Positions 1 through 64,000 of a stretch of DNA of 64,000 nt are shown here, one piece after another. How positions within the stretch are numbered: the stretch's first letter is position 1; every line of letters starts with the position of its first letter. The translations under genes were made by a program, and so were the position numbers. The DNA comes from Candidatus Omnitrophota bacterium. GTDB taxonomy: Bacteria > Omnitrophota > Omnitrophia > Omnitrophales > Aquincolibacteriaceae. The notes below the pieces were generated by a model. That model was not told where the DNA came from and did no database searches. It worked only from the letters and a program-made list of their open reading frames with translations. The stretch is from positions 19,107 through 83,106 of the forward strand of contig JAKLIQ010000009.1 of assembly GCA_022709525.1 (NCBI GenBank). The letters run 5' to 3'.

Positions 1-684
1 TTGGTAATTCTTTATTTTGTTGAACGCGCTGATCTTTTTTTCCGTAACGAGACTGAGATAATTAACGCCTCCCGAACGTTCCAGCCCCGAAAACGCGGGG
101 TCTTTCTCCCTTTGATCCAAGAGCGCCTTGATCTCTTCTTCCGATCGGAGGCAGGATTGGTAACCTTTTTGCGCGGCGGCAAGGTCATAATAGGTCACGA
201 TAAGCTCTCTGACGCGGTCGGTGACGACTTCCTTGATCTCGGCAAGGGCTACTTGATTCGCTTTTTTTTCTTTTCTGATGCGATAGATCGTGTTGGCATC
301 AAAAGAAAAATCCAGCAGCAGTTGCTGTCCCAGAAAGGGGCCGTGGTATTGTTTCAAACGCGTGAACATATCGACCGGTTTGACGCCGCTTGCGCCGAAC
401 TGAAGTTCGGGAAGCCACGCGTCGAGTTTGCTTACTTTGACGGCCAAACGGGCTCGGTCGGCGACAAGCGTTTTGGCTTTGATCTGGGGATCGACCTCCA
501 GAAGGCGGTCGATCGCGGCTCTGATCGAAAGATTGCCATAATCTATTTCGCCGGCTGCGGGGACCGGCTGGCTTGCGGTCGAAACACCCGTTTCCTGGGC
601 CGCCGCCAAAGGCGCGAAAACGGCTGCCAAAGCGAGCGTCGCAAGAACCGTCAGTTTTTTCCGCGTGTTATTCATCCCCATCAT
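1..684 (-). CDS. TolC-like outer membrane efflux protein (OEP family), N-terminal 228 aa; C-terminus runs off the window start
   Basis: Reverse-strand translation is open from the ATG at 684 to position 1: MMGMNNTRKKLTVLATLALAAVFAPLAAAQE (signal peptide), then IDYGNLSIRAAIDRLLEVDPQIKAKTLVADRARLAVKVSKLDAWLPEL, a typical TolC N-terminal helix pattern. It is not in the supplied ORF track. The + strand ORF 1..714 is its antisense shadow. Confidence 0.6.
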   Translation of the reverse strand, partial: MMGMNNTRKKLTVLATLALAAVFAPLAAAQETGVSTASQPVPAAGEIDYGNLSIRAAIDRLLEVDPQIKAKTLVADRARLAVKVSKLDAWLPELQFGASGVKPVDMFTRLKQYHGPFLGQQLLLDFSFDANTIYRIRKEKKANQVALAEIKEVVTDRVRELIVTYYDLAAAQKGYQSCLRSEEEIKALLDQREKDPAFSGLERSGGVNYLSLVTEKKISAFNKIKNYQ

Positions 685-717
685 GGATCCTTGAATTTTT
701 CGCAGCCCTTTTAAAAA

Positions 718-1980
718 TCATTCCAGGGCCTCTTCCGCATCCCACGGCTCATCCGTCCCGTCAAAACTGATCTTCGAACCTTGCGGCGGGATGATGTATT
801 TCAATTCGCCTGATTCGCGCAGACCGATCACAGAGCCCTTGGCGATCGCGACTCCCTGCATGCTCTGATCGGAGGCCAAAACGGCATATTCGAGATAGCG
901 GGATTCATAAAAACCGGCTTTGGTCCCTCCCGAACAAAGAATACCGTCGATCTCTTGATCCGCCGCAAGTTCGGCATATTGCAGGTAACCGGATCTGTAA
1001 AATCCCGCGGAGGTTCCCGCCGCGCAGCTGATCCCCTGGATCTTCTGATCCCCGGCAAGGACCGCGTATTGCAATCTTCCGGACTCATAAAAACCGGCCT
1101 TTCCGCCCCGCGCGCAAAAAATACCGTTGATCTCCTGATCTTCCGCGAGTATGGCGTATTTTAATTTTCCCGAAGGATAAAAACCCGTTGTGGACCCGCC
1201 GGAGCAACGAATACCCTGAACCTCTATGGTGGAAGCCAACAAGACCCAGTCGATCTCGCCGGATTCATGGAAACCAACACTCGGGCCTCCGGCGCAAGGC
1301 AGCCCCCGGATCGTGGCCGGCGAAGGAAGGAAAGCGCTTTTGATCCTTCCCGATTCATAAAAAACCATATAAGTGCTTTTGGCGAACGCGATCCCCTCGA
1401 TCCCCGTTCCTTGCGCCAGAGTGCCCGACTGCAATTTTCCGGATTCGTAAAAAACAACGGGGGTTCCTCCGGCTAAAATTATTTCCTGGATCGTTTGATC
1501 TTTACCCAAAACCGCTTGCTTGAGTTTTCCCGATCCAAAAAAGGCCACCTTGCTTCCCGACGCACAAAAGACGCCGTCGAATTCCTGACCCGCTTCGAGC
1601 ATGGCGTGATCAAGGCGGCCAGAATCTTCAAAATAGACCGAGGTTCCTTTTTGGAATTCGACGCCGCCGATCTTCTGGCTGCTGGCAAGATAAGCGTATT
1701 GCATTTTGCCGTCGGGATGGAAATAGACCGTAGCGCCTTGTTGAAAAACCGTTCCCTGAACGAACTGGTCGGCGCCAAGCAGGACATATTGGAGCTCTCC
1801 TTTTTCGGTAAAATGAACGGTGCTACCCGCCGGAAATTCCATGCCCTGAACCGTTTCATTTTTTGAAAGCGACCGTTCTCTGGTCAGAACGCCTGAGGAG
1901 GTCTTGAGCCCCGGACGCAGCCAGACCACAACCGTGACGGCCAAAAGCAGAACGGCGATGATCAGAATTGAACGACGCAA
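718..1980 (-). CDS. membrane-anchored tandem-repeat protein with about 12 repeats of 23 aa (consensus G-x4-FYESGKLxYAVLAxDQxIxGI); MORN/YwqK-like spacing, family not assigned
   Basis: 420-aa ORF with an N-terminal TM/signal anchor MRRSILIIAVLLLAVTVVVWL. The 69-bp DNA periodicity is visible at 900-1900 (recurring ttccggattcataaaaaccgg). It overlaps the upstream DGC gene by 19 nt, so an operon is likely. Confidence 0.6.
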   Translation of the reverse strand: MRRSILIIAVLLLAVTVVVWLRPGLKTSSGVLTRERSLSKNETVQGMEFPAGSTVHFTEKGELQYVLLGADQFVQGTVFQQGATVYFHPDGKMQYAYLASSQKIGGVEFQKGTSVYFEDSGRLDHAMLEAGQEFDGVFCASGSKVAFFGSGKLKQAVLGKDQTIQEIILAGGTPVVFYESGKLQSGTLAQGTGIEGIAFAKSTYMVFYESGRIKSAFLPSPATIRGLPCAGGPSVGFHESGEIDWVLLASTIEVQGIRCSGGSTTGFYPSGKLKYAILAEDQEINGIFCARGGKAGFYESGRLQYAVLAGDQKIQGISCAAGTSAGFYRSGYLQYAELAADQEIDGILCSGGTKAGFYESRYLEYAVLASDQSMQGVAIAKGSVIGLRESGELKYIIPPQGSKISFDGTDEPWDAEEALE

Positions 1981-3524
1981 TTTTTCCCCCTGTCTTTTGC
2001 CTGATAAAGGGCCGTGTCGGCTCGTTTAAGAAAATCCTGCGGGAAGATGTCCTGCGCGATATCATTTTCCGTAAAAGTGGTCACCCCGATACTGACCGTG
2101 ACCTTCATGTTTTTTCCCTGGACTTCCAGGAACATCTCCTCGGAGATCTTTTCTCTCAACCTTTCGGCAAGGGCATAAATACCTTCTTTGTCCGTTTCGG
2201 CCGCGAGGATCGAGAACTCTTCTCCTCCGTAGCGCGCGGCCACGTCCGATTCTCTCAGACATCCCTTGATCACTTCGGACATCTTAACGAGGATCTCATC
2301 GCCCGCCTGGTGCCCGTAGCGATCGTTGAACATCTTGAAATCATCGATATCAAGCATCATCAGCGACAGGCGTGTCCGGTAGCGTTTGGCCCGGTAGATC
2401 TCGGCCCTCAAGGTCTCGAAGAAATAAGTGTGCGTGTAAAGATGGGTCAATTCGTCCGTGATGGCCCTCTCCCGCTGGATCTCCAGCTCCGTTGTCATTT
2501 TGTCAAAGGACGCTGCAAGCTCGCCGATCTCGTCGTTCCGCCGGAGGTTGATCTTATGGCCGAGATTGCCTTCACTGATGATCTTGGTGCCGAGAAGCAA
2601 TTTCTTGACCGGAACCAGCATGCTATTGGCAAGAAGCAGGCCGATCACGATGGCGATCAAAACGCTGACGGCAAGCAGCAGGAATGATTGTTTTTTCATT
2701 TTTTCGACGCCGTAAAGGGCTTCCGCGGCGGGTTGCTTGATGACGACCGCCCCCATGATCTTGCCTTCGAGAGGCAGGTAGGCGTAAAGATCGTTACGGA
2801 GGTGGACGCTCCCGGTCTTACCTTTCAGGGCCGATCTCACGGCCTCATCCTGCCAAAGACCTCCCGCCTGAACCCCGCCGGTCCGATAAATAAGACCGCC
2901 CTTTTTATCGGTGACAACCACAACGCCATCCGACCCGACCCGTGTCTGGTCGAGTATGGGCCACAGACTCTTTAATTTCACCTCGGTCACCAGAACCCCG
3001 ATCCTTTTTTTGAAGTTATCCCGGTCGAAGATCGGGGAAGCGATCGTGATGAGCGGGTCACCGGTTTTTGAAAAAAAGACATCCGAAAGATAGCTTTTAC
3101 TTTTGGATCTGAGAAAGGCCTCTGTTTGCGAAAGGTCTTTATTCTGCTCCTGGGGGTTTCTTGAAGCTATCACAACCCCTGCCTCGTTCAGCACCGCGAC
3201 AGGGTCGAGCATCTCATGCTCGGAAACAACCTCGTAAACCAGCTTGTCGATCTGGGAAAGGTCAAGATCCTTGATTGCCGGCGTCAGCGTCATAAGTTCC
3301 ACGGAGCTTTGCGCCTGCCGTACGAAATTGTTGATCTTGTCCCTGACATTCTCGCAAGCGGCGAGGTTTTTCTTCAAAATGGCGTCGACGAGAGCCCTTT
3401 GACTTTGGTAGATAAGAATGGATCCGCTTAGAAAGGTGGCGGTGGCGACCAACAGAATAAAAATGGCTGTGATTTTGAAGTGAATGCTCGAAAAAAAACC
3501 GACCCGTTGAGCTGCTTTCTTCAT
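1962..3524 (-). CDS. sensor diguanylate cyclase (N-terminal TM, periplasmic Cache-like sensor, HAMP, GGDEF)
   Basis: GGDEF active-site motif ARYGGEEFSIL. Two TM segments flank a periplasmic domain. RBS AAAGGAG lies 7 nt before the ATG at 3524; the track start at 3545 lies inside the RBS. Confidence 0.85.
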   Translation of the reverse strand: MKKAAQRVGFFSSIHFKITAIFILLVATATFLSGSILIYQSQRALVDAILKKNLAACENVRDKINNFVRQAQSSVELMTLTPAIKDLDLSQIDKLVYEVVSEHEMLDPVAVLNEAGVVIASRNPQEQNKDLSQTEAFLRSKSKSYLSDVFFSKTGDPLITIASPIFDRDNFKKRIGVLVTEVKLKSLWPILDQTRVGSDGVVVVTDKKGGLIYRTGGVQAGGLWQDEAVRSALKGKTGSVHLRNDLYAYLPLEGKIMGAVVIKQPAAEALYGVEKMKKQSFLLLAVSVLIAIVIGLLLANSMLVPVKKLLLGTKIISEGNLGHKINLRRNDEIGELAASFDKMTTELEIQRERAITDELTHLYTHTYFFETLRAEIYRAKRYRTRLSLMMLDIDDFKMFNDRYGHQAGDEILVKMSEVIKGCLRESDVAARYGGEEFSILAAETDKEGIYALAERLREKISEEMFLEVQGKNMKVTVSIGVTTFTENDIAQDIFPQDFLKRADTALYQAKDRGKNCVVQF

Positions 3525-3560
3525 AAAAAGCTCCTTTCCAAGCACAATTTTTAGACGTTT

Positions 3561-3600
3561 GTGCCATGACTTTCAAGCAACTGTCATTTTGGCACACCCT
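3561..3600. promoter_or_regulatory. imperfect palindrome GTGCCATGAC-N12-GTCATTTTGGCAC in the DGC upstream region (candidate operator)
   Basis: Inverted repeat seen directly, 20-60 nt upstream of the DGC start codon. Confidence 0.3.
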
Positions 3601-3765
3601 GCCTTCGCTCGAACGTCTTCAGGAGACAATTCTCCCTTGCTCGTTCCGACCTTAGTTATCGGCCAAGCTGCGTGCGGAAGTTAGGATAATTTTTAGCTAA
3701 ACGCTTGAAGAGAAAGGACTTCTGAAAAAAACAAGGGATTGGATTTTTGGGGGGTATGGCTCATA

Positions 3766-3801
3766 AAAAAGGCGGCATCTTTTAAGATGCCGCCTTTTTG
3801 T
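3766..3801. terminator. bidirectional rho-independent terminator
   Basis: AAAAAAGGCGGCATC-TTTTAA-GATGCCGCCTTTTTG: a perfect 9-bp GC stem flanked by an A-run and a T-run, directly downstream of the small secreted protein gene. Confidence 0.8.
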
Positions 3802-3826
3802 GCAACTTTTTGATGACCCGAGGGGA

Positions 3827-4156
3827 TTATTTCTTTTCCTCGAGCTCCTTAGCCCCTTCCTCAAGCCCTTCTGAAGTGTCTTGCCCGAGGGTAGCGACGG
3901 GTTTTAAAATGCTCCCCGTCCCTTCAACGACCGTTTTGCCGATGTCGACTACCGCAGAACCGGTATTGACGACCGTTTGGCCGACAGCCTTACCCGCGGC
4001 GACAGTTCCTTTGCCGATACCTTCACCGGTCTTTTTGGAAGCGTCCACGAACTTATCGCCGGTTTCTTTCGCCGTTGGATTTTCCGCCATGACCGCGCTG
4101 CAAGCAAAACAAAAGACCATTGCTACTGCTAAAACCACACTTAAAAACTTGCTCAT
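3827..4156 (-). CDS. small secreted protein (Gly/Thr/Lys-rich, 109 aa), hypothetical
   Basis: Signal peptide MSKFLSVVLAVAMVFCFACSAVMA. Strong RBS AAGGAGG 7 nt upstream of the ATG at 4156. The track ORF 3827..4192 starts upstream of the RBS. Confidence 0.6.
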   Translation of the reverse strand: MSKFLSVVLAVAMVFCFACSAVMAENPTAKETGDKFVDASKKTGEGIGKGTVAAGKAVGQTVVNTGSAVVDIGKTVVEGTGSILKPVATLGQDTSEGLEEGAKELEEKK

Positions 4157-4326
4157 AGGTAATTCCTCCTTCATTTTGACTTCCCCAATCAAGGGGCACG
4201 TATTTTACACCAAATACCCGGCTTCCGCTATTGAAATTAATGCTTCTCATTTTTTCTAACTTATTCTATTTCAACGAGTTAGAACGAAAGATCCTTATCC
4301 TGTGAGGATGCAAGGAGGGTTTAGGC

Positions 4327-4494
4327 CTAGAAACTATGGACGACTTTGACTTTTTGCCCCGTAAGCTTGAGCTCGGTACTGTTCCCGGGATCGGTCTCAG
4401 TGGCTTTTTTCTCCTGGATCGTCGTGGAACACCCTAAAAAGAGGATGCCTACGCAAAATAGTGCTGTTATAAAGATCTTCATTTTGAGTTTCAT
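4327..4494 (-). CDS. putative 55-aa lipoprotein (MKLKMKIFITALFCVGILFLGC...), hypothetical
   Basis: Manual reverse translation. The signal peptide plus lipobox FLGC is protein-like. It is below the 60-aa cutoff of the track. The alternative-frame track ORF 4397..4594 looks spurious. Confidence 0.3.
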   Translation of the reverse strand: MKLKMKIFITALFCVGILFLGCSTTIQEKKATETDPGNSTELKLTGQKVKVVHSF

Positions 4495-4555
4495 GGGATT
4501 CCATTGAGACGCTTGAGGGCTGGCCAGGTCCCGATTGACCCGTTTCTTTTGATAA

Positions 4556-4590
4556 ATAAAAAATCGGGGCGCCCTGTCTTTTATTTATTT
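4556..4590. terminator. GGGGCGCCC palindrome flanked by A6/T-rich runs (candidate bidirectional terminator closing the hairpin-rich tRNA-Pro downstream region)
   Basis: aaaaaatcggggcgccctgtcttttatttattt. Confidence 0.4.
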
Positions 4591-4594
4591 CCAA

Positions 4595-4785
4595 AACCGA
4601 AGACAGGACTGCCTCCGATTACCGTACACGGCCATCCCCCAGCCGTGATGATATCGCACTTGTGTATTGGACACAAGTGTTGAACCGACCGAGGATTTGC
4701 CCCTGTGCTTTATGCACAGGGACTCCGCGGCGGGAACTTGTTGTTCCCGTCCGCGGGCATCCTCTCGTCCGCCTTCATAAACTCA
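4595..4785 (-). ncRNA. hairpin-rich structured region downstream of tRNA-Pro (four perfect or near-perfect hairpins); candidate structured ncRNA or REP-like cluster
   Basis: CACTTGTGT-ATTGG-ACACAAGTG; CCCTGTGC-TTTAT-GCACAGGG; CCGCGGCGGGAAC-TTGTT-GTTCCCGtCCGCGG; CACGGC-N9-GCCGTG. No convincing ORF. Confidence 0.3.
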
Positions 4786-4823
4786 AAAAGCCTGGAAGAT
4801 AAACGCCCAGGCTTTTTGAATTA
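4786..4823. terminator. rho-independent terminator immediately 3' of tRNA-Pro
   Basis: AAAAAGCCTGG-N11-CCAGGCTTTTTG. Confidence 0.7.
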
Positions 4824-4897
4824 TCGGGGCGAGAGGATTTGAACCTCCGACCGCACGCACCCCAAGCGTGTGCGCTACCAGGCTGCGCTACGCCCCG
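4824..4897 (-). tRNA. tRNA-Pro (anticodon GGG)
   Basis: Cloverleaf built by hand: acceptor CGGGGCG/CGCCCCG, D-arm AGCGCAGCCTGGTAGCGC, anticodon stem CACGC/GCGTG with loop TTGGGGT, T-arm GGAGGTTCAAATCCTCT. No encoded CCA. Confidence 0.85.
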
Positions 4898-5166
4898 ATC
4901 AACTTTTATTAAATTTTCAATGAAGATCGGGACAGTCCAAATTCACCCGTTCAATTTAGACCGAGAATTCGGACGCCCCGATGAACCTTAATTGAAAAAT
5001 ATAACAGACATCGGGAGCAGTCTTGATTTCCTTAAACTTTTTGGATAAAAATCAAGGCGCCCCGACATCGAAAAAACCTTTAAAACGAACCGAAAGTATA
5101 TCAAATTCCTGGAATTCTGTCTGTACTTTGGATGTGATTAGGTTATTTGAGAAGTAATTTGATTTT

Positions 5167-5628
5167 TTATTTCGATAGAACGGAGTCGAGACTGAACGGA
5201 TGTTCGTTCAGAAGGGCAAGGCGGATACCGATCGCGGTGTTGCAGATATCCATGATAAGGACTTGATAGGGTTGCATATGGAGGATGCTTCCCTCCCCAA
5301 AACAGCCGCAGTCAGCCGGGAGGCCGCCCGTCACAAGACGGGTCAACAAGATCAACAGCACAAAACTCCAGGACATGGCCGCCAATACCAGCGCGCTGAT
5401 CCGGCACTGATAGCCGACGATCATGAAGACGCCAAAGAAAAATTCGACCCATGGAATCACATGAGCCAGAAAAGGAATAAAAATATACGGGATGATCTCA
5501 TAAGCGGCCATGCCCCCTTGAAAATTTTCAACCGGCTCCATGAGCTTGGTGAACCCGGAATACGCGAAGATAAGCCCGATGAAAATCCGTCCCAGAAAAA
5601 GGATCTTGTAATTTTTCTCTGATGTCAT
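5167..5628 (-). CDS. DoxX/MauE-like integral membrane protein with CGCFG cysteine pair
   Basis: Four predicted TM helices, DoxX-like composition. The start overlaps the stop of the upstream DsbA-like gene (ATGA). Confidence 0.6.
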   Translation of the reverse strand: MTSEKNYKILFLGRIFIGLIFAYSGFTKLMEPVENFQGGMAAYEIIPYIFIPFLAHVIPWVEFFFGVFMIVGYQCRISALVLAAMSWSFVLLILLTRLVTGGLPADCGCFGEGSILHMQPYQVLIMDICNTAIGIRLALLNEHPFSLDSVLSK

Positions 5629-6416
5629 GGGGTTTTTTTATCAGATGTTGGTGCTGACGCGGGTGGTGGAGGAATCGCGGGCGGCGCTGGCTCCGGCACA
5701 GGAATAGGCGGCAACCCGAGCGCTTTACGGATCGCGTTCTCGCCCCGCTCCTGCATCTCCCTCGGACCGACAAATCTTTCTTCGCCAAGAAAAAGCGTCG
5801 GCGTGGCATTCACCTGGCGCTGATTTCCCTCTTCTTTTTCCGCATAGATCGCTTTCGTTACCGAAACATCGGACATGCATTTCCCGAACCGGTTCATATC
5901 GGCCCCGAGCTCCCGGGCGTATTGAAACATGATCTCCACGGGCGGCACGATGGAAGGCGCCCACTCGGGCTGTTTTTCATAAAGCTTTTCCTGGTACGGC
6001 CAGAATTTACCCTGGATATGCATGCATTCGGCGGCCTGGTGCGCATAAATGGACCAGCGGTGCGAAGTGAGCGGAAAGTGCTTGAAGGTAAGCTGGATCT
6101 TCCCGGGATATTCCTGGATGATCTTATGCAATTCTTGCTGGGCGACGCGGCAAGAAGGGCATTCGAAATCGCTGTATTCGATGATCTTGATCGGGGCTGT
6201 TGCGGGGCCCTGGGTTTTTGGAGCCGAAAGGTACGCGCCGGCCAAGGAAGGTGCGGGAACCGGCGCCGGCTTGCTCCGCTTCGCAAGCATCACGATACCG
6301 GTCAGGATGATCACGAGCGTCATGCCGGCCAGGACCGAACGAAAGTTCAGCTTTGCCGGCCAAAATCTTTTCTTTGTTTTCTCTTCAAGCTTGGTTGTTT
6401 CCACTTTCGGTCCCAT
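5625..6416 (-). CDS. DsbA-family thiol:disulfide oxidoreductase, membrane-anchored (thioredoxin fold, CPSC active site)
   Basis: IIEYSDFECPSCRVAQQEL motif; N-terminal TM anchor; Pro-rich C-terminal tail. Confidence 0.8.
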   Translation of the reverse strand: MGPKVETTKLEEKTKKRFWPAKLNFRSVLAGMTLVIILTGIVMLAKRSKPAPVPAPSLAGAYLSAPKTQGPATAPIKIIEYSDFECPSCRVAQQELHKIIQEYPGKIQLTFKHFPLTSHRWSIYAHQAAECMHIQGKFWPYQEKLYEKQPEWAPSIVPPVEIMFQYARELGADMNRFGKCMSDVSVTKAIYAEKEEGNQRQVNATPTLFLGEERFVGPREMQERGENAIRKALGLPPIPVPEPAPPAIPPPPASAPTSDKKTP

Positions 6417-6428
6417 GGTCTTTGGACG

Positions 6429-8282
6429 CTATTTTATGGGAACATGCCGCCCCGAATCAACGACGATCTGGCGGATGGCCTTGTTGCTTGGAAGTTTTTG
6501 CATCGCCTCAAGCGAGAAGGGCGCTACAAGCGACCAGTTCTGAGGCCCCATGCTGCCCGGAACATTGATGCGGTATTCCCATGAATCCCGCCCTTCGTAA
6601 TCCCCAAGCGCAAGCCAGTCCTGAAGGATCTGCAAGCTGAAGATGGAGCGGGCTTGATTCACGCTCGCCAGGGCTTTTGTGATGAATTCCTGCGAAACGC
6701 GGTGCTCGACCGGACCCGCCATACCCACGTAATGCCAGTACGACCTGCGCTCATCATGCGAGCTGAGATAGGCATCCACAAGATGCCAGGCCTCGTCGCG
6801 ATTCTTCCCCAGGATCGCTAAAAGCATTCCGACGCTTTCGATGCTCGCCTTCCAGCGAAGCCGGCCGTGACCCGAATGGGCTGTGTCAAAAAGTTTCTCT
6901 TTGAAAATGTCGAACGGGATCCCGCGTTCCTCGCATTTCTTGCGGAAGAACCACTCATCCACGGTCCCCGCTTCATGCTCCCACCAGGCGCAAAAGGGGC
7001 TTGTGTCATGCGTTGAAAGCATCGCCATGGAATTGTCCCGGTAGGCGTCCCCGGCCTTGAATTTGTAATCTTTACCCCAGTTGCGGACCCACCGCTGGAC
7101 GTCCGAGCCCGGGATCTTGTATTCCTCAAGGATCTCATACGAACATTTGGGAACTACGCCGAGGTCTTCGGCGCAAGGCAGCATTTTGGCGCTTTCAAGC
7201 ATCACATCGAGGATCTTCCGACCCTGCTCTTTCCAGACGTGTTCGTCTTTGGGGTCGAAATGGCCGTTCATGCCGGCATGTTCCGGGGGCTCGGAAAGCG
7301 AGATGGTCCAAAGACGGAACATCCCGACAAAGTGATCGATGCGGAAAAGATCAAAAAAATTCTCCGCATATTTTATTTTCCGCCGCAAGTAATGGAATTT
7401 ATCGGCGACGATCCTCCCCCAATTGTAAGGAGGCATTCCCCACCGCTGCCCTTGCGCAAAATAGAGGTCGGGCGGCGCGCCGGAGGAAAGATCCAGTTTG
7501 AAATATTCCTGATGGGCCCAAACATCCGCGCTGTCCCGGGAAACAAGAAACGGGATATCTCCCATCAGCAAAACGCCGCATTTTGCCGCATATTGCTTGG
7601 CCGCGCTCAGCTGCTCAAAGAGCTGCCACTGAAGCCACTCGTGGAACAGGATCTCCTCTTTATGTTTCCGGGAAAAATCTTCAACCGCCTTAGGCGATTT
7701 ATATTTGAACTCGTCAGGCCAATCCATCCAGCCGGCCATCTGGAACCGGCTTTTCAGGGTCTTGAAAATGGCGTAATCCTCAAGCCAATCTTTCTGGGCC
7801 TTCAGGTAGGCCAGGAATCTTTTTTCTTTTTTGGATTTCGGGGAGCTCAAGAAGATCTTCCATAGGAGTTCGAGTTTGGCTTTTTTGACCTCATAATTGA
7901 CCCTCGCTTTCCCGGCCGGAAATTTTTCGCGAAGCGCCTGGATCTCTTTGGCAAAAGCCTTAAGGTTGCATCCGGTAAGCCCTGTCAGGGAAAGGTACAT
8001 CGGGTCGAGCGCCATGCTGCTTTGGGCGTCATAAGGACGGAAATCAAAACCAACATCATTGAGCGGCAAAAGCTGGATGATGGAAAGCCCCGTTTTTTTG
8101 CACCAATCGATAAGAAGCTTCAGGTCGGGGGCTTCGCCGATCCCGATGCTTTGTTTTGAATAGATCGAAAAAAGCGGGGTCGTCACGCCGGCCCGGCGCT
8201 TTGCGCCGATCTTTTTCCATATTTTTCCGCATGCGGAACTTAAGAAAGGTTGGTAGTCGTATTTCATAAGGTGTCTAGGCAT
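6429..8282 (-). CDS. malQ: 4-alpha-glucanotransferase (amylomaltase, GH77)
   Basis: GH77 signatures GDIPFLVSRDSADVW, LSTHDT and DHF. The start is uncertain: TTG at 8306 or ATG at 8282/8264. Confidence 0.85.
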   Translation of the reverse strand: MPRHLMKYDYQPFLSSACGKIWKKIGAKRRAGVTTPLFSIYSKQSIGIGEAPDLKLLIDWCKKTGLSIIQLLPLNDVGFDFRPYDAQSSMALDPMYLSLTGLTGCNLKAFAKEIQALREKFPAGKARVNYEVKKAKLELLWKIFLSSPKSKKEKRFLAYLKAQKDWLEDYAIFKTLKSRFQMAGWMDWPDEFKYKSPKAVEDFSRKHKEEILFHEWLQWQLFEQLSAAKQYAAKCGVLLMGDIPFLVSRDSADVWAHQEYFKLDLSSGAPPDLYFAQGQRWGMPPYNWGRIVADKFHYLRRKIKYAENFFDLFRIDHFVGMFRLWTISLSEPPEHAGMNGHFDPKDEHVWKEQGRKILDVMLESAKMLPCAEDLGVVPKCSYEILEEYKIPGSDVQRWVRNWGKDYKFKAGDAYRDNSMAMLSTHDTSPFCAWWEHEAGTVDEWFFRKKCEERGIPFDIFKEKLFDTAHSGHGRLRWKASIESVGMLLAILGKNRDEAWHLVDAYLSSHDERRSYWHYVGMAGPVEHRVSQEFITKALASVNQARSIFSLQILQDWLALGDYEGRDSWEYRINVPGSMGPQNWSLVAPFSLEAMQKLPSNKAIRQIVVDSGRHVPIK

Positions 8283-8880
8283 TGCCCGGATCTTTAAAAC
8301 GGTCAAAAAGTTTACGGATATCGCCCTCGGCCGAGCGCACGATCTGGCTGCAAATGAAGATAAGGACCGAAAACTGCCAGCAATCTTCCGGGCCGATCAC
8401 AAGGCCTGTCGAAACATTCTCCTGGCGCTGAAGTTCGCGCGAAAAATGTTCGATGGCTTTCGCGAGCTTTTCTTCCCGGATATCCAAGGAGGTTATTGTA
8501 TTCTCATATTTCATGGAAGGAAAGCGGATACCGCGCACCAAAAGAAAGGTGGTGAGATAATCCTCGACCCCCGGGAACTTTTTTTCGAACTCGAACCCTT
8601 CAAATTGGGGTAAATGAGGCGGCAGGATGATCGACGGTTTATCGACCGCCACCTGTCCTTTTCGTATGACGGTGTCCCCATGATTCACGGCGGACTCGGC
8701 CAGAAAGATATAAGGGATCTGCGTGACCTCGAAGGTCTGGAGCGGCTGGATCCGGGGACGGACGATCTCGGTGCTTTTCAGGGCTTTGTCCCAGGAATCA
8801 TGAATGTCCATTTGAAATCCGTATGGGGTATGTCTTATATCGTAGAATCGCGAAATGTCGGTTTTGGCGACATACGACAT
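8275..8880 (-). CDS. hypothetical protein (201 aa)
   Basis: Long ORF with protein-like composition, co-directional and slightly overlapping the malQ start; no recognised domain. Confidence 0.4.
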   Translation of the reverse strand: MSYVAKTDISRFYDIRHTPYGFQMDIHDSWDKALKSTEIVRPRIQPLQTFEVTQIPYIFLAESAVNHGDTVIRKGQVAVDKPSIILPPHLPQFEGFEFEKKFPGVEDYLTTFLLVRGIRFPSMKYENTITSLDIREEKLAKAIEHFSRELQRQENVSTGLVIGPEDCWQFSVLIFICSQIVRSAEGDIRKLFDRFKDPGNA

Positions 8881-8900
8881 GCTATATATGATGCGCTGTT

Positions 8901-9341
8901 TTAATAAGAGATGCCGTTATGCAATTCGTTTTCATCGCCGGCTTGGCAAGGAAAACAAACCTTCAACTTCTCGCCGATGCGAAGAACGGCCTCCGAAATA
9001 CCTTCGGCAAATTTGCCCTTTTTGAAATGTTCCTGCATGATCCCGACCGCATCGCTCCAGAAGCCTTCGGGAACTTTTTCGTTGATGCCGACATCACCTA
9101 AGACAGCGAATTTCTTGTCATGGGTCGCCAAAAAGATCAGGACGCCGTTGCGCTGACGGGTTTTTGTCATCCCGATCTTCTGGAAGATTTTTTGGGCGTG
9201 GCCGTAAACCGGGCCCTTCGTTTTATACTCCAGATGGACGCGGATCTCGCCTGAAGTGTCCTGCTCGGCCTTCTGGATCGCCTCAAGAATTTGCTTTTTT
9301 TCTTTTCCGGAAAAAAAGAACATTGGATAAGCTATACGCAT
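8901..9341 (-). CDS. TPM-domain protein (TLP18.3/Psb32-like phosphatase fold), short paralog
   Basis: NGVLIFLATHDKKFAVLGDVGINEKV TPM core. ATG at 9341 lies 5 nt after the upstream TPM gene stop, with a GGAGG RBS; the track start at 9395 is unlikely. Confidence 0.7.
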   Translation of the reverse strand: MRIAYPMFFFSGKEKKQILEAIQKAEQDTSGEIRVHLEYKTKGPVYGHAQKIFQKIGMTKTRQRNGVLIFLATHDKKFAVLGDVGINEKVPEGFWSDAVGIMQEHFKKGKFAEGISEAVLRIGEKLKVCFPCQAGDENELHNGISY

Positions 9342-9345
9342 TGAA

Positions 9346-10095
9346 TTACCACCCTCCGCTCGCGCCGCCGCCGCCGAAACCGCCTCCCCCGCCACTAAAA
9401 CCGCCTCCGCGAAAACCGCCGCTCCGGAAACCTCCCCCCAGGGGGTAATACCCTCCGGGCCGTCTCCGGATACGGGATGAGCGCGAACTCACCCAAAAAT
9501 GAAAAAAGATAAGGACCATGAATAAAGCTACAAGTTTTCCGGCTTCGTTGAAGCGGTCTTTACCTTGCATCCCTTTGAATTCACCCTGCGTGGCTTTCAT
9601 GATCGCGTCGACACCGGCCGTAATCCCCGCCTCATAATCACCCTTGCGGAAATGGGGGGCGACCACCTGGCTGATGATCTGACCCGCCAACGCGTCCGGG
9701 AAAACCCCTTCGAGACCATAACCGACTTCGATGCGGATCTTGCGGTCGTTTTTGAAAATAAGAAAGATCACTCCGTTATCCCTGCCTTTTTGACCCACTT
9801 TCCAAGTCTCGGCAAGGCGTATTGAAAAATCCTCGAGCGAATCCCCTTCAAGCGACGGAAAGACGGCCACCACGACCTGATTTGAAGTTTTAGTTTCAAA
9901 ATTTCGGAGCGTCGTTTCGAGCTCTGCTTTCGTGGAGGGCGACAGCAGGCCGGCTCGATCCGTCACATAACCATCGGGGCGGGGCGGAACTTGAAGCGCC
10001 CAGAGCAGTGAAAGCGCAGAAAAGAGAAGGAGCGCAAAAAAAGAAAAAGGACGGACCGCTTTTTTAAGAAAAGAGATCCGTCCTTTTATTAACAT
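9346..10095 (-). CDS. TPM-domain protein with C-terminal TM helix and Gly/Phe/Arg-rich tail
   Basis: YVTDRAGLLSPSTKAELETTLRNFETKTSNQVVVAVFPSL, then the TPM core, then the tail GGGFRSGGFRGGGFSGGGGGFGGGGASGGW. Confidence 0.8.
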   Translation of the reverse strand: MLIKGRISFLKKAVRPFSFFALLLFSALSLLWALQVPPRPDGYVTDRAGLLSPSTKAELETTLRNFETKTSNQVVVAVFPSLEGDSLEDFSIRLAETWKVGQKGRDNGVIFLIFKNDRKIRIEVGYGLEGVFPDALAGQIISQVVAPHFRKGDYEAGITAGVDAIMKATQGEFKGMQGKDRFNEAGKLVALFMVLIFFHFWVSSRSSRIRRRPGGYYPLGGGFRSGGFRGGGFSGGGGGFGGGGASGGW

Positions 10096-10101
10096 TACAG
10101 A

Positions 10102-10698
10102 TTAAAACTTAACCTGGGGAGCGGTCTTAGCGTCCTGATCGGCCTGAAAATAGGATTTGCTTTTGAACCCCATGACATTGGCCACGACCACGTTCGGGAA
10201 ACTGCGGCGGAACGCGTTGAAATCCCGGGCCGCTTCATTGAAGCGTTTCCGCTCGACGGTGATCCGGTTCTCGGTGCCTTCAAGCTGGGTCTGAAGCGCG
10301 AGGAAATTCTGACTGGCTTTAAGATCCGGATAGCGTTCCACAACCACCATGAGACGGCTTAGGGCCGAAGTGAGCTGGGTCTGGGCGTCCTGGAATTTAG
10401 CGAGAATATCGGGATTGCTGAGCATTTCGGGAGAAACCCCCATGCCGGCGATCTTGGCCCGGGCTTCCACGACGTTCTGAAGGGTTTCTTTTTCGTGGGC
10501 CGCATATCCTTTGACGGTCTCGACCAGATTGGGCACGAGATCCAAACGCCGCTGATAAACGCTTTCCACTTGCGCCCATGCGCCGTTGACGTTCTCTTCC
10601 CGGATCACGAGATTGTTATAAATCCCTCCGAAAATGAGCGCCCCCAAAATAATGGCAGCGAGAACCACTCCGAGCGTGATAAGCAATCCCTTTTTCAT
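10102..10698 (-). CDS. lemA: LemA family protein
   Basis: N-terminal TM helix plus LemA signature; conserved LemA-TPM-TPM operon order. RBS AGGAGG. Confidence 0.85.
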   Translation of the reverse strand: MKKGLLITLGVVLAAIILGALIFGGIYNNLVIREENVNGAWAQVESVYQRRLDLVPNLVETVKGYAAHEKETLQNVVEARAKIAGMGVSPEMLSNPDILAKFQDAQTQLTSALSRLMVVVERYPDLKASQNFLALQTQLEGTENRITVERKRFNEAARDFNAFRRSFPNVVVANVMGFKSKSYFQADQDAKTAPQVKF

Positions 10699-10739
10699 AA
10701 GTTTCCTCCTAGATGATGCGGTGAAAAAACAGTGCGCGT

Positions 10740-10769
10740 ATTATAGCTCTTGACGGAAATCCTTGCCAA
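10740..10769 (-). promoter_or_regulatory. sigma70-type promoter for lemA-TPM operon (TTGGCA-18-TATAAT)
   Basis: Read on the minus strand: ttgattGGCAAGG...gagcTATAATacg, about 35 nt upstream of the lemA ATG. Confidence 0.45.
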
Positions 10770-10826
10770 TCAATTCAACCGCCCAAGAGTCCCCGGCTCT
10801 CGAGCCGGGCACCCGCCGGCGTTGCG

Positions 10827-11900
10827 TCAAAACGGTTTGTAAAAATCGGCTTGGGACGGAAGACGCAACCGCTTCAAAAGCCGCGATACAAGCATTGCCT
10901 CGGCGGCGTGCCAGCGGGCCCCGTCCTTATTCGCGCCGCGGACATGAAAACTGCCGCCGGCGACCATGTCATGGCCGCCCGCCTCCTTGCGGTCATCAAA
11001 AATATCCCGAAGGATCTCCGGCGTATCATCCGTCGGCCGGTTACTCCTCAGAGAAACATGAAGCTTGCCTTTATAACGCCCCGTGCAGATCGAGCGTTCC
11101 ATGCCTTTATAAGTGAGAAAAAAATCCGCGATCTCCGAAACAAGGTCCGGGTGCTCCACAGTTCCGAGATGCGATACGATCAAGCCGCGGAAGGCGCGAG
11201 CGCCCTGAAGCCCCCGGTTCAGCGTGATGAAGAATTTCTTTGATTTCGGAGGGTTCTGGATGCGGATCAGGGCCCGCATGTCACAGAGAGGCAGGATATC
11301 AAGATAAGTTTGAATAATATCCGCCCGGTGCGCGCGGTAGAGGTTCAACGTATCCGAAAGAATCCCGTAAGCCAAGGCGGTCGCGATCCGCTTCGGGATC
11401 TCAAGACCGCTTAAAAGAAGCGCCTGCGTCAGGATCACGCTTGTGGCGCCGCATTCCGTGTCGATGATGGCGAGCTCCGCGAGCGGGCGCTTGACATAAG
11501 GATGTTGGTCGATCACCAGCGTAACTTTTTTATTGCGGGGATACGGGTTATTCTCAAATTCCGGCTGAGTGTCAATCAGGGCGGCGTTTTCATAGGTTCG
11601 CAGGTCTGAAGGGCGGAACTTGTGCACCGGGATCTTCAGCAGACTTACCATCGCGCGGTTCTCCACGCGGCCGATGATCCCTTTGTAAACGATCCGCGAG
11701 CGGACCCCGTGAGCGCGCTCAGCCAGGTACTGGAGGGCCATGGCCGTAGCGATAGCGTCCGGGTCCGGATAGTCGTGCATCACGATCAAAAGCGGCGAGA
11801 TCGTTTTTTTCTTCTTTGTAAGGAACCGCAGCAGCTTCCGGCCGTGATGGGCCGCGATATTCATTTGCTTTTTATCGTGGATCGCGAAAGGAGGGACCAT
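10827..11900 (-). CDS. nrnA: DHH/DHHA1 phosphoesterase (NrnA-like nanoRNase/pAp phosphatase)
   Basis: DHH-family motifs, including the DHHA1 GGGH-type motif EAGGHDMVAGGSF. Confidence 0.75.
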   Translation of the reverse strand: MVPPFAIHDKKQMNIAAHHGRKLLRFLTKKKKTISPLLIVMHDYPDPDAIATAMALQYLAERAHGVRSRIVYKGIIGRVENRAMVSLLKIPVHKFRPSDLRTYENAALIDTQPEFENNPYPRNKKVTLVIDQHPYVKRPLAELAIIDTECGATSVILTQALLLSGLEIPKRIATALAYGILSDTLNLYRAHRADIIQTYLDILPLCDMRALIRIQNPPKSKKFFITLNRGLQGARAFRGLIVSHLGTVEHPDLVSEIADFFLTYKGMERSICTGRYKGKLHVSLRSNRPTDDTPEILRDIFDDRKEAGGHDMVAGGSFHVRGANKDGARWHAAEAMLVSRLLKRLRLPSQADFYKPF

Positions 11901-11918
11901 GCGGGCCTTGGAAAAGGT

Positions 11919-12290
11919 TCAGACCTTTACTTTAAGAGAAACGGCCTCGAGCCATTTCTGAAAAGGAAGATAATCGCGCAAGGGCTTCAGGTCCGGGTCC
12001 CGGCGAAGATGGTCAAGGTCCGTGAAACCCAGCCGGACTGCCCGCTTCAAGGCGGTCAGGGCCTTGGCAGTATAGCCCGAAAGGACGTAGCTGCAGGCAA
12101 GATTATAATGAACGATCGGGTCATCCTTGCAAAGAAAGGCCAGCCGTTTATCGATCTCAAGGCCTTTTTCAAAAAAACCACGGCGCGTATAGGCCTCCGC
12201 GAGCGGGGCGAGGGCATCAATGTAGTCGGGACGATGCTTCAAGACGCCTTCGAGAAAAGATATTTCGAAATCCAGGTCGTTCGATTTCAT
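11919..12290 (-). CDS. small TPR-repeat protein
   Basis: TPR-like helical repeats (AEAYTRRGFFEKGLEI, YNLACSYVLSGYTAKAL). Confidence 0.6.
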   Translation of the reverse strand: MKSNDLDFEISFLEGVLKHRPDYIDALAPLAEAYTRRGFFEKGLEIDKRLAFLCKDDPIVHYNLACSYVLSGYTAKALTALKRAVRLGFTDLDHLRRDPDLKPLRDYLPFQKWLEAVSLKVKV

Positions 12291-12358
12291 GAAAGCATGA
12301 TACCTTATCTTGCAACGTTTTCCATTTATTTTTAAGAGACAAAACTCCGGGAAGCGCC

Positions 12359-12763
12359 TTAATGCGCCAGATTCCGCTCCAGAACTTTTAAGAATTCATC
12401 GACCTTGAAAGGTTTTAAGATGAATTCTCGCACCCCGAGCCGCACGGCGGATTCTCGGACATGGTCATCGTTATAAGCCGTCAATACGATCTCGGGGATA
12501 GGATGCTTCTTGGCTTCGAGACAGTAATCCCGGACCGCCTGGATAACCTGCAAACCGTCCATGCCGGGCATACGGATATCCGTGATCAAAAGATCAAAAT
12601 GCCGCTGGGTGAGAAAGCCGAGCGCTTCCTGCCCGCCTGCCGCCACGACAGGTTCGTAGCCGGCTTCTTTAAGCAGGATCTCAAGCGATTTCCTCACAAG
12701 ACCGTCATCGTCGACGGCCAGGATCCTTTTTTTGCGGTGATGAATAGCGTGCTCCGTATTCAT
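12359..12763 (-). CDS. single-domain response regulator (CheY-like receiver)
   Basis: ILAVDDDGLVR ... LLITDIRMPGMDG ... ILKPF: receiver-domain hallmarks. Confidence 0.85.
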   Translation of the reverse strand: MNTEHAIHHRKKRILAVDDDGLVRKSLEILLKEAGYEPVVAAGGQEALGFLTQRHFDLLITDIRMPGMDGLQVIQAVRDYCLEAKKHPIPEIVLTAYNDDHVRESAVRLGVREFILKPFKVDEFLKVLERNLAH

Positions 12764-12781
12764 GATCCCCTTTCAGATATT

Positions 12782-13348
12782 TTAGGAACGCCCGTATCTT
12801 CCCATCAGGGCGCCTTCGGCAAGAATATGCCCCTTCATGGCCTCCAGCAGTTCTTTTTTCGTGATCCCCGGTTTCAATCGAAGCGCGATATCAAGCGCGT
12901 AAATTTTAAAAAAATAACGGTGTACTCCCCGTGGCGGACAAGGCCCCCCATAACCGATCTTCCCGAAATCCGTTTTGCCTTGGACCCCGCCTCGCAAAAG
13001 TTTTGGGGAATCCGAAACACCGGCCTGAATGGCCTCGAGGTAAGGAGGGATATCATAGATTACCCAATGGACCCAGTCTCCCCCGGGCGCGTCCGAATCG
13101 TCGACGATGGCCGCGATACTTTGCGCTTGAGACGGGATGCCCGACCATTCGACCGGCGGCGACATGTCCGCCCCGTCGCAGGTAAATTCGGGCGGGATCA
13201 AACCGCCGTCGCCAAACGCGGAACTCCACACTTTGATCTTTTCCATAGGCTCCTCGCACCATCCCGCTGGCTGAAAAAGAAAGGCGGCGGCTATCAAACT
13301 CCAACAAAACCAAAACCTTTTTTGAAGAAAGAATAGGATCATACCCAA
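12782..13348 (-). CDS. YbhB/YbcL family PEBP (Raf kinase inhibitor-like) protein, secreted
   Basis: DWVHWVIYDIP and GYGGPCPPRG motifs; N-terminal signal peptide. Confidence 0.8.
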   Translation of the reverse strand: MGMILFFLQKRFWFCWSLIAAAFLFQPAGWCEEPMEKIKVWSSAFGDGGLIPPEFTCDGADMSPPVEWSGIPSQAQSIAAIVDDSDAPGGDWVHWVIYDIPPYLEAIQAGVSDSPKLLRGGVQGKTDFGKIGYGGPCPPRGVHRYFFKIYALDIALRLKPGITKKELLEAMKGHILAEGALMGRYGRS

Positions 13349-13356
13349 AACGTTTT

Positions 13357-13929
13357 TCAGGACATGCTTTTAATGGAAACGCGGTCCAGGTAGCTCAGAT
13401 CTTCAACATTCAACCGGATCTTCTCGCCCTCGCTCACGAACTGCGGCACGAGGACTTTAAGCCCGTTCTCAAGCTCCGCTTCTTTGTAAGTGGTGTCACT
13501 TTGCCCTTTGACGCCCGGCGGCGTACTTGTCACCTTCAGCTCAACGATCTTCGGGAATGCGATGCTTAAGATCTTTCCTTCCCCAAAAAGAACGTCAATG
13601 ACCTCATTTTCCTTTAAAAATACCTCGTGTTTGCCGACCGCTTTGGCGGGAATGGGAAATTGTTCGTAATTTTCCATGTTCATGAAGATGAACTGGTCGC
13701 TTTCGCGGTAAAGATACTGCATCTTCACAAAATGGACCGGCACATCTTCAACTTTTTCCTCGGCCTTGAAGCTTTTTTCGATGATATGGCCATCCTCAAG
13801 GCTTTTTAACTTAAGATGCGCGCTTTTGCCGAATTTTCCCGTCCCGCGTATTTCCTGCGTCAGGACCTTACAAAGCTTTCCGTCGGCGCGGATCACATTC
13901 CCAACCCGAATATCCGAAGCGATGATCAT
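13357..13929 (-). CDS. efp: elongation factor P
   Basis: Length 190 aa; N-terminal KOW-like MIIASDIRVGNVIRADGKLCKV and OB domains typical of EF-P. Confidence 0.85.
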   Translation of the reverse strand: MIIASDIRVGNVIRADGKLCKVLTQEIRGTGKFGKSAHLKLKSLEDGHIIEKSFKAEEKVEDVPVHFVKMQYLYRESDQFIFMNMENYEQFPIPAKAVGKHEVFLKENEVIDVLFGEGKILSIAFPKIVELKVTSTPPGVKGQSDTTYKEAELENGLKVLVPQFVSEGEKIRLNVEDLSYLDRVSIKSMS

Positions 13930-13942
13930 GACGTACCCCCGT

Positions 13943-14452
13943 CTAGAATTTCCAGCCGAACATCATTTGCAAATAAGACCGCTTTTCGCGGTCGGCGGAA
14001 CCAAAACCGAATTTTTTTTCGAACTTTCTGATCGCGGAAGGATTTCCCTCGATCTCCAGGAACCATCCGAATTTTTTAAGGAAATCCAGCGTGATAAGCG
14101 CGCCGCCGGCCTTATAAAGTTCGCGGTGCTTGGCGTAACGCTTCCAAAGACGAAAACCCAAAATGCCGAGGATCGCCTTCGCGGCCGCGGGATCTAAAGG
14201 GGTTTCAATCTCCATGCGTTTCGTGAAATGCGCTTTAAGTTTAGGCCCTTTTAAGGTCAGTACCGCGGGACCTTTGCCGAATTTCCGGAGCCGCAGCGCT
14301 GTCTTTTTCCGGCAAAGAACGCCGCAACAGTCGTAAAATTCATTTTGCTCCAAACCGCTCGCGATCTTTCTGGCGCCTATTTTTTTAAGGACCTGACGCG
14401 CCGCGGAAGGGTCTTTCAGGCGGTATTTCTGTTCGACCTCGAAAAATCCCAT
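13943..14452 (-). CDS. CYTH-domain protein (class IV adenylyl cyclase / triphosphate tunnel metalloenzyme family)
   Basis: N-terminal ExExK motif (EVEQKY); 169 aa. Confidence 0.65.
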   Translation of the reverse strand: MGFFEVEQKYRLKDPSAARQVLKKIGARKIASGLEQNEFYDCCGVLCRKKTALRLRKFGKGPAVLTLKGPKLKAHFTKRMEIETPLDPAAAKAILGILGFRLWKRYAKHRELYKAGGALITLDFLKKFGWFLEIEGNPSAIRKFEKKFGFGSADREKRSYLQMMFGWKF

Positions 14453-14454
14453 GC

Positions 14455-15009
14455 CTAAGCCCGGATCACCATTTTATCGCGAAGCTCATTCGCCGTTTCC
14501 TTGCCGACGAGCTTTTTGACGATTTCGAGTGAAAATTCCAAGGCCGTCCCGGGCCCCTGGCTTGTGATGATATTTCCGTCCACGACAACGCGCTCTTTGG
14601 AATGAATGGCTTTACCTTTAAGATCGGATTCACATCCGGGATAGCAGGTCGCTTTTTTTCCGTTTAAAATCCCAAGAGGAATTAAAACGGTGGTAGGTGC
14701 GGCGCAGATCGCGGCGATGATCTTTCCTTCTGCGTTCATTTTTTTGACCAATTCCCCCACTTCCCGGGATTTGGCAAGATTGGTAGCGCCCGGGATCCCT
14801 CCCGGAAGGATCACCGCATCCGGAGTTTCCACCAGGTCTTTTAAAAGAATATCGGTTTGAACGCCGATATGGCGGGAGCTTTTAACCTGACGGTCCGCAA
14901 GTCCCGCGATCGTTACGCGCACTCCGGCGCGACGGAGAACGTCCACCGCGGCAATCCCTTCAACTTCCTCAAAACCTTCGGCCAAGATCACAACGGCGGT
15001 TTTAAGCAT
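14455..15009 (-). CDS. DJ-1/PfpI family protein (YajL/ThiJ-like)
   Basis: VVILAEGFEEVE ... nucleophile elbow AICAAP ... 184 aa. Confidence 0.8.
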   Translation of the reverse strand: MLKTAVVILAEGFEEVEGIAAVDVLRRAGVRVTIAGLADRQVKSSRHIGVQTDILLKDLVETPDAVILPGGIPGATNLAKSREVGELVKKMNAEGKIIAAICAAPTTVLIPLGILNGKKATCYPGCESDLKGKAIHSKERVVVDGNIITSQGPGTALEFSLEIVKKLVGKETANELRDKMVIRA

Positions 15010-15020
15010 CGGGGATCTCC

Positions 15021-15443
15021 TTATTTATCTTCCGGCGGACGGTTGGCGTCGACCTGCTCGACCACGAGCCGTTTTTGCCCGAAGATCTTATCGTTGGCGA
15101 AAATACGGAATTCATACTTGCCCGGGTGCATAAAACGGACGCCGCGAAGATTAAAGACAAGCTCGTGGGCGTCCAGCGGGCTCGGGACGCGCACTTCTTC
15201 CGGCATTTCGCTTTTTCCGATCAGCATGTCGCTTTGCAGATCGACGAGTTCGAGGCGAAAGCTGTACCCGCCTTGCGCGTCCGTCAGCTTGATATAGACC
15301 GACATCGCAAAATGCGTGCACGGGAATGTGGCGGCGCCGATATTCTCGAAAACGCCGATCAGGCTTTTTTTGTTGGTGCCGCGCTCTGTGATCACATAAT
15401 CACAGATGAGCATGGCGTTCGCTTTGGGGGTTGGTGATGTCAT
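15021..15443 (-). CDS. hypothetical protein (140 aa)
   Basis: ORF tightly packed between the cupin and DJ-1 genes, with an AAAGG RBS; no recognised domain. Confidence 0.45.
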   Translation of the reverse strand: MTSPTPKANAMLICDYVITERGTNKKSLIGVFENIGAATFPCTHFAMSVYIKLTDAQGGYSFRLELVDLQSDMLIGKSEMPEEVRVPSPLDAHELVFNLRGVRFMHPGKYEFRIFANDKIFGQKRLVVEQVDANRPPEDK

Positions 15444-15467
15444 AAGCGCCTTTCGTTAAAAATTCTG

Positions 15468-15749
15468 TTATCCGAATTTGTAGTGTTTTTTGACGGCCTT
15501 TTTGATGTCCCAAACGCACTGAAGGCCCTGTGGGAATGTCACAAGATCCCCTTTTCCGAAAGAGACTTCGCCATCAGGGGTTTTAACCGTCACTTGCCCT
15601 TCCAGAAAATAACAGACCTCTTTTTCTTCATAAGACCAATCGAAGACCGATGCCTCTTTGGTCCAGACCGGCCATGAAAGGACCTTCAGGGTATTCAGTT
15701 TTTCTTGTGTTGGTTTTTCTACCAGGATCTTTAACGCCGTTTTCGCCAT
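15468..15749 (-). CDS. cupin-fold protein (DUF861/cupin_3-like)
   Basis: ATG at 15749 with RBS AGGGGGT 4 nt upstream and 8 nt after the upstream gene stop. Beta-barrel cupin sequence (VCYFLEGQVTV..GDLVTFPQG). Confidence 0.65.
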   Translation of the reverse strand: MAKTALKILVEKPTQEKLNTLKVLSWPVWTKEASVFDWSYEEKEVCYFLEGQVTVKTPDGEVSFGKGDLVTFPQGLQCVWDIKKAVKKHYKFG

Positions 15750-15757
15750 AACACCCC

Positions 15758-16438
15758 CTATTTTCGGAATTTTTCCAACCAGCCGCAATACTCGCAATCC
15801 CCGGAGGCTCTCGGGGCGGGACCGTTTAGGATCCCGATCGCCCGACGCGCCAGATCTTTTGCGCGTTCCGGATCTGTCCCGATCTTGATCGGCTGGACCT
15901 CAAAATCCACCTGACCGTTCTCCCCGACCGTTTTGGGAGAATAATAGAGAAGAAAACCGTAGCCGGCCGTCTTAAGACCGTTCCCTTCGAGCATGAGCGC
16001 GTAACAGTCCAGCTGGGTCTGATAGTATTTAGTCGCATCCTCCTCATTGGTCGGCGATCCCTTGGTTTTGTAATCAAAGGGAATATAAGCGTCGCCTTTG
16101 ACAAGAAGATCGTCCAGCATACCCGAAAGCGACAACCCGTCTTCCTGGTATTGAAGGCCGGTCCGCCAATTGCGCCAACGTTCAAGTTGGGCCTGGTTTT
16201 CGTAAAGAGAGATCCCTTTAAAAGCGTCGATCTGAAGTTCCGGAGGCAGGATCCCCTTCACGCGAAAAGTGTCAAAATAATTTTTGATCACCCGGTCCAT
16301 GCCGCCGGGAAGCGACGGAAAAATACCGCGCGGCCGTTTGATGCCTTTGACCTTCTCAAGCCAAAAACACCGCGAGCAATCCTTAAAAAGGCTCAAAGCC
16401 GAAGGAGACAGTGTGATTGTTTTTGACATCGTTTTCAT
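15758..16438 (-). CDS. Cas4-like PD-(D/E)XK nuclease with 2+2 Cys cluster (stand-alone, no CRISPR nearby)
   Basis: Cas4-type N-terminal motif LSLFKDCSRCFWLE; catalytic D..DYK (GDAYIPFDYKTKG); QhxxY motif QLDCYALMLE; C-terminal CEYC. Confidence 0.65.
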   Translation of the reverse strand: MKTMSKTITLSPSALSLFKDCSRCFWLEKVKGIKRPRGIFPSLPGGMDRVIKNYFDTFRVKGILPPELQIDAFKGISLYENQAQLERWRNWRTGLQYQEDGLSLSGMLDDLLVKGDAYIPFDYKTKGSPTNEEDATKYYQTQLDCYALMLEGNGLKTAGYGFLLYYSPKTVGENGQVDFEVQPIKIGTDPERAKDLARRAIGILNGPAPRASGDCEYCGWLEKFRK

Positions 16439-16462
16439 TGGGATTTAACCGCCAGGCGCAAC

Positions 16463-16490
16463 ATTATAGGGCCCGCCCCATGGGATGACC
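16463..16490 (-). promoter_or_regulatory. candidate promoter for Cas4-like/cupin cluster (TGGTCA-16-TATAAT)
   Basis: Read on the minus strand: gcTGGTCAtcccatggggcgggcccTATAATgttg, about 25 nt upstream of the ATG at 16438. Confidence 0.35.
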
Positions 16491-16497
16491 AGCGCTT

Positions 16498-17436
16498 TTA
16501 AGAACCGCGACGGTTGCCCGGAAAGGGATTTACGGGATCGCGAAAATCCGGTAAAAAGGCGGCCTCCTCCCGTAGCTCCTGAGTATAGACCTTCTCAAAA
16601 CCCAATTCCCGGACAAGTCCCAGGACCTGGCCGTACTCCTCCGTCTGAAGGGTTCTTGTCAGTTTTTGTTTTTTCTCGCATCCCGGCACCGGCCGGAATT
16701 GACTCATGACTGAAAGCGGGATTTCGGGGCCGAATTCTTTGTATAGGGTCCTGAGAACCTTTAAGCTGTTCTCGGTATGCCCCGGCAGAACTAAATGGCG
16801 GACAAGGACTCCCTGTTTCGCCACTTGATTGCCCGTAACATCCCACGGCCTAAGAAACCCTTTAGCCCGGACCATTTCATGGATCGCCTCAAGGGCCAGC
16901 TCCGGATAACGCTCATCGCCCATACAAACTTGCGCGAGTTCGGGCTCGGCGAACTTGAAATCGGGAAGAAAGATATCCATCCACGCGGCATATTCCCTGA
17001 TTTTTTCCGGTCTTTGATATCCCGAACAATTAAAAAGCATGGGGATCTTGATCCCCTCTTCCCGTAAAGCACGGCAAAGCTCCTGAATATGAGGCCAAAA
17101 ATGATCAGGCGTTACGAAATTAAGATTATGGACGCCTTTGCGGATGAGCGACCTGGCCTCGAAAAGAAGCTCGGAGGGTGTGATCGTGCGGCCTTCATGC
17201 TCGATCGAGATCTGGTAATTCTGGCAAAAAAAACACTGGCTGGAACAACCGCTAAAAAAGATCGTCCCGGATCCGCGCACACCGGTAAAGGAAGGTTCTT
17301 CGCCGAAATGAGGTCCTATGAAGGAAACGCGGCAGATCGAGCTTTCCCCGCAAAAACCCAGAACCCCCTTGACGCGATCGCGCTTACAGTCCCGCGGGCA
17401 AAGCGCGCAGTGCCGGTAATCGGCAAAAGGATCCAT
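16498..17436 (-). CDS. radical SAM enzyme, PflA-like activase subfamily (AmmeMemoRadiSam-type N-terminal extra Cys motif)
   Basis: CxxxCxxC (GCSSQCFFCQN) plus N-terminal CALCPRDC...GFCG. Confidence 0.7.
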   Translation of the reverse strand: MDPFADYRHCALCPRDCKRDRVKGVLGFCGESSICRVSFIGPHFGEEPSFTGVRGSGTIFFSGCSSQCFFCQNYQISIEHEGRTITPSELLFEARSLIRKGVHNLNFVTPDHFWPHIQELCRALREEGIKIPMLFNCSGYQRPEKIREYAAWMDIFLPDFKFAEPELAQVCMGDERYPELALEAIHEMVRAKGFLRPWDVTGNQVAKQGVLVRHLVLPGHTENSLKVLRTLYKEFGPEIPLSVMSQFRPVPGCEKKQKLTRTLQTEEYGQVLGLVRELGFEKVYTQELREEAAFLPDFRDPVNPFPGNRRGS

Positions 17437-17439
17437 GGC

Positions 17440-18303
17440 TCAGGAAGACGTCAGCGAACGGAAGGCGTCGGGAAGAAAACGCAGAAGGTCGCTCGCCGTA
17501 AGACTGATCTCACCGATCTTTTTGGCGGCCATGTCGCCGGCCATGCCGTGAACGTGAACGCCGAAGCATGCGGCTTCAAAAGAAGAGAGTCCCTGCCCCA
17601 CAAGCGCCGCGATAACCCCCGTGAGCACGTCCCCGGATCCCGCGGTCGCCATACCGGGATTTCCCGTCGCATTGACATAGCTTTCGCCCTCCGGGGAAGC
17701 AACTACCGTATGATGCCCCTTTAAAACAATCGTGACTTGATGTTTTCTGGCGGCTTCGATGGCGCGTTTTTTCCGGAGCGCATCCGTTTCATCGAGCTTA
17801 CCGCCAAAAACCCTCAAAAATTCTCCGGGATGCGGGGTCAGTATCGTGCGGCCGCGACATGTTTTCAGAACTTCCAAATGCCCCTTGAGGGCATTCAGCC
17901 CGTCGGCATCGATCACCACCGGCAGCGTGGTTTCCTGAAGGATCTTGCGGACTAATTTCTGGGTCGGCATTTGTTGGGAAAGACCGGGGCCGATCGCAAG
18001 GACATCCTGCGTCGCGCAAAACCGCCGGATCTCGGCGGCGCCCTTGAAGGAAAGCGCGCCCTGCTTCGTCGATGGAAGCGGGCGCACCATGAGTTCGGAT
18101 TCGCGCTTGGCGACGATAAGATAAACGGCATCCGGAACGCCCACGGTCACAAGGCCCGCGCCGGAACGCAGCGCGGCCATACCCGCAAGATTAGCGGCGC
18201 CCGTCATGCCGCGCGAACCAGCGAGAACAAAAATGCGGCCCATGTCGCCTTTATGGGTTGTCGCCGGACGTTTGAGTTTTTTAGCGATGGTGTGGATATT
18301 CAT
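17440..18303 (-). CDS. nnrD: ADP-dependent NAD(P)H-hydrate dehydratase (YjeF C-terminal domain)
   Basis: HKGDMGRIFVLAGSRGMTGAANLAG carbohydrate-kinase signature. Confidence 0.85.
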   Translation of the reverse strand: MNIHTIAKKLKRPATTHKGDMGRIFVLAGSRGMTGAANLAGMAALRSGAGLVTVGVPDAVYLIVAKRESELMVRPLPSTKQGALSFKGAAEIRRFCATQDVLAIGPGLSQQMPTQKLVRKILQETTLPVVIDADGLNALKGHLEVLKTCRGRTILTPHPGEFLRVFGGKLDETDALRKKRAIEAARKHQVTIVLKGHHTVVASPEGESYVNATGNPGMATAGSGDVLTGVIAALVGQGLSSFEAACFGVHVHGMAGDMAAKKIGEISLTASDLLRFLPDAFRSLTSS

Positions 18304-18311
18304 GGTTTCAA

Positions 18312-18447
18312 AAAAGGGACTCGGGACTCGCGCCTCGCCTGGCTCTCATTAGTTCTTTATTGGAAGCCAGTGCAGCACTTTAAGTGCGGGACTCGTTTTG
18401 GCTTCCTGCCTTGTACGAGTCCCTAGTCCCGAGGAACAAGTCCCCTT
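18312..18447 (+). mobile_element. MITE-like palindromic element, copy A (about 135 bp; GGGACTCGGGACTCG / CGAGTCCCTAGTCCCGAGGAAC termini; internal GCACTTTAAGTGC hairpin)
   Basis: It fills the whole nnrD-pdxJ spacer. It is near-identical in inverted orientation to 42781-42910 and partly identical to 51206-51284. Confidence 0.6.
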
Positions 18448-18448
18448 T

Positions 18449-19189
18449 TTAATTGTTTTTTGCTTGTATGATCTTCTTCATTTCCTGGACCGCGCGGGCA
18501 ATCCCGACGAACATGGCGCGGCTGATGATCGAATGCCCGATGTTGAATTCCAGGATCTCCGGGATCTCCAGAAGCGGGAAAATATTTTCATAATTGAGCC
18601 CGTGCCCGGCGTGGATCTTCAGGCCGAGTTCTTTTCCTAATTGCGCGGCCTTGCGGATACGGAGAAGCTCTTTTTCTTTCTGCGCGCCGCGGGCGTTGGC
18701 GTAAGAACCCGTATGGATCTCGATGGCGTAGGCGCCGAGACGCGCCGCCTCCCGAACCTGTTTTTCAATGGGATCGATAAAAAGACTGACCTGGACTTCT
18801 TTGCCGGATAGGGCTTCCACGGTATCGGCAAGTTGTTTTCTTTTAGAAAAAAGATTCAAGCCGCCTTCGGTGGTAAGCTCCTGTCTTTTTTCCGGAACCA
18901 AACATGCTTTCTCGGGACAGGCCTTAAGCGCGATCTTGAGGATTTCCGGCGAGATCGACATTTCAAGATTGAGCGGCACATAGATCTTCTCGATAAGCTC
19001 GAAAACATCCGCGTCTTGGATATGGCGGCGGTCTTCCCGCAAATGGACCGTAATACTGTCAGCGCCGCCCTGTTCGGCATCAAGCGCCGCTTCGAGGACC
19101 GAAGGCTCTTCGGCAAGACGGGCTTGCCGCAGCGTGGCGACATGATCGATATTAACGCCGAGTTTTTTAGGGGAAGAAGACGCCGTCAT
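18449..19189 (-). CDS. pdxJ: pyridoxine 5'-phosphate synthase
   Basis: KLGVNIDHVATLRQAR ... characteristic PdxJ TIM-barrel motifs. Confidence 0.9.
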   Translation of the reverse strand: MTASSSPKKLGVNIDHVATLRQARLAEEPSVLEAALDAEQGGADSITVHLREDRRHIQDADVFELIEKIYVPLNLEMSISPEILKIALKACPEKACLVPEKRQELTTEGGLNLFSKRKQLADTVEALSGKEVQVSLFIDPIEKQVREAARLGAYAIEIHTGSYANARGAQKEKELLRIRKAAQLGKELGLKIHAGHGLNYENIFPLLEIPEILEFNIGHSIISRAMFVGIARAVQEMKKIIQAKNN

Positions 19190-19196
19190 GAGAGGA

Positions 19197-20135
19197 TCAA
19201 TCCGTCAAAGAGCGGACCGTCGCTTTGATCTTGATGGGTTCTTTATCCTTCAAACTCACATTTTCGGGAAGCACGACCTGAAGCGGCAGTTCATAATCCC
19301 CTTTCTTCAGGTCCCCGAGGTCCACATAGGCCAAAAGCGTTTCGGAAGTAAGTTTTTCAAGGTAAAGCTTCGATCCCTTAAGAACGAGCGATACCTTGTC
19401 GGGATCAAGATCAACAACGCCGCTAGCAGCGGGAGCCTTCAGGATCCGCACCGGAACATCCTTAAACTCTTTCTCGCTGAATTCTTCGCGGAGCGGAACA
19501 TAAACGCTCACAAGCGATTCGCTCATGGGTTTGACGCCCGGCGGCAATTTTACCTCAACGGAACGGTGAAAGGAGCGGATACGGCCCACAAGGTCGATCG
19601 GGCCGGTTTTGGCCGATTTCATTTGTTCGAGCACGCCTTTGGGCCCTTGGGCCAGAACCGCGTTCGGATCAAGCCGGATTTCATCTTCGAGAAGTTTATA
19701 GCCGATCGCCGGTTCGCCGACGAAATCAGGCTGGATCTCCAGTTTTTGAACGACCAATTCATCGAGCTTGACCGTCACGGTTTCCGGAACGATCTTCACA
19801 ACGCGGATCTGAAAGCTCGGTAAACGGATCTCGGAAGGCTCAAGGCGAAAAGAATATTCCCCGGCGGCCTTCGTTTCGGGTCCGATCTTATGCACGGCCT
19901 GGATATCCTGGCTCGCGAGGTTCACGATCAGGGCGCGGGGGGCCGACAAGGTAACCTCCACGAATCTATGGGAGATCTCGGAAACCGTCATCTCCGCGTT
20001 CGCCATCTGAATCTTGAGCGGGATCACGCGCGTCACTTCGATATTCTCTTCTCCGACGGCGTAATACCAGGTCCCGATCGCAAGCACCAGAGAAATGATC
20101 TTCAGGCCCCAGTTGCGGGTCAGCCACTGCATCAT
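19197..20135 (-). CDS. cdaR: CdaR (YbbR-like) regulator of diadenylate cyclase
   Basis: N-terminal TM plus repeated YbbR-like domains; overlaps the cdaA stop by 4 nt. Confidence 0.75.
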   Translation of the reverse strand: MMQWLTRNWGLKIISLVLAIGTWYYAVGEENIEVTRVIPLKIQMANAEMTVSEISHRFVEVTLSAPRALIVNLASQDIQAVHKIGPETKAAGEYSFRLEPSEIRLPSFQIRVVKIVPETVTVKLDELVVQKLEIQPDFVGEPAIGYKLLEDEIRLDPNAVLAQGPKGVLEQMKSAKTGPIDLVGRIRSFHRSVEVKLPPGVKPMSESLVSVYVPLREEFSEKEFKDVPVRILKAPAASGVVDLDPDKVSLVLKGSKLYLEKLTSETLLAYVDLGDLKKGDYELPLQVVLPENVSLKDKEPIKIKATVRSLTD

Positions 20136-20953
20136 ATTTTAGGGCTCTTTCCGTGAACTTGGAAAAGTTTTTTGTTCTTGTCGATAAAATCTTTGAAAAC
20201 GTTCTTGTTCTCCACGGGCTTGAAAAGGCCTTCCAGGATCTTCTTCAGGTCTTCGAGATCAAGCGCCTTGGTCAATTTCCCGAAAACCGAAACCGAAATG
20301 CTTCCCGTTTCCTCGGACACCACGATGCAAACCGCGTCATTTTCTTCGGTAAGGCCGATCGCGGCCCGATGGCGCGTACCGACCGAAGGCGGAAGGTCCG
20401 TGATCTGCGTCAGAGGGAAAAGCGAGCCGCAGGCGGCGATGCGGTCGCCTGTGATGATCACGGCGCCGTCGTGCGTGGGCGTATGCGGGTCAAAAAGACT
20501 GAGCAGAAGTTCCGCGCTCACCTTGGCGTCGATCATCATGCCGCTTTCGATGTAATTTTTAAGCCCGACATCCCGTTCAAGAGCGATCAAAGCGCCGGTC
20601 TTGTGGCGCGCCATATGGTCGCAGGCGCGGATCACTTCCTCAAGGGTGCCCCCCTTGCTCAAAAGCCCGGTCGACATGGCCGTGCCGATGCGCGCGAGCA
20701 CGCGGCGCATCTCCGGCTGAAAGATGATCAGAAAGGCAACGACGCCGACCGCGAAGAGTTTTGAGAGGACCCAGATGATGCTGTTCAGTTCAAAGAATTT
20801 CGCAACAAGGAAGATCACGACGAGGATGATAAGGCCCAAGAGGACCTGCATGGCGCGGGTCCCCTGGAAAAAACGGATCACGGAATAGATCAGGACCCAA
20901 ATGAAGAGGATCTCCACCAGAGGGCGCCAGAAAGAGATCAAGAGCTCGAACAT
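20132..20953 (-). CDS. cdaA: diadenylate cyclase CdaA (c-di-AMP synthase)
   Basis: Three N-terminal TM helices plus a DAC domain (DGAVIITGDRIAACG, TRHRAAIGL). Confidence 0.9.
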   Translation of the reverse strand: MFELLISFWRPLVEILFIWVLIYSVIRFFQGTRAMQVLLGLIILVVIFLVAKFFELNSIIWVLSKLFAVGVVAFLIIFQPEMRRVLARIGTAMSTGLLSKGGTLEEVIRACDHMARHKTGALIALERDVGLKNYIESGMMIDAKVSAELLLSLFDPHTPTHDGAVIITGDRIAACGSLFPLTQITDLPPSVGTRHRAAIGLTEENDAVCIVVSEETGSISVSVFGKLTKALDLEDLKKILEGLFKPVENKNVFKDFIDKNKKLFQVHGKSPKI

Positions 20954-20954
20954 T

Positions 20955-21170
20955 TTATTTTTTTCCGAAGATCGTGAAAGCGAGCGTAAGGATCAGGCTC
21001 AGCAAGATGCAGGTTGTGATGGGAAAATAGAAGGTAAAACTGCCCCGGCGGAGGAAAATATCGCCTGGCAGTTTGCCGAGCCCGGGAACCTTGTCAAAAA
21101 AGATCGTGAAGATCCCCATCCCCACGAGAATGAGACCGAAAAAGATCAGTGTTTTTGCAAGGTCGCTCAT
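20955..21170 (-). CDS. DUF2905 family small membrane protein
   Basis: GKLPGDIFLRRGSFTFYFPITTCILLSLIL matches the DUF2905 signature. Confidence 0.7.
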   Translation of the reverse strand: MSDLAKTLIFFGLILVGMGIFTIFFDKVPGLGKLPGDIFLRRGSFTFYFPITTCILLSLILTLAFTIFGKK

Positions 21171-21252
21171 GCCGCTTTCCCTCGAGATTTCGTTTAATAT
21201 AACACACTGCTCTCGGACGAGGCAAGGTAGTTAGTCGGAAAGTTGCCTGGAC

Positions 21253-22272
21253 CTAAAAAAGCTGTTTGGCGGAGGCGGGCGGCGTAAGGCCAAAGTGCTG
21301 GTAAGAGCGTTCGGTTAAAACACGGCCGGAGGAAGTGCGTTTTAAGAAACCGCGCTGGATGAGATAAGGTTCGTAGATCTCTTCGATGGTTTCGGCATCC
21401 TCTCCGACACCGACGGCGAGACTGTTGATCCCGACGGGACCGCCTTTACACTCCTTGAGGATATATTGCAGGATCCTCTTATCCATCGGGTCGAGTCCTT
21501 CCCCGTCTACGCCGAACATCTTAAGCCCTTTGTCGGCGACATCTGCCGTAATCTTGCCGTCGGCTTTCACTTGCGCATAGTCACGCACGCGGCGAAGAAG
21601 GCGGTTGGCGATCCGGGGCGTACCGCGCGAACGGCTTGCGATCTCAAAAGCTCCTTTTTCATCGACCGGAATCTCGAGGATCTTCGCAGAACGCTTGACG
21701 ATCGTGGCAAGGTCCTCGAATTCGTAATAATTAAGCCGCTCGACGATCCCAAAGCGCGAGCGCAAAGGCGCGGTCAGGAGCCCGCTGCGGGTCGTCGCGC
21801 CGATCAAAGTGAAACGCGGGATCTGCATCTTAACCGAACGCGCGTGCGGCCCTTTGTCGATCATGATCTCGATCGAATAATCTTCCATGGCGGAATAAAG
21901 GTACTCTTCGACGACATGCGGGATGCGGTGGATCTCATCGATGAAAAGCACATCGCCTTTTTCAAGATTCGTAAGGATCCCCGCCAGGTCACCGGCACGC
22001 TCGAGCACCGGCCCGGATACCGAGTGGATCTTGGCGTCCATGCGTTTGGCGATGATATGGGCCAGCGTGGTTTTCCCGAGCCCCGGAGGCCCAAAAAGAA
22101 GGATATGATCGAGCGGCTCTTTGCGCCCGAGCGCGGCTTCAATGAAAACTTTGAGGTTTTCTTTGACCTCGGTCTGCCCGATGAACTCATCGAGCGTCGC
22201 GGGCCGCAGCGTCACTTCGACTTCTAATTCTTCCGGTTTGAATTCCTGATCTAGGATCTTATCGTCTGCCAT
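21253..22272 (-). CDS. ruvB: Holliday junction branch migration DNA helicase RuvB
   Basis: Walker [10 protein letters not shown]; strong RuvB-type sequence throughout. Confidence 0.95.
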
Positions 22273-22278
22273 GATCGT

Positions 22279-22881
22279 CTATACGTGTTTGAGCGCCGTG
22301 CGGATGATCTCTTCCACGGAAACTTTTTTGCTGAGTGAAGTCTTGAGCACCTTTTGCACCGCGTCTTTTGCCTTTTGTTTGGTGTAACCAAGCGAGACAA
22401 GCGCGAGAACCGAATCCTCGACCGTCTGGTCAGAAATGCTCGCGTCATGAATTAATTCTTTACCGGCTGAAACTTCGGTGCGGCCGATCTTGTCTTTTAA
22501 CTCCACGATCACGCGTTCGGCGGTCTTCTGCCCGATCCCGGAAATCGCGGTGAGGACAGGAACATTTTTTTCCTGGATCGCGCGTTTGAGCTCCTGAAGC
22601 GTCACGCCCGAAAGAAGCGTGATCGCAAGCTTGGGCCCGATCCCGGAAATGGAAATAAGAAGTTTAAAAGCTTCGCGCTCTTCTTCGGTCGCGAACCCGT
22701 AAAGCGCCTGAAGGTCTTCGCGAACGATAAAATGCGTGAGAAGTTTTACGGTCTCCCCCGCATTCGGAAGACTTGAGAACGTGGAAAGCGGGACGCGGAC
22801 CTCGTAGCCGATCCCGTTCACATCCAGGACCACTGCTGTCGGCGTCTTCTCAACGATCTTTCCGTTCAGGTGGTGGTACAT
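22279..22881 (-). CDS. ruvA: Holliday junction branch migration protein RuvA
   Basis: [28 protein letters not shown] ... HhH motifs. Confidence 0.9.
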   Translation of the reverse strand: MYHHLNGKIVEKTPTAVVLDVNGIGYEVRVPLSTFSSLPNAGETVKLLTHFIVREDLQALYGFATEEEREAFKLLISISGIGPKLAITLLSGVTLQELKRAIQEKNVPVLTAISGIGQKTAERVIVELKDKIGRTEVSAGKELIHDASISDQTVEDSVLALVSLGYTKQKAKDAVQKVLKTSLSKKVSVEEIIRTALKHV

Positions 22882-23357
22882 AAGACCTTTCGTTTGGCGT
22901 TATGCAAATGACAAAGCGCGATGGCAAGCGCGTCCGAGGCGTCCGGCGCGGGAATTTCCTTCAAACGCAGAAGCTGTTTCACCATGAATTGAACCTGCTC
23001 TTTGGCCGCGCGGCCGTTGCCTGTGACAGATTGTTTTACCACGGTCGGAGCGTATTCTACCACTTCGACACCCTGTTTAGAAGCCGCGAGCATGGCGCAG
23101 GCGCGCGCTTCGCCGATCCGTTCGACGGCTTGGACGTCTTTGGCGTAAAAAAGTGCCTCAAGGGCGACAACGTCGGGCTGATAGCTTTCGATGGTTTTCT
23201 GGAGGGATTCAAAAATATGAAGAAGGCGTTTCGCGATGGGATCTTTGGAAGAGGCGCGGATGGTGCCGCAGATCACGACCTTATAATCGCGGCCGTCCGA
23301 TTCAAGGATCCCGAATCCTGTTTTGTGTGTTCCGGGATCAATGCCGAGAACTCTCAC
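22866..23357 (-). CDS. ruvC: crossover junction endodeoxyribonuclease RuvC
   Basis: [19 protein letters not shown] ... RNase H-like fold motifs. Confidence 0.9.
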
Positions 23358-24100
23358 GCCATTTCCTTCATGACTTCTTCGGGAATATCGGCGTTCGAAT
23401 AAACGTTCTGGACGTCATCGTGTTCTTCGAGCGCTCCGATCAGGCCCAGGACTTTGCGCGCCGTATCCGCCGAAACACTGACAAGGTTTTTGGGGATCAT
23501 GGTAAGCGTCGCGCTATCGATCTTGATCTTGGCTTTTTCGATCGCTTCGCGTACCGCCCAAAGATCGTGAGGGGCGGTCGTTACCTCAAAGACCTGGTCG
23601 GTCGAGGTCATGTCTTCGGCTCCGGCCCCTAATGCGATCTCCATCAACTGGTCTTCGGTGGTCGCGCTCTTCTGGATGACGATAAATCCTTTTTTCTCGA
23701 ACATCCAGGCGACCGTACCGGCGCTTCCCATATTGCCGCCGTTCTTGTTGAATACGCTGCGGATCTCGGAAGCCGAACGGTTCTTGTTATCGGTAAGACA
23801 GGCGACAAGCACGGCCGTACCCTCCGGCCCGAAACCCTCATAAGTCATTTCCTCGTAGGATACGCCTTCCAACTCCCCCGTGCCTTTCTTGATCGCGCGT
23901 TCGATATTGTCCGAAGGCATATTCGCTTCTTTGGCCGACTGGATGGCTGTGCGAAGCCGGGGGTTACTGTTGGTATCGCCGCCGCCCGTTTTGGCGGCCA
24001 CAGTGATCTCGCGGATGATCTTCGTGAACGCCTGCCCGCGTTTGGCGTCCACGATCGCTTTTTTATGTTTGATGCTTGCCCACTTTGAATGTCCTGACAT
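23354..24100 (-). CDS. yebC: YebC/PmpR family DNA-binding transcriptional regulator
   Basis: [32 protein letters not shown] conserved N-terminus. Confidence 0.9.
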
Positions 24101-24105
24101 GGTTC

Positions 24106-24211
24106 CCCCGTTAGAGTCTTAATCAAATTTTAAAAAGAATTCTTTAGCCCCGAATAATTTCAAAAATAACGTTATTTCGTCTCGTTAGAGCCATTTGAGA
24201 CTCTAACGGGG
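24106..24211. repeat. intergenic element with 14-bp perfect terminal inverted repeats CCCCGTTAGAGTCT (24106-24119 / 24198-24211) around an AT-rich core containing the palindrome AAATAACGTTATTT
   Basis: Seen directly in the yebC-folP spacer. Confidence 0.5.
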
Positions 24212-24220
24212 CGAGTCCTT

Positions 24221-25048
24221 TTACATAATAGCTTCGGTCATGCGGACCACGTCGCGCATCGCGCCCGCCTCATGCACCCGGACGATCTGGACCCCGTCCC
24301 GGACGCAAACGGCGACGCAGGCGGCCGTTCCAAACGAGCGATCCTTAGTCTCGCGGCCTGTGATCTTTCCGATAAAAGATTTCTGCGAAGGCCCCACAAG
24401 CACCGGAAAACCAAGCTCATGGAACGCTTTGATATTTTTTAAGATTTCGAGATTCTGTTCCGGCGTTTTTGCGAATCCAAGCCCCGGATCGATCACGATC
24501 TGTTCGCGATCGATGCCCGCGTCTAAAGCAAGTTTGACGCTTTCACGAAGCTCGCTCATGACATCCTGCACCACATCGCGATAATCCGTCAAATCCTGCA
24601 TTGCTCCTGGAGTACTGCGACTGTGCATCAACACAATCCCCGCCCCAGAATCTTTAACGGCTTTTGCCATCTCGCGGCCGGATCTTTTAAGCCCGGTCAC
24701 GTCATTAATGATCTCGACGCCGAGCTCAAGGCATTTTTTTGCGACCTCCGCCCTTGAAGTATCGATTGAGATCGGAACAAATACTTCTTTGCGGACCCGC
24801 TTAAGAACGGGCAGCAATCGATCCCATTCTTCCTTCGCAGTGACCGGCGTCGCACCCGGACGGGTGGATTCGGCGCCAAGATCCAGAATATCCGCGCCTT
24901 CTTCGACTAATTTCAGCGCCTGGCTAACCGCGGCTTCGGGATCGAGATAACGGCCGCCGTCCGAAAAAGAATCCGGGGTAATGTTTAAAATTCCCATTAA
25001 AAGCGTGCGGCCGAACGAAACGGTATTTTGGCGGATCTTCCAGATCAC
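24221..25048 (-). CDS. folP: dihydropteroate synthase
   Basis: LMGILNITPDSFSDGG pterin-binding signature. Confidence 0.9.
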   Translation of the reverse strand: MIWKIRQNTVSFGRTLLMGILNITPDSFSDGGRYLDPEAAVSQALKLVEEGADILDLGAESTRPGATPVTAKEEWDRLLPVLKRVRKEVFVPISIDTSRAEVAKKCLELGVEIINDVTGLKRSGREMAKAVKDSGAGIVLMHSRSTPGAMQDLTDYRDVVQDVMSELRESVKLALDAGIDREQIVIDPGLGFAKTPEQNLEILKNIKAFHELGFPVLVGPSQKSFIGKITGRETKDRSFGTAACVAVCVRDGVQIVRVHEAGAMRDVVRMTEAIM

Positions 25049-26991
25049 GCGGCAGGCTTTCCGGTCTCCGATGCGCCGTTCCCGTTCTCCGACGGCAAAG
25101 CGCTTTGAAGCCCGATGATCTTTTTGATCTCATCCGCGTCGATCACTTCTTTTTCCAGAAGCACATCCGCGAGCAGCTTGAGCTTGTCCTGATTCTGTTT
25201 CAAAAGATCCGTCGCTCTTTGATAGCAGCCGTCCACGATCCGGCGGACTTCGCTGTCGATCAAGACGGCGGTCTGCTCGGAATAATCTTTTTCGCGCATA
25301 AGATCGCGGCCCAGAAAGACCTGGCGGTCCTTTTTTCCGAAGGTCAAATGCCCGAGCTTGTCGCTCATGCCGAGTTCGCAGACCATGGTTTGCGCGTAGT
25401 GCGTCGCTTTTTCAAGATCGTCAGAAGCGCCGGAGCTGATCTCTTTGAAGGTGAGTTCTTCGGCGACGCGGCCGCCCAAAAGCACCGTGATGCGGTCTAA
25501 GATCTCGGTCTTGGTAATAAGGTTCCGGTCTTCGTCGGGGACTTGCAGCGTGTAGCCGCCGATCCCGTAGCCGCGCGGGATAATGGAAACTTTATGCACC
25601 GGGTCCGCGCCCGGCAAAAGAAGCGCGATCAGGGTATGCCCGGATTCATGGACGGCTTTGATCTTTTTCTCGCGCTTGGAGATAACGCGGCTTTTGCGTT
25701 CCGGCCCGACCATCACACGCTCGATCGATTGCTCTAATTCCGGCTGCCCGACAAAATCCTTTTTCCGGCGCGCGCCCAAAAGCGCGGCCTCGTTGACAAG
25801 GTTCGCAAGATCAGCGCCGGAAAATCCCGGGGTTTGACGCGCGATCTTGGCAAGGTCCACATCGGGGCCCAATTTTACGCCGACCGAATGGACCTTTAAG
25901 ATCTCTTCGCGCCCTTTAATGTCCGGCCTTTCGATCACGACCTGGCGGTCAAAACGGCCGGGTCGTAAAAGCGCGGGATCCAGCACGTCGGGGCGGTTTG
26001 TCGAAGCGATCAGGATCACGCCGATATGCGTGTCAAAACCGTCCATTTCCACGAGCAGCGCATTGAGGGTTTGCTCGCGCTCATCATGACCGCCGCCGAT
26101 CCCGGCAAAACGCTGCCGGCCGACCGCGTCGATCTCATCGATAAAAATAATAGCGCCGCGGCCTCCCGCTTTCGCCGCGCGCTTGGCTTGCTCAAAAAGG
26201 TCGCGCACGCGGGCCGCGCCGACGCCGACGAACATCTCCACAAAATCCGATCCGCTGATCGAGAAAAAAGGCACCTCGGCTTCACCGGCCACCGCCTTGG
26301 CAAGAAGCGTCTTCCCCGTTCCCGGAGGCCCCATCAAAAGAACCCCTTTGGGGATCTTGCCGCCGAGCTTTTGAAATCGCGGCGGGTCTTTTAAGAATTC
26401 GATGATCTCCTGCAATTCCTCCTTCGCTTCATCGACGCCGGCGACGTCCTTGAAAGTGATCGGGCTTTTTTCCTTATCAATAAGTTTGGCACGGGATTTT
26501 CCGAACGAGAAAACCTTGCCGCCGCCTTGCTGGACGCCCCGGTAGACAAAGAACCAGAAGAACGCGATCAGAAGAAGCGTCGGGAAGATCCCGGCAAAGA
26601 AATTGCGCCAGAAAGTCTGGGGCGGGCTGATCGTGAAATTGGCGACATTCTTGCGGATAAGCGGGATGATCTCGGGATCGTTGTAAGGGATATGGACCTG
26701 GAAAAAGGAACCCGTGATCATTTTGCCCTGGATCACGTTGTCGACCAGTTCGCAGGAAAGGATCTCGCCGGTCTCGGGATTGCGCGTAAGCATCCTGTAG
26801 AATTCCGAATAACTGAGCTCTTTAAGGTCAAAATTGGGGAATACGAAGACTTGAAGGATCAAAAAGATCGCGAGCGGTATCAGAAAAAGTGCGATCAGCC
26901 GCTTGCGGTCCGGCTCCCCCTGATTGGGAGGCGGTTTGCGGCCGTTCTGGGAACGCGTGACGTTCTTTCTTGTTTTATTGACAGGGCTCAT
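25045..26991 (-). CDS. ftsH: ATP-dependent zinc metalloprotease FtsH
   Basis: Two N-terminal TM helices, AAA+ Walker [22 protein letters not shown] zinc site. Confidence 0.95.
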
Positions 26992-27080
26992 ACTTTTTGG
27001 ATCTCTCTCATATTCCGGAGGAAAGGAAGGCGTAGTTTAGCATGGGTATTTGAAGATATCAAATCGGATTACTCAGGATG

Positions 27081-28085
27081 TTATTTTTTGTAAATAGTGA
27101 TGATTTTGGGAGTTAGCGAAAAATCGATCCCCTTGGGAAGAGTGCAACGGTAACGGGGCCGGATAAGCTCCCTGCGAAGCCGCTCCCAGGCTTCAAAAGA
27201 AAGCCCGCTTTGAGGATCAAGTTTCTTGAGGGCTTTTTCCGCCACCCGGAATTGAAGCGCGGAAGGATGTTGAAGAAAAAAGGATCGCCGAAGCTCCACG
27301 CAAGCGCGGCGTTTTCTCTTAAAACATTTTTGCCACGCTTTCGTTTCAAGCCCGGAAATAAGTTTATTTTCCTCGGCCGCGATCGCGGGGATCCTCGAAA
27401 GGGCTTCGATGACCCGCGGATTAAAATTCCGCTGAAGGACCGGGATCAATTTTAAGCGGATGCGGTTCCGGATGAATCGTGAAGAGTCGTTGCTTTGATC
27501 CGACCGGAATGGAATACTTCTTTCGTGAAGAAAATGCAAAAGTTCCTTTTTGGTAAAGGCAAGAAACGGCCGGATAAGGTTAACGCCGCCCATTTTGAAT
27601 TTTTCGCGAATGCCTTGAAGCCCGCGAAGCCCGGTCCCCTGCAGGATCCGCATCAGGACCGTTTCGGCTTGGTCGTTTTGGGTATGAGCTAAAACGACCG
27701 TGAAGATCTTCTTGGCCTTTGCCGTCCTCAGAAAAAAATCATAGCGCATCTGCCGCGCGCATTCTTCGATCGAAATCTTTTGCGTCCGCGCTTCGCGCTT
27801 AACATCGCCGGTTCCTCCGTAAAAAGGCACTTTGAATTTCCGGGCAAGACTTTTTACAAAACGTTCATCGGTCTTTGCCGCGCGCGGACGGAGCTTATGG
27901 TTAAAGTGAATAAGAGCGAGCCTCCAGCGGTATTCAGAGGCGAGCGCCTTCAAAAGATGAAAAAGCGCGACGGAATCGGGTCCGCCCGAACAAGCGATAA
28001 GGATCTTTTGCCGCGGTCGGAAAAAACGCTTTTCGAGGAGATGAGCTTTAAATCGCGAAAGAAGAGTTTGCGAGAAAGTTTTCAT
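27081..28085 (-). CDS. tilS: tRNA(Ile)-lysidine synthetase
   Basis: PP-loop SGGPDSVALFHLL. ATG at 28085 gives a 4-nt overlap with the upstream GIY-YIG gene; the track start at 28184 would overlap it. Confidence 0.85.
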   Translation of the reverse strand: MKTFSQTLLSRFKAHLLEKRFFRPRQKILIACSGGPDSVALFHLLKALASEYRWRLALIHFNHKLRPRAAKTDERFVKSLARKFKVPFYGGTGDVKREARTQKISIEECARQMRYDFFLRTAKAKKIFTVVLAHTQNDQAETVLMRILQGTGLRGLQGIREKFKMGGVNLIRPFLAFTKKELLHFLHERSIPFRSDQSNDSSRFIRNRIRLKLIPVLQRNFNPRVIEALSRIPAIAAEENKLISGLETKAWQKCFKRKRRACVELRRSFFLQHPSALQFRVAEKALKKLDPQSGLSFEAWERLRRELIRPRYRCTLPKGIDFSLTPKIITIYKK

Positions 28086-28339
28086 GCGCAATCGAGATGG
28101 TGACGCAACATTTGCTTCAGGGAGGATCTTCCTTTTGACGTTTTTAGGTATCGTTCCCGGCGTTTTGCATCCAAGCAATCGCAAAAAGCCTCGTAAAATA
28201 AAATCTCAAAGGGACGCCTGGATCTTGTTGCGATAACCTTACCCTTCTGATGTTCAAAAAACCTTTTCTTTAAATCAGAAGTAAATCCAATGTAAAGTTT
28301 TTTGTCTTTTAAACTTTTGAGTACATAGGTGTAAAACAT
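28082..28339 (-). CDS. GIY-YIG domain small nuclease (UPF0213/YhbQ-like)
   Basis: MFYTYVLKSLKDKKLYIGFTSDLKKRFFEHQKGK is a GIY-YIG core; 85 aa. Confidence 0.75.
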   Translation of the reverse strand: MFYTYVLKSLKDKKLYIGFTSDLKKRFFEHQKGKVIATRSRRPFEILFYEAFCDCLDAKRRERYLKTSKGRSSLKQMLRHHLDCA

Positions 28340-28408
28340 ATGATGATTATGAGGGGGTGCCGCCCCGCACTGCAAAAAATATTTTTTCTAAGCTTGATGG
28401 ATTGTCGT

Positions 28409-28460
28409 GGCATGAACCACGTTGGGTTCATGCCTACCCTACACCCAACGTGGTGTAGGG
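28409..28460 (-). ncRNA. dual-hairpin module immediately 3' of tRNA-Met (two perfect 9-10 bp hairpins, apical loops ACGTT and CAACG)
   Basis: Minus-strand sense: CCCTACACC-ACGTT-GGGTGTAGGG, TA, GGCATGAACC-CAACG-TGGTTCATGCC. It abuts the tRNA discriminator base. Confidence 0.5.
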
Positions 28461-28534
28461 TGCCGGGGGCCAGGATTGAACTGGCGACCTAGGGCTTATG
28501 AGTCCCTCGCTCTAGCCAACTGAGCTACCCCGGC
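28461..28534 (-). tRNA. tRNA-Met (anticodon CAT; elongator-type acceptor, could alternatively be tRNA-Ile2/lysidine)
   Basis: GCCGGGGTAGCTCAGTTGGCTAGAGCGAGGGACTCATAAGCCCTAGGTCGCCAGTTCAATCCTGGCCCCCGGCA; G1:C72 paired, so it is not the initiator. Confidence 0.85.
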
Positions 28535-28585
28535 AAAAAATTTGAAAAGGGGAAATAGAAACGATTTAAATTGTTTGAAAAGGAC

Positions 28586-28638
28586 GCCCCGCACCACATT
28601 GGGTGCGGGGCTGCCCTGAACCCAACGCGGTTCAGGGC
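28586..28638 (-). ncRNA. dual-hairpin module 5' of tRNA-Met (apical loops GCGTT and CAATG), same architecture as the 3' module
   Basis: Minus-strand sense: GCCCTGAACC-GCGTT-GGGTTCAGGGC, A, GCCCCGCACC-CAATG-TGGTGCGGGGC. A possible promoter TTGTGC-18-TAGTAT lies just upstream (28643-28672). Confidence 0.5.
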
Positions 28639-28743
28639 GCGTATACTAACATAGCTTCGCGCGAACGCACAAGCCCGCTTCCGCCTCCGGTATCGATCGG
28701 AAATCATCTTTACATGAGAGGACTAAGGGCGTAAACTGAGCTC

Positions 28744-29736
28744 ATGAAACAGAAGGTTGCCTCAAAATCTTCCGTCTTATCCCCCTCAAACGGAAAGGTT
28801 CAAGCGGACGCCATTATTTTTGACATCGATAATGTCCTGGTGGATACCCGCCGATCCTACCTCGAAGCCATCCGCAATACCGTGGAGCTTTACCTGACCC
28901 ATGGCCCGATCCCTTTCTTCAGCCGTTCGGCTGCGACGAAGTTCCCGAGCCTCCTCACGCCGGAAGACGTGGACCAATTCAAGCTTCTTGGCGGCTTTAA
29001 CGATGACTGGGATTGTTGTTACGGTCTGCTTGTCTATCTCCTCTCGCTCCCGGTAAAGAACAGGACCTTGGAATCGCTAAAAAAAACGGTTCAAATAGAA
29101 AAATTCGCCAAAACCGTCAAACAGCGGCCTCTTAAGGTCGCCGGCATTACCGCCCTTTTCGGCCGCCCCACGACCATCACGATCGAAAAAGTAGCGCGCA
29201 TCTTCCAGGAAGTTTATTTAGGCAAGGATATCTTCCCCCGGCTGACGCTTAATAAAATGCGCTATTGGAAAAAACGGGGCCTTATTCACCGGGAGAAACT
29301 TGTTTTTAAACGCCCTCTGCTCCAGAAACTCAAGGATCATGGATTGAAGCTGGGGATCGCGACGGGCCGCTCATTTTATGAAGCTTCTCATGCCCTCAAG
29401 CAATTTGGGATCGCGGACCTCTTCGACGCCATGACGACCATGGATGATGTTAAAAAAGAAGAGCGAGAAAAAAAAGAATCCCTGCGCAAGCCGCACCCTT
29501 TCTCGCTGCTTAAGACCGCTTACGCCCTTGGGGCCAAAAAAAAGTTCCTTTATGTGGGCGATCTGCCAGATGACGTCCTTGCCGCGAACCGCGCAAAGCA
29601 TTCGATCCACATCCGCTCGATCGCTTTTCCGACGCTTGCCGCCAACCCTTTTCAAGCCATCAAAGAACTGGAACTCGTCAAACCCGATTTTTTCATCAAA
29701 ACGCCCACGGATCTCTGCCGTCTTTTGAAGATCTGA
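28744..29736 (+). CDS. HAD-superfamily hydrolase (subfamily IA-like, capped)
   Basis: Motif I IIFDIDNVLVDT; KPHP; VGDLPDDV motif IV. Confidence 0.7.
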   Translation: MKQKVASKSSVLSPSNGKVQADAIIFDIDNVLVDTRRSYLEAIRNTVELYLTHGPIPFFSRSAATKFPSLLTPEDVDQFKLLGGFNDDWDCCYGLLVYLLSLPVKNRTLESLKKTVQIEKFAKTVKQRPLKVAGITALFGRPTTITIEKVARIFQEVYLGKDIFPRLTLNKMRYWKKRGLIHREKLVFKRPLLQKLKDHGLKLGIATGRSFYEASHALKQFGIADLFDAMTTMDDVKKEEREKKESLRKPHPFSLLKTAYALGAKKKFLYVGDLPDDVLAANRAKHSIHIRSIAFPTLAANPFQAIKELELVKPDFFIKTPTDLCRLLKI

Positions 29737-29743
29737 TCCGTTC

Positions 29744-29775
29744 CCGCGCTGCGGGTTCCCTTCCTTTTTAAAAAC
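29744..29775 (+). terminator. rho-independent terminator after HAD hydrolase gene
   Basis: CCCGCGCTGCGGG hairpin followed by a TTCCCTTCCTTTTT run. Confidence 0.5.
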
Positions 29776-29870
29776 CTTAAGAGTTCCGTTGCTTTTCGGT
29801 CGGGCCACCGTTAGAATTCTCCGGCTGTTAAACATCTTAATTTTTCCGGGAATCCGCCGACAGAGGGAAC

Positions 29871-30680
29871 ATGAAGCCGCTCGTCCTGTGGTCCTTGCTA
29901 CTCCTGGTCGTTTCTCCCCCCTTCCTTGCCGCCCATGCTTCCGACGCTCCGATGACCGCCGATGAACTTGTCTGCCTCCAAAAAATGATCTTTTTCCATG
30001 AATGCTCGGGAAAAACAGAGCGGATGACGGCATGGAACGAGGATGAAAATTTCCCGTCGTTCGGGATCGGGCACTTCATCTGGTACCCTCAAGACAAAAA
30101 AGGCCCTTACAAAGAACTTTTCCCCGAATACCTTTTGTTCGCGGAAGAACAAAAAGAGGAGATCCCCGCGTGGATCAAAGCTCTCCCGACCCGCGAAGCT
30201 CCCTGGCAGACCCGCGAAGAATTCTTAAATGATCTTTCAAGCGAGCGCATGATCTTTCTGAGGAATTTTTTGGACCAGACCCAAAAACTCCAGGCCCAAT
30301 TCATCATGCGCCGGATCGAAGGGGTCTTGCCTAAGATGCTTGCCGCAACGAGCGAAGAAAAACGGCCGGAGATCCAATTGAAATTCAAAATGGTCGCCGA
30401 CGCTCCTAATGGGATGTTCGCCCTGATCGATTACGTGAATTTTAAAGGCGAAGGGATCCTTGAGACGGAACGTTTCCAGGGACAGGGATGGGGTTTGTTG
30501 CAGGTGTTGGAAGAAATGCGGATCCCGGAAGAAAAAGAGGACGCGGTAAAAGAATTCGTGCGAGCCGCGAAAAAGGTCCTTGAGGACAGATGCCGTAATG
30601 CCCCGCCGGAGCAAGATTGCTCCAAACGCCTAAAGGGATGGAAAGCCCGGGTTAAGAATTACCTGAAAATCCGCTGCTGA
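29871..30680 (+). CDS. secreted hypothetical protein (269 aa)
   Basis: Signal peptide MKPLVLWSLLLLVVSPPFLAAHA; RBS GAGGGAA. Conserved-looking ECSGKTE..WNEDENFPSFGIGHFIWYP block, no family assigned. Confidence 0.55.
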   Translation: MKPLVLWSLLLLVVSPPFLAAHASDAPMTADELVCLQKMIFFHECSGKTERMTAWNEDENFPSFGIGHFIWYPQDKKGPYKELFPEYLLFAEEQKEEIPAWIKALPTREAPWQTREEFLNDLSSERMIFLRNFLDQTQKLQAQFIMRRIEGVLPKMLAATSEEKRPEIQLKFKMVADAPNGMFALIDYVNFKGEGILETERFQGQGWGLLQVLEEMRIPEEKEDAVKEFVRAAKKVLEDRCRNAPPEQDCSKRLKGWKARVKNYLKIRC

Positions 30681-30702
30681 TCTTTCTCCGGCGGAACGCC
30701 CG

Positions 30703-31782
30703 CTAGGAAAGAATGGCCCTGCGAAGAAGGTAAGTGCCGATCCCGATCAGGATGATGTTGGGGAGCCAAAGCACGATCACGGGCGGCAACCCTCCGCGCG
30801 ACGCGATCGATTGGGCGAGCGCAAAAAGAATGTAGTAAACGCTTGTGGCCGCCATCGAGATACCGAAACTGATGACCACTTCCCCGCGCTTGACGATCGA
30901 GGCGATCGGGATCCCGATAAAGGCAAAAACAAGGGAGCCGAACGCGAAGGCGATCCTTTGATGGAAGACCGCCCAAAGTTCGCGGCGGGTCTTCTTATCG
31001 GTCTTTTCCGAAACATCCACCAGGATCTCCGCCAGCGTCATGTCCTTTTTCTTTTTCCCCATCTTGCGGATATCGTCCTCGTCGAGCGTCGGGAACTTGT
31101 AGGTCTTGAACTGAACGGACTGAACGCCTTCATCTTGCGATTCTGAAACGCTGCCGTTGAAAAGCTGGACCTCGAGCTGGCCGGTATTCGGGTCCATCAC
31201 GATCTTGCCGCTTTCTGCGACGATCGTCCGCACGGGGTTCTCGGAATCGACGCCCTCATGGGCGACGATATCCTTCATTTCGTTACCTTCCACGCGTTTG
31301 GCGAGAAAAAGGATGTTGGAACTGATCTTCACGAAACGCCCGGGTTCGATCAGCGCCATCGGGTGTTGCATGATCATTTTCTTGGTTGCGCGGCGGAGCT
31401 CAAATCGCGCAGGAGGCCCGACCTGGTCATTAAAAACGAACATGAGAACGCTTAGCGCGAATCCCAAAATAAGGGGCGGCATCATGAATCTCAAAGGATG
31501 CACGCCGGACGCTTTCATGGCGCGGAATTCGTTATGCTGGGAAAAATTACCGAAGACGATCAGAACACCGGTCAGAAGGCTCATGGGAGCGGTATAGCTC
31601 ACGATCGAGGGCATGACAAGCAGAAGCACATAGAGGGTCTGCCCCAATGACACCCCCCGGCCGATGATCATGTCGGCGGCTTTGACCAGATACCCCGCCA
31701 TAAAAATGAACGAGAGCACCGTAAAACAAAGCACGCACGGCAAAAGCAGCTCTTTTAGCACATAACGTTGGAGAATTTTCAT
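30703..31782 (-). CDS. LptF/LptG family LPS export permease (YjgP/YjgQ)
   Basis: MKILQRYVLKELLLP... six TM helices plus a periplasmic beta-jellyroll; family hallmark N-terminus. Confidence 0.85.
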   Translation of the reverse strand: MKILQRYVLKELLLPCVLCFTVLSFIFMAGYLVKAADMIIGRGVSLGQTLYVLLLVMPSIVSYTAPMSLLTGVLIVFGNFSQHNEFRAMKASGVHPLRFMMPPLILGFALSVLMFVFNDQVGPPARFELRRATKKMIMQHPMALIEPGRFVKISSNILFLAKRVEGNEMKDIVAHEGVDSENPVRTIVAESGKIVMDPNTGQLEVQLFNGSVSESQDEGVQSVQFKTYKFPTLDEDDIRKMGKKKKDMTLAEILVDVSEKTDKKTRRELWAVFHQRIAFAFGSLVFAFIGIPIASIVKRGEVVISFGISMAATSVYYILFALAQSIASRGGLPPVIVLWLPNIILIGIGTYLLRRAILS

Positions 31783-31877
31783 TTTGAATAGCTTTTCAGA
31801 AGTATGGTTGACGAATGTTCACGTATCCTATGAGTCATGTCCGCCTTTGTCAAGGTGATGGAAACCGCCCCAAGGCC

Positions 31878-33077
31878 CTAAGGCCCTTCGGCGTATTTTT
31901 TCAGAATAGAGCCGCGGATCGCTCTGACGAATTGTGACGGCGAAACATAGCCGTTCATGCGAAGAGTTTTTACTTCGCGCCCTTTTTCATCGAGAAAAAC
32001 AATGGTCGGAACGCCGAAGACGCCGAACCGGCGGATCGCATCAAGAGTCTCGGCCGAGTCCGCGGAGGTGGCATCGACTTTGATCTTTCGGAAACGGCCC
32101 AAGGTCTCGATGACCCCGGGATCCGAGTAAGTGAATTGCTCAAGCTCATGACACGGGATACACCAATCGGCATAAAAGTCCAGAACGACCGGCTGCTCCG
32201 AGGCGGCCGCCTCTTCAAGGATCCCCGGGCGATAGTCTTCCCATACGAGGCCCGCCGGGGAACGGAACGAGACGATCCCCGTCATCATCATGACCCCTGC
32301 CGCCGTGATCAAAACCCCCGCCACACGTTTGAAAACGAGGAATTTTTTCGACGCATGGGCCGAACGCTCAAACCAGCCAAGATAGATCCCGCCCAGCGTG
32401 AAGGCGATCGGGACGATCCAGGGCACGATCGGCCAGCGGAACGCGATGATCAGATAAAAACAGCCGAAGGAGAACAATGCGACCGCTAGAAGTCTTTCGA
32501 ACCAGACCAACCACGCGCCGGACTTGGGCAGTTTCTTCAAGAGCCCCGAAAAAGTCCCGAGCACAAGGTAAGGCGATCCCAACCCCAATGCCAGCATGAG
32601 GAATGAGCCCGCTCCGAACACGATATTTCTTTCCTGGCTCACATGCGTCAAGAGGGCGAGAACGACCGGCCCCATGCAGGGCGCTGCAACGATTCCCACG
32701 AAAAGCCCCGAAAGGAAATAACTGAAAAGATTCACGTGAGAAACCCGGTGCTGCGGCACAAGCCAGGAAGGCGGCCGGAAAGTATAAAGACCGAACATGC
32801 TAAGCGACAACGCGATGATGAAAAGGCCGATCGCGAGAAGCACCCAGGAATTCTGGAGAAGCCCGCCAAAAAAATCGCCGGTGAACGCCGCAAAAATGCC
32901 GACGGAGGTGAACATGACCGCGATCCCCAGCACATAAAGGACCGCCCGGCCGAAAGCGCGCCATGAGGTATGGGCCTCGGAACCCCGGAAAAGCGAAAGT
33001 GTGATCGTGATCATGGGGTAAACGCAAGGCGTAAGGTTCAACCCCAATCCGAGGAGAAAATAACCGAGATACTCCAT
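31878..33077 (-). CDS. dsbD: DsbD/CcdA-type thiol:disulfide interchange protein with C-terminal thioredoxin domain
   Basis: TM core with LTPCVYPM and AAPCMGP Cys motifs; C-terminal WCIPC thioredoxin. Confidence 0.85.
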   Translation of the reverse strand: MEYLGYFLLGLGLNLTPCVYPMITITLSLFRGSEAHTSWRAFGRAVLYVLGIAVMFTSVGIFAAFTGDFFGGLLQNSWVLLAIGLFIIALSLSMFGLYTFRPPSWLVPQHRVSHVNLFSYFLSGLFVGIVAAPCMGPVVLALLTHVSQERNIVFGAGSFLMLALGLGSPYLVLGTFSGLLKKLPKSGAWLVWFERLLAVALFSFGCFYLIIAFRWPIVPWIVPIAFTLGGIYLGWFERSAHASKKFLVFKRVAGVLITAAGVMMMTGIVSFRSPAGLVWEDYRPGILEEAAASEQPVVLDFYADWCIPCHELEQFTYSDPGVIETLGRFRKIKVDATSADSAETLDAIRRFGVFGVPTIVFLDEKGREVKTLRMNGYVSPSQFVRAIRGSILKKYAEGP

Positions 33078-33102
33078 AAAAAGGTCCTTTTATGCCGAAA
33101 AT

Positions 33103-33720
33103 TTAAAATAAACTCGTGGGAAAATCGGCCTTAGGCGCCGTTTTGCCTAATAATGCTTCCGCCGTTTTTTTCCAGGATACGGGGATCTCGTAGGTCTTGA
33201 AATCCCAGGTGGAAGTAAAAAAGATCTTTCCCTCGCGGCAACCGTACTCGTAAATATCTTTCGTGAGGCGCACATCGTCCTGGCAGTATTTTTTTAGTTC
33301 GTCCATGCGTCCCTCTTTGAAAAGGATAAGGGCTTCGGCGCCGTCGCCGGTCTTTCCTTGCTTGAGCGTTGCGCGGGCGACGCTATCTAGGCTTGCCCGG
33401 TGGCCGCGGGCCTTTTCGATATCATCCAAAAGATCCAGCACGGGAAATTGCTCAATAGGCTTAAAAAGGTAGGGCTGGAGCACGGGCATGTCAAAACGGC
33501 GGATGTTAAACCCTATGATAAGGTCCGCGGTCTGAAGGCGCCGGTCAAGAGCCATCATGTCTTTTTCTTCGTAAGAAGAATATTCGCCGGTCAAATAATC
33601 GTAAAGGCAGACAACGGATACCTTCAGCTTTGCAAGGCTCATCGCCTTTGATTTGCCGATTTCTTTAAAGGATTTCTGCGTTTCAAGGTCTAAGACCAGG
33701 ATATTTTTGTTGTCTGTCAT
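33103..33720 (-). CDS. DEDD-type 3'-5' exonuclease (RNase H-like fold)
   Basis: Exo I VLDLETQ, Exo II FNIRRFDMPVL, Exo III YCQDDVRLTKDIY. Confidence 0.65.
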   Translation of the reverse strand: MTDNKNILVLDLETQKSFKEIGKSKAMSLAKLKVSVVCLYDYLTGEYSSYEEKDMMALDRRLQTADLIIGFNIRRFDMPVLQPYLFKPIEQFPVLDLLDDIEKARGHRASLDSVARATLKQGKTGDGAEALILFKEGRMDELKKYCQDDVRLTKDIYEYGCREGKIFFTSTWDFKTYEIPVSWKKTAEALLGKTAPKADFPTSLF

Positions 33721-33731
33721 TTTTGATCCTT

Positions 33732-34455
33732 TTAAATTAACTCTTTCAAATCGCGGATCACGGTCACGAATTCTTTATGTTCCTGGGTCAATCCGCCGTG
33801 CCTTCCCGACCGGTCAAGCCAGATCCCTTGGATGCCGGCCAAGTGCGCGCCTCGGATATCATCTTCCAGACTGTCGCCAACATGAACGGCGTCGGCGGCC
33901 GGAACATTCGCCTTTTTAAGGGCCTCGAGAAAAATCTTCGGGTTGGGTTTCGCCGCACCAAAAACGGCTGAGATCACTTTAAAATCAAAATAGGAATCGA
34001 TCCCAAGCCCTTCGCACAATTTAAAAAGCCGGCTGTCCCAGTTCGATACAAGCCCGAGAATGAATTTTTTCTTTTTAAGCGATCGAAGCACTTCCTCGAC
34101 TTCGGGATAAAGCTTCCAGACACGCGGCTCCGCGAAAAGATCATGAAGCTCATCAAAAAAAGGATCGAAGACCCGCAGGCCCTCGAAATCCTTAAAAACG
34201 GCCGTCACGATCTTGCGCCAGAATTCTTTTTCGATCTTCTCATCCGAATGGCTGCGTAGATCGCCGATCCCGTCGTGCTCGCTCCACACACGCCGGAACG
34301 CGGCCTCGACATCTTTTTCGCTTACCCGGCAGCCGTGCTTTGCCGCAACCATACTATAATAATATCCGACGGACGGAAACGGGCGAAAAAGTGTCCCTCC
34401 GGCATCAAAAAGGATCGCCCGGGTCCCGCGAGGAATCTTACCGGCTTTGTTCACC
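33732..34455 (-). CDS. HAD-IA family hydrolase
   Basis: Motif I ILFDAGGTLF, LVSNWD, GDSLEDDIRGA. GTG start at 34455 with a GGAGGAG RBS. The track ORF extension to 34715 overlaps the upstream TPR gene and lacks an ATG. Confidence 0.7.
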
Positions 34456-35265
34456 GCTCTCTTCTCCTCCGCCACCGCCAAAATTCTGCATGAGCATTTG
34501 CCCGAGATAAGGCAGCGCTTGTCCGATCCCCGCTTGCTGTTGCTCGGTCGGATCTTTTCCCATGGCAACGGCGGTCCGCTGGTCCATAGTGAAATTACCG
34601 CCTGAAGAAGGCATTCCGAATGGGACGGAAACGCTCTCGCTTTCGGGAGCCTTCCGCTTGGCGTCCATTTCACGGATCGCTTCCTGAATATCTTCGTTCC
34701 CGTAATCGAATTCACGGGCTTTCAGGAACGCTTCCTTAGCTTCACTAAAAAATCCTTGTTCGCTATACACCATCCCGATCTGGAACCACGACGCGCAGAT
34801 CAGATAGGCATCCTCTCCGGGATCGGCAAGCTGGATCGCCTTCCGAAGCTCCTCCCGCGCGCGTTCCATCTGGCCCATGCGTTTATAGACGACGCCGAGA
34901 TTGTAATGCGCGACTTTATCTTTCGGACGGATCATCAGGACCTTTTCAAGGGCGTCCCGGCTTTTCGCGATCCACTCGAGGGATTGTTTCCCTTTTTGCG
35001 TGCGCGTTCTGTCAAAAAGCGTCGCGTAAGCCGTGGAAAGCTGGTAATAGAGATCCGCGTTCCCGGGATCCTTGCCAAGTTTCGCCTTAAGCGCCCGCTC
35101 CATCCCGATCAATTCGGCTTCGGTTTTCTGGGAAAGGTCTTCCTCTCCCATGGCCTGTCCCGACATAAAATCCCGGTCATCTTCCTCATAGGTTTGAGCC
35201 GGTAACACGGAGGGACAACTCAGCACGATCAAAAAAAGAAAACAAAGAATACGCTTAGAGGCCAC
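34438..35265 (-). CDS. secreted or lipo-anchored TPR-repeat protein
   Basis: TPR repeats (LYYQLSTAYATLFD, AHYNLGVVYKRMGQMERAREELRKAIQL). The likely GTG start at 35265 gives MASKRILCFLFLIVLSC (lipobox-like VLSC). The track ATG at 35313 would overlap the upstream gene by 59 nt. Confidence 0.65.
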   Translation of the reverse strand: MASKRILCFLFLIVLSCPSVLPAQTYEEDDRDFMSGQAMGEEDLSQKTEAELIGMERALKAKLGKDPGNADLYYQLSTAYATLFDRTRTQKGKQSLEWIAKSRDALEKVLMIRPKDKVAHYNLGVVYKRMGQMERAREELRKAIQLADPGEDAYLICASWFQIGMVYSEQGFFSEAKEAFLKAREFDYGNEDIQEAIREMDAKRKAPESESVSVPFGMPSSGGNFTMDQRTAVAMGKDPTEQQQAGIGQALPYLGQMLMQNFGGGGGEESGEQSR

Positions 35266-35611
35266 GGAATTTCTCAAGACCGGGAGGAGGGCCCGAAAGT
35301 TTGACGCGCGCAATGCGGCGGATCAGGAGCCGGCCCTGCGCGCCTTCCACATAATCGATGCTCACGACCTGGCCGGACCGCAGATCGGTAAGCTTAGGGA
35401 TACCGCTCAGGCCTGTTTGATCGTCGACATAAAAAACAAGGCGCTGGATCTTTTCGGTGGCGGGATGACGGAAGTCCACTTCAATGCTGGAACCGTCCTT
35501 GGCGGGCTTCACGACATGCGCCGAAAGCGTTTTCATTACCGGCTCCGCGCACCGAGCGTGAACCGGAAGGATCAAAAATGCCGCGAAAAGAAGAAAAAAA
35601 TATTTAGACAC
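35255..35611 (-). CDS. secreted hypothetical protein (about 118 aa)
   Basis: Signal peptide (M)SKYFFLLFAAFLILPVHA from a GTG at 35611 overlapping the tpx stop. The track N-terminal extension overlaps tpx. Confidence 0.5.
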   Translation of the reverse strand: MSKYFFLLFAAFLILPVHARCAEPVMKTLSAHVVKPAKDGSSIEVDFRHPATEKIQRLVFYVDDQTGLSGIPKLTDLRSGQVVSIDYVEGAQGRLLIRRIARVKLSGPPPGLEKFRGL

Positions 35612-36128
35612 AGGTTTTAAGGAATTCCAGCACTTTTTCATAATCCGGATGACGCGCGATCTCCCGAACATATTCCACATACCGGATCTTGTCATCCGTT
35701 CCGATCACAAAAATAGCGCGCGAAAGAAATTTCAATTCTTTGATGAAAACTCCGTAGGCACGACCGAAGGCGTGATCCTGATAATCGGAAGCCAGCTTGA
35801 TCTTGTCGGTGGCCGCAAGTTTGCACCATCGCCCCTGAGCAAACGGAAGGTCCATGCTTACTCCCAACACCGCAATGGAATCGGGAAGCTTTGCCGCCTC
35901 CTGATTGAAACGCCTGGTTTGGAGATCGCAGACGGGCGTATCGATCGAAGGCACCACGCTGATGAGCCGGATCTTCCCTTTGGAATCGGCCAAGGTTACC
36001 GGCTTCAGATCTGTGCCGGTAAGTTTGAAATCGGGCGCCTGATCGCCTGCTTTGAGCTCCGGGCCGACCAAGGTTAACGGACTGCCCTGAAAAGTTGCGG
36101 CACCCCTTCTTTCTTCCGGCATTTTCAA
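35604..36128 (-). CDS. tpx: thiol peroxidase (Tpx-type peroxiredoxin)
   Basis: SVVPSIDTPVCDLQTRRFN peroxidatic Cys motif. Confidence 0.9.
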   Translation of the reverse strand: MKMPEERRGAATFQGSPLTLVGPELKAGDQAPDFKLTGTDLKPVTLADSKGKIRLISVVPSIDTPVCDLQTRRFNQEAAKLPDSIAVLGVSMDLPFAQGRWCKLAATDKIKLASDYQDHAFGRAYGVFIKELKFLSRAIFVIGTDDKIRYVEYVREIARHPDYEKVLEFLKTCV

Positions 36129-36146
36129 TACCTCCTTGAGGATCCT

Positions 36147-36518
36147 TCAGGGATTCTTTTTGCGGGATTTTGAGTAATTCGCCGAAACGATCGTATGAAG
36201 GCCTCCGCGTACAAAGAAATCGGCCTCAACCGACATGTGACGCGGCCTTACGGCTTTAACAAGATCGTCCAGGATCTTGTTGGTCACGGCTTCATGGAAT
36301 GCGCCTTCGTTCCGGTAACTCCAAAAATAAAGTTTAAGACTTTTCAGTTCCACGCAGAATTCGTCCGGAACATAGGCGATGCGGATCGTGGCGAAATCCG
36401 GCTGGCCCGTCTTCGGGCAAAGACAGGTAAATTCCGGACATTCGATCTGGATATCATAATCGCGCCGGGGATTCGGGTTCCGGAAGATCTCAAGTTTTTT
36501 TGACGGTTGTGAGGGCAT
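36147..36518 (-). CDS. queF: NADPH-dependent 7-cyano-7-deazaguanine reductase (unimodular QueF)
   Basis: [15 protein letters not shown] QueF motif. Confidence 0.85.
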
Positions 36519-36528
36519 AGAAAAAACC

Positions 36529-37173
36529 TTATTTCGTGATCACAAAGACGGCGTTCTGGGCGAAAAGGTTCGGAAGGACGCGGACGCGCCCCTGCGCGTC
36601 AAGGTAATGCGCAGCCAAAATTTTATACCCTTTCGCGGCACAGAAGGATTTGAAATCCTTGATCGAAAGAAAGCGCAGGTTCGGCGTGCTGTACCATTCG
36701 TAAGGAAGCGAGGAAACGATCGGTGCCCTGCCTCCGAAAAACATCAGGATACGCGCCTCCAGATAAGCGAAATTCGGGAACCCGATGATGACTTTCTTGC
36801 CGACACGCAGCGCTTCCGAGATCACGCCCTCGACGCGTTTGGCTTCCTGCAAGCTTTGGTTCAGGATCACGTAGTCGAACGATTGGTCCGGATAATACGG
36901 CAGGCCGCTGTCGATATCGCTATGGAAAACGCTCAATCCTTTTTCGACACAGGCATGGATGGCATCATTATTGAGTTCGACGCCTTGCCCCTTGACGCCT
37001 TTGCGTTCGACAAGAAGCGCGAGAAGGTCCCCGTTGCCGCAGCCCAGGTCCAGGACTTTGGAGCCCGTCTCCACGATCCCGCAGATCGCCTGATGGTCTA
37101 GCCGTTTGACGGCCGGTGTTATTTTCTGTTTCTCCATAGGAAAGATGGTATTCCCCTCTTGCGTTTTTTTCAA
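36529..37173 (-). CDS. metW: methionine biosynthesis protein MetW
   Basis: [15 protein letters not shown]-MTase-like fold; [12 protein letters not shown]; [13 protein letters not shown]. Close match to MetW. Confidence 0.85.
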
Positions 37174-37189
37174 GGGAAGAAAAAGGGGC

Positions 37190-38305
37190 CTATTTCCTCT
37201 TCGCGAGAAAATGCTTAATAAGGTGAGACTGTTTTGCCGCTTCGCTTTCGATCAAGAATGAATCATGCCCGTAAGCGGCGTCGATCTCGCAATAGGTCGC
37301 ATCGATCTGTTTCATCTGAAGCTGGCGAACCATGTCCTGCGACTGGGCGGACGGGTAGAGCCAATCGGATTTGAAAGCGATCACGAGAAAACGGGTTCCC
37401 GGAAGCCCCTCGGGAGGGATCCATTTCGCGTCCGAAAGATCGAAATAGTCCATGGCCTTCGTGATGTAAAGATAGGAGTTCGCGTCGAACCGCTTGACGA
37501 AGCTCTGGCCGCGATGCTGGAGGTAGCCCTCCACTTCAAAATCGGCGGAAAATTTAAACCCCGTATTGTCGTCTTTAAGGCGGCGCGAGAATTTCTGTTC
37601 CATGGAATCATTACTCATATAGGTGATATGCCCCACCATGCGGGCGACTGCAAGGCCCTTCTCGGGCGGAGTGCCGCCGTAGTAATCCCCGTTATTCCAT
37701 GCGGGATCGGCCATGATGGCCTGCCTGCCCACCTCGTTGAAAGCGATCTGCTGCGGCGAATGCTTGAGCGTCGCGGCGATCGGGATCACACATTCCACCG
37801 TACCGGGATAGGACGCGATCCATTGGAGCGCGAGCATCCCGCCCATGGAGCCGCCGATCACGCCGTGAAGTTTTTTGATCCCGAGATGATCGATCAATGC
37901 TTTCTGCGCGCGAACCATATCCCCGATCGTCACAAGGGGAAAATCGAGGCCGTAAGGTTTTCCCGTTTTCGGATTGACCGACGACGGCCCGGTGCTCCCT
38001 TTGCATCCTCCGATCACGTTGATACAGATCGCAAAATACTTTTCCGTATCAAGCGCTTTGCCGGGACCGACCATAAAATCCCACCAAGCAGGATCTTGAT
38101 CAGCCGTCACTGGGCCGGCAACATGCGCACTTCCGGAGAAAGCGTGCATGACAAGGACGGCGTTCGTTTTCTCGGAGTTCAGCTGGCCATAAGTTTCATA
38201 AGCAAGCGTGATGGGGCCTAATCCGCGCCCGGATTCAAGTTCGAACCCCTGCGCCTCGGCGAACGTGAAATACTTTGTTTCAGTCGGACCCACGCTTTTT
38301 TTCAT
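37190..38305 (-). CDS. metX: homoserine O-acetyltransferase
   Basis: [27 protein letters not shown] at 38305 overlaps the cysK stop (ATGA); the track start at 38422 is inside cysK. Confidence 0.85.
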
Positions 38306-39234
38306 CCCAAAAATTCCTGGAAAAGCCATGTTGAAAGATACCTTTCTCCTGTGTCGCAGATCACGGTCACAATCACTTTGCCTTTGGATTCCTTGCGTTT
38401 TGCCACTTCCAAAGCCGCCCAAACATTCGCTCCTGCTGAGATCCCTCCGAGGATCCCTTCCTGACGCGCAAGCTGCTTGGCGACCTGCCCGGCATCCTCG
38501 TGGCGGACCTGAATGATCTCGTCATAAATTTTCGTATTCAGGATGCCCGGCACAAAACCGGCGCCGATCCCCTGGATCTTGTGCATCCCAGGCTTGCCGC
38601 CTGAAAGCACTGGGGAATCGACCGGCTCGACGGCGATAATTCTAGCAGAAGGTTTCCTTTTTTTCAGCACTTCTCCGACGCCTGTCAAAGTACCGCCGGT
38701 TCCGACGGCCGCCACAAAAATATCGACGGTGCCATCGGTGTCGTTCCATATTTCTTCGGCCGTGGTCTTGCGATGAATTTCGGCATTGGCGGGATTATCG
38801 AATTGCTGAAGGACGATGCTTCCCGGGATAGTCTTATTGATCTCGGCGGCTTTTTCGACGGCGCCGCGCATTCCCTTCGCGCCCTCGGTTAAAACCACTT
38901 CCGCGCCAAGGATCCTCAAAAGCTGGCGCCGCTCCATGCTCATGGTGTCCGGCATGGTCAAGATCAGTTTATAACCGCGGGCCGCGGCCACAAAGGCAAG
39001 CGCGATGCCGGTATTCCCGCTCGTCGGTTCCACAATAACGCCACCCGGCTTGAGCCTGCCGTCCCGTTCCGCCGCTTCAATCATCGCGACCCCGATCCTG
39101 TCCTTGACGCTGGAAAGAGGATTGGCAGATTCAAGTTTCACGGCGATCCGAGCGCCGGAATCTTTCCCGAGCCGGTTCAACCAAACCAAAGGGGTTTTCC
39201 CTACTGTTTTTGTGACATCTTGATAAACATTCAT
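38302..39234 (-). CDS. cysK: cysteine synthase (O-acetylserine sulfhydrylase)
   Basis: PLP Lys motif SVKDRIG; GNTGIALA. Confidence 0.9.
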
Positions 39235-39272
39235 AAAATCCTCCTTTTCATCATCTTAAAACGGCCGCCTCC

Positions 39273-40169
39273 TTAAAACCCATAGTGGAGACTGACGGTA
39301 AAACCATTACCGAGACCAACTTCGCTTTTCGACTTCTGGTCTCCCGCATAAACCCAAGCGCCGACTAAGGTCAGCTTGTCGTTGATCAGCCATGCCGCAT
39401 GGACATCCTGATAATCCGCGTCATGCCAGCCATGATATTTAGCGCCTTGCTTATATTCATATCCAACCGCCAGATGCTTGAACAGGATCACATCGGCATT
39501 GGCGAACCAAGTAAACCGGTAATTATGGTCATAGCCAAAAACGCCGGTGGTCCGGCTGTTCGTTGCGATCAGCCCGCCGGATACCAAGACCGGTAACGGC
39601 GTTTCTTTGATCAACTTGGTCGCGACAAGATAAATATCATCGCCGACGCTTTTCGTTCCTGACGGCACATCGTCCGTGATCTTCAAGATATTCCCGATCG
39701 ACACCGCCGGAATAAATTTATGATCGCCCGCGTTTTCCGGGATCAAAAGCAGTTTGGCGCCGATGTTATTCTTATAGATCGTACTGGCCCCATGCGGCGC
39801 CACGGCTTCCCAGCCGTACGAAATTTCTAACCGGTCGCCGATCGAAAATGCCGTACCAAGCGCTGTCCAGTCGACATGTGCTTGCGGCAATCGCACATAC
39901 CACGCGCCGGCTTGCGGCTTGCTGATCTTGCTTAAAAGCCCGAAGCCATCGTAAGCTTTTTTTGATCCTTCTTCCGGCTTCTCGACCGTTTCTGTCTTAG
40001 GTGTTTCTTTTTTCCACTTACTACCAGCATTGACCAGATAAGCCAACGGATTGAACGCAATACCGCCGACGCCTTCCAAATTGTTCAGCGGAACTCCCGC
40101 ATAAGAAACCACCGTAAACTGCCAGCCGACCACTGAGACTAACAGCCCTAACACAACGAACTTCTTCAT
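39273..40169 (-). CDS. outer membrane beta-barrel protein (porin-like, C-terminal HYGF), embedded in the sulfur amino-acid operon
   Basis: Signal peptide; alternating amphipathic strands; terminal Phe. Confidence 0.6.
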   Translation of the reverse strand: MKKFVVLGLLVSVVGWQFTVVSYAGVPLNNLEGVGGIAFNPLAYLVNAGSKWKKETPKTETVEKPEEGSKKAYDGFGLLSKISKPQAGAWYVRLPQAHVDWTALGTAFSIGDRLEISYGWEAVAPHGASTIYKNNIGAKLLLIPENAGDHKFIPAVSIGNILKITDDVPSGTKSVGDDIYLVATKLIKETPLPVLVSGGLIATNSRTTGVFGYDHNYRFTWFANADVILFKHLAVGYEYKQGAKYHGWHDADYQDVHAAWLINDKLTLVGAWVYAGDQKSKSEVGLGNGFTVSLHYGF

Positions 40170-40280
40170 GACATTCTCCTTTTCCGATCATGTTTGCCTT
40201 ACATCCCGTGGTCGGGTCGGAAAGGCGAATGTTTGATTTTTTCAGCCGGTTGTCCGGTTGTTTTTAAAATTTATGGTCTC

Positions 40281-40481
40281 CTAAATACCGCTTCCCTGCT
40301 CCAAGCCGCGATAATTGTCATAGCGGGTTTTCTCGGTCTTTTCAACCTGAATGATCCTTGAATCATGAACTTTGATCACAATATCCCCATATCTTAACGA
40401 GGCGATGATCCCTGAAAGTTCTTGAAGGATCTTTCCGTTAAGCAAACCCCATTTTTCGGTTTTTTGAATATCGTTCGTCAT
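40281..40481 (-). CDS. YezD/DUF2292 family small protein (66 aa)
   Basis: MTNDIQKTEKW...YGDIVIKVHDSRIIQVEKTEKTRYD matches the DUF2292 core. The track ORF 40281..40739 is an artefactual N-terminal extension (Arg/Ser-rich) overlapping metY. Confidence 0.6.
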   Translation of the reverse strand: MTNDIQKTEKWGLLNGKILQELSGIIASLRYGDIVIKVHDSRIIQVEKTEKTRYDNYRGLEQGSGI

Positions 40482-40503
40482 GACACATGCCTTGCCCTTC
40501 AGA

Positions 40504-41817
<1,314 letters not shown>

Positions 41818-41827
41818 TTAAATTGAA

Positions 41828-42280
41828 TTAAATGAAATACATGGCTTCTTGGCTTGTATTTCGCATTCGATCGTGAATTTCCTGAAATGTTGTAATATTA
41901 AGAATGCTTGAGGTCGTCCGGTAGACCTCCTGCATGACCATATGGATCCCGCAAGTCGTCCCTTTTTTGCACTCCTCGCAGCGCTTATGCGCCGAAGAAT
42001 TCAGGCATGGCAGCGCGCCAAAAGGATTTTCGAAGATCCCGATCACTTCCCCAAAGCTGATCTGATTGGGCGAGCGCGCCAAAAGATACCCGCCGCCTTT
42101 CCCTTTCTTGCTTTGCAGGAGACCTTTGTTCTTAAGCTCCAAAAGGATCGATTCCAGGAATTTCTTTGGAATTGATTCCGATTCCGCGATCTGCGCGATA
42201 AGGACCGGTTCTTTGGAGGCGTATTTCTCCGTCAGCATAAGAACGGCTTTAAGAGCGTATTTTGTCTTCTTGGATATCAT
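41828..42280 (-). CDS. Rrf2-family transcriptional regulator (IscR/CymR-like, 3 Cys)
   Basis: wHTH N-terminus MISKKTKYALKAVLML; Cys cluster CLNSSAHKRCEECKKGTTC. Confidence 0.85.
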   Translation of the reverse strand: MISKKTKYALKAVLMLTEKYASKEPVLIAQIAESESIPKKFLESILLELKNKGLLQSKKGKGGGYLLARSPNQISFGEVIGIFENPFGALPCLNSSAHKRCEECKKGTTCGIHMVMQEVYRTTSSILNITTFQEIHDRMRNTSQEAMYFI

Positions 42281-42287
42281 AGTCTAC

Positions 42288-42339
42288 TAACCCCATAGAT
42301 TAATGGGTGTAATATACCTCCTTCGCTTTTCTGTGTCAA
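42288..42339 (-). promoter_or_regulatory. sigma70 promoter TTGACA-17-TATATT for the Rrf2-metY-cysK-metXW operon, with overlapping inverted repeat CCCATTAATCTATGGG (candidate Rrf2 operator)
   Basis: Minus-strand read: TTGACAcagaaaagcgaaggaggTATATTacaCCCATtaatctATGGGgttagtagactATG. Confidence 0.55.
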
Positions 42340-42406
42340 ATTTATTTTTCATCTTTTTTGAACGCCTCTTACGGCCTTTTTCCGCTTGGAAAGATCGAAA
42401 TTATCC

Positions 42407-42430
42407 CTAAAGAATCTATCATAAATAGAT
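42407..42430. promoter_or_regulatory. perfect palindrome AGAATCTAT-N5-ATAGATTCT in the divergent intergenic region
   Basis: Seen directly, between the Rrf2 operon promoter and the small ORF at 42525. Confidence 0.35.
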
Positions 42431-42524
42431 TCTCTCAAACCGTTTCGGTTCCCTTCTCTTTTAAAGACCGCGAACACTCGTTAGGGTTGAACATAAGAAA
42501 TCGGTCATAAAGGGGGTAAAAACC

Positions 42525-42770
42525 ATGAGTATCACCACAAGACAAATATGGGAACATCTGGTCCGGGACTTTCTGGAGATCAAATGCACCCTGAAGGAAC
42601 CGGAGCAGGAGTTTCTCCTGGATTTTCTTAAAAACAAGGGGGTCAAGGCCGAAGCCATCCAGATGCATCCGGCTTTTTCGGTCGATGACCACTTGGTCGT
42701 GATCATGGAGGATTCGGACCTGAAAAAGCGCTTTTTCTACCATCCTCAAAAACAAACGATCGAAGAATGA
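42525..42770 (+). CDS. small hypothetical protein (81 aa)
   Basis: Good RBS AAGGGGGT 6 nt before the ATG; acidic protein-like composition; no known domain. Confidence 0.45.
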   Translation: MSITTRQIWEHLVRDFLEIKCTLKEPEQEFLLDFLKNKGVKAEAIQMHPAFSVDDHLVVIMEDSDLKKRFFYHPQKQTIEE

Positions 42771-42780
42771 TTCAAAAAAC

Positions 42781-42910
42781 GGGGCTTGTTCCTCGGGACT
42801 AGGGACTCGTAAAAGCAAAGAAAAAAGACGATTCCCGCACTTAAAGTGCTGCGTTGGCTTCCAATAAAGAATTAAAATAAGAGCCAGCGAGGTGCGGGTT
42901 CCGAGTCCCC
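42781..42910 (-). mobile_element. MITE-like palindromic element, copy B (inverted relative to copy A)
   Basis: The reverse complement of 18312-18447 aligns along its whole length (GGGGCTTGTTCCTCGGGACTAGGGACTCGTA...GCACTTAAAGTGC...CCGAGTCCCC). It abuts the rluB stop codon. Confidence 0.6.
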
Positions 42911-42911
42911 T

Positions 42912-43646
42912 TTACAAATCAACGGCTTTGCGGAGTTCGCGGGCTTCAAAAGAAGTGAGAAAGCGGCCTTGGCCGGGAGCAAGATGGCCCAGCTTGAGGG
43001 GCCCGAACGAAAAACGATTGAGCATGATCACTTCGTAACCAAAGCGTTTGAAGACCCGCCGGATCTGGCGCTTTTTCCCCTCCCGGAGTTCCACCATCAG
43101 GATCCTCGGCGACACCGGCCGGACCTCCTCCACTTTGAGAAAACCGTCATACGAATGAAAACCTTCCAAAACTTTATGGCGGTCTTTTATGTCCCAGGCA
43201 CGGTTCAGCTTGACCTGATACCATTTTTCGACGTGAAAACGCGGATGGATCAAGCGGTTCGCGAGTTCTCCGTCATTGGTCATGAGGAGCAGGCCCGAAG
43301 AATCTTTATCGAGCCGGCCGACCGGAAAAACCCGAACCTTGCTTGTAGCGGATTGACGCGTCGCGTTCACAAGATGGCGCGGCAGAAGGTCAAAGACCGT
43401 TTTCTTGGCATGCATGTCCTGCGCCGTCACAACATAGCCCTCGGGTTTGTTCAGAACATAGTAAACATGCGGCGCGGCCTGGAGGACCTTGTTGCGGTAC
43501 ATGATCGTGTCATTTTCAAAATCCACTTGCCGGCCGAGGTCCCGCACCACCTCGCCATTGACAGAAATGGCGCCGTTAGCGACAAAAACTTCGCATTTCC
43601 TGCGCGAACCGAGCCCGGCGCTGGCTAAAGCGTGCGCGATCCTCAT
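42912..43646 (-). CDS. rluB: RluB/RsuA-family rRNA pseudouridine synthase
   Basis: S4 domain N-terminus; catalytic GRLDKDSSGLLLMTNDGELANRL. Confidence 0.85.
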   Translation of the reverse strand: MRIAHALASAGLGSRRKCEVFVANGAISVNGEVVRDLGRQVDFENDTIMYRNKVLQAAPHVYYVLNKPEGYVVTAQDMHAKKTVFDLLPRHLVNATRQSATSKVRVFPVGRLDKDSSGLLLMTNDGELANRLIHPRFHVEKWYQVKLNRAWDIKDRHKVLEGFHSYDGFLKVEEVRPVSPRILMVELREGKKRQIRRVFKRFGYEVIMLNRFSFGPLKLGHLAPGQGRFLTSFEARELRKAVDL

Positions 43647-44251
43647 CGTTTTTTCAACTCCGCGTAAAAAAGAGGTCTGCCTTCCGCCTCAAATTTCAAT
43701 TCATAATTGGTTTTCATGGCGCCGCCTAGAATTCGCTCGTTGACTGTTTCGCGCACATTCTCCCAGAGTTCGGAAGTAGCCGCTATGGTTTTCTTCATCA
43801 TCTCAAAATAGTCCTTATCATCCGTCGCGATCTCGATAAGCCCCTGCGGGACAAGGCACACGTGAAGAAGCTTAAGAAGCTCCGCCGTAAAAACACGGCG
43901 AGTCTGATGACGGCGTTTGGGCCATGGGTCCGGAAAATAAATATGAAAAATGATGACGCTTCCGGGAGCGACCGCTTCGGCGAGGAACGCCCTGGCTTCG
44001 GCCCGGATGAACCGGATATTTGGAAGCGTCCTCTTTTGCGCGCGCGTTTTCCCAATATTCATGAATTTGCTGATACGGTCGATCCCGAGAAAATTCGTGC
44101 CGGGATTTTCCATGGCGCGCGCGACCAGGAACTTACCCTTCCCGCAGCCGATCTCCATTTCGACGGAATTCGAATTTCCGAAAAGTTCGCCGAAAACGAC
44201 AGGGGCGTATTTTTCTTTTACAAGATTTGAAACTACGAGCGCTCGAGCCAT
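43643..44251 (-). CDS. trmB: tRNA (guanine46-N7)-methyltransferase
   Basis: EIGCGKGKFL; FPDPWPKRRH. Confidence 0.85.
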   Translation of the reverse strand: MARALVVSNLVKEKYAPVVFGELFGNSNSVEMEIGCGKGKFLVARAMENPGTNFLGIDRISKFMNIGKTRAQKRTLPNIRFIRAEARAFLAEAVAPGSVIIFHIYFPDPWPKRRHQTRRVFTAELLKLLHVCLVPQGLIEIATDDKDYFEMMKKTIAATSELWENVRETVNERILGGAMKTNYELKFEAEGRPLFYAELKKR

Positions 44252-45345
44252 ACCAGTGTTTCCAGATGCCGGGTCCTTGGGAAAAAATCGAACGGCATGA
44301 TCTTGCGGATCTTCCAGCCCCCTTGCAACAAGGCCCTAAGGTCCCGGGCCAGCGATTCCGGCGAACAGGATAGATAAAAAAGAGACCCCAGCTTCTTCGC
44401 ATGATTCAGCGTTTGAATGGCTGAAGGCGCAAGCCCGCCGCGCGGCGGATCGATGAAAGCGACGCACGGTTTCCGACCCAACTCCTTCAAGACCTCCGGT
44501 AAATGCGCCTCGACTTTCCCGACAAGGGTCCGGATATGTTTGAAGCCATGGTAGGCGATATTGTAGTTCGCGAGATCGACGGAATCCGCGCCTTCTTCGA
44601 TCATGACCACTTCCTGGGCGCGATCCGCTAAAGCGATCCCGAAAAGGCCGACGCCGGAATAAAGATCCAGAAAAACAGTGTCCTCGAGCCATGGGATGAG
44701 TGATTCGACTTTGGAGACGATCTTTTCCAGAATCGGCAGATTCGCTTGGAAAAAGGTATCAAGCGCGTAAAAAATTTTCCGGCCGCGCACAGTCACAAAA
44801 AAATAATTTTCTTCTTTCATCTTGAGGGACCGCCGGCCGATCCCGCCCCAAAAAACCCGTCCGCCTTCCCCGACTCTCACCACAAGATTCGCGACTTTGT
44901 ATTTCGGCGGAAAAATTTTGATCGCTTCTGCTTTAAGGGCCGGAAGGAAATCGTTGATCTCTTGACGCGCGAGCGGGCAGGCCGCCACCTCCTGGAGCCG
45001 CTGCGTTCCCTGGAGCATGAATCCCATCTGCCATTCCCCGTTATTGCGGCGCCTCAACGTAAGATCGAGACGGTTGCGGTAATGATACGCCTCAGGCGAC
45101 GAGACAATCGGTTCAAAAACCCGGTCCGAAAGGCCAAGTTGCGCCGTTAAAAGATCTTTGAGCGTTATTTCTTTGCGGGAAAGCTCTTCCTCATAGGGAA
45201 TATCCTGATACTGACATCCCCCGCAAGTCCCGAAAAGCGGGCACAGAGGTTTTGTCCGGGTTATGTTGGTCTCGGAGACTAGCATGATGGGATAGTTTAC
45301 GGAGAAGCTCCGGCTCCGTCGAGCGCTCTTTTCAGCCCTAACCAT
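44233..45345 (-). CDS. RlmD/RumA-family 23S rRNA (uracil-C5)-methyltransferase with [4Fe-4S] Cys cluster
   Basis: CPLFGTCGGCQYQ cluster; SAM-MTase motifs; C-terminal catalytic Cys. Confidence 0.8.
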   Translation of the reverse strand: MVRAEKSARRSRSFSVNYPIMLVSETNITRTKPLCPLFGTCGGCQYQDIPYEEELSRKEITLKDLLTAQLGLSDRVFEPIVSSPEAYHYRNRLDLTLRRRNNGEWQMGFMLQGTQRLQEVAACPLARQEINDFLPALKAEAIKIFPPKYKVANLVVRVGEGGRVFWGGIGRRSLKMKEENYFFVTVRGRKIFYALDTFFQANLPILEKIVSKVESLIPWLEDTVFLDLYSGVGLFGIALADRAQEVVMIEEGADSVDLANYNIAYHGFKHIRTLVGKVEAHLPEVLKELGRKPCVAFIDPPRGGLAPSAIQTLNHAKKLGSLFYLSCSPESLARDLRALLQGGWKIRKIMPFDFFPRTRHLETLVWLERS

Positions 45346-45370
45346 TTCAAGCTACGAGGTTGAAATGGTT
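45340..45370. promoter_or_regulatory. perfect 11-bp inverted repeat AACCATTTCAA-N9-TTGAAATGGTT at the rumA/folB divergent start region (copy 1 of 2 in window)
   Basis: Seen directly. The left arm contains the rumA start codon; the repeat lies 25 nt upstream of the folB ATG. Confidence 0.5.
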
Positions 45371-45394
45371 CCGGCTTGACGTTACACTACCGGC

Positions 45395-45745
45395 ATGGCT
45401 GACAAGATCTTTATCGAAAAATTGGAAATTCGCTGCATTATCGGTACGCTTCCGAAAGAACGCAAAAAGAAACAAAAAATCGTGATCGATATGGAGTTCC
45501 CTGCCCCCGTTTCAAAACCGGCTAAACGGGACGACCTGCGTGATGCTTTAAACTATAAAAAGATCGCTGACCATACCGTAAAGTTCGTTTCTCGAAGCTG
45601 TTTTCATCTGATCGAGACCTTGGCGGAGCGGCTTTCGCGCCAACTTTTGAAGGAATTCGAACTAAAGCGCATTTTGCTGCGGATTTCAAAACCTGGCGCG
45701 ATCCGGAATGCGAAGAACGTAGGGGTAGAGATCCAAAGGCCTTAA
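45395..45745 (+). CDS. folB: dihydroneopterin aldolase
   Basis: IFIEKLEIRCIIGTLPKER...NYKKI; FolB family length and motifs. Confidence 0.8.
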   Translation: MADKIFIEKLEIRCIIGTLPKERKKKQKIVIDMEFPAPVSKPAKRDDLRDALNYKKIADHTVKFVSRSCFHLIETLAERLSRQLLKEFELKRILLRISKPGAIRNAKNVGVEIQRP

Positions 45746-45753
45746 GGAAGCAA

Positions 45754-46065
45754 TTAAAGGGCTAAAGCCGCGTACTTCGCGTAGGGCGCGGCACCTTGAG
45801 CGACATCCGCGACCCCGCTTACGAGGCCGGTGATCATTTTAAAAGTCCCCCGAACGGCCCCCGTCACAAGCCCAAAGGGGAACATGACCCGCCGGGAGTC
45901 CTCCAGCATACTGCTCGGAATTGCGAACGCGCTGCTGACGAGTTTTCCCGTTCCGCGCGCGGCGTAGGAAATGTCCTCCCCAACGGTGCTGGCGTAGGCG
46001 GGCGTTGCCAACAGGAAAAAAGCGAGAGCGAGCGAAAGAAACGCCGGAATTCCAGATTTTTTCAT
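45754..46065 (-). CDS. small secreted protein, hypothetical
   Basis: Signal peptide MKKSGIPAFLSLALAFFLLATPAYA; Gly/Ala-rich mature part. Confidence 0.5.
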   Translation of the reverse strand: MKKSGIPAFLSLALAFFLLATPAYASTVGEDISYAARGTGKLVSSAFAIPSSMLEDSRRVMFPFGLVTGAVRGTFKMITGLVSGVADVAQGAAPYAKYAALAL

Positions 46066-46138
46066 GATCGGATCTCCCCTCTCATTGTCGGCATTTTAGA
46101 TTTGAACTTTCGGGAAATTTGACTATGATAGCGGGCCT

Positions 46139-47056
46139 ATGAAAAATATCCTCGTCACAGGCGGTTCCGGCTTTATCGGCTCCAATATCGCCTTGGAACT
46201 CCAAACCCGCTACCCTGAAGCTTCCATCACCGTCCTCGAAGACTTCCGGAGCTCCTGCTTCAAAAATCTCCTTGGATTCAAAGGGGACCTTCTGGCTTAC
46301 GACTGCGCGGATAAAAGCTGGATGAGTTGGGCAAAGGGAAGAAAACTCGACATCATTTACCACATGGCCTCCATTACGGATACGACCCTGCTCGATGAAC
46401 AAAAAATGATGTACGACAACGTTGAAGGCTTTCGTAACATTCTTGATCTCGCCGCCGAAAAGAAAGCCGCGGTGGTCTACGCGTCCTCGGCTGCGACTTA
46501 CGGCTCGATCGACCGCCCTATCAAAGAGTCGGATGCGGGGAATCCGAACAACATCTACGGCTACTCCAAGTGGATCATGGATCAACTCGGCCGGACGTAT
46601 TATAACAAAATCAAGGTCGTCGGCCTGCGTTTTTTCAATGTCTTCGGGCCTCGCGAATATTACAAAGGCCACGCCGCCAGCATGATCTACCAACTTGCGC
46701 TTCAAATGCAAACCGGAAAACGCCCCCGGATCTTCAAATGGGGCGAGCAAAAACGCGATCATATCTACGTTAAAGACGTGGTCGAGGCAACGCTTATGGC
46801 CCACAAATCCAAAGAATCAACCGTCATGAACCTTGGCACCGGGCAAGCAACCTCTTTCAATGAAATTGTGGATGCCCTCAACGAGGCGCTTGGCACTCAT
46901 CATAAACCCGACTATTTCGACAACCCCTATCCTTTCTACCAGAACTTCACGCAGGCGGACATGAGCCATCATGAAAAGATGACCGGCTTCCGCTGCCGCT
47001 TCACGACGCGTGAAGGCATCCTCGATTACGTCCGGAATGACCTCTTAAAGAAGTAA
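46139..47056 (+). CDS. hldD: ADP-L-glycero-D-manno-heptose 6-epimerase
   Basis: VTGGSGFIGSN; YASSAATYG; NIYGYSK; FNVFGPRE; FTQAD. Close to RfaD/HldD. Confidence 0.9.
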   Translation: MKNILVTGGSGFIGSNIALELQTRYPEASITVLEDFRSSCFKNLLGFKGDLLAYDCADKSWMSWAKGRKLDIIYHMASITDTTLLDEQKMMYDNVEGFRNILDLAAEKKAAVVYASSAATYGSIDRPIKESDAGNPNNIYGYSKWIMDQLGRTYYNKIKVVGLRFFNVFGPREYYKGHAASMIYQLALQMQTGKRPRIFKWGEQKRDHIYVKDVVEATLMAHKSKESTVMNLGTGQATSFNEIVDALNEALGTHHKPDYFDNPYPFYQNFTQADMSHHEKMTGFRCRFTTREGILDYVRNDLLKK

Positions 47057-47103
47057 CGGCTTCCGCTTGCTAAAAGCGGGGAATTCGCTAAACTGGAGGG
47101 GCT

Positions 47104-48156
47104 ATGAAACGCGAACAGTTCATTTCGTTTTTCTTTATCGGCATTCTCGCTTTCATCATCTACGAGGTCTTCAGGATCTTTTCCCCTTTTTTTACGGCCA
47201 TTTTCTGGGCCGCCATCCTGGCCTTCGCTTTTTATCCGCTCTACGCAAAATTAAGGAAACTCTTCCCCCGGCGAAGCGGTTCGATCGCGCTTCTCATGAC
47301 CATTGTGGTATTCCTGATTGTCATCCCGCCGCTCATCATGATCCTGATCAATATGACCAAGGAAGTGATCGAATTCTCGCAGTGGGCTTATACGTACGTG
47401 CGGGAAGGAAGATTGGAAAAATTGATCGAACAGGTCCGGGAGGTGCCCTGGCTCCACAAGGTCGAGACCCATATCGTGGCGTCTCAGGCGATCAAAGACA
47501 ACCTCTCCTCCTGGGTGCTTGGCGGCGCCAAAAAACTCGGCAATCTGGCCGCTTCACAGGCGGGAACTTTCACCAAAAACATGTTCTTTGTGTTCTTGAA
47601 TGTCTTCTTTATGTCGTTCCTGACCTTTGTCTTTTTTAAACACGGGGAACGGATCTACAATTTCATCTACGAAATAGCCCCTTTCGAAAGAGAAACCAAA
47701 AAGGACCTCTTCAAACAGATCCACGACACGTTCGTGGCCGTGATCCGCGGGCAATTGTTGACAAGCGTCGCCCAGGCGAGCGTCGCGGGTATTCTTTTTA
47801 CGATTCTGGGGGTTCCGATCCCGCTTTTTTTCACGTTCCTGATCTTTTTGACTTCCCTGATCCCTGTTCTCGGCGCGGCAAGCGTATGGTTCCCGATCGC
47901 TCTTTATTTCCTGGTAACGCATCTGTATGTGAAAGCGATCATTCTCTTTCTGGTCGGGTTCTTCGGGATCAGCTTGCTGGATAACATCATGAAGCCGGCG
48001 ATCATCGGGGAAAAAACCAAGCTCCCCTATTTTCTCCTTTTCTTCGGGATCATGGGCGGGATGAAGCTTTACGGCCTGATGGGGATCTTTCTGGCGCCGG
48101 TAGTGCTTTCGCTTTTTTTCGCGCTGATCAAGATCTATCGCGGGAAATACGTTTAA
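47104..48156 (+). CDS. AI-2E family transporter (PerM-like)
   Basis: Eight TM helices with AI-2E family signature composition. Confidence 0.8.
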   Translation: MKREQFISFFFIGILAFIIYEVFRIFSPFFTAIFWAAILAFAFYPLYAKLRKLFPRRSGSIALLMTIVVFLIVIPPLIMILINMTKEVIEFSQWAYTYVREGRLEKLIEQVREVPWLHKVETHIVASQAIKDNLSSWVLGGAKKLGNLAASQAGTFTKNMFFVFLNVFFMSFLTFVFFKHGERIYNFIYEIAPFERETKKDLFKQIHDTFVAVIRGQLLTSVAQASVAGILFTILGVPIPLFFTFLIFLTSLIPVLGAASVWFPIALYFLVTHLYVKAIILFLVGFFGISLLDNIMKPAIIGEKTKLPYFLLFFGIMGGMKLYGLMGIFLAPVVLSLFFALIKIYRGKYV

Positions 48157-48183
48157 CCGGAGTTTCTCTCTTCCGAATCTTCC

Positions 48184-49290
48184 TCAATCCCCGAGGATCT
48201 TTGTGTCCTGACCGATGCGGATCCCCTTCATTAAGGCCTGTAGGTCTTCCGGGGATGGGCTTGCGGCGGCGGCCGTTTCCGGGCTGATCAACCCGGCCTT
48301 CCAAAGTTCCAGAATGGACTGGTTCATGGTCTGCATTCCTTCTTCGTGGGCATTGCGGATCGCCTGGGATAATTTATCGATCTTTTGATCGAGGATCAGC
48401 TGCCGGGTCGTGTAATTCCCTAACAGGATCTCGGCAGCGGGCACAAGGCCTTTTCCGCTTTTTTCCACCAGAAGTTTCTGGACCATGACGCAACTCATGT
48501 TCGCGGCAAAATAACGCAGGACCGCTTCGCGCTGCGAGGGCTCAAAGAAACCCAGGATGCGGTCGAAGACCTGATCCGCCGATTGGGCGTGGATGGTCGA
48601 GATCACCAGCCTTCCCACCTCCGCCGAAGAAAGGGCAAAATTGAAGGACTCGGCGTCGCGCATCTCGCCGATCACGATCACGTCGGGCGATTGGCGCACC
48701 ACATATTTCAGGGCCGAGCTGAAACTTTCCGCATCGCGGCCGATCTCGCGCTGCTGGATCAGGCACTGCTTATCCTCGTGAAGATATTCCACGGGGTCTT
48801 CGATCGTGAGGATGTGCTTTTGGACACTTTCGTTCATGGCCCGGAGGATCGCCGCCACAGTCGTTGTTTTGCCGGATGAAACCGCTCCCCCGATCAGGAT
48901 GATGCCTGACTTTTCCTGAGCGATCTTCTTCAGGACGAGCGGCAGGCGAAGCTCCTCGAAGCTTGGAACCCCTTTCCAAAGCAGGCGGAATACCAGCGAA
49001 AGATCCCCTTGCTGGTAAAACGCGTTGCAGCGGAAACGGCAGTCCTTTTCATGGAAAGAGAAACCGAAATCGACGCTTTTATTCCGCTCGAGCATTCCCT
49101 TTTGCTTGGCGTCCAATAGTTCTTCCGTTAGGCGGGCGACTTCTTCGCCCGTAAGCGCCTTGAGCGGCAAAGGGGTTACCTGATCCCCTAAACGCATCCG
49201 GGGCGGGGTGCCGGCCTTGAAGAAAACGTCCTGGCCTTTCTGCTCGATCACTTTTTCAAGACAAGATTTCAGGAAAGCGCTGGTATCCAT
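48184..49290 (-). CDS. pilT: type IV pilus retraction ATPase PilT/PilU family
   Basis: Walker A GGAVSSGKTTT; TIEDPVEY; His-box. Confidence 0.85.
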   Translation of the reverse strand: MDTSAFLKSCLEKVIEQKGQDVFFKAGTPPRMRLGDQVTPLPLKALTGEEVARLTEELLDAKQKGMLERNKSVDFGFSFHEKDCRFRCNAFYQQGDLSLVFRLLWKGVPSFEELRLPLVLKKIAQEKSGIILIGGAVSSGKTTTVAAILRAMNESVQKHILTIEDPVEYLHEDKQCLIQQREIGRDAESFSSALKYVVRQSPDVIVIGEMRDAESFNFALSSAEVGRLVISTIHAQSADQVFDRILGFFEPSQREAVLRYFAANMSCVMVQKLLVEKSGKGLVPAAEILLGNYTTRQLILDQKIDKLSQAIRNAHEEGMQTMNQSILELWKAGLISPETAAAASPSPEDLQALMKGIRIGQDTKILGD

Positions 49291-49481
49291 GGCGGTCCTT
49301 TCAGGTTTTCGACGGCGGTATCAATGACGGCTTATTCTAACAGCACCTTGAGGGCTGGGCAATCCTTCCCTCCCGGAGGTTTTAGCGAAAAAATAAAGTT
49401 CCTTTTTGCGGCGGGCTTGGTTATTATGATGAAGACGTTCTTTAAGAGAGCATAGCCCTTTCATCCAGGATACTGACCGCC

Positions 49482-50855
49482 ATGAGAATTACCGCAAGAA
49501 CGCCGGTTGAGGAGATCTACCAGAAGGCTTATCAGCTTTACCGTCTCCGCATCCTTGTCATTCTTTTCCTCATCCCCCTTTACATCCTGACCTGCAAATG
49601 GGGGGATCTGACGGTCAAGAACCTTTGGCCTCTTTTCCTGGTGATCCTGATCGAAGTCCTGGTCAACCGCCCTTACAAGATCTTCTTCCAGGACGCCCAA
49701 TCCGGTTCGGAAGCTCTCATCGCCTCCGTGATCATTGACTTCTTGGCCGAAACCGCGGCCCTTCATCTTCTGGGGAACGTCGACCTTTTTATTTATGCCT
49801 CCTGCTTTTTCATCTCGATCGTCTACTGCGCGCTCAACCTGCCGACCTTCCTGACCATGGAGCTGGCCACTTTGGCCTCTTCGCTCTACGCAGGATTGAT
49901 CGTCCTCGGACATTTCAATATCATCCCCCAAACGGTTTCGTTCGGAGAAGGTCTGAACGCGGTGCAGGAAACAGCGATCGTGGTCCGACATATCGCCTTT
50001 TTCTACTTGATCGCCATTTTTGTCAGGGCGCTGGCCTCGGCCCTCGTAAAAAAAGACGAACGCTTGGAGGAGCTTCTCTGGGAACTCCGCGAAACAAGCG
50101 ACAAGGTGAAGTATTCCTACCATATGCAGACCGATTATTTCGCCCGCATGAGCCATGAGATCCGGGCGCCGCTGAATTCCATCTTGGGATTCTCCCAGCT
50201 TTTATTGGAAAGCCCGACAGAACCGCCCACCGAAAAACAGAAAGATTTCCTTTCCCGCATCGAACGCAGCGCCAAGCATCTGCGCGAATTGATCAACGAC
50301 GTGCTCGACCTTTCCAAGGTGGAAGCCAAAAAGATGCAGCTTGTCGCCCATGAGATCGACCTGGTAAAGGTCGTCAACACGGTCCTGGATATGTTCTACG
50401 AAGAAGCTGTTCACAAACAGCTGAATCTCGCGTTCACCGAAAAACCGGCTTCCTTGAAGATTACGGCGGATGAACTGAAGATCCGCCAAGTGCTTTACAA
50501 TCTTCTTTCCAATGCCCTTAAATTTACCCAGCATGGTTTTATCCACGTTCATCTCGCCAAAGAAGCTGACGGCGGCGCGAAGGTCGTCGTTGAGGACACG
50601 GGGCCCGGGATCACGGCCGAGAACCGGGAAGCGATCTTCCGGCCCTATGAACAAGCGGGACGTACGACGGCTCCCCATATCAAAGGGACCGGCCTCGGCC
50701 TTGCGATCAGCAAGCAATTCGCGGAAATGCACGGCGGGAAGCTTTGGGTCGAAAGCGAGATCGGCAAAGGATCAAAATTTATTTTGACCCTCCCTCAAAC
50801 CCCGGTGATCCCAAAAACCGAGGAAGCGGCCTTGGCGGCGAACACCGTCGCTTGA
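49482..50855 (+). CDS. membrane sensor histidine kinase (multi-TM N-terminus, HisKA, HATPase_c)
   Basis: H-box FARMSHEIRAPLN; N, G1 and G2 boxes (GTGLGLAI). Confidence 0.85.
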   Translation: MRITARTPVEEIYQKAYQLYRLRILVILFLIPLYILTCKWGDLTVKNLWPLFLVILIEVLVNRPYKIFFQDAQSGSEALIASVIIDFLAETAALHLLGNVDLFIYASCFFISIVYCALNLPTFLTMELATLASSLYAGLIVLGHFNIIPQTVSFGEGLNAVQETAIVVRHIAFFYLIAIFVRALASALVKKDERLEELLWELRETSDKVKYSYHMQTDYFARMSHEIRAPLNSILGFSQLLLESPTEPPTEKQKDFLSRIERSAKHLRELINDVLDLSKVEAKKMQLVAHEIDLVKVVNTVLDMFYEEAVHKQLNLAFTEKPASLKITADELKIRQVLYNLLSNALKFTQHGFIHVHLAKEADGGAKVVVEDTGPGITAENREAIFRPYEQAGRTTAPHIKGTGLGLAISKQFAEMHGGKLWVESEIGKGSKFILTLPQTPVIPKTEEAALAANTVA

Positions 50856-50888
50856 ACGGAAACCTCTAGCCGCTTTAAAAAGGCGGGG

Positions 50889-51200
50889 TCAGCGGCCCTT
50901 CAGCCCCTCACAATAACCAAAACTTCGTTCGGTTTTCCATTGAAGCGGGAAATCCCGGCATTGCGCGGGCCTAGACTCATACACCGAACAACCCTCTTTC
51001 CCTAAAAAAAGACAGCTTTCATCCGTCTGTTTTTTAAGGGCTAAGTGGCGGCGATCGAGCAAGAGGCAATAGGTTTCCGTGAATTTATAGACATCCATGC
51101 CAAAAGCGGCAGCGAGGCGCTCAGCATCTTGGGGGGTGAGATAAACAAAGCCGGGTTGACGGCAACAGGCGCTACATCGCCGACATCGGAAAGAAGCCAT
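50889..51200 (-). CDS. YkgJ-family cysteine-cluster protein (UPF0153)
   Basis: CRRCSACC...C...C...C pattern typical of the YkgJ Fe-S/Zn family. Confidence 0.7.
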   Translation of the reverse strand: MASFRCRRCSACCRQPGFVYLTPQDAERLAAAFGMDVYKFTETYCLLLDRRHLALKKQTDESCLFLGKEGCSVYESRPAQCRDFPLQWKTERSFGYCEGLKGR

Positions 51201-51205
51201 AAAAA

Positions 51206-51284
51206 GGGATTCGTTCCTCGGGACTAGGGACTCGTATTGGTTTCTTGTTCTTTACGAGTCCCGAGGTGCGAGGAACGAGTCCCC
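51206..51284. mobile_element. MITE-like palindromic element, copy C (about 79 bp mini-copy: long termini retained, interior deleted, folds as a single near-perfect hairpin)
   Basis: GGGATTCGTTCCTCGGGACTAGGGACTCGTA-ttggtttcttgttcttt-ACGAGTCCCGAGGTGCGAGGAACGAGTCCCC. It sits 5 nt from the DUF4870 stop and 5 nt from the YkgJ start. Confidence 0.6.
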
Positions 51285-51288
51285 ATTA

Positions 51289-51633
51289 TTATTTTTTCCC
51301 GAGCTGCTGTTCGACGAAATCGCCGACTACCGGCAGCTTATAACGTTCCCCTTTGTAGGATTTCACCATCAGGATGATCCAAAGCACGACGCCTAACGGG
51401 AAAAGCACAAGGTTCACCAAGATCCCCAGGACCGGGATAAGGCCGGCCACGAAGGACAGGATGAAAAGGCCGAGGAAGGTCACAAGCGACTGCAGCGCGT
51501 GAAAACGAACGAACGCGTTCTTTTGTTCCAGTAGCAGAAAAACGAGGCCCGTGATCCAGCCGAGTACATAGCAAAAAAGGGCCTCGAGATTTTCCGTAAC
51601 GCCTAATACCGTGTTCTTATTCTCTTCCGCCAT
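51289..51633 (-). CDS. DUF4870 family membrane protein
   Basis: Three TM helices; conserved FHALQSL block. Confidence 0.7.
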   Translation of the reverse strand: MAEENKNTVLGVTENLEALFCYVLGWITGLVFLLLEQKNAFVRFHALQSLVTFLGLFILSFVAGLIPVLGILVNLVLFPLGVVLWIILMVKSYKGERYKLPVVGDFVEQQLGKK

Positions 51634-51749
51634 CTTAAACCCCCTGTTCTAAAGAGTGCACTACGGGATATTGTATCGTATTTCCTTAAAAAAACTATAC
51701 CGCGCTTTCTGAAGCCGTTTTAGAATACGAGGCAAAGGAGACACGCGCC

Positions 51750-52145
51750 ATGCCTACGATTTTTACCAAGATCCTCGCGGGAGAGATCCCGGCCCACAAG
51801 ATCCTTGAAAACGACAAGTACCTCGCCTTCCTGGATATCCGCCCCGTGAATCCCGGCCATACGCTGGTCATCCCAAAGCAGGAGATCGATTATATTTTTG
51901 ATATCGAGGACGAGCTCCTGAAAGGGCTGATCGTCTTCGCCAAAAGGGTTGCGAAGGGCGTCCGCAAAGCTGTCCCCTGTAAAAAAGTGGGCGTGATGGT
52001 CGCCGGGCTCGAAGTCCCCCATGCGCACGTCCATCTTATCCCGATCATAGAGAGTCTCACGGAGCTCAATTTCGCCCTTGCCAAAAGCATGCCTCAGGAA
52101 GAACTTGCGGAGATCGCAGAAAAGATCCGGAAAAATCTCGGTTAA
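51750..52145 (+). CDS. HIT family protein (histidine triad nucleotide hydrolase)
   Basis: HxHxHxx motif VPHAHVHLIP. Confidence 0.9.
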   Translation: MPTIFTKILAGEIPAHKILENDKYLAFLDIRPVNPGHTLVIPKQEIDYIFDIEDELLKGLIVFAKRVAKGVRKAVPCKKVGVMVAGLEVPHAHVHLIPIIESLTELNFALAKSMPQEELAEIAEKIRKNLG

Positions 52146-52147
52146 TT

Positions 52148-52744
52148 TCAGGCGGTTTTCAGGAACGCGGAAAGAAGTTCCCGGTAGGTCTTCGTCACGG
52201 GAAACCGGGGAAACTGACGGATGATCTTGGCGGGAGGGCGGAAAAGGATCCCCCGGTCCGCCGCGCGCAGCATTGCAATGTCGTTGTAAGAGTCTCCTGC
52301 CGCAACAACTTTAAATCCCAGCCGCTTCAATCCTTTCACGGCCTCTTTTTTGCCGTTCTTCTGCCGCAAATGATACTGGCTGATAAACCCCTTCTTATCC
52401 GCTGAAAGCCAATTGCAGAAAAGAGCCGGATAGCCCAGTTTCTTCATCATGGGTCCGGCGAATTCGTAATAGGTGTCGGAAAGAATGATCACCTGATAAC
52501 GGGTCCGAAGTTTGGCCAGAAATTCTTTGGCACCGGGAAGCGGGCGCATGCTTTGGATCACATTTTGAATATCCCGCAGACGGATCCCCTGTTTTTTAAG
52601 GATCCCCAGCCGGTAACGCATCAGCTTATCGTAATCCGGTTCATCGCGCGTGGTGATCTCAAGCGCTTTGATGCCTGTTTTTTTTGCCACATTGATCCAT
52701 ATTTCCGGGATCAACACACCCTCGAGATCAAGACAGCAGATCAT
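52148..52744 (-). CDS. thrH: phosphoserine phosphatase / homoserine phosphotransferase ThrH (HAD)
   Basis: Near full-length similarity to ThrH: ICCLDLEGVLIPEIW, ILSDTYYEF, AAGDSYNDIAML, ILFRPP. Confidence 0.85.
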   Translation of the reverse strand: MICCLDLEGVLIPEIWINVAKKTGIKALEITTRDEPDYDKLMRYRLGILKKQGIRLRDIQNVIQSMRPLPGAKEFLAKLRTRYQVIILSDTYYEFAGPMMKKLGYPALFCNWLSADKKGFISQYHLRQKNGKKEAVKGLKRLGFKVVAAGDSYNDIAMLRAADRGILFRPPAKIIRQFPRFPVTKTYRELLSAFLKTA

Positions 52745-52814
52745 GTTCCGGCTCCTTTTCACGAATTCGAGAAAAGATTATATCTGAACAGGAATATTTT
52801 TAAAAAACAATCTT

Positions 52815-52849
52815 TTAACCATTTTAACTGCGCTAGTTGAAATGGTTAA
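52815..52849. promoter_or_regulatory. inverted repeat TTAACCATTTTAA-N9-TTGAAATGGTTAA (copy 2 of the AACCATTTYAA IR), overlapping the thiD stop and upstream of thrH
   Basis: Seen directly; 1 mismatch between the arms; same core and spacer length as 45340-45370. Confidence 0.5.
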
Positions 52850-53606
52850 CGGGGCCCATCCCGCGCCCGATACCGGGATTTTTACGGATCGCGCATGTAA
52901 TGAACTTTTTCGCCGAAGTGATCGCCGAAAAAAGTGTTTCACCCCGGGCAAGACCGGCCGTGATCGCGGCCGAATAGGTGCAACCTGTGCCATGCGTATG
53001 GCGGGTTGCGACACGAGAAGCGCTAAAAAAACGAACGCGGCCGCCCCGATACAAGAGATCTGTCGCTTTTCCCTTCAAGTGCCCCCCTTTGACAAGCACC
53101 GCCCGAGGACCGAAACCCGCGATCATTCGCGCGGCCTTCTCCATATCTTCAAGGTCCAGAACCTTGATCCCCGTCAGCGCTTCGGCCTCCAAAAGATTGG
53201 GCGTAACGAGCGCGGCGTACGGAAATAAATTTTTAATGAGCGCCTGAACCGCATTTTTGTTAAGAAGCGGAGCGCCGTGTTTACTGATCATGACCGGATC
53301 CACCACCAAAGGAAACCGGAAATGCCTCGCTTGGGCAGCGATCGCCCGGATGATCCCCTCATCCCCCAAAGCGCCCGTCTTAGCCGCCCGGGGCGGAATA
53401 TCCGAAAGCACGGCTTCAAGCTGGCGTAACACCTGAGCGGGTTTCATGACATAAACCGCCCGGACACCGCGCGTATTCTGAACGGTAAGAAGCGTGATCA
53501 CGGACATACCATAAACCTTGTAGCGATGGAACGTCTTGAGATCGGCCTGAATACCCGCGCCGCCTGAAGGGTCAGAACCGGCGATCGTAAGGGCGGTTGG
53601 AATCAC
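52833..53606 (-). CDS. thiD: hydroxymethylpyrimidine/phosphomethylpyrimidine kinase
   Basis: TIAGSDPSGGAGIQADLKT; ribokinase-fold motifs. Confidence 0.9.
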   Translation of the reverse strand: MIPTALTIAGSDPSGGAGIQADLKTFHRYKVYGMSVITLLTVQNTRGVRAVYVMKPAQVLRQLEAVLSDIPPRAAKTGALGDEGIIRAIAAQARHFRFPLVVDPVMISKHGAPLLNKNAVQALIKNLFPYAALVTPNLLEAEALTGIKVLDLEDMEKAARMIAGFGPRAVLVKGGHLKGKATDLLYRGGRVRFFSASRVATRHTHGTGCTYSAAITAGLARGETLFSAITSAKKFITCAIRKNPGIGRGMGPVNHFN

Positions 53607-54058
53607 TGCGTGGCGGGCTCGAAAAGTTCGATGAATTCTTCAGGGGTCACGCCGGTATAAAGCTGCACCGCGCGCGCCGGCTGGGGCGGGTGAAGAAAAA
53701 AGGAAGGAAAGCCCCGGATCCTGTATTTCATCGCGATCCCCTTTTCCCGGGAACCGTGATCGGGATCCACGCTTACCTTGATCTTATCTTTTAAAAAATC
53801 CATCACAAGCGGAGAAGAGAGGACGTCTTGTTCGAACCGCCGGCAATAGGGGCACCATCCCACATTGATATAAACGACCATGGGCCGGTTGGTCCTTTGA
53901 TATTCGTCCACTGCCTGGTTATAACCTTCGGCGCCCTGATACCATCCGTCCGACCATTTCGCAGCCGACGCATCCGTTTCCGAAGTCCCGGCGCAACATT
54001 CGGCGCCGCCCAAAATACAAAACATAAAAAGAATCGACGCTATTTTTTTCAAAAACAC
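53603..54058 (-). CDS. secreted thioredoxin-fold protein (WCPYC active site)
   Basis: GTG start with GAGGA RBS, signal peptide, VYINVGWCPYCRRFE. The track N-terminal extension is unlikely. Confidence 0.65.
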   Translation of the reverse strand: MFLKKIASILFMFCILGGAECCAGTSETDASAAKWSDGWYQGAEGYNQAVDEYQRTNRPMVVYINVGWCPYCRRFEQDVLSSPLVMDFLKDKIKVSVDPDHGSREKGIAMKYRIRGFPSFFLHPPQPARAVQLYTGVTPEEFIELFEPATQ

Positions 54059-54078
54059 CCTGTCCTCACTTTCCGATT

Positions 54079-54522
54079 CTATTGAGATTGCTTGATAAGT
54101 TGATCGAGCGAAGAAGCTGTGAGCATTAAGACAGCGATCGCGAGAAAAGCGATCAAGATCACAAGGATCGTCCAAAGGATCTTAGCAGTCCTCGAAAATC
54201 TTGCGCTCTGCCACAAAAGAGGGACCGCGAACGGGCCAACCAACAAAAGCATGGCGATCACATAAAAAACAGAATTGCCCGCAAACGTCCTGGGTTTGCC
54301 TGAAGCCGTCTGAAAAGCGTCCGAAGCGGCGGGGATCATGACGGCCAGATAGATCAATCCCATGAGAAGCCATGACAAAGGCGTATGGCTGATCGCAAGG
54401 CTTATCCAAACACCCGCTGCCATACAAAGAAGCGTCCACCCTTTGGCGCGCTCCCCGAGATAGAGCTGGCCCAGGCCGGGCGCTAACAATGAATATAAAA
54501 AAGCGAGAAAAGGATTTTTCAA
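54079..54522 (-). CDS. hypothetical integral membrane protein (four TM helices)
   Basis: N-terminal LLAPGLGQLYLGE motif, also shared by the protein at 55555..55935. Confidence 0.5.
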   Translation of the reverse strand: MKNPFLAFLYSLLAPGLGQLYLGERAKGWTLLCMAAGVWISLAISHTPLSWLLMGLIYLAVMIPAASDAFQTASGKPRTFAGNSVFYVIAMLLLVGPFAVPLLWQSARFSRTAKILWTILVILIAFLAIAVLMLTASSLDQLIKQSQ

Positions 54523-55550
54523 GAAAGGGCCGGTTTTGTTTCTGGAGTGATCGTTTTTTCAAGGATCTTGCCGCGGCGGCGGATCTGGAACGTCTGAGGC
54601 TCCCCTTCTTTTTGCTTCAGGATGATCCGGTAATACCGCTTCCAGCTATCGAGCTTCTCACGATTCTGCTCAAGAAGAATATCTCCCGGCAACAAACCGC
54701 CCTGCTCTGCGGGCGAGCCGGCCCGTACCTTGGCAACCTTGAAATTCAGGGTTTCCGGATCCCGGTCGACGCGAAATCCGAGACGCGGAGCATCGGGATT
54801 CAGTGAAAAGATCACGACGGGAAGCTCAAGTTCTCCGTCTTCACGGCGGATCATGAATTTCCGGAGCGCTTCCCCCGGAATGTTCAGGAAAAAACCGAAA
54901 AGATTCCCCGGCGTCACATCCTGACCGTCGATCTTCATGAGGACGTCCCCGTTCCGAAGGCCCTGCTCATAGGCCAGCGAGGACGGATCGGCCCCGATGA
55001 TGAAATAATGGGCCGTTTTATCGTCATAATGGAGGTCGCACCCGAGGATCACGCTTTTCATCCCTGGAAATTTTGTTTCCACAAGCCGTTCGTGGATATT
55101 CTTCGCCAAGGACCCTTCAAAAACCCCACGGGAACCGTCCCGCTTCCGGAAACCTCTGGAAGAAAGGCCCGTCTTTCTTTTGAAATAAGCCCTGATCCCG
55201 ACGACCGTCATGGTGGGGTCTTTTTCCACTACCCCGATCTCAAGCACGCAAAATCCGCTGGAAGACAGGGTCGGCGCTTTCGCCCATTCCTTGTATTCTT
55301 TTTTATACAAAGGAAAGGTCGCCGTCTGGATATAACCATTCGTCTTATCAGTGACTGCAAGCGGGATCTTTTCTTCTTCCAAGATCGCCGTTGTGGCGTT
55401 CCAAACCTCTTCGAAATTCCCGGGAAGCGGGAACGAACGCCCTTCGGTTTTAGAAGAAGAGAGGGAGAAACCGGAGAAAAGAAAGCATAAAAAAAGCAGG
55501 CCGCAAAACACAAGCGGCCTGCTTTTCTGGAAAAAAAGGAACCGTTTCAA
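54519..55550 (-). CDS. secreted PDZ-domain protein
   Basis: Signal peptide. PDZ-like blocks: GADPSSLAYEQGLRNGDVLMKIDGQDV and AGSPAEQGGLLPGDILLEQN. Confidence 0.65.
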   Translation of the reverse strand: MKRFLFFQKSRPLVFCGLLFLCFLFSGFSLSSSKTEGRSFPLPGNFEEVWNATTAILEEEKIPLAVTDKTNGYIQTATFPLYKKEYKEWAKAPTLSSSGFCVLEIGVVEKDPTMTVVGIRAYFKRKTGLSSRGFRKRDGSRGVFEGSLAKNIHERLVETKFPGMKSVILGCDLHYDDKTAHYFIIGADPSSLAYEQGLRNGDVLMKIDGQDVTPGNLFGFFLNIPGEALRKFMIRREDGELELPVVIFSLNPDAPRLGFRVDRDPETLNFKVAKVRAGSPAEQGGLLPGDILLEQNREKLDSWKRYYRIILKQKEGEPQTFQIRRRGKILEKTITPETKPALS

Positions 55551-55554
55551 AGGT

Positions 55555-55935
55555 TTAACGCTCGAGCGTCTCGCCCTTCATCCCCACTTCCGGCCCGATC
55601 GGGACCTTCGCAAAAGCATCCACGGCGCTCCAGATGTGGTTGAACATCAGGATACCGATACCGACCCAGATCACCGGGTACCCAACGAGGGTCCCGAGAA
55701 GGATCGTCGTCACAATGCCGCCGATCTCAAGCACGATCATCGTGCCGGTCTTGATCTTACCGCTCTTGGTATCCAATTCGTCGTTCAGATATTGCCCCCA
55801 ACCCGGCAGCACCAACGATGCCGCGCCGCGAGTCAGGCTTTTGCCCGCGTTACTATCTTCCGAAGCATATGCCACGCCGCTGACCGCCATGATCATGGCA
55901 ACCGCCAACGTCATACTCAGGATCTTTTTAAACAT
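55555..55935 (-). CDS. hypothetical membrane protein with LPGWGQY motif
   Basis: Signal peptide or TM, then SLVLPGWGQYLNDE, then two TM helices. Confidence 0.5.
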   Translation of the reverse strand: MFKKILSMTLAVAMIMAVSGVAYASEDSNAGKSLTRGAASLVLPGWGQYLNDELDTKSGKIKTGTMIVLEIGGIVTTILLGTLVGYPVIWVGIGILMFNHIWSAVDAFAKVPIGPEVGMKGETLER

Positions 55936-56051
55936 GACCCCTCCCTTTTGGTTATTTTTATGACAGCTTTACCTATCGGCTAATTTCGATGAGATTTTAG
56001 TTCTAAGTGACGCCAGCGTCAAGGGTCATAACCGGCGCCCCGAACGTTTTT

Positions 56052-56879
56052 TTAATAAAAGATCCCGATCCGGGCTTCCACCTTAAAATCATAAAAAGTA
56101 TAAAAATCCGAGGAGTCGCCGCTATAGTACATGGGAAAACCGAACTCGACGGAAAAAACGGCTTTGTTGGGTATCGTTTTCCCGATCATGGCATTAAAGG
56201 GCAAGAAAAAGTTCCCATGATCGCGAAGATTGATCTGGATGTCGGTGGAGGGGTAGGTGGTCACGAACCAATGCCGCGGCATCATCCAGTTGAATGAGGG
56301 GCCGAACTCGAGCGTGCTGATGCTTCGTCTTTTGTGAGAGCCTGCGTAATCGAACGCGTAACGCGTGGTCAAAGTAAAGAAGCTCCCGTCGCTTATGCCC
56401 GGGAGCTTTCGCCCGACGGCTACCGTGGGAAGTAATTGGTATTTCCCCGACCCTAAGGTTTCGCCCGTCGCGGTCGGAAAAATGAACCGGGACCCCGCGG
56501 CCGCGCCCCATTCATGACCGATTTTTTCCGTCAGCAAAGCTTCGGCCAAGACATCCCCGAGGCCGAATCGATACTCTTTGGCCGGTGTCCATTGGGTATT
56601 TTTATTCGTCAGAACGCACGGGATATCGAGGCGCGTGTTGATCTCCCATGCCTCATTGAGGGGAATAGGCCGGTCCGTTCTGAATATAAAGGTGTTTTTG
56701 GAAAGTTTTTTTCTTAGAAGTTTATATTGATAGCGAAAATCAAAACGGGCAAGCGGCCGGGTGGTATCCTGACCGTTATTCAACGCCTTAAGGAGATGGA
56801 ACCTTCTGTGTTCCGCTGAGGCGACATCGGCAAAAAGAAGCACGATCAAAACAACCAGCGCAAAATGCTTTTTAGGCAT
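56052..56879 (-). CDS. outer membrane beta-barrel protein (hypothetical)
   Basis: Signal peptide MPKKHFALVVLIVLLFADVASA; amphipathic strands; C-terminal RIGIFY. Confidence 0.55.
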   Translation of the reverse strand: MPKKHFALVVLIVLLFADVASAEHRRFHLLKALNNGQDTTRPLARFDFRYQYKLLRKKLSKNTFIFRTDRPIPLNEAWEINTRLDIPCVLTNKNTQWTPAKEYRFGLGDVLAEALLTEKIGHEWGAAAGSRFIFPTATGETLGSGKYQLLPTVAVGRKLPGISDGSFFTLTTRYAFDYAGSHKRRSISTLEFGPSFNWMMPRHWFVTTYPSTDIQINLRDHGNFFLPFNAMIGKTIPNKAVFSVEFGFPMYYSGDSSDFYTFYDFKVEARIGIFY

Positions 56880-56913
56880 ACTCCCCCAGGGACTTCCCGG
56901 TCCGGGCTGAGTT

Positions 56914-58881
56914 TTATTTACTGGATTGAAGACCGAACGTGAAACCCTGCTTCACTTTTTCGACGAGTTCGGGAAGGACTTCCCGGTAGTCGCGGACGAT
57001 CCCGAAATCAGCGTGACGGAAGATCGCGGCCTGCGGGTCCTGATTGATCGCGATGATCGTTCCCGATTCCTTCATGCCCGCAAGATGCTGGATCGCGCCG
57101 GAAATGGCTACAGCGATATAGATCTTGGGCCGGACGGTTTTCCCCGTCTGTCCGACCTGGCGCGCATAAGGCGCGTAACCGTTATCGACCGCATGGCGGC
57201 TTGCGCCCCAATCGGCGTTGATCCCCCGCTCCTGGAGCGCTTGGGCTAGCTCTTTGATCAATTCAAAATTGTCATGTTCCCCTGCCGGCCGGCCGCCGGC
57301 AATAATGATGTCCGCGATAAAAAGATTGTCCCCTCCGCCCGCTTCACGCTTGGTTTCAAGCACTTCGACGGCGAAATCGCTTTCTCTGAAAGTCGGCGTA
57401 AATTCGCGGACCGTTCCTTTGCGGGATGCGTCCTTCGGGAGGATCTTGAAAGTTCCGGCGCGCGCCGTCGCCATTTGCGGGCACCAGAATCCGACGATCG
57501 TCGCAAGCTTGCTTTCCCCGTAAGTCGGACGGATCGATTCCAGGACAGGATAAAAAACCGATTTTTTCATGCGGTGGACATATTCGCCCACTTCAAGACT
57601 GGTGCAGTCGGCGGTCACGCCGGCGCGCACGCGGCTCGCGATCCTTGGGGCAAGCTCGCGGCCTGACGTGGTGGCCCCAAAAAGCGCGATCTCGGGCCGT
57701 TTTTGTTCCATCCATTGCGTCAGAACGGCCGCGACCGGCAGGATCCTGTATTCTTTAAGCCGCGGGTCATCGACGATCACGACTTCCTCAGCCCCGTAAG
57801 CGATGATCTCGGGCGCCACAGACTTGACATTATGACCGGTCACGATCGCGGTCACTTGGGTTTGAAGCTTGTCCGCTAATTTCCGGGCGGGGTTTAAAAT
57901 CTCAAGGGAAGACCGCGCGGGCGCCTGGCCGTGCATTTCGATCCAAACCAAAATGCCGCGCGCATCTTTGCGGAAATCCACTCTGGGAAAATCTGTTTCG
58001 GTTTTGGCTTTCTCCCCGGCCGGATTTTTCTGATCCGCGGTTTCTTTGTGCGCGCCGTGGCATCCGCTGATCCGGTCCTTGATCTTTTCGATCTCGGAAA
58101 CAAGCGTCGCCGCGAGATCTTTGGGTTCATGCCCCGAGATCATGTTTACAGGCGGCCTGTCTTTCTGGATATCCACCACCTTCGCGACAAGCGTCGGCGA
58201 ACCCGTAAGGCCCACTACCCCCGCATCGGCGCCGGTCTGGTCAAGCGTCCAAACTTCTGTCTTGGTGTTCTTCGCCCGGATCGCGCCCTTAAGAGACGGA
58301 CGCCGCGCAGGCGTCGCTGTCGGGGCGATCGAAATAAGGCAAGGGATCGGCACTTTCAGGACCTGGAAACCGCCTTCGATAATGCGGCGGACCTTTAAAT
58401 GATCGCCCCGGTATTCCACCTTCTCCACGAACGTCGCCTGCGGAATACCGAGATTTTCCGCCGCTTGGGAGGGTACATGTGCCGTGTCTCCGTCCGTGGT
58501 CTGACGGCCGGAAAAAATAATAAAGGGCTCCTTGGCATGTCGATCAAAACCGAGTTTCTTAAGAAGCGAAGCGATCGCATAACCCGTGGCAAATGTGTCA
58601 GATCCGCCGAGCTTGCGGTCGGAGAGAAGGATCGCGCGGTCATAGCCCATCGCCAATGCTTTTTTAAGCGATTGCTCGAAACTCGGAGGCCCCATCGAGA
58701 CCACGATCAACTCGGCATCCGGCACATGTTTTTTGATCTGGAGGCCCTGTTCCAGGCCGAACGTGCAATCCGCATTGATCATGGACTTTGCTTTGGTACG
58801 GTCCATGAGCCCGTCCGCGCCCATCCGCATTTCGGTCGGGAGCGGCACCTGTTTCATGATGGTAATAACTTTAAGTCCCAT
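56914..58881 (-). CDS. etfBA: fused electron transfer flavoprotein beta-alpha (EtfB-EtfA fusion, 655 aa)
   Basis: The N-terminal 260 aa are EtfB-like (KQVPLPTEMRM...). The C-terminal part is EtfA-like, with FAD-binding IYIAVAISGAIQHLAGMKESGTIIAINQD. Confidence 0.85.
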   Translation of the reverse strand: MGLKVITIMKQVPLPTEMRMGADGLMDRTKAKSMINADCTFGLEQGLQIKKHVPDAELIVVSMGPPSFEQSLKKALAMGYDRAILLSDRKLGGSDTFATGYAIASLLKKLGFDRHAKEPFIIFSGRQTTDGDTAHVPSQAAENLGIPQATFVEKVEYRGDHLKVRRIIEGGFQVLKVPIPCLISIAPTATPARRPSLKGAIRAKNTKTEVWTLDQTGADAGVVGLTGSPTLVAKVVDIQKDRPPVNMISGHEPKDLAATLVSEIEKIKDRISGCHGAHKETADQKNPAGEKAKTETDFPRVDFRKDARGILVWIEMHGQAPARSSLEILNPARKLADKLQTQVTAIVTGHNVKSVAPEIIAYGAEEVVIVDDPRLKEYRILPVAAVLTQWMEQKRPEIALFGATTSGRELAPRIASRVRAGVTADCTSLEVGEYVHRMKKSVFYPVLESIRPTYGESKLATIVGFWCPQMATARAGTFKILPKDASRKGTVREFTPTFRESDFAVEVLETKREAGGGDNLFIADIIIAGGRPAGEHDNFELIKELAQALQERGINADWGASRHAVDNGYAPYARQVGQTGKTVRPKIYIAVAISGAIQHLAGMKESGTIIAINQDPQAAIFRHADFGIVRDYREVLPELVEKVKQGFTFGLQSSK

Positions 58882-58882
58882 A

Positions 58883-60547
58883 TCAGAGATTCTCGTATTC
58901 GGGCCCGTCGCCCCCGTAAGGGACAGCCCATTCGATATTACCGAAAGGATCTTTGATGTCGCAGGTTTTGCAATGCACGCAGTTAGCCGGATGGAGATGA
59001 AGGTCTTTTTTCCCGGTCTTCGGATCCGTCACGATCTCATAAACTTCCGCGGGACAAAAACTCTGGCATGGCCCGCCGTATTTCGGGATGCAGATATCCC
59101 GGCAAAGATCAAAATCCAGCACCCGCAAATGGCACGGCTGCTCTTCGTCGTGCTTGGAGCCGGAGAAATAAACATCGGTCACTTTATCAAAGGTCAGTTG
59201 TTTATCAAAGGCCAGCTCCTTGGCGAATTTTTTACAAAAAGGGTTTTTGATGCCCGCGAGCTTTTTATAACAAGCCGCATCCTCATGGGTTTTCATCTTG
59301 CCCGAGGGCGTGATCCCCCGGCCGCCGGTCAGGATCTGGGTCGCGAAATGGAACGCGCCCAGGATCATGCCGTAGCCGAATCCCGCGCGGAAATTACGGG
59401 TCCTGGCAAGGGTCCGGTAGCCCGCGCTTTTTTTGAAAAGCGCATCGTAAAGTCCGAGCTGTTCTTTAGAGAAATCTTTTTTCTTGAGCGCCTCGAACGC
59501 GGATTTGGCGGCGAGCATGCCGGATTCGATCGCAAGGTGAACGCCTTTAAGGCTCGGCATGCTTAAGAACCCTGCGGAGTCCCCGGCGATCATGACTCCG
59601 TCATGGCAAAGCTTGGGAAGCGAGTAAAGACCACCCTCGGGGATCGTCTTTGCGCCATAGCGGAGGATCTTCCCCTTTTGAAGGATCTTTGCGATCAGCG
59701 GATGTTTTTTATAAAGCTGAAGAGCGGCGTGAGAATCAAAGGTTGGATCTTTATAATCGAGGCCCGCAGCGATCCCGACAGCGACCTGGCGGCCATTCAG
59801 GCCGTAGACGAACCCGCCGCCAAAGTGATTGAATGAAAACGGAAATCCAAGCGTGTGCATGATGCGCCCGGCCTCGAAAGTCCCTTCCGGCAGGTCCCAA
59901 AGCTCCTTAACCCCGGTGGAATAAACCTGCGGATTACTGCTTCGATCCAGCTCGAATTTTCTGACAAGCTGCTTGGTAAGACTCCCCCGGGGGCCTTCGG
60001 CAAGGATCGTGATCTTGGCGCGGATCTCGTTACCCGGCTGGAAATTGTCCATCGGTTTCCCGTGTTTATCGACGCCGGTATCGATCGTCTTGGCGCCAAC
60101 AACGCGCCCATTCTCATAAAGCATCTCCGAAACACTGAACCCGGGGTAGATCTGAATGCCTTTTTTTTCGGCGATCTCCGCCAGCCAGCGCGTAAGCTTC
60201 CCGAGAGAAGCTACAAAATTCCCGTGATTGCCCATGAAAGGCGGCGTCAAAGGGGCTTTAAACGCGAATTTTGGTGTCAGGAAATAGACGCCCTCTTTTT
60301 TGACGGGAGATTCGAAGGGAAAGTCTTTTTCCGGAATATCAGGTAAAAGGGCCCTCAGCGTGGAAGGGTCGATCACGGCGCCGGAAAGCGTGTGGCTGCC
60401 GATCGCGCTTCCTTTTTCGAGAACCAGGATCCCCGCTTTTTCGCCCGCAGCGGCGTTAAGATCGGCAAGATGGATGCCTGCGGCCAATCCTGCGACCCCG
60501 CCCCCGACGATCAGAATGTCTGTTTCAATGATTTCGGATTTTGACAT
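58883..60547 (-). CDS. electron-transferring-flavoprotein:quinone oxidoreductase (ETF-QO) with C-terminal 4Fe-4S domain
   Basis: FAD motif DILIVGGGVAGLAAG; C-terminal CPAEVYEI...CVHCKTCD. The ATG at 60547 preferred over the TTG-initiated track start at 60580. Confidence 0.85.
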   Translation of the reverse strand: MSKSEIIETDILIVGGGVAGLAAGIHLADLNAAAGEKAGILVLEKGSAIGSHTLSGAVIDPSTLRALLPDIPEKDFPFESPVKKEGVYFLTPKFAFKAPLTPPFMGNHGNFVASLGKLTRWLAEIAEKKGIQIYPGFSVSEMLYENGRVVGAKTIDTGVDKHGKPMDNFQPGNEIRAKITILAEGPRGSLTKQLVRKFELDRSSNPQVYSTGVKELWDLPEGTFEAGRIMHTLGFPFSFNHFGGGFVYGLNGRQVAVGIAAGLDYKDPTFDSHAALQLYKKHPLIAKILQKGKILRYGAKTIPEGGLYSLPKLCHDGVMIAGDSAGFLSMPSLKGVHLAIESGMLAAKSAFEALKKKDFSKEQLGLYDALFKKSAGYRTLARTRNFRAGFGYGMILGAFHFATQILTGGRGITPSGKMKTHEDAACYKKLAGIKNPFCKKFAKELAFDKQLTFDKVTDVYFSGSKHDEEQPCHLRVLDFDLCRDICIPKYGGPCQSFCPAEVYEIVTDPKTGKKDLHLHPANCVHCKTCDIKDPFGNIEWAVPYGGDGPEYENL

Positions 60548-60647
60548 TGGAATATAAGATCTTTTGTAGGGAAGTCTCAAAATTAAGGCCGTATTCTAGC
60601 ATAAAACCTTGACCGGAAAGAGAGAAAAAGGTGGGATGGGCTGAATC

Positions 60648-61337
60648 TTAGAAGGAAATCTTAAGGCTGGTTCCCAGGACATTGAGCGCGGTCCATTTCC
60701 CGGCCGCGTCTTTTTTGGATTGGCGTAAGTAGAAGATCGATCCGTAAAATGGGCCCCACCAGTGGGCTTTAAATCCCGAATAGAGCCGGTCCTCGGTCAT
60801 ACCATTTCTATTCGTCTCCAGAAAGATCTCATTGGCAACATAGGGCTGAAACTCGAACAACGTCCATTTCCAAGGGGACGTGAGCGTGACCATGTTGCGG
60901 TACACCATCGCAAATTTTGATTCCTGCCGCCAGCGGAATGACAGCATGTTCCGGTTTTCCAAAAGGAACCCGTGAATCGGAAGCTGCGGCGTCATATAAA
61001 TGCGCGGCTCGGATTCCCAATACCAGATCTCATCGTTCTTTTTAGTCCGGGATGCGCGGTTTTCGAGATACAGGGCGCCCAAGGCTAGATACTTGAACGG
61101 CTGATAGTTTGTCCCTATATGGGTTTCGGTATAGTAGATCCCGTTATGTTCCCGGAAACGCAGCTCTTCGCCGGCCCATATTCTCCATTGTTTGTTCAGT
61201 TTCTTTTCGACGTCATAAGTGTTCCAGACGCCGAAACCTTCGTCCCGCGTGCGCGCGGCCAAAGCAGACGGCATGCCAATCCCCTGGATCAGCAAAAGAG
61301 CGGCTATAAAAAAACGGGTTATTTTGAAAAACTTCAT
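60648..61337 (-). CDS. DUF2490-family outer membrane protein
   Basis: Signal peptide; Trp/Tyr-rich beta strands; C-terminal LKISF. Confidence 0.6.
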   Translation of the reverse strand: MKFFKITRFFIAALLLIQGIGMPSALAARTRDEGFGVWNTYDVEKKLNKQWRIWAGEELRFREHNGIYYTETHIGTNYQPFKYLALGALYLENRASRTKKNDEIWYWESEPRIYMTPQLPIHGFLLENRNMLSFRWRQESKFAMVYRNMVTLTSPWKWTLFEFQPYVANEIFLETNRNGMTEDRLYSGFKAHWWGPFYGSIFYLRQSKKDAAGKWTALNVLGTSLKISF

Positions 61338-61451
61338 AAATTCCCCCTCAAAATACCATCGACCTGGGGAAAAGTTACCTAAGCGCTATTTCCCTTAATA
61401 TCTTTTTTACAAAAACCCTCTATGATAGAATCCTTTGGAGATTTTCCCTGT

Positions 61452-62141
61452 ATGCCAAATGAGACCATCCTCGTTATTGAAGATGAAAAAAATATCCTCG
61501 AGCTTGTAAAATACAACCTCGAAAAGGAAGGCTTTCGCGTCCTCACAGCCCTCAAAGGCAACGCGGGACTCGACATGGCCCTTAAGGAAAAACCCTCGCT
61601 TGTGATCCTTGACCTCATGCTGCCCGAGATCGGCGGCCTTGATATCTGCAGGATCCTGAAACAGAACGATAAAAGCCGAGGCATCCCCCTCATTATGCTC
61701 ACGGCCAAAGGAACAGAAGCCGACAAAGTCGTGGGGCTCGAGCTCGGGGCTGACGACTATATGACCAAACCTTTCAGCCCCCGGGAACTCATTGCCCGCA
61801 TCAAAGCGGTCTTGCGTCGCGTCAAGGACAAGTCCTCCGCTAAGGTCCTAAAAGCGGGAACGCTTGAGCTTGATGCCGCGAAACACGAACTTCGTCTTAA
61901 AGGAAAACCCGTTGAATTGACGGCCAAAGAATTTGAACTCCTTAAGACGCTGATGGAGGCGAGCGGCCGCGTCCTCTCGCGCGAATTCCTCTTGGAGCGG
62001 GTCTGGGGTTATGATCATTCGGTCCATATTGAAACCCGGACCGTGGATATGCACGTCGGAGGGCTCCGGAAAAAGATCGGGAAAGAATCGGAGCGGATCG
62101 TCACCGTTAAAAGCGTCGGCTATCGCTTTGATGAGGAGTGA
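61452..62141 (+). CDS. phoB: OmpR/PhoB-family response regulator
   Basis: Receiver (ILVIEDE...LDLMLP...K) plus winged-helix (PFSPRELIARIKAVLRR, TVDMHV). The ATG at 61452 has an upstream GGAG. Confidence 0.85.
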   Translation: MPNETILVIEDEKNILELVKYNLEKEGFRVLTALKGNAGLDMALKEKPSLVILDLMLPEIGGLDICRILKQNDKSRGIPLIMLTAKGTEADKVVGLELGADDYMTKPFSPRELIARIKAVLRRVKDKSSAKVLKAGTLELDAAKHELRLKGKPVELTAKEFELLKTLMEASGRVLSREFLLERVWGYDHSVHIETRTVDMHVGGLRKKIGKESERIVTVKSVGYRFDEE

Positions 62142-62142
62142 T

Positions 62143-63915
62143 ATGCCTTTTCCAAAACTCGGGTTCGCGAAACGCCTTCTTTTCTTCTACGGATTTGTTT
62201 TTATCGCGGTGCTCCTCCTCACGGATTGGTCCCTTTCCCGGGTCCTTGAGAAACGCGAGCTGGAACAGCTCCAAGATTCCCTGACGCGTCAATCCATCCT
62301 GATCCGCGAAGTCGCCTCCCCTCTTCTTGAAAGGACATTGGACCTTCAAAATGAGATCAAAAAACTGGCCGAAGGGACCGGTTTGCGCATTACCGTTGTG
62401 AATGCTGAGGGCACTCCCCTGGCGGATTCGAGCGAAACCCATGAAACCTTGGCCAATATGGATAATCACGCCATGCGTCCCGAGATCGCGGCGGCGCTTA
62501 AGGAACAAACCGGGATGAGCATCCGTTACAGCACCACAGTAAAAACCAGGATGCTTTACGTGGCGGTCCCGATCTTTCAGGGCGAAAAAATCTTGGGTGT
62601 TGTCCGCGCGGCCATGCCGATCGCGCGCGTGGACCGCATCCTTGCCTCCGCAAGGAAGCCCGTTATGGTCACGGCGCTTTTAGGCATCTTGATGGTCCTT
62701 GCGGCGGGCATTCTTTTTGCCGGTCGCCTTACCGCGCGGATACGCCGTATCACTTCGGTCGCGGAACGTTACGCGCAGGAAGACTGGTCTGAAAAGATCC
62801 TGATCGACGGCCGTGACGAGCTTAAAATGCTCGCCGATACCATGAACAAGATGGCTTCTTCGCTCAAGACCCGCATCGACGATCTTGAAAACGAAAAAGG
62901 CAAGGTCGCAACGATCCTGACCCATATGAACGAAGGTGTCATCGCGATCGGACCGCGGAAACAATTTGTGATGGCAAATCCCACCGCCGAAAGATTTTTT
63001 GGTTTCGAAACAAAAACCGTGGGCGGAAAAGGATTGATCGAGGTTACCCGCCACCCTCAGCTTGAAAGGATCGTGGACCGGGCATTTGAAGCCCGTAAAA
63101 ACCTTTCTGAAGAGATCCAGATCCCCGGGAATATCAAAAAAACATTCCGCGTTAACGTTTTGATGCTGCCCCCCCAGATCCGCGAGATCGGCTGCATCCT
63201 GGTATTCCATGACATGACTGAGATCCGGCGCCTCGAGAACATCCGAAAAGAGTTTGTCGCAAATGTTTCCCACGAGCTAAGAACACCTTTAACCTCCATC
63301 CGGGGATTCATTGAAACGCTGTTGGGCGGAGCCCTGAAAGAACCGGCTACAAGCGAACATTTCCTGCGTATCATGGAGGAGGAAACAAAGCGCCTGGGGC
63401 GGCTCGTAGAGGATATTTTGACGCTTGGGGAGATCGAGCAGAGGGCCACGCTGCTTCGAAAAGAAAAGATCGATCTGGCCCTTGAACTGTCAACGGTCCT
63501 GGAACGCTTCAAACCGAGGATCCAGGAGAAAAGGATCGCCGTCGAAAACCGTATCCTGGGCAAGTCTTTCGTTGTCTCCGGGGACAGAGACAAAGTCCAG
63601 CAGGTTCTTGTGAATTTGATTGATAATGCCATCAAATTCAATAAGGAGGAGGGAAAGATCGTCCTTTCGGCGGATCAGCGAGCCGAAGGTTTGGCTATCA
63701 CGGTAGAAGATACCGGGATCGGGATCCCTCAGGGGTCCATCGAACGTATTTTTGAAAGGTTCTTCCGGGTGGATAAAGCGCGTTCGAAGGAGCTGGGAGG
63801 AACGGGATTGGGCCTCGCGATCGTCAAACATATCATGGAAGCCCATGGAGGCCACGCTGTTTGTTCCAGTACTCTCGGAAAAGGGTCCCGTTTTACCGTC
63901 TTTTTCCCGGGATAA
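62143..63915 (+). CDS. phoR: PhoR-like sensor histidine kinase (TM, periplasmic loop, HAMP/PAS, HisKA, HATPase_c)
   Basis: H-box FVANVSHELRTPLTSIRGF; G-boxes GGTGLGLAIVKHI. The ATG lies 2 nt after the RR stop (coupled). Confidence 0.85.
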   Translation: MPFPKLGFAKRLLFFYGFVFIAVLLLTDWSLSRVLEKRELEQLQDSLTRQSILIREVASPLLERTLDLQNEIKKLAEGTGLRITVVNAEGTPLADSSETHETLANMDNHAMRPEIAAALKEQTGMSIRYSTTVKTRMLYVAVPIFQGEKILGVVRAAMPIARVDRILASARKPVMVTALLGILMVLAAGILFAGRLTARIRRITSVAERYAQEDWSEKILIDGRDELKMLADTMNKMASSLKTRIDDLENEKGKVATILTHMNEGVIAIGPRKQFVMANPTAERFFGFETKTVGGKGLIEVTRHPQLERIVDRAFEARKNLSEEIQIPGNIKKTFRVNVLMLPPQIREIGCILVFHDMTEIRRLENIRKEFVANVSHELRTPLTSIRGFIETLLGGALKEPATSEHFLRIMEEETKRLGRLVEDILTLGEIEQRATLLRKEKIDLALELSTVLERFKPRIQEKRIAVENRILGKSFVVSGDRDKVQQVLVNLIDNAIKFNKEEGKIVLSADQRAEGLAITVEDTGIGIPQGSIERIFERFFRVDKARSKELGGTGLGLAIVKHIMEAHGGHAVCSSTLGKGSRFTVFFPG

Positions 63916-64000
63916 AATGCGAAGAAAAGGTCGATTCTAGAAGAAAATCTTTGTCGCGGCGTAGGAGATCGCCGAGATCGCCGCGGAACAAGGAATGGTA

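Follow-up and report, generated by a model that had tools for sequence, protein, structure and literature searches.

A gene of 420 codons in the 64,000-nucleotide stretch of DNA analysed here (the window) encodes a membrane-anchored protein made of twelve tandem 30-residue repeats, and it is the second gene of an operon with the order dCache-HAMP-GGDEF cyclase, repeat protein, TolC-like protein (1,297 aa) and FKS1/BcsA-like glucan synthase (3,038 aa). Judged by their sequences, the repeats form a large, uncharacterised, long-period relative of Pfam MORN_2/YwqK. Our preferred reading, offered tentatively, places the protein in a machine that exports glucan under the control of c-di-GMP, where it would serve in the periplasm as a scaffold or as a guide for the glycan. 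We found no description of this operon in the literature.

The open reading frame drawn in the earlier note on this DNA stands, down to its TTG start behind a Shine-Dalgarno-like run of G (Table 1), and an identical 420-aa product is predicted on seven public contigs. Promoter and terminator scans returned sites no more frequent than in shuffled sequence.

Table 1. Features of the repeat-protein gene and its neighbours, in window coordinates.
Feature	Positions	Strand	Description	Basis or remark
TolC-like gene, first 228 codons	1..684	minus	Signal peptide and first OEP repeat	Window edge cuts the remainder
Repeat-protein gene	718..1980	minus	TTG start, 420 codons and TGA stop	ORF list
Acidic C-terminal tail, residues 403-420	721..774	minus	Poor conservation past KISFDGT	
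Array of 12 in-register 30-residue (90-bp) repeats, residues 43-402	775..1854	minus		
Linker, residues 22-42	1855..1917	minus	Conserved LRPxLKxxSxVLxRERSLxxNET	Orthologue alignment
N-terminal hydrophobic helix, residues 2-21	1918..1977	minus		AlphaFold helix 2-21 and hydropathy
19-nt overlap of cyclase stop region and repeat-gene start	1962..1980	minus		Also in L010 and L011
Sensor diguanylate cyclase gene	1962..3545	minus	Upstream of the repeat gene	Pfam, TIGR00254
GGGGG, Shine-Dalgarno-like	1986..1990	minus	Within the final part of the cyclase gene, 5 nt before the TTG	Sequence reading

The membrane anchor proposed in that note is present as a hydrophobic stretch of 18-20 residues (Kyte-Doolittle mean 2.64 over residues 3-21), and residues 1-7 are identical throughout the orthologues. 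This N-terminal helix is a signal anchor or an uncleaved signal peptide. Neither an AXA-type cleavage site nor a lipobox was visible by eye, which suggests that the protein stays at the inner membrane. A hydrophobic N-terminus is found in 129 of 228 family members, and the closest paralogues have classical signal peptides; the repeat domain probably lies in the periplasm.

The period of the array is 30 residues, not the 23 residues (69 bp in the DNA) reported earlier, and with this the spacing on which the note had based its comparison to MORN repeats proves wrong. At a lag of 30 residues the BLOSUM62 autocorrelation of the protein is +1.87, with 40% identity, while at a lag of 23 it is -1.26 (shuffle mean -0.90, sd 0.11); DNA self-identity of the gene is 50% at lag 90 against 21.5% at lag 69. 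The consensus given in the note itself covers about 28 residues and was thus already at odds with its figure of 23. Its count of about twelve repeats was right: an HMM derived from the repeats finds exactly 12 domains, and the 12 units align without gaps to the 30-residue consensus eIQGIxCAgGtxVGFYESGkLqYAxLAsDQ. Tandem Repeats Finder reported no repeat in the gene, the DNA copies having diverged to about 50% identity.

The statement that a Cys stands near every repeat end was too strong. Six of the twelve repeats have one (residues 139, 229, 259, 289, 319 and 349), and the other six carry Phe (four cases), Leu or Ile. Across the family this position is C in 45%, F in 30% and L in 12%, which reads as a hydrophobic site rather than a hallmark of each repeat. 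A disulfide ladder was rejected on these family-wide frequencies and on orthologues with seven Cys, an odd number.

A word-indexed search for homologues of the whole protein found nothing, for which common words of the membrane helix may be responsible; an exhaustive HMMER search and a profile of the repeat segment recovered the family. Homologues were found by phmmer down to E 9e-133, the family comprises at least 1,190 cluster representatives at 50% identity, and the 30-residue period is seen in 122 of the top 150 homologues. This defines a large subfamily that Pfam detects only faintly. PF07661 (MORN_2) scores 27.0 bits on the repeat protein (E 3.8e-6) and 24.8 bits on its orthologue in the related contig L010, both below the gathering score of 29.6 bits. 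Forty of sixty homologues match the same model at E<=1e-3, with the closest homologue, P0001, at 61 bits. Among the matches of the repeat-segment profile, many have PF07661 as a precomputed annotation and some have a JGI label of YwqK. Membership in MORN_2 is shown at the level of the superfamily. The resemblance to MORN/YwqK repeats noticed earlier is upheld by the homologue matches, by the JGI labels and by best structural matches to MORN/YwqK predictions. No well-characterised family was found to claim the protein, and NCBIfam scans of it and seven relatives gave neither a model for the repeat family nor a YwqK match.

The core of each unit is the beta-hairpin G-x4-[FY]-Y-x-[SN]-G-x-[LI] of PF07661/COG2849. 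Tandem beta-hairpins with Gly and aromatics at the turn are also the plan of eukaryotic MORN proteins (PF02493; junctophilins, MORN1/4), which have a period of 23 residues and are cytosolic and membrane- or lipid-associated. PF02493 was absent from the Pfam matches of the repeat protein at E<=1, and the 50 best fold matches of its model in the PDB include no solved MORN protein. The MORN_2 unit has 22-23 residues (22 positions in the Pfam model) (PMC4222103), whereas the 30-residue unit here adds a short hairpin, DQ-x-I-x-G-I-x-C/F.

The AlphaFold model (pLDDT 88, pTM 0.70) is all-beta, with four short strands per repeat, and thus predicts a fold of beta-hairpin repeats. Its only helices are the membrane helix and a 5-residue helix at the C-terminus; residues 22-31 of the linker (pLDDT below 50) and residues 415-420 are modelled with low confidence. 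A single-sequence model (pLDDT 58) was too poor for use. In BFVD, a database of predicted viral structures, the top matches are MORN, MORN-variant and YwqK proteins (E 4e-14 to 1e-6), a comparison of one prediction with others, at low TM-scores. Foldseek matches among solved structures are hairpin arrays that bind ligands, namely TcsL/TcdA CROPs, choline-binding domains, DSR-E dextransucrase and Rhs/teneurin shells, with E 1e-8 to 1e-3 and TM-scores of at most 0.22 for the choline-binding/CROP/YG-type structures. Query-normalised TM-scores to every structure are at most 0.28, so the similarity is local only. The same likeness appears in Pfam Choline_bind_3, which scores 14.4 bits in the protein and 17.7 in the orthologue against a cutoff of 27; no model of cell-wall or choline-binding repeats (PF01473, PF19127) matches above its threshold. 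Choline-binding, CROP and YG glucan-binding repeats (LytA/Pce, TcdA/TcsL, glucansucrase domain V) share the aromatic-x3-Gly hairpin motif, and their arrays are extracytoplasmic and bind carbohydrate or teichoic-acid ligands; their repeats differ in having about 20 residues (31 in long CROP repeats). Leucine-rich repeats and a beta-propeller were dropped because PDB sequence searches gave noise only: 3goz at E 0.81, with no LRR match in Pfam, and Vgb lactonase 2qc5 at E 3e-4 together with hnRNP.

The family label brings with it a reading of the protein as an immunity protein (antitoxin) against a polymorphic toxin, as COG2849 would have it. Immunity of the YwqK type expects an adjacent polymorphic toxin gene (YwqJ/LXG type) and an immunity protein in the same compartment. 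Several family members of about 190 aa are indeed named 'antitoxin component YwqK' by JGI, and one of the structural matches bears the annotation YwqK family antitoxin, but the label was transferred automatically on the strength of a match to the repeat. None of the contigs examined has a toxin-like gene adjacent to the repeat gene, which sits instead among the cyclase, TolC-like and glucan-synthase genes; the protein is predicted to be exported or membrane-anchored, PADLOC found no match, and NCBIfam gave none to YwqK. We already disfavour this reading and consider it very improbable.

Repeats of the MORN_2/YwqK type abound in bacteria; they are mostly exported, their function is uncharacterised, and such MORN2 proteins have been proposed as adhesins, for example in Fusobacterium (PMC4222103). 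The repeat protein could likewise be a generic exported adhesive or surface protein, co-transcribed with the operon and standing outside its machinery. Family members do occur in many unrelated contexts, from which it follows that the fold carries no specific function, a point that also weighs against the scaffold reading. The gene examined here, however, keeps its position, its overlapping or near-abutting junctions and an invariant number of repeats, each repeat retaining a position-specific identity under strong purifying selection across lineages, and the N-terminus suggests retention at the inner membrane. We regard a surface protein of this kind as improbable.

The upstream gene encodes a cyclase with Pfam scores of 151.6 bits for GGDEF, 54.7 for dCache_1 and 41.5 for HAMP, and with a match to TIGR00254. 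Transmembrane segments lie at residues 21-39 and 288-306, together with a periplasmic dCache_1, and the translation contains an intact GGEEF motif and an RESD I-site. The similarity to the DgcN/YfiN model is weak, at 127 bits against a cutoff of 325. The 19-nt overlap described in the earlier note is confirmed by the coordinates of the two genes and probably couples them translationally. The tightest coupling of the repeat gene is with the cyclase rather than with the synthase or the duct, an observation that weighs against the scaffold reading.

The TolC-like gene begins 33 nt downstream, as reported, with a product that matches Pfam OEP/TolC. Its identification as an outer-membrane protein of this type holds, but the window has only a fragment (24.1 bits, against 88.3 bits for the full protein from contig L001). 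On other contigs the protein runs to 1,297 aa with OEP repeats all along the chain, and the synthase gene follows. A 1,295-aa member of the same 90% cluster, HOW88089.1, is named 'TolC family protein' by NCBI. The protein has three times the normal length and appears to contain three protomer equivalents per chain; BLASTP self-comparison gave no internal repeat and phmmer no PDB match.

The synthase matches PF02364 at 88 bits (cutoff 37.2) and PF13632 (Glyco_trans_2_3) at 43.8 bits, and its structure-database matches include FKS1 (7xe4, E 9e-11) and BcsA (4p00, 1e-7). After an N-terminal signal or transmembrane segment, the next membrane segment comes near residue 1584; the transferase domain is flanked by multiple transmembrane segments and the C-terminal part is membrane-embedded. 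These matches identify a putative processive, membrane-embedded synthase of the GT2/GT48 type, and the roughly 1,550 residues between its first and next membrane segments would be periplasmic. Pfam gave no PilZ match in the synthase, which leaves room for other types of receptor, and its C-terminal third, scanned for motifs, contains only two isolated RxxxR matches and no DxSxxG. The triad of cyclase, repeat protein and outer-membrane protein proposed in the earlier note recurs in that order elsewhere, but the module is a tetrad whose giant glucan synthase lies outside the window. It contains gene overlaps of 19 and 4 nt, and it is unusual in combining a bacterial FKS1-like synthase of this size with a TolC-like chain of apparently three protomers.

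Three further lineages have the repeat gene beside the TolC-like gene. L010 and L011 keep the order of cyclase, repeat-protein and TolC-like genes; the most distant relative is L012, where the repeat gene still stands before a TolC-like gene whose product is 45% identical. This is the synteny that the note had proposed to look for, and it fits its suggestion of a c-di-GMP-linked envelope or secretion module. The two genes overlap by 4 nt in L010, and a small HTH_17 gene lies between them in L011 and L012. Orthologues are 63-67% identical and keep all 12 repeats with no indels; for 11 of the 12 repeats, the best match in L010 is the repeat at the same place in the array, and identity is 66% between orthologous repeats against 38% between paralogous ones. 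The dN/dS of the repeat gene against its orthologues is 0.10-0.12, and the gene is under purifying selection. Linkage to a cyclase and a TolC-like gene was absent from the seven paralogue contexts examined; the operon linkage is limited to true orthologues. Two contig scans found no orthologue among the GTDB species representatives, and a metagenome scan added a single locus, L013. One orthologous group is thereby placed in a conserved operon with interpretable partners, a testable entry to the function of these repeats. The synthase gene of L010 is followed by a canonical MFP-like adaptor gene, whose product has a predicted coiled-coil sequence and could bridge instead of the repeat protein.

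As a scaffold or glycan guide, the repeat protein would be exported and tethered at the inner membrane by its one N-terminal helix, with an elongated periplasmic array of twelve 30-residue beta-hairpins, a long-period variant of MORN_2/YwqK. The conserved 19-nt overlap would ensure that it is made together with the periplasm-sensing diguanylate cyclase. Its part would be non-enzymatic: the rod may bind nascent glucan, align the periplasmic domain of the synthase with the TolC-like duct, or both, while the cyclase would supply local c-di-GMP that switches the synthase on. Binding of glycan or partners and activation of the synthase by c-di-GMP are inferred. BcsB and the TPR scaffolds (Bcs, Pga, Alg, Pel) are likewise membrane-anchored periplasmic accessories beside a BcsA-like synthase with c-di-GMP input. 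The analogy is functional only: the repeat protein is unrelated to them in sequence and fold and has its anchor at the N-terminus, and the outer-membrane component here is a TolC-like duct, not a barrel of the BcsC/PgaA type, with no PilZ found.

It is possible, if rather doubtful, that the whole operon is an undescribed trans-envelope polysaccharide secretion machine of Omnitrophota. Its parts, to be taken with equal reserve, would be the FKS1-like synthase with its large periplasmic domain, a single-chain pseudo-trimeric TolC duct, a dedicated cyclase and, as conduit, ruler or glucan guide, the fixed-length rod of twelve MORN-variant repeats. The operon suggests a way in which uncultured Omnitrophota may make a surface glucan and export it, with c-di-GMP in control. 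If the machine is real, a MORN_2-type repeat protein of bacteria would for the first time have a concrete function.

Alternatively, the repeat protein could be a periplasmic adaptor of a non-canonical kind, forming the physical link between the synthase in the inner membrane and the TolC-like duct, as AcrA/HlyD-type membrane-fusion proteins do in TolC systems. The repeat gene lies directly upstream of the TolC-like gene, and the protein has an N-terminal membrane anchor, as many adaptors do, and an elongated repeat architecture of conserved length. Yet the model is all-beta, with no alpha-helical hairpin, and Pfam found no HlyD/MFP domain in the protein; moreover, L010 has its own MFP-like gene after the synthase, and the HTH_17 gene is inserted before the TolC-like gene in L011 and L012. 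We think a role as adaptor unlikely.

The main rival to the scaffold or guide has the protein work with the cyclase, as its partner or co-sensor in the periplasm: the repeat domain would tune c-di-GMP synthesis by binding the dCache domain or else a ligand or a polymer of the envelope. We judge this less than likely. The 19-nt overlap is kept in every orthologous contig covering that junction, and in L011 the repeat gene is still fused to its upstream neighbour where the HTH_17 ORF parts it from the TolC-like gene. Such an overlap, however, speaks for co-expression and not for physical interaction, and a fixed rod of 12 repeats is large for a simple regulator. The periplasmic dCache and the weak, sub-cutoff similarity to DgcN/YfiN recall YfiBNR, in which YfiR acts on YfiN: there, too, a HAMP-GGDEF cyclase shares one operon with periplasmic and outer-membrane proteins. 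This likeness is one of function, since YfiR is small and free of repeats and YfiB is an OmpA/Pal-like lipoprotein where the operon here has a TolC-like protein. We know of no MORN_2-type protein that regulates a cyclase, and this counts against such a partner. Of the seven paralogue contexts, only that of P0179 (441 aa) shows a Cache sensor: the neighbours of this paralogue are a dCache_1-HAMP histidine kinase and a cellulase.

The start of the repeat gene overlaps the end of the cyclase gene by 19 nt, and the TolC-like ORF follows closely downstream (see the table). ORF and Pfam results thus agree with the earlier note on the gene itself, on its overlap with a Cache-GGDEF gene and on a TolC-like ORF 33 nt further on. 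The translated cyclase has an intact GGEEF motif and a RESD I-site at canonical spacing. The visible 228 residues of the TolC-like ORF match Pfam OEP at 24.1 bits, barely above the threshold of 22.

Features of the repeat-protein locus (L001–L004, public contigs carrying it; L010–L012, contigs of related lineages; L014, contig of a paralogue)
Feature	Coordinates	Strand	Details
Repeat-protein ORF	window 718–1980	minus	420 aa; TTG start five bases after GGGGG
Repeats 8–11	window 865–1224	minus	
Cyclase gene	window 1962–3545	minus	527 aa; Pfam dCache_1 54.7 bits, HAMP 41.5, GGDEF 151.6
TolC-like ORF start	window 684, leaving at the edge (1–684)	minus	33 bases past repeat-gene stop
Small exported protein gene	window 3827–4192	minus	~115–121 aa
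tRNA genes	window 4824–4897, 28461–28534	minus	
DsbA-like and MauE/DoxX genes	window 5167–6416	minus	263 aa; 153 aa
Full TolC-like gene	L001:8684–12577		1297 aa on L001/L002, 1295 aa on L003
Synthase gene	L010:7248–16364; L001:12574 onward		3038 aa; 4-nt overlap with TolC-like gene
MFP/HlyD-like gene	L010:16685–17251		~320 nt past synthase gene
HTH_17 ORF	L011:1664–1858; L012:311–505		64 aa; excisionase/MerR-like
P0179 cluster	L014:2600–9607		

The exact window protein occurs on seven public contigs, where annotation assigns its neighbours to Candidatus Omnitrophota. The full TolC-like protein matches OEP at 88 bits in five stretches. By sixths of the chain, matches lie in 1, 2, 4 and 5; its L010 orthologue also matches at residues 1096–1281 (sixth 6). 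Because these matches are spread along 1297 residues, roughly triple the TolC length, they suggest that about three TolC protomer equivalents are fused in one polypeptide. BLASTP found no internal repeat in it and phmmer no PDB match, and a scan of 5.8 billion clusters gave just four representatives of this protein, all in this operon. The next gene encodes what is, on its domain matches, an unusual bacterial glucan synthase: FKS-type Glucan_synthase (PF02364, GT48-like) at 88 bits over residues 2109–2553, Glyco_trans_2_3, and similarity to the solved structures of FKS1 (E = 9e-11) and BcsA (1e-7). Membrane segments flank the transferase domain, and about 1550 residues, including a weak GH76-like segment, separate the N-terminal signal/TM segment from the next membrane segment near residue 1584. 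Pfam and a motif scan found no PilZ domain in the synthase.

The 23-residue, 69-bp period described earlier proved wrong, as autocorrelation and DNA self-identity give 30 residues and 90 bp. BLOSUM62 autocorrelation is positive at lags 30, 60 and 90 only (+1.87 and 40 per cent identity at lag 30) and is −1.26 at lag 23, lower than the average of −0.90 for shuffled sequences (sd 0.11); DNA self-identity is 50 per cent at lag 90 and 21.5 per cent at lag 69. Residues 43–402 form twelve gap-free repeats of exactly 30 residues (consensus eIQGIxCAgGtxVGFYESGkLqYAxLAsDQ, with G4, G10, F15, G19 and L26 near-invariant). A search of the window with an HMM built from them located twelve domains, all within this ORF, matching the original estimate of about twelve. 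Nor does a Cys end nearly every repeat, as had been claimed: position 7 is Cys in six of the twelve and otherwise Phe, Leu or Ile. Each of two orthologues has seven Cys there (alignment A5, of repeat-protein orthologues), and the family has Cys at 45, Phe at 30 and Leu at 12 per cent. Given this mixture, we rejected position 7 as a disulfide feature and read it as a hydrophobic site that is probably buried.

A first word-indexed homology search with the window protein returned no match. When HMMER was run exhaustively against 1.84 billion cluster representatives, 1190 proteins scored E ≤ 1e-3, of which 458 reached E ≤ 1e-10 and 70 reached E ≤ 1e-30. Self-similarity was strongest at lag 30 in 122 of the 150 top homologues, so the 30-residue unit is a hallmark of the family. 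NCBIfam scans of the window protein and seven relatives gave no matching model, nor did PADLOC. Pfam MORN_2 (PF07661) scores the window protein at 27.0 bits, under the 29.6-bit cutoff, and an orthologue at 24.8, but among its 60 closest homologues 40 do match at E ≤ 1e-3 (61 bits for the closest), and the suggested kinship with MORN/YwqK holds. Canonical MORN2 units have 22–23 residues, bacterial MORN2 proteins are of unknown function, and 87 per cent of fusobacterial members carry signal peptides (PMC4222103). Set against that shorter unit, the homologues' matches indicate that the window repeat is a long-period relative of MORN_2, in which a second, short hairpin (DQxIxGIxC) is added to the MORN_2-like hairpin GFYESGkLqYAxL. 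It is thus a variant of an already known kind of repeat. Several family members are labelled 'antitoxin component YwqK' by JGI; with no toxin neighbour here, a YwqK-type immunity function is highly improbable.

AlphaFold gave a poor model from the single sequence (pLDDT 58) and a better one with 94 homologues in the alignment (pLDDT 88, pTM 0.70): a helix at residues 2–21, a low-confidence linker, then four short strands in every repeat. Foldseek matches in the PDB were hairpin-repeat arrays, namely the CROP domains of TcsL and TcdA, Rhs/teneurin YD shells, choline-binding domains (2bib, 6jyx, 1gvm), engineered OspA sheets and the dextransucrase DSR-E. The predicted model's likeness to hairpin repeats that bind carbohydrate or choline is local and, though suggestive, weak.

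Export of the repeat protein, which has no catalytic signature, is indicated by its N-terminal helix and by signal peptides on its closest paralogues. It would be co-translated with a cyclase predicted to sense the periplasm, its gene lying between that cyclase and a putative outer-membrane duct and glucan synthase. We tentatively favour a role as periplasmic scaffold or glycan guide in a c-di-GMP-controlled, synthase-dependent glucan export apparatus, a functional counterpart, by analogy, of BcsB or TPR scaffolds. That it is instead an exported adhesin unrelated to the operon seems quite unlikely. On L010, the MFP/HlyD-like gene encodes a coiled-coil-like sequence with weak BSH_CzcB and HH_MFP_RND matches, which could be the true periplasmic adaptor of the duct. 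This separate gene and the all-beta predicted fold argue against the repeat protein as a non-canonical TolC adaptor, which we consider unlikely.

Gene order on L010 (TolC-like protein 76 per cent identical) is cyclase, 424-aa repeat protein, TolC-like protein, 3038-aa synthase and MFP-like protein, again with a 19-nt cyclase/repeat-gene overlap. On L011 (74 per cent), the gene for a 420-aa repeat protein likewise shares 19 nt with an upstream gene, of which the contig includes the C-terminal end; HTH_17, TolC-like and the beginning of another gene come next. L012 (45 per cent) begins within the last repeats and continues with HTH_17, TolC-like and a large gene; the HTH_17 ORF is absent from the window and L010. 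The conserved overlap, and an insertion falling on the TolC side, would also fit a partner or co-sensor for the cyclase, comparable to YfiR, a lesser possibility that we doubt. The proposed c-di-GMP envelope module stands but is larger than a triad, with the synthase outside the window. We found no description of this operon in the literature searched.

Repeat-protein orthologues are 67 and 63 per cent identical to the window protein and keep twelve repeats without indels (dN/dS 0.10–0.12). The same-index repeat is the best match in L010 for 11 of 12, orthologous repeats being 66 per cent identical and paralogous ones 38 per cent. The C-terminal repeats 8–11 reach 70 per cent mutual identity, far above the N-terminal repeats, and have the highest model confidence in the array (pLDDT 97–98). 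Their resemblance suggests growth by later duplications at this end, predating orthologue divergence. GTDB species representatives hold no orthologue, and JGI metagenomes yielded only one more. Seven paralogues in other genomes lie in unrelated contexts; operon linkage is therefore a property of this orthologous group, not of the fold. One paralogue, P0179 (441 aa, 42 per cent identity), adjoins a signalling cluster of a kinase, two response regulators, a dCache_1-HAMP histidine kinase and a GH5 cellulase, making it a second 30-residue repeat protein with a Cache sensor and an enzyme related to glucans nearby.

The cyclase gene is preceded, at a distance of about 280 nt, by a gene for a small Gly/Thr/Val/Lys-rich protein with a signal peptide and no Pfam match on record; L001/L002 (115 aa) and L003/L004 (109 aa) have it in the same place. 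At gathering thresholds, Rfam matches nothing in the window except the two tRNA genes. Some 3 kb upstream of the operon, overlapping genes for a DsbA-like thioredoxin (Thioredoxin_4/DSBA) and a MauE/DoxX membrane protein may form a periplasmic disulfide-oxidation pair.

Follow-up and report, generated by a model that had tools for sequence, protein, structure and literature searches.

A heptad-built palindromic repeat resembling the (GGGANTN)n class fills intergenic spacers in Omnitrophota

Introduction

The REP, BIME and REPIN elements of Proteobacteria are mobilised by RAYT (Y1/HUH) transposases; REPs also protect mRNA 3' ends and affect translation when located about 15 nt or less from a stop codon. 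The ERIC/IRU elements of enterobacteria are imperfect palindromes of about 127 bp, which occur at modest copy number at transcribed intergenic sites and are highly conserved between species. The Correia elements (CREE/NEMIS) of Neisseria, 100-155 bp in size, have inverted ends and are co-transcribed with their neighbours, giving hairpins that are processed by RNase III; they are further characterised by a TA target duplication, 26-bp terminal inverted repeats and an IHF site. In cyanobacteria, heptamer intergenic repeats (STRR) have been known for decades, and the heptamers of xanthomonads were characterised in 2015. Neither has an accepted function, and the observations reported here bear on that question.

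Of the known classes, the closest to the family described below comprises the (GGGANTN)n heptamers, which form inverted repeats in Xanthomonas and Nostoc (PMC4692102). Its unit is GGGAATC in Xanthomonas and GGGGA[C/T]T, i.e. STRR1-type, in Nostoc (Rehm et al. 2015, PLoS One, PMC4692102). Each Xanthomonas genome holds 70-75 inverted pairs, which are convergent and able to form a stem-loop (PMC4692102). The pairs show a preference for four units (28 nt), are transcribed and are not associated with IS elements; they lie 3-16 nt from gene ends, as at gltB-gltD, groES-groEL and atpA-atpG, with 21-67 nt between the arms, and 83% are kept at the same site between species, their length varying (PMC4692102).

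Here, we describe a family of heptad-built palindromes in a stretch of 64,000 nt (the window) from a Candidatus Omnitrophota bacterium and in related genomes. A preliminary description of the window had noted three palindromic, MITE-like copies without recognising their motif; it falls into the (GGGANTN)n heptamer inverted repeat class (PMC4692102), which the Omnitrophota family closely resembles. Searching the literature for palindromic or heptamer repeats of Omnitrophota, we found nothing; the heptamer papers were Rehm 2015 and MacGregor 2015.

Results

Three copies occupy short intergenic spacers

All three copies were re-located where the preliminary description had placed them, c1 at 18312-18447, c2 at 42781-42910 and c3 at 51206-51284 (Table 1). 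c1 and c2 are indeed reverse complements of each other from end to end, and the repeat finder returned segments of 51 nt at 90% and of 48 nt at 88% identity. The terminus pattern ACGAGTCCCNAGNNNCGAGGAAC matched the window four times against 0.00 expected from 100 shuffles, and GGGACTCG occurred 10 times against 2.65 expected. Further, degenerate copies were sought across the window by nhmmer, using a profile of the arm, and by a sliding scan of MFE; both returned only c1, c2 and c3.

The identities proposed for the flanking genes were borne out by Pfam matches to PdxJ, Carb_kinase/NnrD, PseudoU_synth_2 plus S4 (RluB-like), DUF4870 and CxxCxxCC (YkgJ-like), and the 81-aa ORF beside c2 had no Pfam match. 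As described, c1 and c3 lie within co-directional strings, both flanking genes being on the minus strand at each site, and c2 separates a convergent pair, the stop codons of the small ORF (plus strand) and of the RluB-like gene (minus strand) facing it. Each copy also fills its whole spacer, but the gaps to the flanking codons, previously put at about 5 nt, measured 1-12 nt, with 12 nt between c1 and the nnrD-like start codon. Inspection of the sequence upstream of this start found no Shine-Dalgarno motif between it and c1. The GAGG of the arm was considered as a Shine-Dalgarno sequence and rejected, its distance of 15-30 nt to the ATG being too long. Across the window, a motif of this kind precedes only about 40% of the genes. 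c1 is bordered by an A-run (18310-18315) and a T-run (18446-18450).

Table 1 Positions of the three repeat copies, their parts and the flanking genes in the window
Feature	Position	Strand	Description
NAD(P)H-hydrate dehydratase gene, nnrD-like	17440..18303	-	Pfam Carb_kinase, E=4e-59; start codon 18301-18303
Copy c1, long form	18316..18445	.	130-nt core filling the pdxJ-nnrD spacer
c1 outer arm, type 1	18316..18337	+	heptads GGGACTC GGGACTC GCGCCTC, then G
c1 inserted module, 50 nt	18338..18387	.	small hairpins CTGGCT...AGCCAG and GCACTTTAAGTGC
c1 inner hairpin	18388..18423	.	GGGACTCGT, 17-nt loop TTTGGCTTCCTGCCTTG, then TACGAGTCCC
c1 type-2 arm	18414..18445	+	complement of GGGGACT TGTTCCTC GGGACTA GGGACTCGTA
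pdxJ	18449..19189	-	Pfam PdxJ, E=1.6e-95; stop codon 18449-18451, 3 nt from c1
Conserved 81-aa ORF	42525..42770	+	stop 10-11 nt from c2; ortholog at L007 with conserved protein sequence
Copy c2, long form, inverted relative to c1	42781..42910	.	spacer between 81-aa ORF and RluB-like gene
c2 type-2 arm	42781..42811		followed by the loop
c2 inner heptad	42827..42836
c2 module	42837..42887
c2 outer arm	42888..42910
RluB-like pseudouridine synthase gene	42912..43646	-	Pfam PseudoU_synth_2 and S4; stop 1 nt from c2
YkgJ-like CxxCxxCC protein gene	50889..51200	-	Pfam; start 5 nt from c3
Copy c3, short form	51206..51284	.	fills the DUF4870-ykgJ spacer
c3 arm	51206..51236		GGGATTC GTTCCTC GGGACTA GGGACTCGTA
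c3 loop	51237..51252
c3 arm	51253..51284
DUF4870 protein gene	51289..51633	-	Pfam; stop 4 nt from c3

The element is built from heptads

The preliminary description had reported GGGACT-repeat termini. GGGACT and AGTCCC do form the ends of the element, but each arm actually consists of four tandem 7-nt units (GGGACTC, GTTCCTC, GCACCTC and GGGACTA), arranged around a conserved T-rich loop. Across the family, copies measure 56-135 nt, with arms of about 30 nt and loops of 16-21 nt, and both the order of the units and the loop sequence are conserved between copies. Every unit carries a constant 4-nt core, CTCG in one arm and CGAG in the other, and these cores pair across the stem. In units 2 and 3, the remaining 3 nt are systematically mismatched between the arms, a feature maintained in 8-9 of 10 copies. 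The innermost unit gives rise to an invariant stem of 8-9 bp around the loop, and its 8-bp version is unchanged in 12 of 12 short copies. The type-2 arm of c1 was an exact match to the pattern and was hit by the nhmmer arm profile with E=8e-11, while TRF detected period 7 in the outer arm at 18316-18330, where a lag-7 cluster was located too. c3 is a 79-nt hairpin whose 31-nt arms are 84% complementary.

Termini common to all three copies were found as claimed, but the internal GCACTTTAAGTGC hairpin is present in c1 and c2 only and not in c3. Among all loci compared (those outside the window carry L numbers), the 50-51-nt module occurs in c1, c2 and L020 only and is missing from the short copies. 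c3 had been taken for an internally deleted mini-copy. Since the short form prevails among the 15 distinct copies (see below), c3 is more likely the basic form, and the 135-nt form is probably a mini-copy that gained the 50-nt module.

Further copies and turnover of the pdxJ-nnrD slot

The search beyond the window yielded 12 more distinct copies from three Omnitrophota MAGs and metagenome contigs, and MAG JBAZER01 gave three exact matches to the terminus pattern. Among the contigs are Ga0265297, Ga0247841 and Ga0172380, which come from landfill, groundwater and peat samples. Several species of Omnitrophota carry near-identical arms and loops, at no fewer than 12 intergenic sites that are not orthologous, and size variants and half copies exist (L001, L007). 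Pattern matches at L002 and L011 were set aside as chance in high-GC coding DNA. L010 was also set aside, being a pure tandem array of nine related units in another organism that has no inverted partner.

Most of the 15 copies lie between co-directional genes, and in 14 a stop codon is located at most 17 nt from the element on at least one side, two copies slightly overlapping; the exception, L006, lies between divergent genes. In some relatives, the arms overlap gene 3' ends. The palindrome is extended by its flanks, an A-run at one end and a T-run at the opposite end. A check for target-site duplications was negative, all 15 copies being free of flanking direct repeats. Pfam detected no transposase, RAYT or integrase among the approximately 70 ORFs of the window, and none was present in about 140 kb of annotated relatives (including the gene tables of L020-L028); Y1_Tnp was found in neither. 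Viral contigs scanned with the terminus pattern gave 0 matches and hence no hint that phages carry the element; likewise, blastn of c1 against plasmids and phages gave no match.

The slot between pdxJ and nnrD differs between lineages. The long GGGACT form occupies it only in the window and in L020. L024, L025 and L027 have a TAAG-heptad palindrome instead, L023 has one of TATAG type and L021 one of CAGA type. In the outgroups L026 and L028 the two genes overlap, and these loci have 0 lag-7 clusters in 20 kb each; the lineages of the window, L021 and L023 are rich in heptads. More generally, related genomes hold many heptad palindromes with unrelated cores (TAAG, TATAG, GTACGG, GGAT, GTAGGT, CAAC), often in the same slot, and period-7 arrays are strongly over-represented, with 21 clusters at lag 7 versus 0-4 at lags 4-12.

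Conservation at orthologous sites and folding

The hairpin is kept in orthologous spacers, as two of the window copies are retained at the same sites in other species: c3 has orthologous copies at L004 and L016, and c2 a short one at L007. Between species, identity is 78-79% over the c3 element and 82-94% in the 5' arm, compared to 42-55% at third codon positions, and the comparison of c3 with its orthologs at L004 and L016 revealed a 7-nt indel of exactly one heptad. The c1 spacer is identical to that of another strain, L020, in 145 of 145 positions; the flanking genes are 89-95% identical, with third positions at 88% and 78.5%. Around c1 the mismatch-free tract spans 228 nt and runs into both coding flanks, and it could represent a recombination patch instead of selection.

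Folding of both strands gave strong structures for c1 and c3, with z-scores of about -6 to -8.5, and weaker ones for c2. On the plus and minus strands, respectively, the c1 RNA reached -64.9 and -69.1 kcal/mol (z -6.4 and -7.2), and c3 was predicted at -52.1 and -43.5 kcal/mol (z -8.5 and -8.1) and c2 at -45.5 and -37.2 kcal/mol (z -3.0 and -0.6, weak on one strand). Consensus RNA folding and covariation analysis of the copies identified zero compensatory base changes, and pairing within copies (73%) fell below that of all 500 shuffles (80%), which argues that selection is not simply for the stem. The orientation of the loop relative to transcription is mixed (5 versus 3, no bias), and only about half of the 15 copies have a T-run on the side where transcription leaves the element.

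Scans around c1, c2 and c3 placed no promoter inside or adjoining the elements and did not call the hairpins as terminators. In the Rfam comparison suggested earlier, only two tRNAs passed the gathering thresholds in the window and no family matched the element; a permissive search with c1 and c3 gave sub-threshold miRNA-hairpin noise (e.g. 34.7 bits against a threshold of 108). The G3N1-7 x4 motif was present in 0 of 15 copies on either strand, and in 1 of 15 when loops of up to 12 nt were allowed.

Relation to described repeat classes

The family shares several traits with the Xanthomonas and Nostoc heptamers. Its units fit GGGANTN, and GGGACTC also occurs in Xanthomonas repeat #4 (PMC4692102); at least two GGGANTN units stand in tandem (GGGACTC GGGACTC in c1), and arms have four units in most copies. 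The arms are convergent and intergenic, mostly between co-directional genes and close to gene ends (14 of 15 copies within 17 nt), and orthologous sites are retained with changes in unit number (c3 in L004 and L016, c2 in L007). However, the Omnitrophota arms are only 16-21 nt apart, compared to 21-67 nt, and always contain one non-G unit, so that four intact G-tracts and a G4 motif are absent. Moreover, in Omnitrophota the whole palindrome is repeated, with unit order and loop conserved, and not just the unit, and non-G-rich sister heptad families occupy the same slots in this phylum.

Similarities to REP/BIME elements are the short extragenic palindromes, often just past stop codons and within operons, the inverted doublets that give long hairpins, the absence of target duplication and the long vertical persistence. 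REP-type elements reach tens to hundreds of extragenic copies per genome, and the 64-kb window holds three copies of the Omnitrophota repeat. In contrast to REPs, whose unit is an imperfect palindrome of 20-40 nt with a conserved GTAG-type head, a single Omnitrophota arm (GGGACTCGGGACTCGCACCTCGGGACTCG) is a direct heptad array that is not self-complementary and has no GTAG head; the build is heptad-periodic, and no RAYT gene is present in the window or the annotated loci. Like ERIC, the family consists of imperfect palindromes conserved between species and has shorter and longer forms, which in ERIC result from internal deletion or insertion at fixed positions (compare the 50-nt module of c1 and c2), but the two have no sequence similarity and ERIC lacks heptad periodicity. 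Two size classes about 50 bp apart are reminiscent of Correia elements, yet the Omnitrophota copies have no TA duplication, 26-bp terminal inverted repeat or IHF site, nor any sequence similarity to them.

Discussion

The preliminary description had left the choice between a MITE and a selected structured signal, and each is supported in part. The inverted arms of about 30 nt, the size of 56-135 nt (MITEs measure 50-500 bp), the presence/absence polymorphism at pdxJ-nnrD, the dispersed copies with their size variants and the slot turnover all suit a MITE; the missing target duplication, the lack of a transposase in the loci covered and arms that are systematically non-identical do not. A selected signal agrees with orthologs conserved above third positions and with the full identity of the c1 spacer to that of L020; the absence of compensatory pairs and of orientation bias speaks against a simple RNA structure. 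On balance, we lean towards a non-autonomous REP/ERIC-like palindromic repeat that spreads by being copied and is maintained as an mRNA hairpin between cistrons. That the family is lineage-restricted within Omnitrophota and includes the three window copies is the best explanation of the sequence comparisons.

According to this proposal, the unit sequence would have been copied to many intergenic sites, a dispersal that is seen directly in the copies, by a putative enzyme or process. The copying agent is hypothetical, because no transposase, RAYT or integrase occurs in the window or the annotated relatives. It may be a factor that acts in trans and, like the hairpin-recognising enzymes of HUH/RAYT type, does not duplicate its target; alternatively, short flanking patches may be exchanged by homologous recombination. 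Copies would land in, or overwrite, the few bases separating a stop codon from the next gene, and resident copies would then evolve by gain or loss of whole heptads and by extra modules such as that of c1 and c2. As they are located within co-directional gene strings, the copies are probably transcribed and would fold into an imperfect hairpin of -37 to -69 kcal/mol, starting 1-17 nt past the upstream stop. Most likely, we infer, the hairpin serves as intercistronic punctuation: it would block 3' exonucleases from degrading the upstream cistron, or attenuate read-through, and would set the translation level of the cistron starting 5-17 nt downstream. Such a role would explain both the retention of the copies and their conservation far above the neutral level.

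Near-identical dispersed copies, size variants and half copies, and the turnover at pdxJ-nnrD with lineages that have none (L026, L028) would also be expected of a purely selfish miniature element (MITE- or REPIN-like) that has no host function and survives just after stop codons, where it is harmless. We regard this as unlikely, since orthologs remain 78-94% identical across species whose synonymous sites are near saturation, and since c1 is fully identical to its L020 counterpart. c1 and c2, which reside in the same genome, are only 88-90% alike, and intragenomic homogenisation therefore does not explain the conservation. Neither a target duplication nor an autonomous partner was seen in the material covered.

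The proposed repeat-derived hairpin also has to be weighed against a sequence-specific binding array, in which the 7-nt register would be the footprint of a putative protein and the hairpin secondary. The protein would recognise the constant CTCG core and its 3 variable nt, repeated four times in each arm, either in ssRNA or ssDNA arms or in dsDNA. Precedents exist, as HutP reads NAG triplets at a 7-nt period, and BIMEs bind gyrase and IHF. It is the sequence and not the pairing that is conserved here, given the zero compensatory pairs and the maintained unit 2/3 mismatches; the loop sequence is conserved too, and constraint goes beyond what a stem requires. Nevertheless, we consider such an array rather improbable: the unrelated heptad cores, often in the same slot, would need a separate protein each, no candidate protein was found, and the flanking genes are functionally unrelated housekeeping genes.

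Local origin without mobility would require that arrays formed by replication slippage were made palindromic by fold-back or template switching, which we judge improbable; the accompanying idea, that similar sequences elsewhere are convergent slippage products or gene conversion, appears improbable to the same degree. The excess at period 7, the whole-heptad indels between orthologs and the pure tandem array of nine units in L010 are compatible with slippage, which has been discussed as the cause of heptamer excess (PMC4692102). However, copies at unrelated loci and in different species agree in their arms of about 30 nt, in the succession of the four different units and in the 20-nt loop, an agreement that independent slippage would not reproduce; c1 and c2 additionally have the 50-nt non-heptad module in common.

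A still smaller chance is given to ordinary bidirectional Rho-independent terminators that are coincidentally similar in sequence. While c1 and c3 are G+C-rich hairpins flanked by A- and T-runs and the genes around c2 are convergent, two of the three copies are found within co-directional strings that resemble operons, with 5-12 nt left to the following start codon and no promoter match. Only about half of the copies have the downstream T-run, the loops of 16-21 nt and the stems of about 30 nt with internal loops are non-canonical and escape the terminator scan, and sequence conservation across loci would be unexpected.

That the repeat forms a G-quadruplex, an idea put forward for the heptamers of Xanthomonas and Nostoc, is very improbable: GGGACTC does fit GGGANTN, and there are four units to an arm, a number that Rehm et al. 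emphasise (PMC4692102), but one unit per arm is always without a G-tract (GTTCCTC or GCACCTC), usually leaving three GGG runs, none of the 15 copies has the G4 motif, and the sister families that occupy the same slots lack G-richness altogether. An integron attC site was rejected, as the ends are GGGACT/AGTCCC and not RYYYAAC/GTTRRRY, the window holds no integrase, and the element is flanked not by cassettes but by syntenic housekeeping genes that are conserved in relatives.

The family is not a new kind of system, and as the organism moreover cannot be manipulated, its immediate impact is moderate. It does place the four-unit inverted architecture in a distant uncultured phylum, in a version unable to form a G-quadruplex. 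From this version, the non-G-rich sister families and the conserved internal mismatches, we argue that the common denominator of such repeats is the hairpin and register architecture and not G4 chemistry. More speculatively, and with little confidence, heptad-periodic palindromes might constitute a general, structure-defined intercistronic class of Omnitrophota, Xanthomonas and cyanobacteria, written by a machinery with a 7-nt register. Its marks, proposed just as tentatively, might be four 7-nt units per arm, a pairing 4-nt core, 3 unpaired variable nt and a loop ending in a T-run. If this were true, the machinery could be a hairpin-specific HUH-type enzyme or a polymerase/template-switch process that writes and overwrites the same gene-junction slots. 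Heptads such as GGGACTC, CGGTAAG, TATAGCC and GTACGGC would then be alleles of one system, which would normally act by replacement of the kind seen repeatedly between pdxJ and nnrD, and the G-quadruplex idea for the known members would be incidental. For gene calling, operon and terminator prediction and MAG assembly, the repeats are of practical relevance as conserved non-coding landmarks that fill operon junctions in the compact genomes of Omnitrophota.

Tandem heptads form the arms of a palindrome family

The palindromic intergenic repeat is present in the window in two long copies (c1, c2) and one short copy (c3). Re-reading the sequence at all three sites bore out the positions in the preliminary description. 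A repeat finder matched c1 to c2 in inverted orientation over segments of 51 nt (90%) and 48 nt (88%). The terminus pattern ACGAGTCCCNAGNNNCGAGGAAC matched four arms in the window compared to 0.00 expected from shuffles, and GGGACTCG occurred 10 times compared to 2.65 expected. An arm profile, a fold scan and a lag-k scan for degenerate or other-family copies returned only the GGGACT family in the window.

The ends, earlier described as GGGACT-repeat termini, do carry repeats, which are actually arrays of four tandem 7-nt units (heptads). The arrays draw on four recurring types: A (GGGACTC), A' (GGGACTA), B (GTTCCTC) and C (GCACCTC-like, G-NNN-CTC). One arm reads A-(A/B)-C-A and the other A-B-A'-A, the two being inverted about a 16-21-nt loop. 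Across 12 short copies aligned by loop orientation, the loop sequence GTTTTGGTTCCTCGTTTTTAC is conserved and both arm types occur on both sides. An internal GCACTTTAAGTGC hairpin, previously taken to be common to all copies, is found in c1 and c2. There, it is one of two small hairpins in an additional module of 50-51 nt, which separates unit C from the inner unit A and elsewhere was seen only in the c1 ortholog (L020). Predicted RNA folds of c1 and c3 are very stable, that of c2 less so, and predicted DNA folds follow the same trend (Table).

Imposing the full palindrome on the 12 short copies left 73% of cells paired compared to 20-42% with the partner slid, and the palindrome is therefore real. 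This pairing lies below that of all 500 shuffles (80%), because 8-9 of 10 copies have mismatches at units 2 and 3 (A opposite B, C opposite A'). No compensatory changes occurred at any pair in these 12 copies. Pairing is confined to the CTCG/CGAG cores plus the inner 8-bp stem, of which the RNAalifold consensus retains the stem only. Thus, the conserved object consists of periodic short helices separated by 3x3 internal loops and is constrained in sequence; it is not a stem kept by covariation.

Positions and predicted RNA folds of repeat copies, heptad palindromes and further features (L, loci outside the window)
Feature	Sequence	Positions	MFE (kcal/mol; two strands for c1-c3)	z (two strands)	Remarks
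c1	window	18316-18445	-64.9 / -69.1	-6.4 / -7.2	long form; A and T runs flanking
c2	window	42781-42910	-45.5 / -37.2	-3.0 / -0.6	long form; reverse complement of c1 over full length
c3	window	51206-51284	-52.1 / -43.5	-8.5 / -8.1	79-nt hairpin, 31-nt arms (repeat finder)
Palindrome sites	L001	2690-2780			
GTACGGC palindromes	L001, L003, L005				
GGATGNN palindromes	L003				
CGTAGGT palindromes	L005				
TATAGCC palindromes	L021, L023				
GNNCAAC palindromes	L023				
Palindrome sites	L003	5345-5425, 5940-6000			
Palindrome sites	L005	25-110, 1245-1365, 5245-5330			
Palindrome sites	L021	6868-6962, 8765-8810			
Palindrome sites	L023	6845-6920, 10722-10812, 12610-12722			
Palindrome sites	L024	10722-10805			
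Palindrome sites	L025	3036-3130			
Palindrome sites	L027	3445-3550, 10730-10800			
Tandem heptad array	L010	59-124			
tRNA-Met hairpins	window	28401-28460, 28581-28641			tRNA at 28458-28535, - strand
Tandem hairpins	window	4681-4770	-52.9		adjoining tRNA-Pro (4823-4898)
yebC-folP spacer	window	24101-24220	-38.2		
Segment between radical-SAM and PDDEXK genes	L020	5670-6325			656 nt; 59 nt in window (16439-16497)
Tail-fibre-type genes	L021	634-1611			
Tail-fibre-type genes	L027	4062-5471			
Coding repeats	window	893-1711			

Copies are dispersed and lie close to gene ends

A strict 19-base pattern was run in one scan of species-representative genomes and one of JGI metagenomes, with matches in three Candidatus Omnitrophota MAGs and in ten contigs, several of which duplicate MAG loci. 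Three pattern matches, unrelated or due to chance, were set aside. Further copies do exist beyond the window, giving 15 distinct copies with the window included: ten short (4+4), two 'half' (4+1; L001, L007) and three longer ones (c1, c2 and L006, whose insert differs from the c1/c2 module). PdxJ homologs place the window in Omnitrophota. Pattern scan and blastn gave no match to the element in viral contigs, plasmids or phages.

Pfam upheld the earlier names of the flanking genes (PdxJ, Carb_kinase (NnrD-like), PseudoU_synth_2+S4 (RluB-like), DUF4870 and CxxCxxCC (YkgJ-like)), and ortholog comparison showed the small convergent ORF adjoining c2 to be a real conserved gene. In the window, 1-12 nt separate each element from its neighbouring stop or start codons; the elements therefore, as first proposed, fill whole spacers. 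In 14 of the 15 copies a stop codon lies at most 17 nt from the element on at least one side, with slight overlap in two cases; the exception, L006, occupies a divergent intergenic region. Most copies have co-directional neighbours, the next start codon being 5-30 nt off. Copies are frequently bordered by an A-run and, at the opposite end, a T-run; with respect to transcription, loops split 5 versus 3 in orientation.

Other heptad palindromes occur in Omnitrophota

A lag-k self-similarity scan of 181 kb of non-redundant Omnitrophota DNA yielded 21 clusters at lag 7 compared to 0-4 at other lags of 4-12 (11 versus 0-2 at a stricter threshold); L026 and L028 had no heptad clusters in 20 kb. Many further palindromes with 7-nt units of unrelated sequence are built from TATAGCC, CAGANNN, CGGTAAG, GNNCAAC, GTACGGC, GGATGNN, CGTAGGT or GGAGTNN. 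Where gene calls are available, the non-GGGACT palindromes fill whole spacers between co-directional housekeeping genes (ruvA-ruvB, yebC-ruvC, radical SAM-PDDEXK). In L021, L023 and L025 the 5' arm of some encodes the last PdxJ residues, and most have four to six T at the loop 3' end. Separately, L010 (Ga0187781_10000002), from another organism, holds a purely tandem array, nine related heptads long (GTTCCTC GCGACTC GGGACTC GTGACTC ... GGGACTA), without inverted partner.

Orthologous slots show retention as well as turnover

The DUF4870-ykgJ spacer of c3 carries the element also in L004 (MAG fen_1321) and L016. Across these species the element is 78-79% identical (5' arm 82-94%), compared to 42-55% at third codon positions of the flanking genes; an indel exactly one heptad long is among the differences. 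At the c2 slot, L007 has a half copy whose loop is oriented alike; the 71 extra nt of c2 are the module and the outer arm. Both slots have kept the element for long, with conservation above neutral.

For c1, eight further orthologous pdxJ-nnrD junctions were found via PdxJ homologs and a PdxJ tree was built. In the outgroups L028 (63% PdxJ identity) and L026 (82%), pdxJ and nnrD overlap without a spacer. The slot holds a palindrome of (NNNTAAG) heptads in L027, L024 and L025, of (TATAGNC) heptads in L023 and of (CAGANNN) heptads in L021/L022. Among the junctions compared, the GGGACT long form occurs only in the window and L020 (98%); the 55-nt spacer of a relative at 92% is too short for it. 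With overlapping genes in the outgroups and differing palindromes elsewhere, this spacer therefore originated by insertion and its occupant was replaced at least three times. This one slot thus displays insertional origin and turnover.

The c1 spacer is identical to that of L020 at 145 of 145 nt, compared to 94.6% and 89.5% identity in the flanking genes (third positions 88% and 78.5%). The mismatch-free tract of 228 nt, the longest in 1.75 kb, takes in 51 and 32 nt of coding sequence at its two ends, possibly reflecting selection or a recent recombination patch.

Additional repeats and further features

Four adjacent hairpins of one design, two per side, flank a tRNA-Met gene in the window. 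Their ~10-bp stems (GGCATGAACC/GGTTCATGCC, CCCTACACC/GGTGTAGGG, CCCCGCACC/GGTGCGGGG, CCCTGAACC/GGTTCAGGG) vary in sequence with pairing kept, around a conserved 6-nt loop (ACGTTG or CAACGY); this second repeat family has no relation to the heptads. Among all 90-nt folds in the window, stability is highest for two tandem G+C-rich hairpins inside a 907-nt gene-free stretch. The yebC-folP spacer has a long-range inverted repeat (CCCCGTTAGAGTCT...AGACTCTAACGGGG) around ~75 nt of A/T-rich sequence. In L020, a close relative (~90% nucleotide identity), the segment between the radical-SAM and PDDEXK genes contains a small uncalled ORF behind a GGGGG-rich ribosome-binding-like site. Phage tail-fibre-type domain genes (Peptidase_S74; Gp34_trimer) lie between ruvC and ruvA in L021 and L027 and are absent from the window, L023, L024 and L026. 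A 374-aa ORF with a weak MORN_2 match (Pfam) has coding repeats of 90-nt period.

Relation to known repeats and possible roles

Rfam matched no family. The closest described class are the G-rich heptamer repeats (GGGANTN)n, with GGGAATC in Xanthomonas and GGGGA[C/T]T in Nostoc, which are intergenic, prefer four units, are transcribed and have no link to IS elements (Rehm et al. 2015, PMC4692102). Xanthomonas has 70-75 convergent pairs per genome, 21-67 nt apart; their distance to gene ends is 3-16 nt, in groES-groEL, atpA-atpG and other operons, and a comparison of two species found 83% kept in place, with variable length (PMC4692102). A G-quadruplex (G4) role was proposed for these functionally unexplained repeats (PMC4692102). 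The Omnitrophota family shares every descriptive feature except G4 potential. REP/BIME/REPIN, ERIC and Correia elements are presumably its functional analogues. REP elements are marked by a RAYT gene and a GTAG-headed palindromic unit, Correia elements and MITEs by target duplication; in contrast, no such GTAG-headed unit is seen in the Omnitrophota arms, and no direct repeats flank any of the 15 copies.

The analogy to REP, ERIC and Correia elements suggests that the family may act at the RNA level as an intercistronic hairpin, which would provide 3'-end protection or attenuation and modulate the downstream start 5-17 nt away. Copies may spread by means of a trans-acting factor or through recombination of short flanking stretches. 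Alternatively, the element could be purely selfish; Pfam found no mobility gene near copies in the whole window, and c2 and c3 are conserved above neutral. A protein-binding array, another alternative, is in keeping with the sequence constraint. Local slippage could account for a heptad-sized indel, next to which stand the copies dispersed over separate loci. For terminators, only about half of the 15 copies are followed by a T-run when read in the direction of transcription, and promoter/terminator scanners called none at the three window copies. G4 formation fares worst, as one unit per arm always lacks a G-tract and the G3N1-7 x4 motif occurs in 0 of 15 copies.

The finding of a dispersed, conserved family of heptad-built palindromes is non-random and real. 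Its chief by-products are evidence that speaks against the G4 rationale, and a gene junction repeatedly overwritten by different heptad palindromes. Omnitrophota is a new phylum for this already known, functionally unexplained kind of bacterial repeat.

Follow-up and report, generated by a model that had tools for sequence, protein, structure and literature searches.

Organisation of the locus

The window, i.e., the whole stretch of DNA analysed here, is a 64-kb part of a Candidatus Omnitrophota contig. The features described below are read from the minus strand, and hairpin coordinates are given on the plus strand. The locus carries a tRNA gene with the anticodon CAT (28458-28535; ARAGORN; Rfam RF00005, 64.5 bits), which ends in GGCA and does not encode CCA. 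Around this gene lie four perfect hairpins (H1-H4), all with stems of 10 bp and loops of 6 nt, forming two 53-nt modules, each of which comprises two 26-nt hairpins in inverted orientation and 1 nt apart. The upstream module A consists of H1 (28613-28638; GCCCTGAACC-GCGTTG-GGTTCAGGGC) and, in the opposite orientation, H2 (28586-28611; GCCCCGCACC-CAATGT-GGTGCGGGGC), which is followed by a T-rich run and was flagged as terminator-like. The downstream module consists of H3 (28436-28461; ACCCTACACC-ACGTTG-GGTGTAGGGT), whose first base is the tRNA discriminator A73, and H4 (28409-28434; GGCATGAACC-CAACGT-GGTTCATGCC). The original prediction, in which dual-hairpin modules flank the tRNA with no spacer after the discriminator base, was borne out. 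The stems, given there as perfect and 9-10 bp long, are indeed perfect, but 10 bp in all four cases.

In both modules, folding of either strand gives two separate hairpins (z-scores of -6.7 to -7.8 versus shuffled sequences). Upstream of module A, we noticed a promoter-like element, TTGTGC-N18-(TG)n-TAGTAT (28643-28672), which was read from the sequence and falls below the threshold of a consensus scan. The element is kept in six other loci (L128, L129, L131, L133, L134 and L266). H1 begins 4 nt past its -10 element, and the tRNA transcript would start at the first bases of H1. Downstream of H4 lies a hairpin remnant (28358-28370), a 3' arm GTGCGGGGC followed by GGCA, the intact counterparts of which are GGTGCGGGGT-GGCA in L128 and GGTGCGGGGC-GACA in L266. 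The remnant lies 18 nt upstream of the start codon of a gene for an 85-aa GIY-YIG nuclease (28082-28339; PF01541, E 6.8e-14), and the stop codon of this gene overlaps the start codon of tilS (ATGA).

The motif ACCNCGTTGGGT recurs in the 64 kb only as a single chance match with one mismatch, and no other ACC-N6-GGT apex in the window exceeded 6 of 10 stem pairs. Dispersal of the repeat within this Omnitrophota genome is thus unproven, as only one locus in the window carries it. A search of the locus against Rfam at permissive thresholds recovered the tRNA only.

A family of covarying hairpins

A pattern scan of metagenomes detected at least 119 loci bearing a hairpin of this family, in 79 genomic contexts among the matches listed. 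The family consensus is GCCMTGMACC-YNAYRT-GGTKCAKGGC, and several of the loci among the matches listed belong to the Thermodesulfobacteriota; judging from these sequences, the family is present in at least the Omnitrophota and the Thermodesulfobacteriota. Among the matches listed, nearly all are perfect 10-bp/6-nt hairpins with two dominant stems, and they reside mostly between housekeeping genes, often as a dyad-symmetric pair, and in most cases nowhere near a tRNA gene. A partner hairpin was found exactly 1 nt upstream in 37 of 122 pattern matches listed, the order of loop orientations being always the same. Many family members lie between co-directional or divergent genes, and where the neighbouring genes are co-directional, single hairpins are found pointing both with and against transcription. 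An earlier scan of genome contigs with the pattern CGTTGGGTN{13,17}ACCCAAYG was too loose, yielding 120 loci that were all stemless chance matches, and these were reused as control DNA. Viral contigs gave one chance match that was not a hairpin, and no viral relative of either the hairpin or the GIY-YIG protein. A literature search returned nothing relevant on the hairpin sequences, on GIY-YIG proteins with repetitive extragenic or tRNA-side palindromic repeats, or on multicopy nucleotide sequences of Geobacter.

The apex of the family is an asymmetric 6-nt loop with invariant ACC/GGT closing pairs. The two mutually complementary apex types described at the outset are indeed reverse complements, but of one element read in opposite directions, because a single asymmetric hairpin occurs in both orientations. 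Kissing between the loops, which had been proposed on the basis of this complementarity, was rejected, as fully complementary loops were present in only one of 30 unique double modules. Likewise, the four stems differ in sequence as claimed, and yet they are not unrelated, being variants of two or three family stems that differ by compensated changes. The H1 stem is the commonest (‘B’) stem of the family, and H1 as a whole is identical at the orthologous site of four loci (L127, L128, L133 and L266). The copy of H2 in L266 bears a compensated change at pair 2:25, and that in L128 bears one mismatch. H3 departs from the family stem GCCCTGCACC at two pairs, both of them compensated. In H4, the outer 4 bp (GGCA/TGCC) duplicate the 3' end of the tRNA, whereas the family stem has GCCA/TGGC at this place, as compared with L128 and L266.

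The hairpin stems covary, which supports the claim that the structure is selected or maintained. At pairs 4:23 and 7:20, A-T alternates with C-G and mismatches are few, changes on both sides were seen in 7 of 10 pairs, and compensated changes occurred in situ at orthologous sites. None of 500 shuffles reached the observed values, albeit the hairpin set was partly selected for pairing. Among the partner hairpins, which lay outside the search constraint, 21 of 30 had all seven outer pairs (7/7). The mismatches showed no enrichment of G.T.

Presence, decay and nesting of the double hairpin

The tRNA(CAT) gene is present at all orthologous loci. At the Omnitrophota tRNA locus, relatives with 86-96% identity in the HAD protein have the hairpins; at 85% identity the upstream hairpins have decayed and the downstream ones are absent, and at 80% and 72% no hairpins are found. 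Contigs with an identical HAD protein were taken as the same strain and hence as uninformative for this comparison. The same locus sequence was recovered in six contigs that are independent of one another and come from different samples. A break at or close to the tRNA gene is seen in several assemblies. In some relatives only, the spacers between Maf and YggS genes contain extra double hairpins of ~52 nt, nested inside the loop of a hairpin already there. By these sequence comparisons the double hairpin behaves as a mobile unit, since orthologous sites differ by presence or absence, by decay and by nested insertions.

The original prediction had staked its case on the motif recurring elsewhere and on its conservation at orthologous tRNA loci. 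The former holds at many other loci, but the latter only in close relatives. As orthologous tRNA(CAT) genes at 72-80% HAD-protein identity do without hairpins and most family members are far from any tRNA, a device for tRNA processing or protection, one of the roles suggested for the modules, is disfavoured.

A GIY-YIG nuclease gene associated with the hairpins

The 85-aa protein matches PF01541 over residues 1-71 and has no other domain. NCBIfam has no specific family for it, and the match to UPF0213 structures reached 28 bits. Its homologues (78-135 aa) adjoin family hairpins in 10 further loci, and L263, L255 and L266 share this layout. In 632 kb of hairpin loci, we detected 9-10 homologues, all within 125 nt of a hairpin, and none was found in 884 kb of control loci. 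In about half of the independent contexts, 15-30 nt separate the start codon from the last hairpin, and in all of them the distance is at most 135 nt. The hairpins are found only 5' of the gene, and none of 10 loci has them on both sides. In a Pfam census of 150 flanking ORFs, the recurrent neighbours included no nuclease or mobility family other than GIY-YIG. The downstream hairpins and the GIY-YIG gene of the Omnitrophota tRNA locus are either both present or both absent. The suspected link between the hairpins and the neighbouring GIY-YIG gene is thus real, and it recurs at other loci. Nevertheless, tRNA proximity is a confounder, as the gene and the hairpins might each have an affinity for tRNA genes of its own, and one Patescibacteria contig carries a 62%-identical homologue beside tRNAs with no family hairpins.

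Protein identities of 54-65% across phyla point to horizontal spread of the gene. At one orthologous locus, the gene follows different tRNA-Ser genes. Among plasmids in PLSDB, the single, distant match was a Rhizobium plasmid protein (37% identity, 45 bits). This protein is flanked by five matches to the motif published for Ssn nucleases, which are described as single-domain GIY-YIG ssDNA nucleases of ~94 aa flanked by cognate hairpin repeats (Chenal et al. 2025, Nat Commun, PMC11893778).

The junction with tRNA 3' ends

Hairpins abut the 3' end of 13 tRNA genes. The recurrent order is a tRNA gene, a hairpin whose 5' arm takes the last 2-6 nt of the tRNA, further hairpins and the 85-aa GIY-YIG gene, and this order, which spans at least two phyla, was seen with tRNA-Met, tRNA-Ser and tRNA-Asn. 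The hairpin of L128 and L266 takes up acceptor-stem positions 70-72 and would compete with the acceptor stem of the tRNA. A three-way covariation links the last four bases of the tRNA with their complement within the module and with the four bases that follow the module, giving the triplets GGCA/TGCC/GGCA, GACA/TGTC/GACA and GCCA/TGGC/GCCA.

It is attractive to speculate that the 53-nt double hairpin is moved by an Ssn-type GIY-YIG ssDNA nuclease to a site chosen by Watson-Crick pairing between an internal 4-nt ‘guide’, i.e., the end of the 3' arm of the first hairpin, and the last four bases of the tRNA gene; the tRNA end would be rebuilt, and the same four bases would be left at the right end. 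We put this forward tentatively, as a conjecture that would account for the concerted four-base triplets and that we regard as possible rather than probable. If it is correct, Ssn-type nucleases would play the part of a ‘transposase’ for a REPIN-like repeat whose target can be programmed, and the double hairpin would represent an undescribed kind of tiny mobile element. The tRNA 3'-end junction and the three-way covariation offer a concrete, testable hypothesis for how a repeat chooses its site.

Interpretation and alternatives

The explanation that we favour, with confidence only slightly better than even, is that the four hairpins are two copies of a widespread 53-nt mobile double-hairpin repeat and the DNA partner of the adjacent GIY-YIG nuclease, rather than a tRNA-processing device. 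Among the roles originally suggested, a protein-recognised, REP-like hairpin fits best. We infer that the hairpins are active as single-stranded DNA, that they are bound and cut by the GIY-YIG protein, and that cutting moves them. The asymmetric loop and the invariant closing pairs would give each hairpin a polarity, which a protein may read, the best candidate being the adjacent 85-aa single-domain nuclease. Acting in the manner of Ssn nucleases, this protein would bind its cognate hairpin and nick the adjoining ssDNA, and nicks at the feet or loops of hairpins may lead to the double hairpin being copied to new sites, i.e., intergenic spacers, the loops of other hairpins and, by preference, the precise 3' ends of tRNA genes. 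The same nicking and copying would also keep the stems perfect. At the locus studied here, one module would have inserted where the tRNA transcript begins and the other directly behind the discriminator base, and the nuclease gene probably arrived together with the downstream copies.

Alternatively, the double hairpins could be classical REP/REPIN elements moved by a REP-associated tyrosine (HUH/Y1) transposase encoded elsewhere, the GIY-YIG gene being a bystander that shares their preference for tRNA flanks. The architecture of inverted doublets between housekeeping genes in many contexts resembles that of REPINs and BIMEs, nested and tandem copies exist, and the Patescibacteria homologue demonstrates that the gene can sit by tRNAs without hairpins. 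Nevertheless, neither a Y1/HUH transposase (RAYT) nor any other transposase was found among the recurrent families in the 150 ORFs nearest the hairpins on these contigs, and no GTAG-type tetranucleotide head 5' of the hairpins was seen in the position weight table or the listed flanks. RAYT genes are normally single-copy, and their absence from short contigs is therefore weak evidence. The start codon of the GIY-YIG gene, however, is close to the last hairpin in all contexts and the gene is absent from control DNA, and we consider this alternative unlikely.

The hairpins could instead act at the RNA level, as cis elements of a transcript comprising tRNA(CAT), the GIY-YIG gene and tilS, in which the 5' pair protects or attenuates the leader and the 3' pair blocks exonucleases, ends the transcript or sets the tRNA apart from the downstream mRNA. 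Module A begins at about the transcription start predicted from the conserved promoter-like element, H2 is followed by its T-run, L131 has an unrelated hairpin with a T-run at the same place, and hairpins do abut tRNA 3' ends at multiple genes; the predicted fold of the pre-tRNA, moreover, keeps the cloverleaf and all four hairpins. Against such a role, orthologous tRNA loci dispense with the hairpins, most members of the family are remote from tRNAs and lie in both orientations relative to transcription, and the conserved asymmetric loop is not needed by a plain RNA hairpin. The two orientations, the lack of G.T enrichment (no G.U bias at the RNA level) and the competition with the acceptor stem in L128 and L266 argue for DNA rather than RNA as the level of action. 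The orientations of single hairpins, together with the lack of an Rfam match other than the tRNA, also speak against the riboregulator that was among the suggested roles. We thus regard RNA-level function as a doubtful explanation of the family, albeit a local effect, with module A in the transcribed leader and H2 resembling a terminator, may still occur at this locus.

A selfish GIY-YIG homing cassette that cuts at tRNA 3' ends, with fold-back (snap-back) repair producing perfect palindromes, would make the hairpins scars rather than recognition sites. It would explain why stems are perfect whatever their sequence, target-derived bases included, why the last 4 nt of the tRNA are repeated after each unit and why the position of the gene varies at one locus. 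Scars, however, would not have the same conserved loop and apex in different phyla, nor would they form a fixed 53-nt unit in the 79 contexts among the matches listed, most of which lack the gene, and the 85-aa protein has no DNA-binding domain of the homing-endonuclease kind; we find this scenario very improbable. Chance palindromes or an assembly artefact, which the assembly breaks near the tRNA might bring to mind, are refuted by the six identical independent contigs, the occurrence in relatives, the fold z-scores and the size of the family, and can safely be dismissed.

If the nuclease-repeat reading holds, a second nuclease-hairpin pairing, unrelated in sequence to that of Ssn, exists in uncultivated phyla. 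The series of presence or absence, nesting and decay opens the spread of such repeats to direct study. A nuclease that reads a hairpin plus a freely variable 4-nt neighbour would be a programmable ssDNA cutter of practical interest. For annotation, perfect hairpins hugging tRNA genes in these phyla should be read as repeats rather than as tRNA processing signals.

Comparison with known systems

Several familiar structures were considered and set aside. An integron attC site, another of the original suggestions, is an imperfect palindrome with extrahelical bases and would be expected with an integrase, whereas the stems here are perfect with no unpaired bases on inspection, and no integrase is among the recurrent neighbours. 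Intrinsic terminators do not fit, as a T-rich tail follows H2 only and is lacking at H1, H3, H4 and most family members. A long stem between the modules, enclosing the tRNA for RNase III, was rejected too: the 76% complementarity of the modules is trivial, because each is a pseudo-palindrome of the same family.

Phage T4 SegB is a multi-domain dsDNA GIY-YIG homing endonuclease encoded in a tRNA gene cluster. It shares with the present system a GIY-YIG gene embedded among tRNA genes, but it is a phage enzyme and is not known to involve hairpin repeats. IS200/IS605 elements, which transpose as ssDNA, recognise a tetranucleotide target through base pairing with a guide that adjoins a hairpin. Hairpin-bearing ends, a 4-nt left-junction sequence repeated at the right end and an internal complement of the tetranucleotide are common to both systems, whereas here a TnpA gene is lacking, the element measures 53 nt, and the pairing would be a plain Watson-Crick extension of the stem; for the four-base covariation, this likeness is only an analogy.

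REP, BIME and REPIN elements, reportedly accompanied by RAYT transposases, are likewise short palindromes arranged as inverted doublets that behave as a replicating unit, occur between genes and within operons, form clusters and nested copies, and have a single associated gene beside some copies. The present repeats differ in that their stems are perfect and covary, the hairpins are 1 nt rather than tens of nt apart, and the associated gene encodes a GIY-YIG nuclease.

The Ssn family was described only in 2025, and its biological role beyond Neisseria and the origin of its repeats were left open (PMC11893778). Ssn nucleases are reported to bind and cleave ssDNA in a strand-specific manner, with no activity on dsDNA or RNA, and at least one flanking repeat accompanies 71% of the homologues and repeats on both sides 42% (PMC11893778). 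Both systems, as far as the published description of Ssn was compared, pair a very small, single-domain GIY-YIG protein (85 aa in the window, 94 aa in SsnA, below the 150 aa taken as the limit) with adjacent hairpin repeats of 20-50 nt; in both, the repeats are also scattered through intergenic DNA, the system is spread across phyla, and a non-palindromic part gives the repeat its polarity. At least one family hairpin lies within 125 nt of the gene at all 10 loci and in L263, L255 and L266, although only upstream of the gene here. The family hairpins do not fit the published SRM motif, HGTCWYN(0-2)YYVSBRHN(0-5)WNVSBRGN(0-2)RNCYNB, and are unrelated to it in sequence. The regular expression, which recognised the NTS consensus as a control, gave one unrelated match in the window (at 55341) and 10 in 699 kb of hairpin loci, i.e., the chance level. 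Polarity, moreover, resides in the loop here but in the 5' flank in Ssn repeats as described, the unit here is a dyad-symmetric hairpin pair, and the tRNA 3'-end junction seen here receives no mention in the Results and Discussion of PMC11893778. Ssn with its NTS/SRM hairpin repeats is thus the closest known system, and REPINs are the closest in architecture.

Hairpins and genes around the tRNA gene

Four hairpins with perfect 10-bp stems and 6-nt loops surround a tRNA gene with anticodon CAT (28458-28535) on the (-) strand of the window: H1 (GCCCTGAACC-GCGTTG-GGTTCAGGGC, 28613-28638) and H2 (GCCCCGCACC-CAATGT-GGTGCGGGGC, 28586-28611) upstream, and H3 (ACCCTACACC-ACGTTG-GGTGTAGGGT, 28436-28461) and H4 (GGCATGAACC-CAACGT-GGTTCATGCC, 28409-28434) downstream. 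A single A separates the two members of each pair. Between H2 and the tRNA lies a 50-nt, A+T-rich leader, and the initial A of H3 is the discriminator base of the tRNA. On both strands, the predicted fold of each 53-nt pair was two independent hairpins, by a wide margin over shuffled sequences, and no second comparable set was found within the 64-kb window; the hairpin set of the original prediction is thus real and well above chance. Both of its apex types are present, albeit not as separate types, as one asymmetric hairpin, ACC-YNAYRT-GGT, yields both when read in two orientations. In each module, two copies of this hairpin stand head to head. Compared with its counterpart in the orthologous loci L128 and L266, the downstream module appears inverted, and it is followed by a 38-nt A+T-rich insertion that spares only half of the next hairpin.

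Further downstream, an 85-aa ORF (28082-28339, (-)) comprises a GIY-YIG catalytic domain and nothing else. Its stop codon overlaps the start codon of tilS (27081-28085, (-); ATGA, 28082-28085), which ties the inserted nuclease gene closely to the essential operon behind it; ftsH, folP and yebC follow tilS in that order on the same strand. A gene for a HAD-family hydrolase lies upstream, divergent from the tRNA. Four nucleotides upstream of H1 is a promoter-like element on the (-) strand (TTGTGC-N18-TGnTAGTAT), which was read by eye, was sub-threshold in a consensus scan and is kept in every orthologous locus examined; transcription would start at H1.

The T arm of the tRNA is Ile-like by eye, and its synteny with tilS (tRNA-Ile lysidine synthetase) is kept in most Omnitrophota orthologues, excepting L129 and L130. 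Instead of tRNA-Met, the gene may encode tRNA-Ile2, which is the substrate of TilS. Two direct copies of a 10-nt repeat (28541-28550 and 28574-28583; CCTTTTCAAA on the tRNA strand) enclose 23 nt of the leader; the repeat is not conserved at L128 or L133. The tRNA-Pro gene (4823-4898) is followed on the (-) strand by a terminator-like hairpin of ordinary type, with A/T runs, and farther on by two short, unrelated hairpins (4657-4721, 4790-4822); having no family hairpin beside it, it indicates that the repeat is not on all tRNAs of the genome. Long perfect hairpins of 13-15 bp with flanking A-runs and T-runs (3766-3799 and 55492-55526) are of the bidirectional terminator type and unrelated to the family.

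The orthologous locus in relatives

We collected orthologous loci via HAD homologues of graded identity (source names Candidatus Omnitrophota/Omnitrophica) and one GIY-YIG homologue. The upstream module and the region downstream of the tRNA, GIY-YIG gene included, are identical in the closest relative (L127, HAD 96%). At L133 (88%), H1 is identical, the H2 loop differs and the contig stops within the tRNA. L128 (86%) keeps the upstream module and the GIY-YIG gene and carries two tandem downstream units, the first hairpin of which has a 5' arm starting with the tRNA's own GGCA; another Omnitrophota MAG (L266, GIY-YIG 78%) has the upstream module, one downstream unit and the nuclease gene. At L134 (85%) the upstream module is decayed, and tilS directly follows the tRNA with neither hairpins nor a GIY-YIG gene between them, while L129 and L131 (80% and 72%) lack the GIY-YIG gene and hairpins on both sides. 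Because of this graded series, we regard the hairpins as lineage-restricted insertions rather than a conserved part of tRNA(CAT) expression, and the two hairpin-free loci speak against the proposed role as a tRNA processing module. The downstream hairpins and the GIY-YIG gene are present together or absent together, and the stems of persisting hairpins are held perfect through compensated changes (e.g., at H2 pair 2:25 the window has C-G where L266 has T-A).

At the corresponding position of L131, immediately behind the conserved promoter, lies an unrelated hairpin with a T-run (GCCACCGC...GCGGCGGTTTTATTT, 9880-9905, (-)); a structure of some kind in the leader may be tolerated there in general, or be of use. 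Four independent assemblies of the species group (L124, L125, L133, L135) end inside or just beside the tRNA, which suggests assembly breaks induced by repeats or strain variation at hairpin arrays.

A dispersed family and its unit of spread

A 26-nt pattern permitting non-complementary combinations at four stem pairs recovered the hairpin from metagenome contigs at no fewer than 119 loci in at least 79 distinct genomic contexts; the reach of the scan is set by its pattern, and the counts are of contigs and contexts, the contigs not being assignable to genomes. A looser-pattern scan of genomes gave chance matches only and no family members. The anticipated recurrence of the motif was borne out, whereas at the orthologous tRNA locus the hairpins are restricted to closer relatives. 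Among the matches listed, almost all are perfect hairpins with stems GCCATGCACC, GCCCTGAACC, GCCCTGCACC or GCCATGAACC, in which A and C occur in every combination at positions 4 and 7 and are matched by T or G on the opposite side. A partner hairpin lies exactly 1 nt upstream in 37 of 122 listed matches, forming a dyad-symmetric 53-nt unit as in the window with loop orientations in the same order; it is fully paired in 21 of the 30 unique cases among them, its outer seven pairs being unconstrained by the search. Across 83 distinct hairpins, preselected for at least 8 of 10 pairs, seven of the ten pairs are changed on both sides and 96% of cells are paired, values reached by no shuffle.

The neighbours among the matches listed are housekeeping genes (maf, yggS, ABC ATPases, CoA-transferases), several in clusters named Thermodesulfobacteriota or Deltaproteobacteria; the family therefore occurs in at least two phyla. 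The Thermodesulfobacteriota copies lie in the middle of short tandem runs of the heptamer GCAATCC (L185, L188, L205, L152, L198 and others), with variants GCATTCC and GCACTCC, in direct orientation on both sides. Without the module, an uninterrupted heptamer array would remain.

The orthologous maf-yggS spacer carries one double module in some relatives and two in tandem in one, and at L140, L159 and L247 an extra ~52-nt double hairpin is nested within the loop of the first hairpin. Around serS-tRNA-Ser(UGA)-tRNA-Ser(GCU), hairpin arrays and the GIY-YIG gene are placed differently among relatives. Nested and tandem copies, shifted positions and the series from presence through decay to absence show that it is the 52-53-nt pair that spreads, as a hairpin pair does in REPINs. 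In the 3' flank of a tRNA-Ser gene (L172, 117-180), a mini-hairpin, GGCCTTCGGCC, is inserted in the loop of the tRNA-abutting hairpin; together with the nested copies in L140 and L247, it suggests that insertions target the loop. Tandem ~122-nt repeats lie upstream of another tRNA-Ser gene, itself followed by a degenerate family hairpin and a GIY-YIG gene (L255, 3500-3850; L257, 3380-3850). Every repeat includes part of a tRNA-Ser 5' half together with a CCTGCCTG-CCGG-CAGGCAGG hairpin, and the copy number varies between samples.

Association with tRNA ends and the GIY-YIG gene

In 632 kb of hairpin loci there are 25 tRNA genes, whereas the control loci, taken from the looser-pattern chance matches, have 9 in 884 kb. 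In 13 tRNA genes from the listed matches and follow-up loci (Met, eight Ser, Cys, Gly and Asn; window, L128, L263 and L266 included), the last 2-6 nt form the outer 5' arm of the first downstream hairpin, the loop orientation of which is always the same. Homologues of the GIY-YIG protein (54-78% identity) lie at most 125 nt downstream of such hairpins, on the tRNA strand, in ten further loci, and none was found in the 884 kb of control DNA, which upholds the suspected link between the hairpins and the nuclease gene. A Pfam census covered the 150 ORFs closest to hairpins; of the families that recurred, GIY-YIG (7 members) alone was one of nucleases or mobility proteins, and no Y1 transposase or integrase was among them. 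The protein family comprises 998 clusters at 50% identity (E below 1e-10), named members belonging to Omnitrophota, Patescibacteria and Planctomycetota. The association leaves room for independent attraction of gene and hairpins to tRNA genes: one Patescibacteria homologue adjoins tRNAs without family hairpins, and closeness to tRNAs is a confounding factor.

The tRNA gene ends in four bases (X) that are complemented by the end of the first hairpin's 3' arm (X') and recur directly after the second hairpin at the following loci. X, X' and the distal copy are GGCA, TGCC and GGCA for tRNA-Met at L128 and for H4 and the remnant in the window; GACA, TGTC and GACA at L266, where acceptor pair 2:71 of tRNA-Met is changed; and GCCA, TGGC and GCCA for CCA-encoding tRNA-Ser of Thermodesulfobacteriota (L173, L263, L186, L153, L155). 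A 4-nt target duplication explains both copies of X and leaves X' out, while selection for the stem explains X' and leaves the distal X out. All three positions could be covered by hairpin-templated mismatch correction, or by a single internal guide pairing with either X, by analogy with IS200/IS605, in which one internal guide pairs with the target.

DNA or RNA as the active form

Among the matches listed, both orientations are about equally common for single hairpins lying between co-directional genes, G.T is not enriched among the mismatches of imperfect copies, and the loops of a module's two hairpins are fully complementary in only one of 30 modules. At L128 and L266, the first hairpin takes up tRNA positions 70-73 and as RNA would compete with the acceptor stem. 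These four observations favour ssDNA as the active form, in which a putative protein would read the conserved asymmetric loop; the orientation balance speaks against the suggested riboregulator, and the loops against kissing. An RNA side-effect is possible at the window locus, with a 5' stem-loop on the leader, H2 as an attenuator and a 3' barrier behind the tRNA. With its covarying stems, conserved asymmetric loop and REPIN-like architecture, the element agrees with the selected structure of the original prediction and, among the roles listed there, with a putatively protein-recognised REP-like hairpin.

Comparison with known systems

The defining features of an integron attC site fail, with no integrase among the recurrent families of the 150-ORF census, and so do those of a plain terminator. 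The double hairpins share architecture and distribution with REP/REPIN elements, but lack the GTAG head, and no adjacent REP-associated transposase (RAYT) is among the recurrent families of the hairpin-nearest ORFs.

The closest described system is Ssn. According to the account in PMC11893778, the system consists of GIY-YIG proteins of ~94 aa with a single domain, whose genes have cognate hairpin repeats of 20-50 nt at their flanks; these repeats are also dispersed in hundreds of copies. SsnA is described there as binding the hairpin and cutting ssDNA just upstream of it, with no action on dsDNA or RNA, and its authors note a likeness to REP/RAYT and insertion sequences (PMC11893778). The window protein matches in size and single-domain structure, and its gene has hairpins on one side, whereas the family hairpins do not match the published degenerate motif. 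The window protein shares 37% identity (45 bits) with a Rhizobium plasmid protein encoded amid five exact matches to that motif, and both resemble UPF0213 structures only weakly. The Rhizobium protein, a 94-aa GIY-YIG protein, is encoded on plasmid pRheCIAT894e of Rhizobium sp. CIAT894 (586410-586694) with five copies of CGTCATCCCAGGGCTTGACCCTGGGATCCAC around it and an adjoining IS4 transposase; as these copies fit the published Ssn-related motif, the plasmid locus is a textbook Ssn-type locus. Judging from sequence, the best explanation is a mobile ssDNA repeat of two hairpins that has an Ssn-like GIY-YIG nuclease as its partner; we hold it with slightly better than even confidence. Because the likeness is partial and the motifs differ, we file the locus, a variant by likeness rather than a demonstrated Ssn member, as one that would work like an Ssn/repeat pair with a REPIN-like unit.
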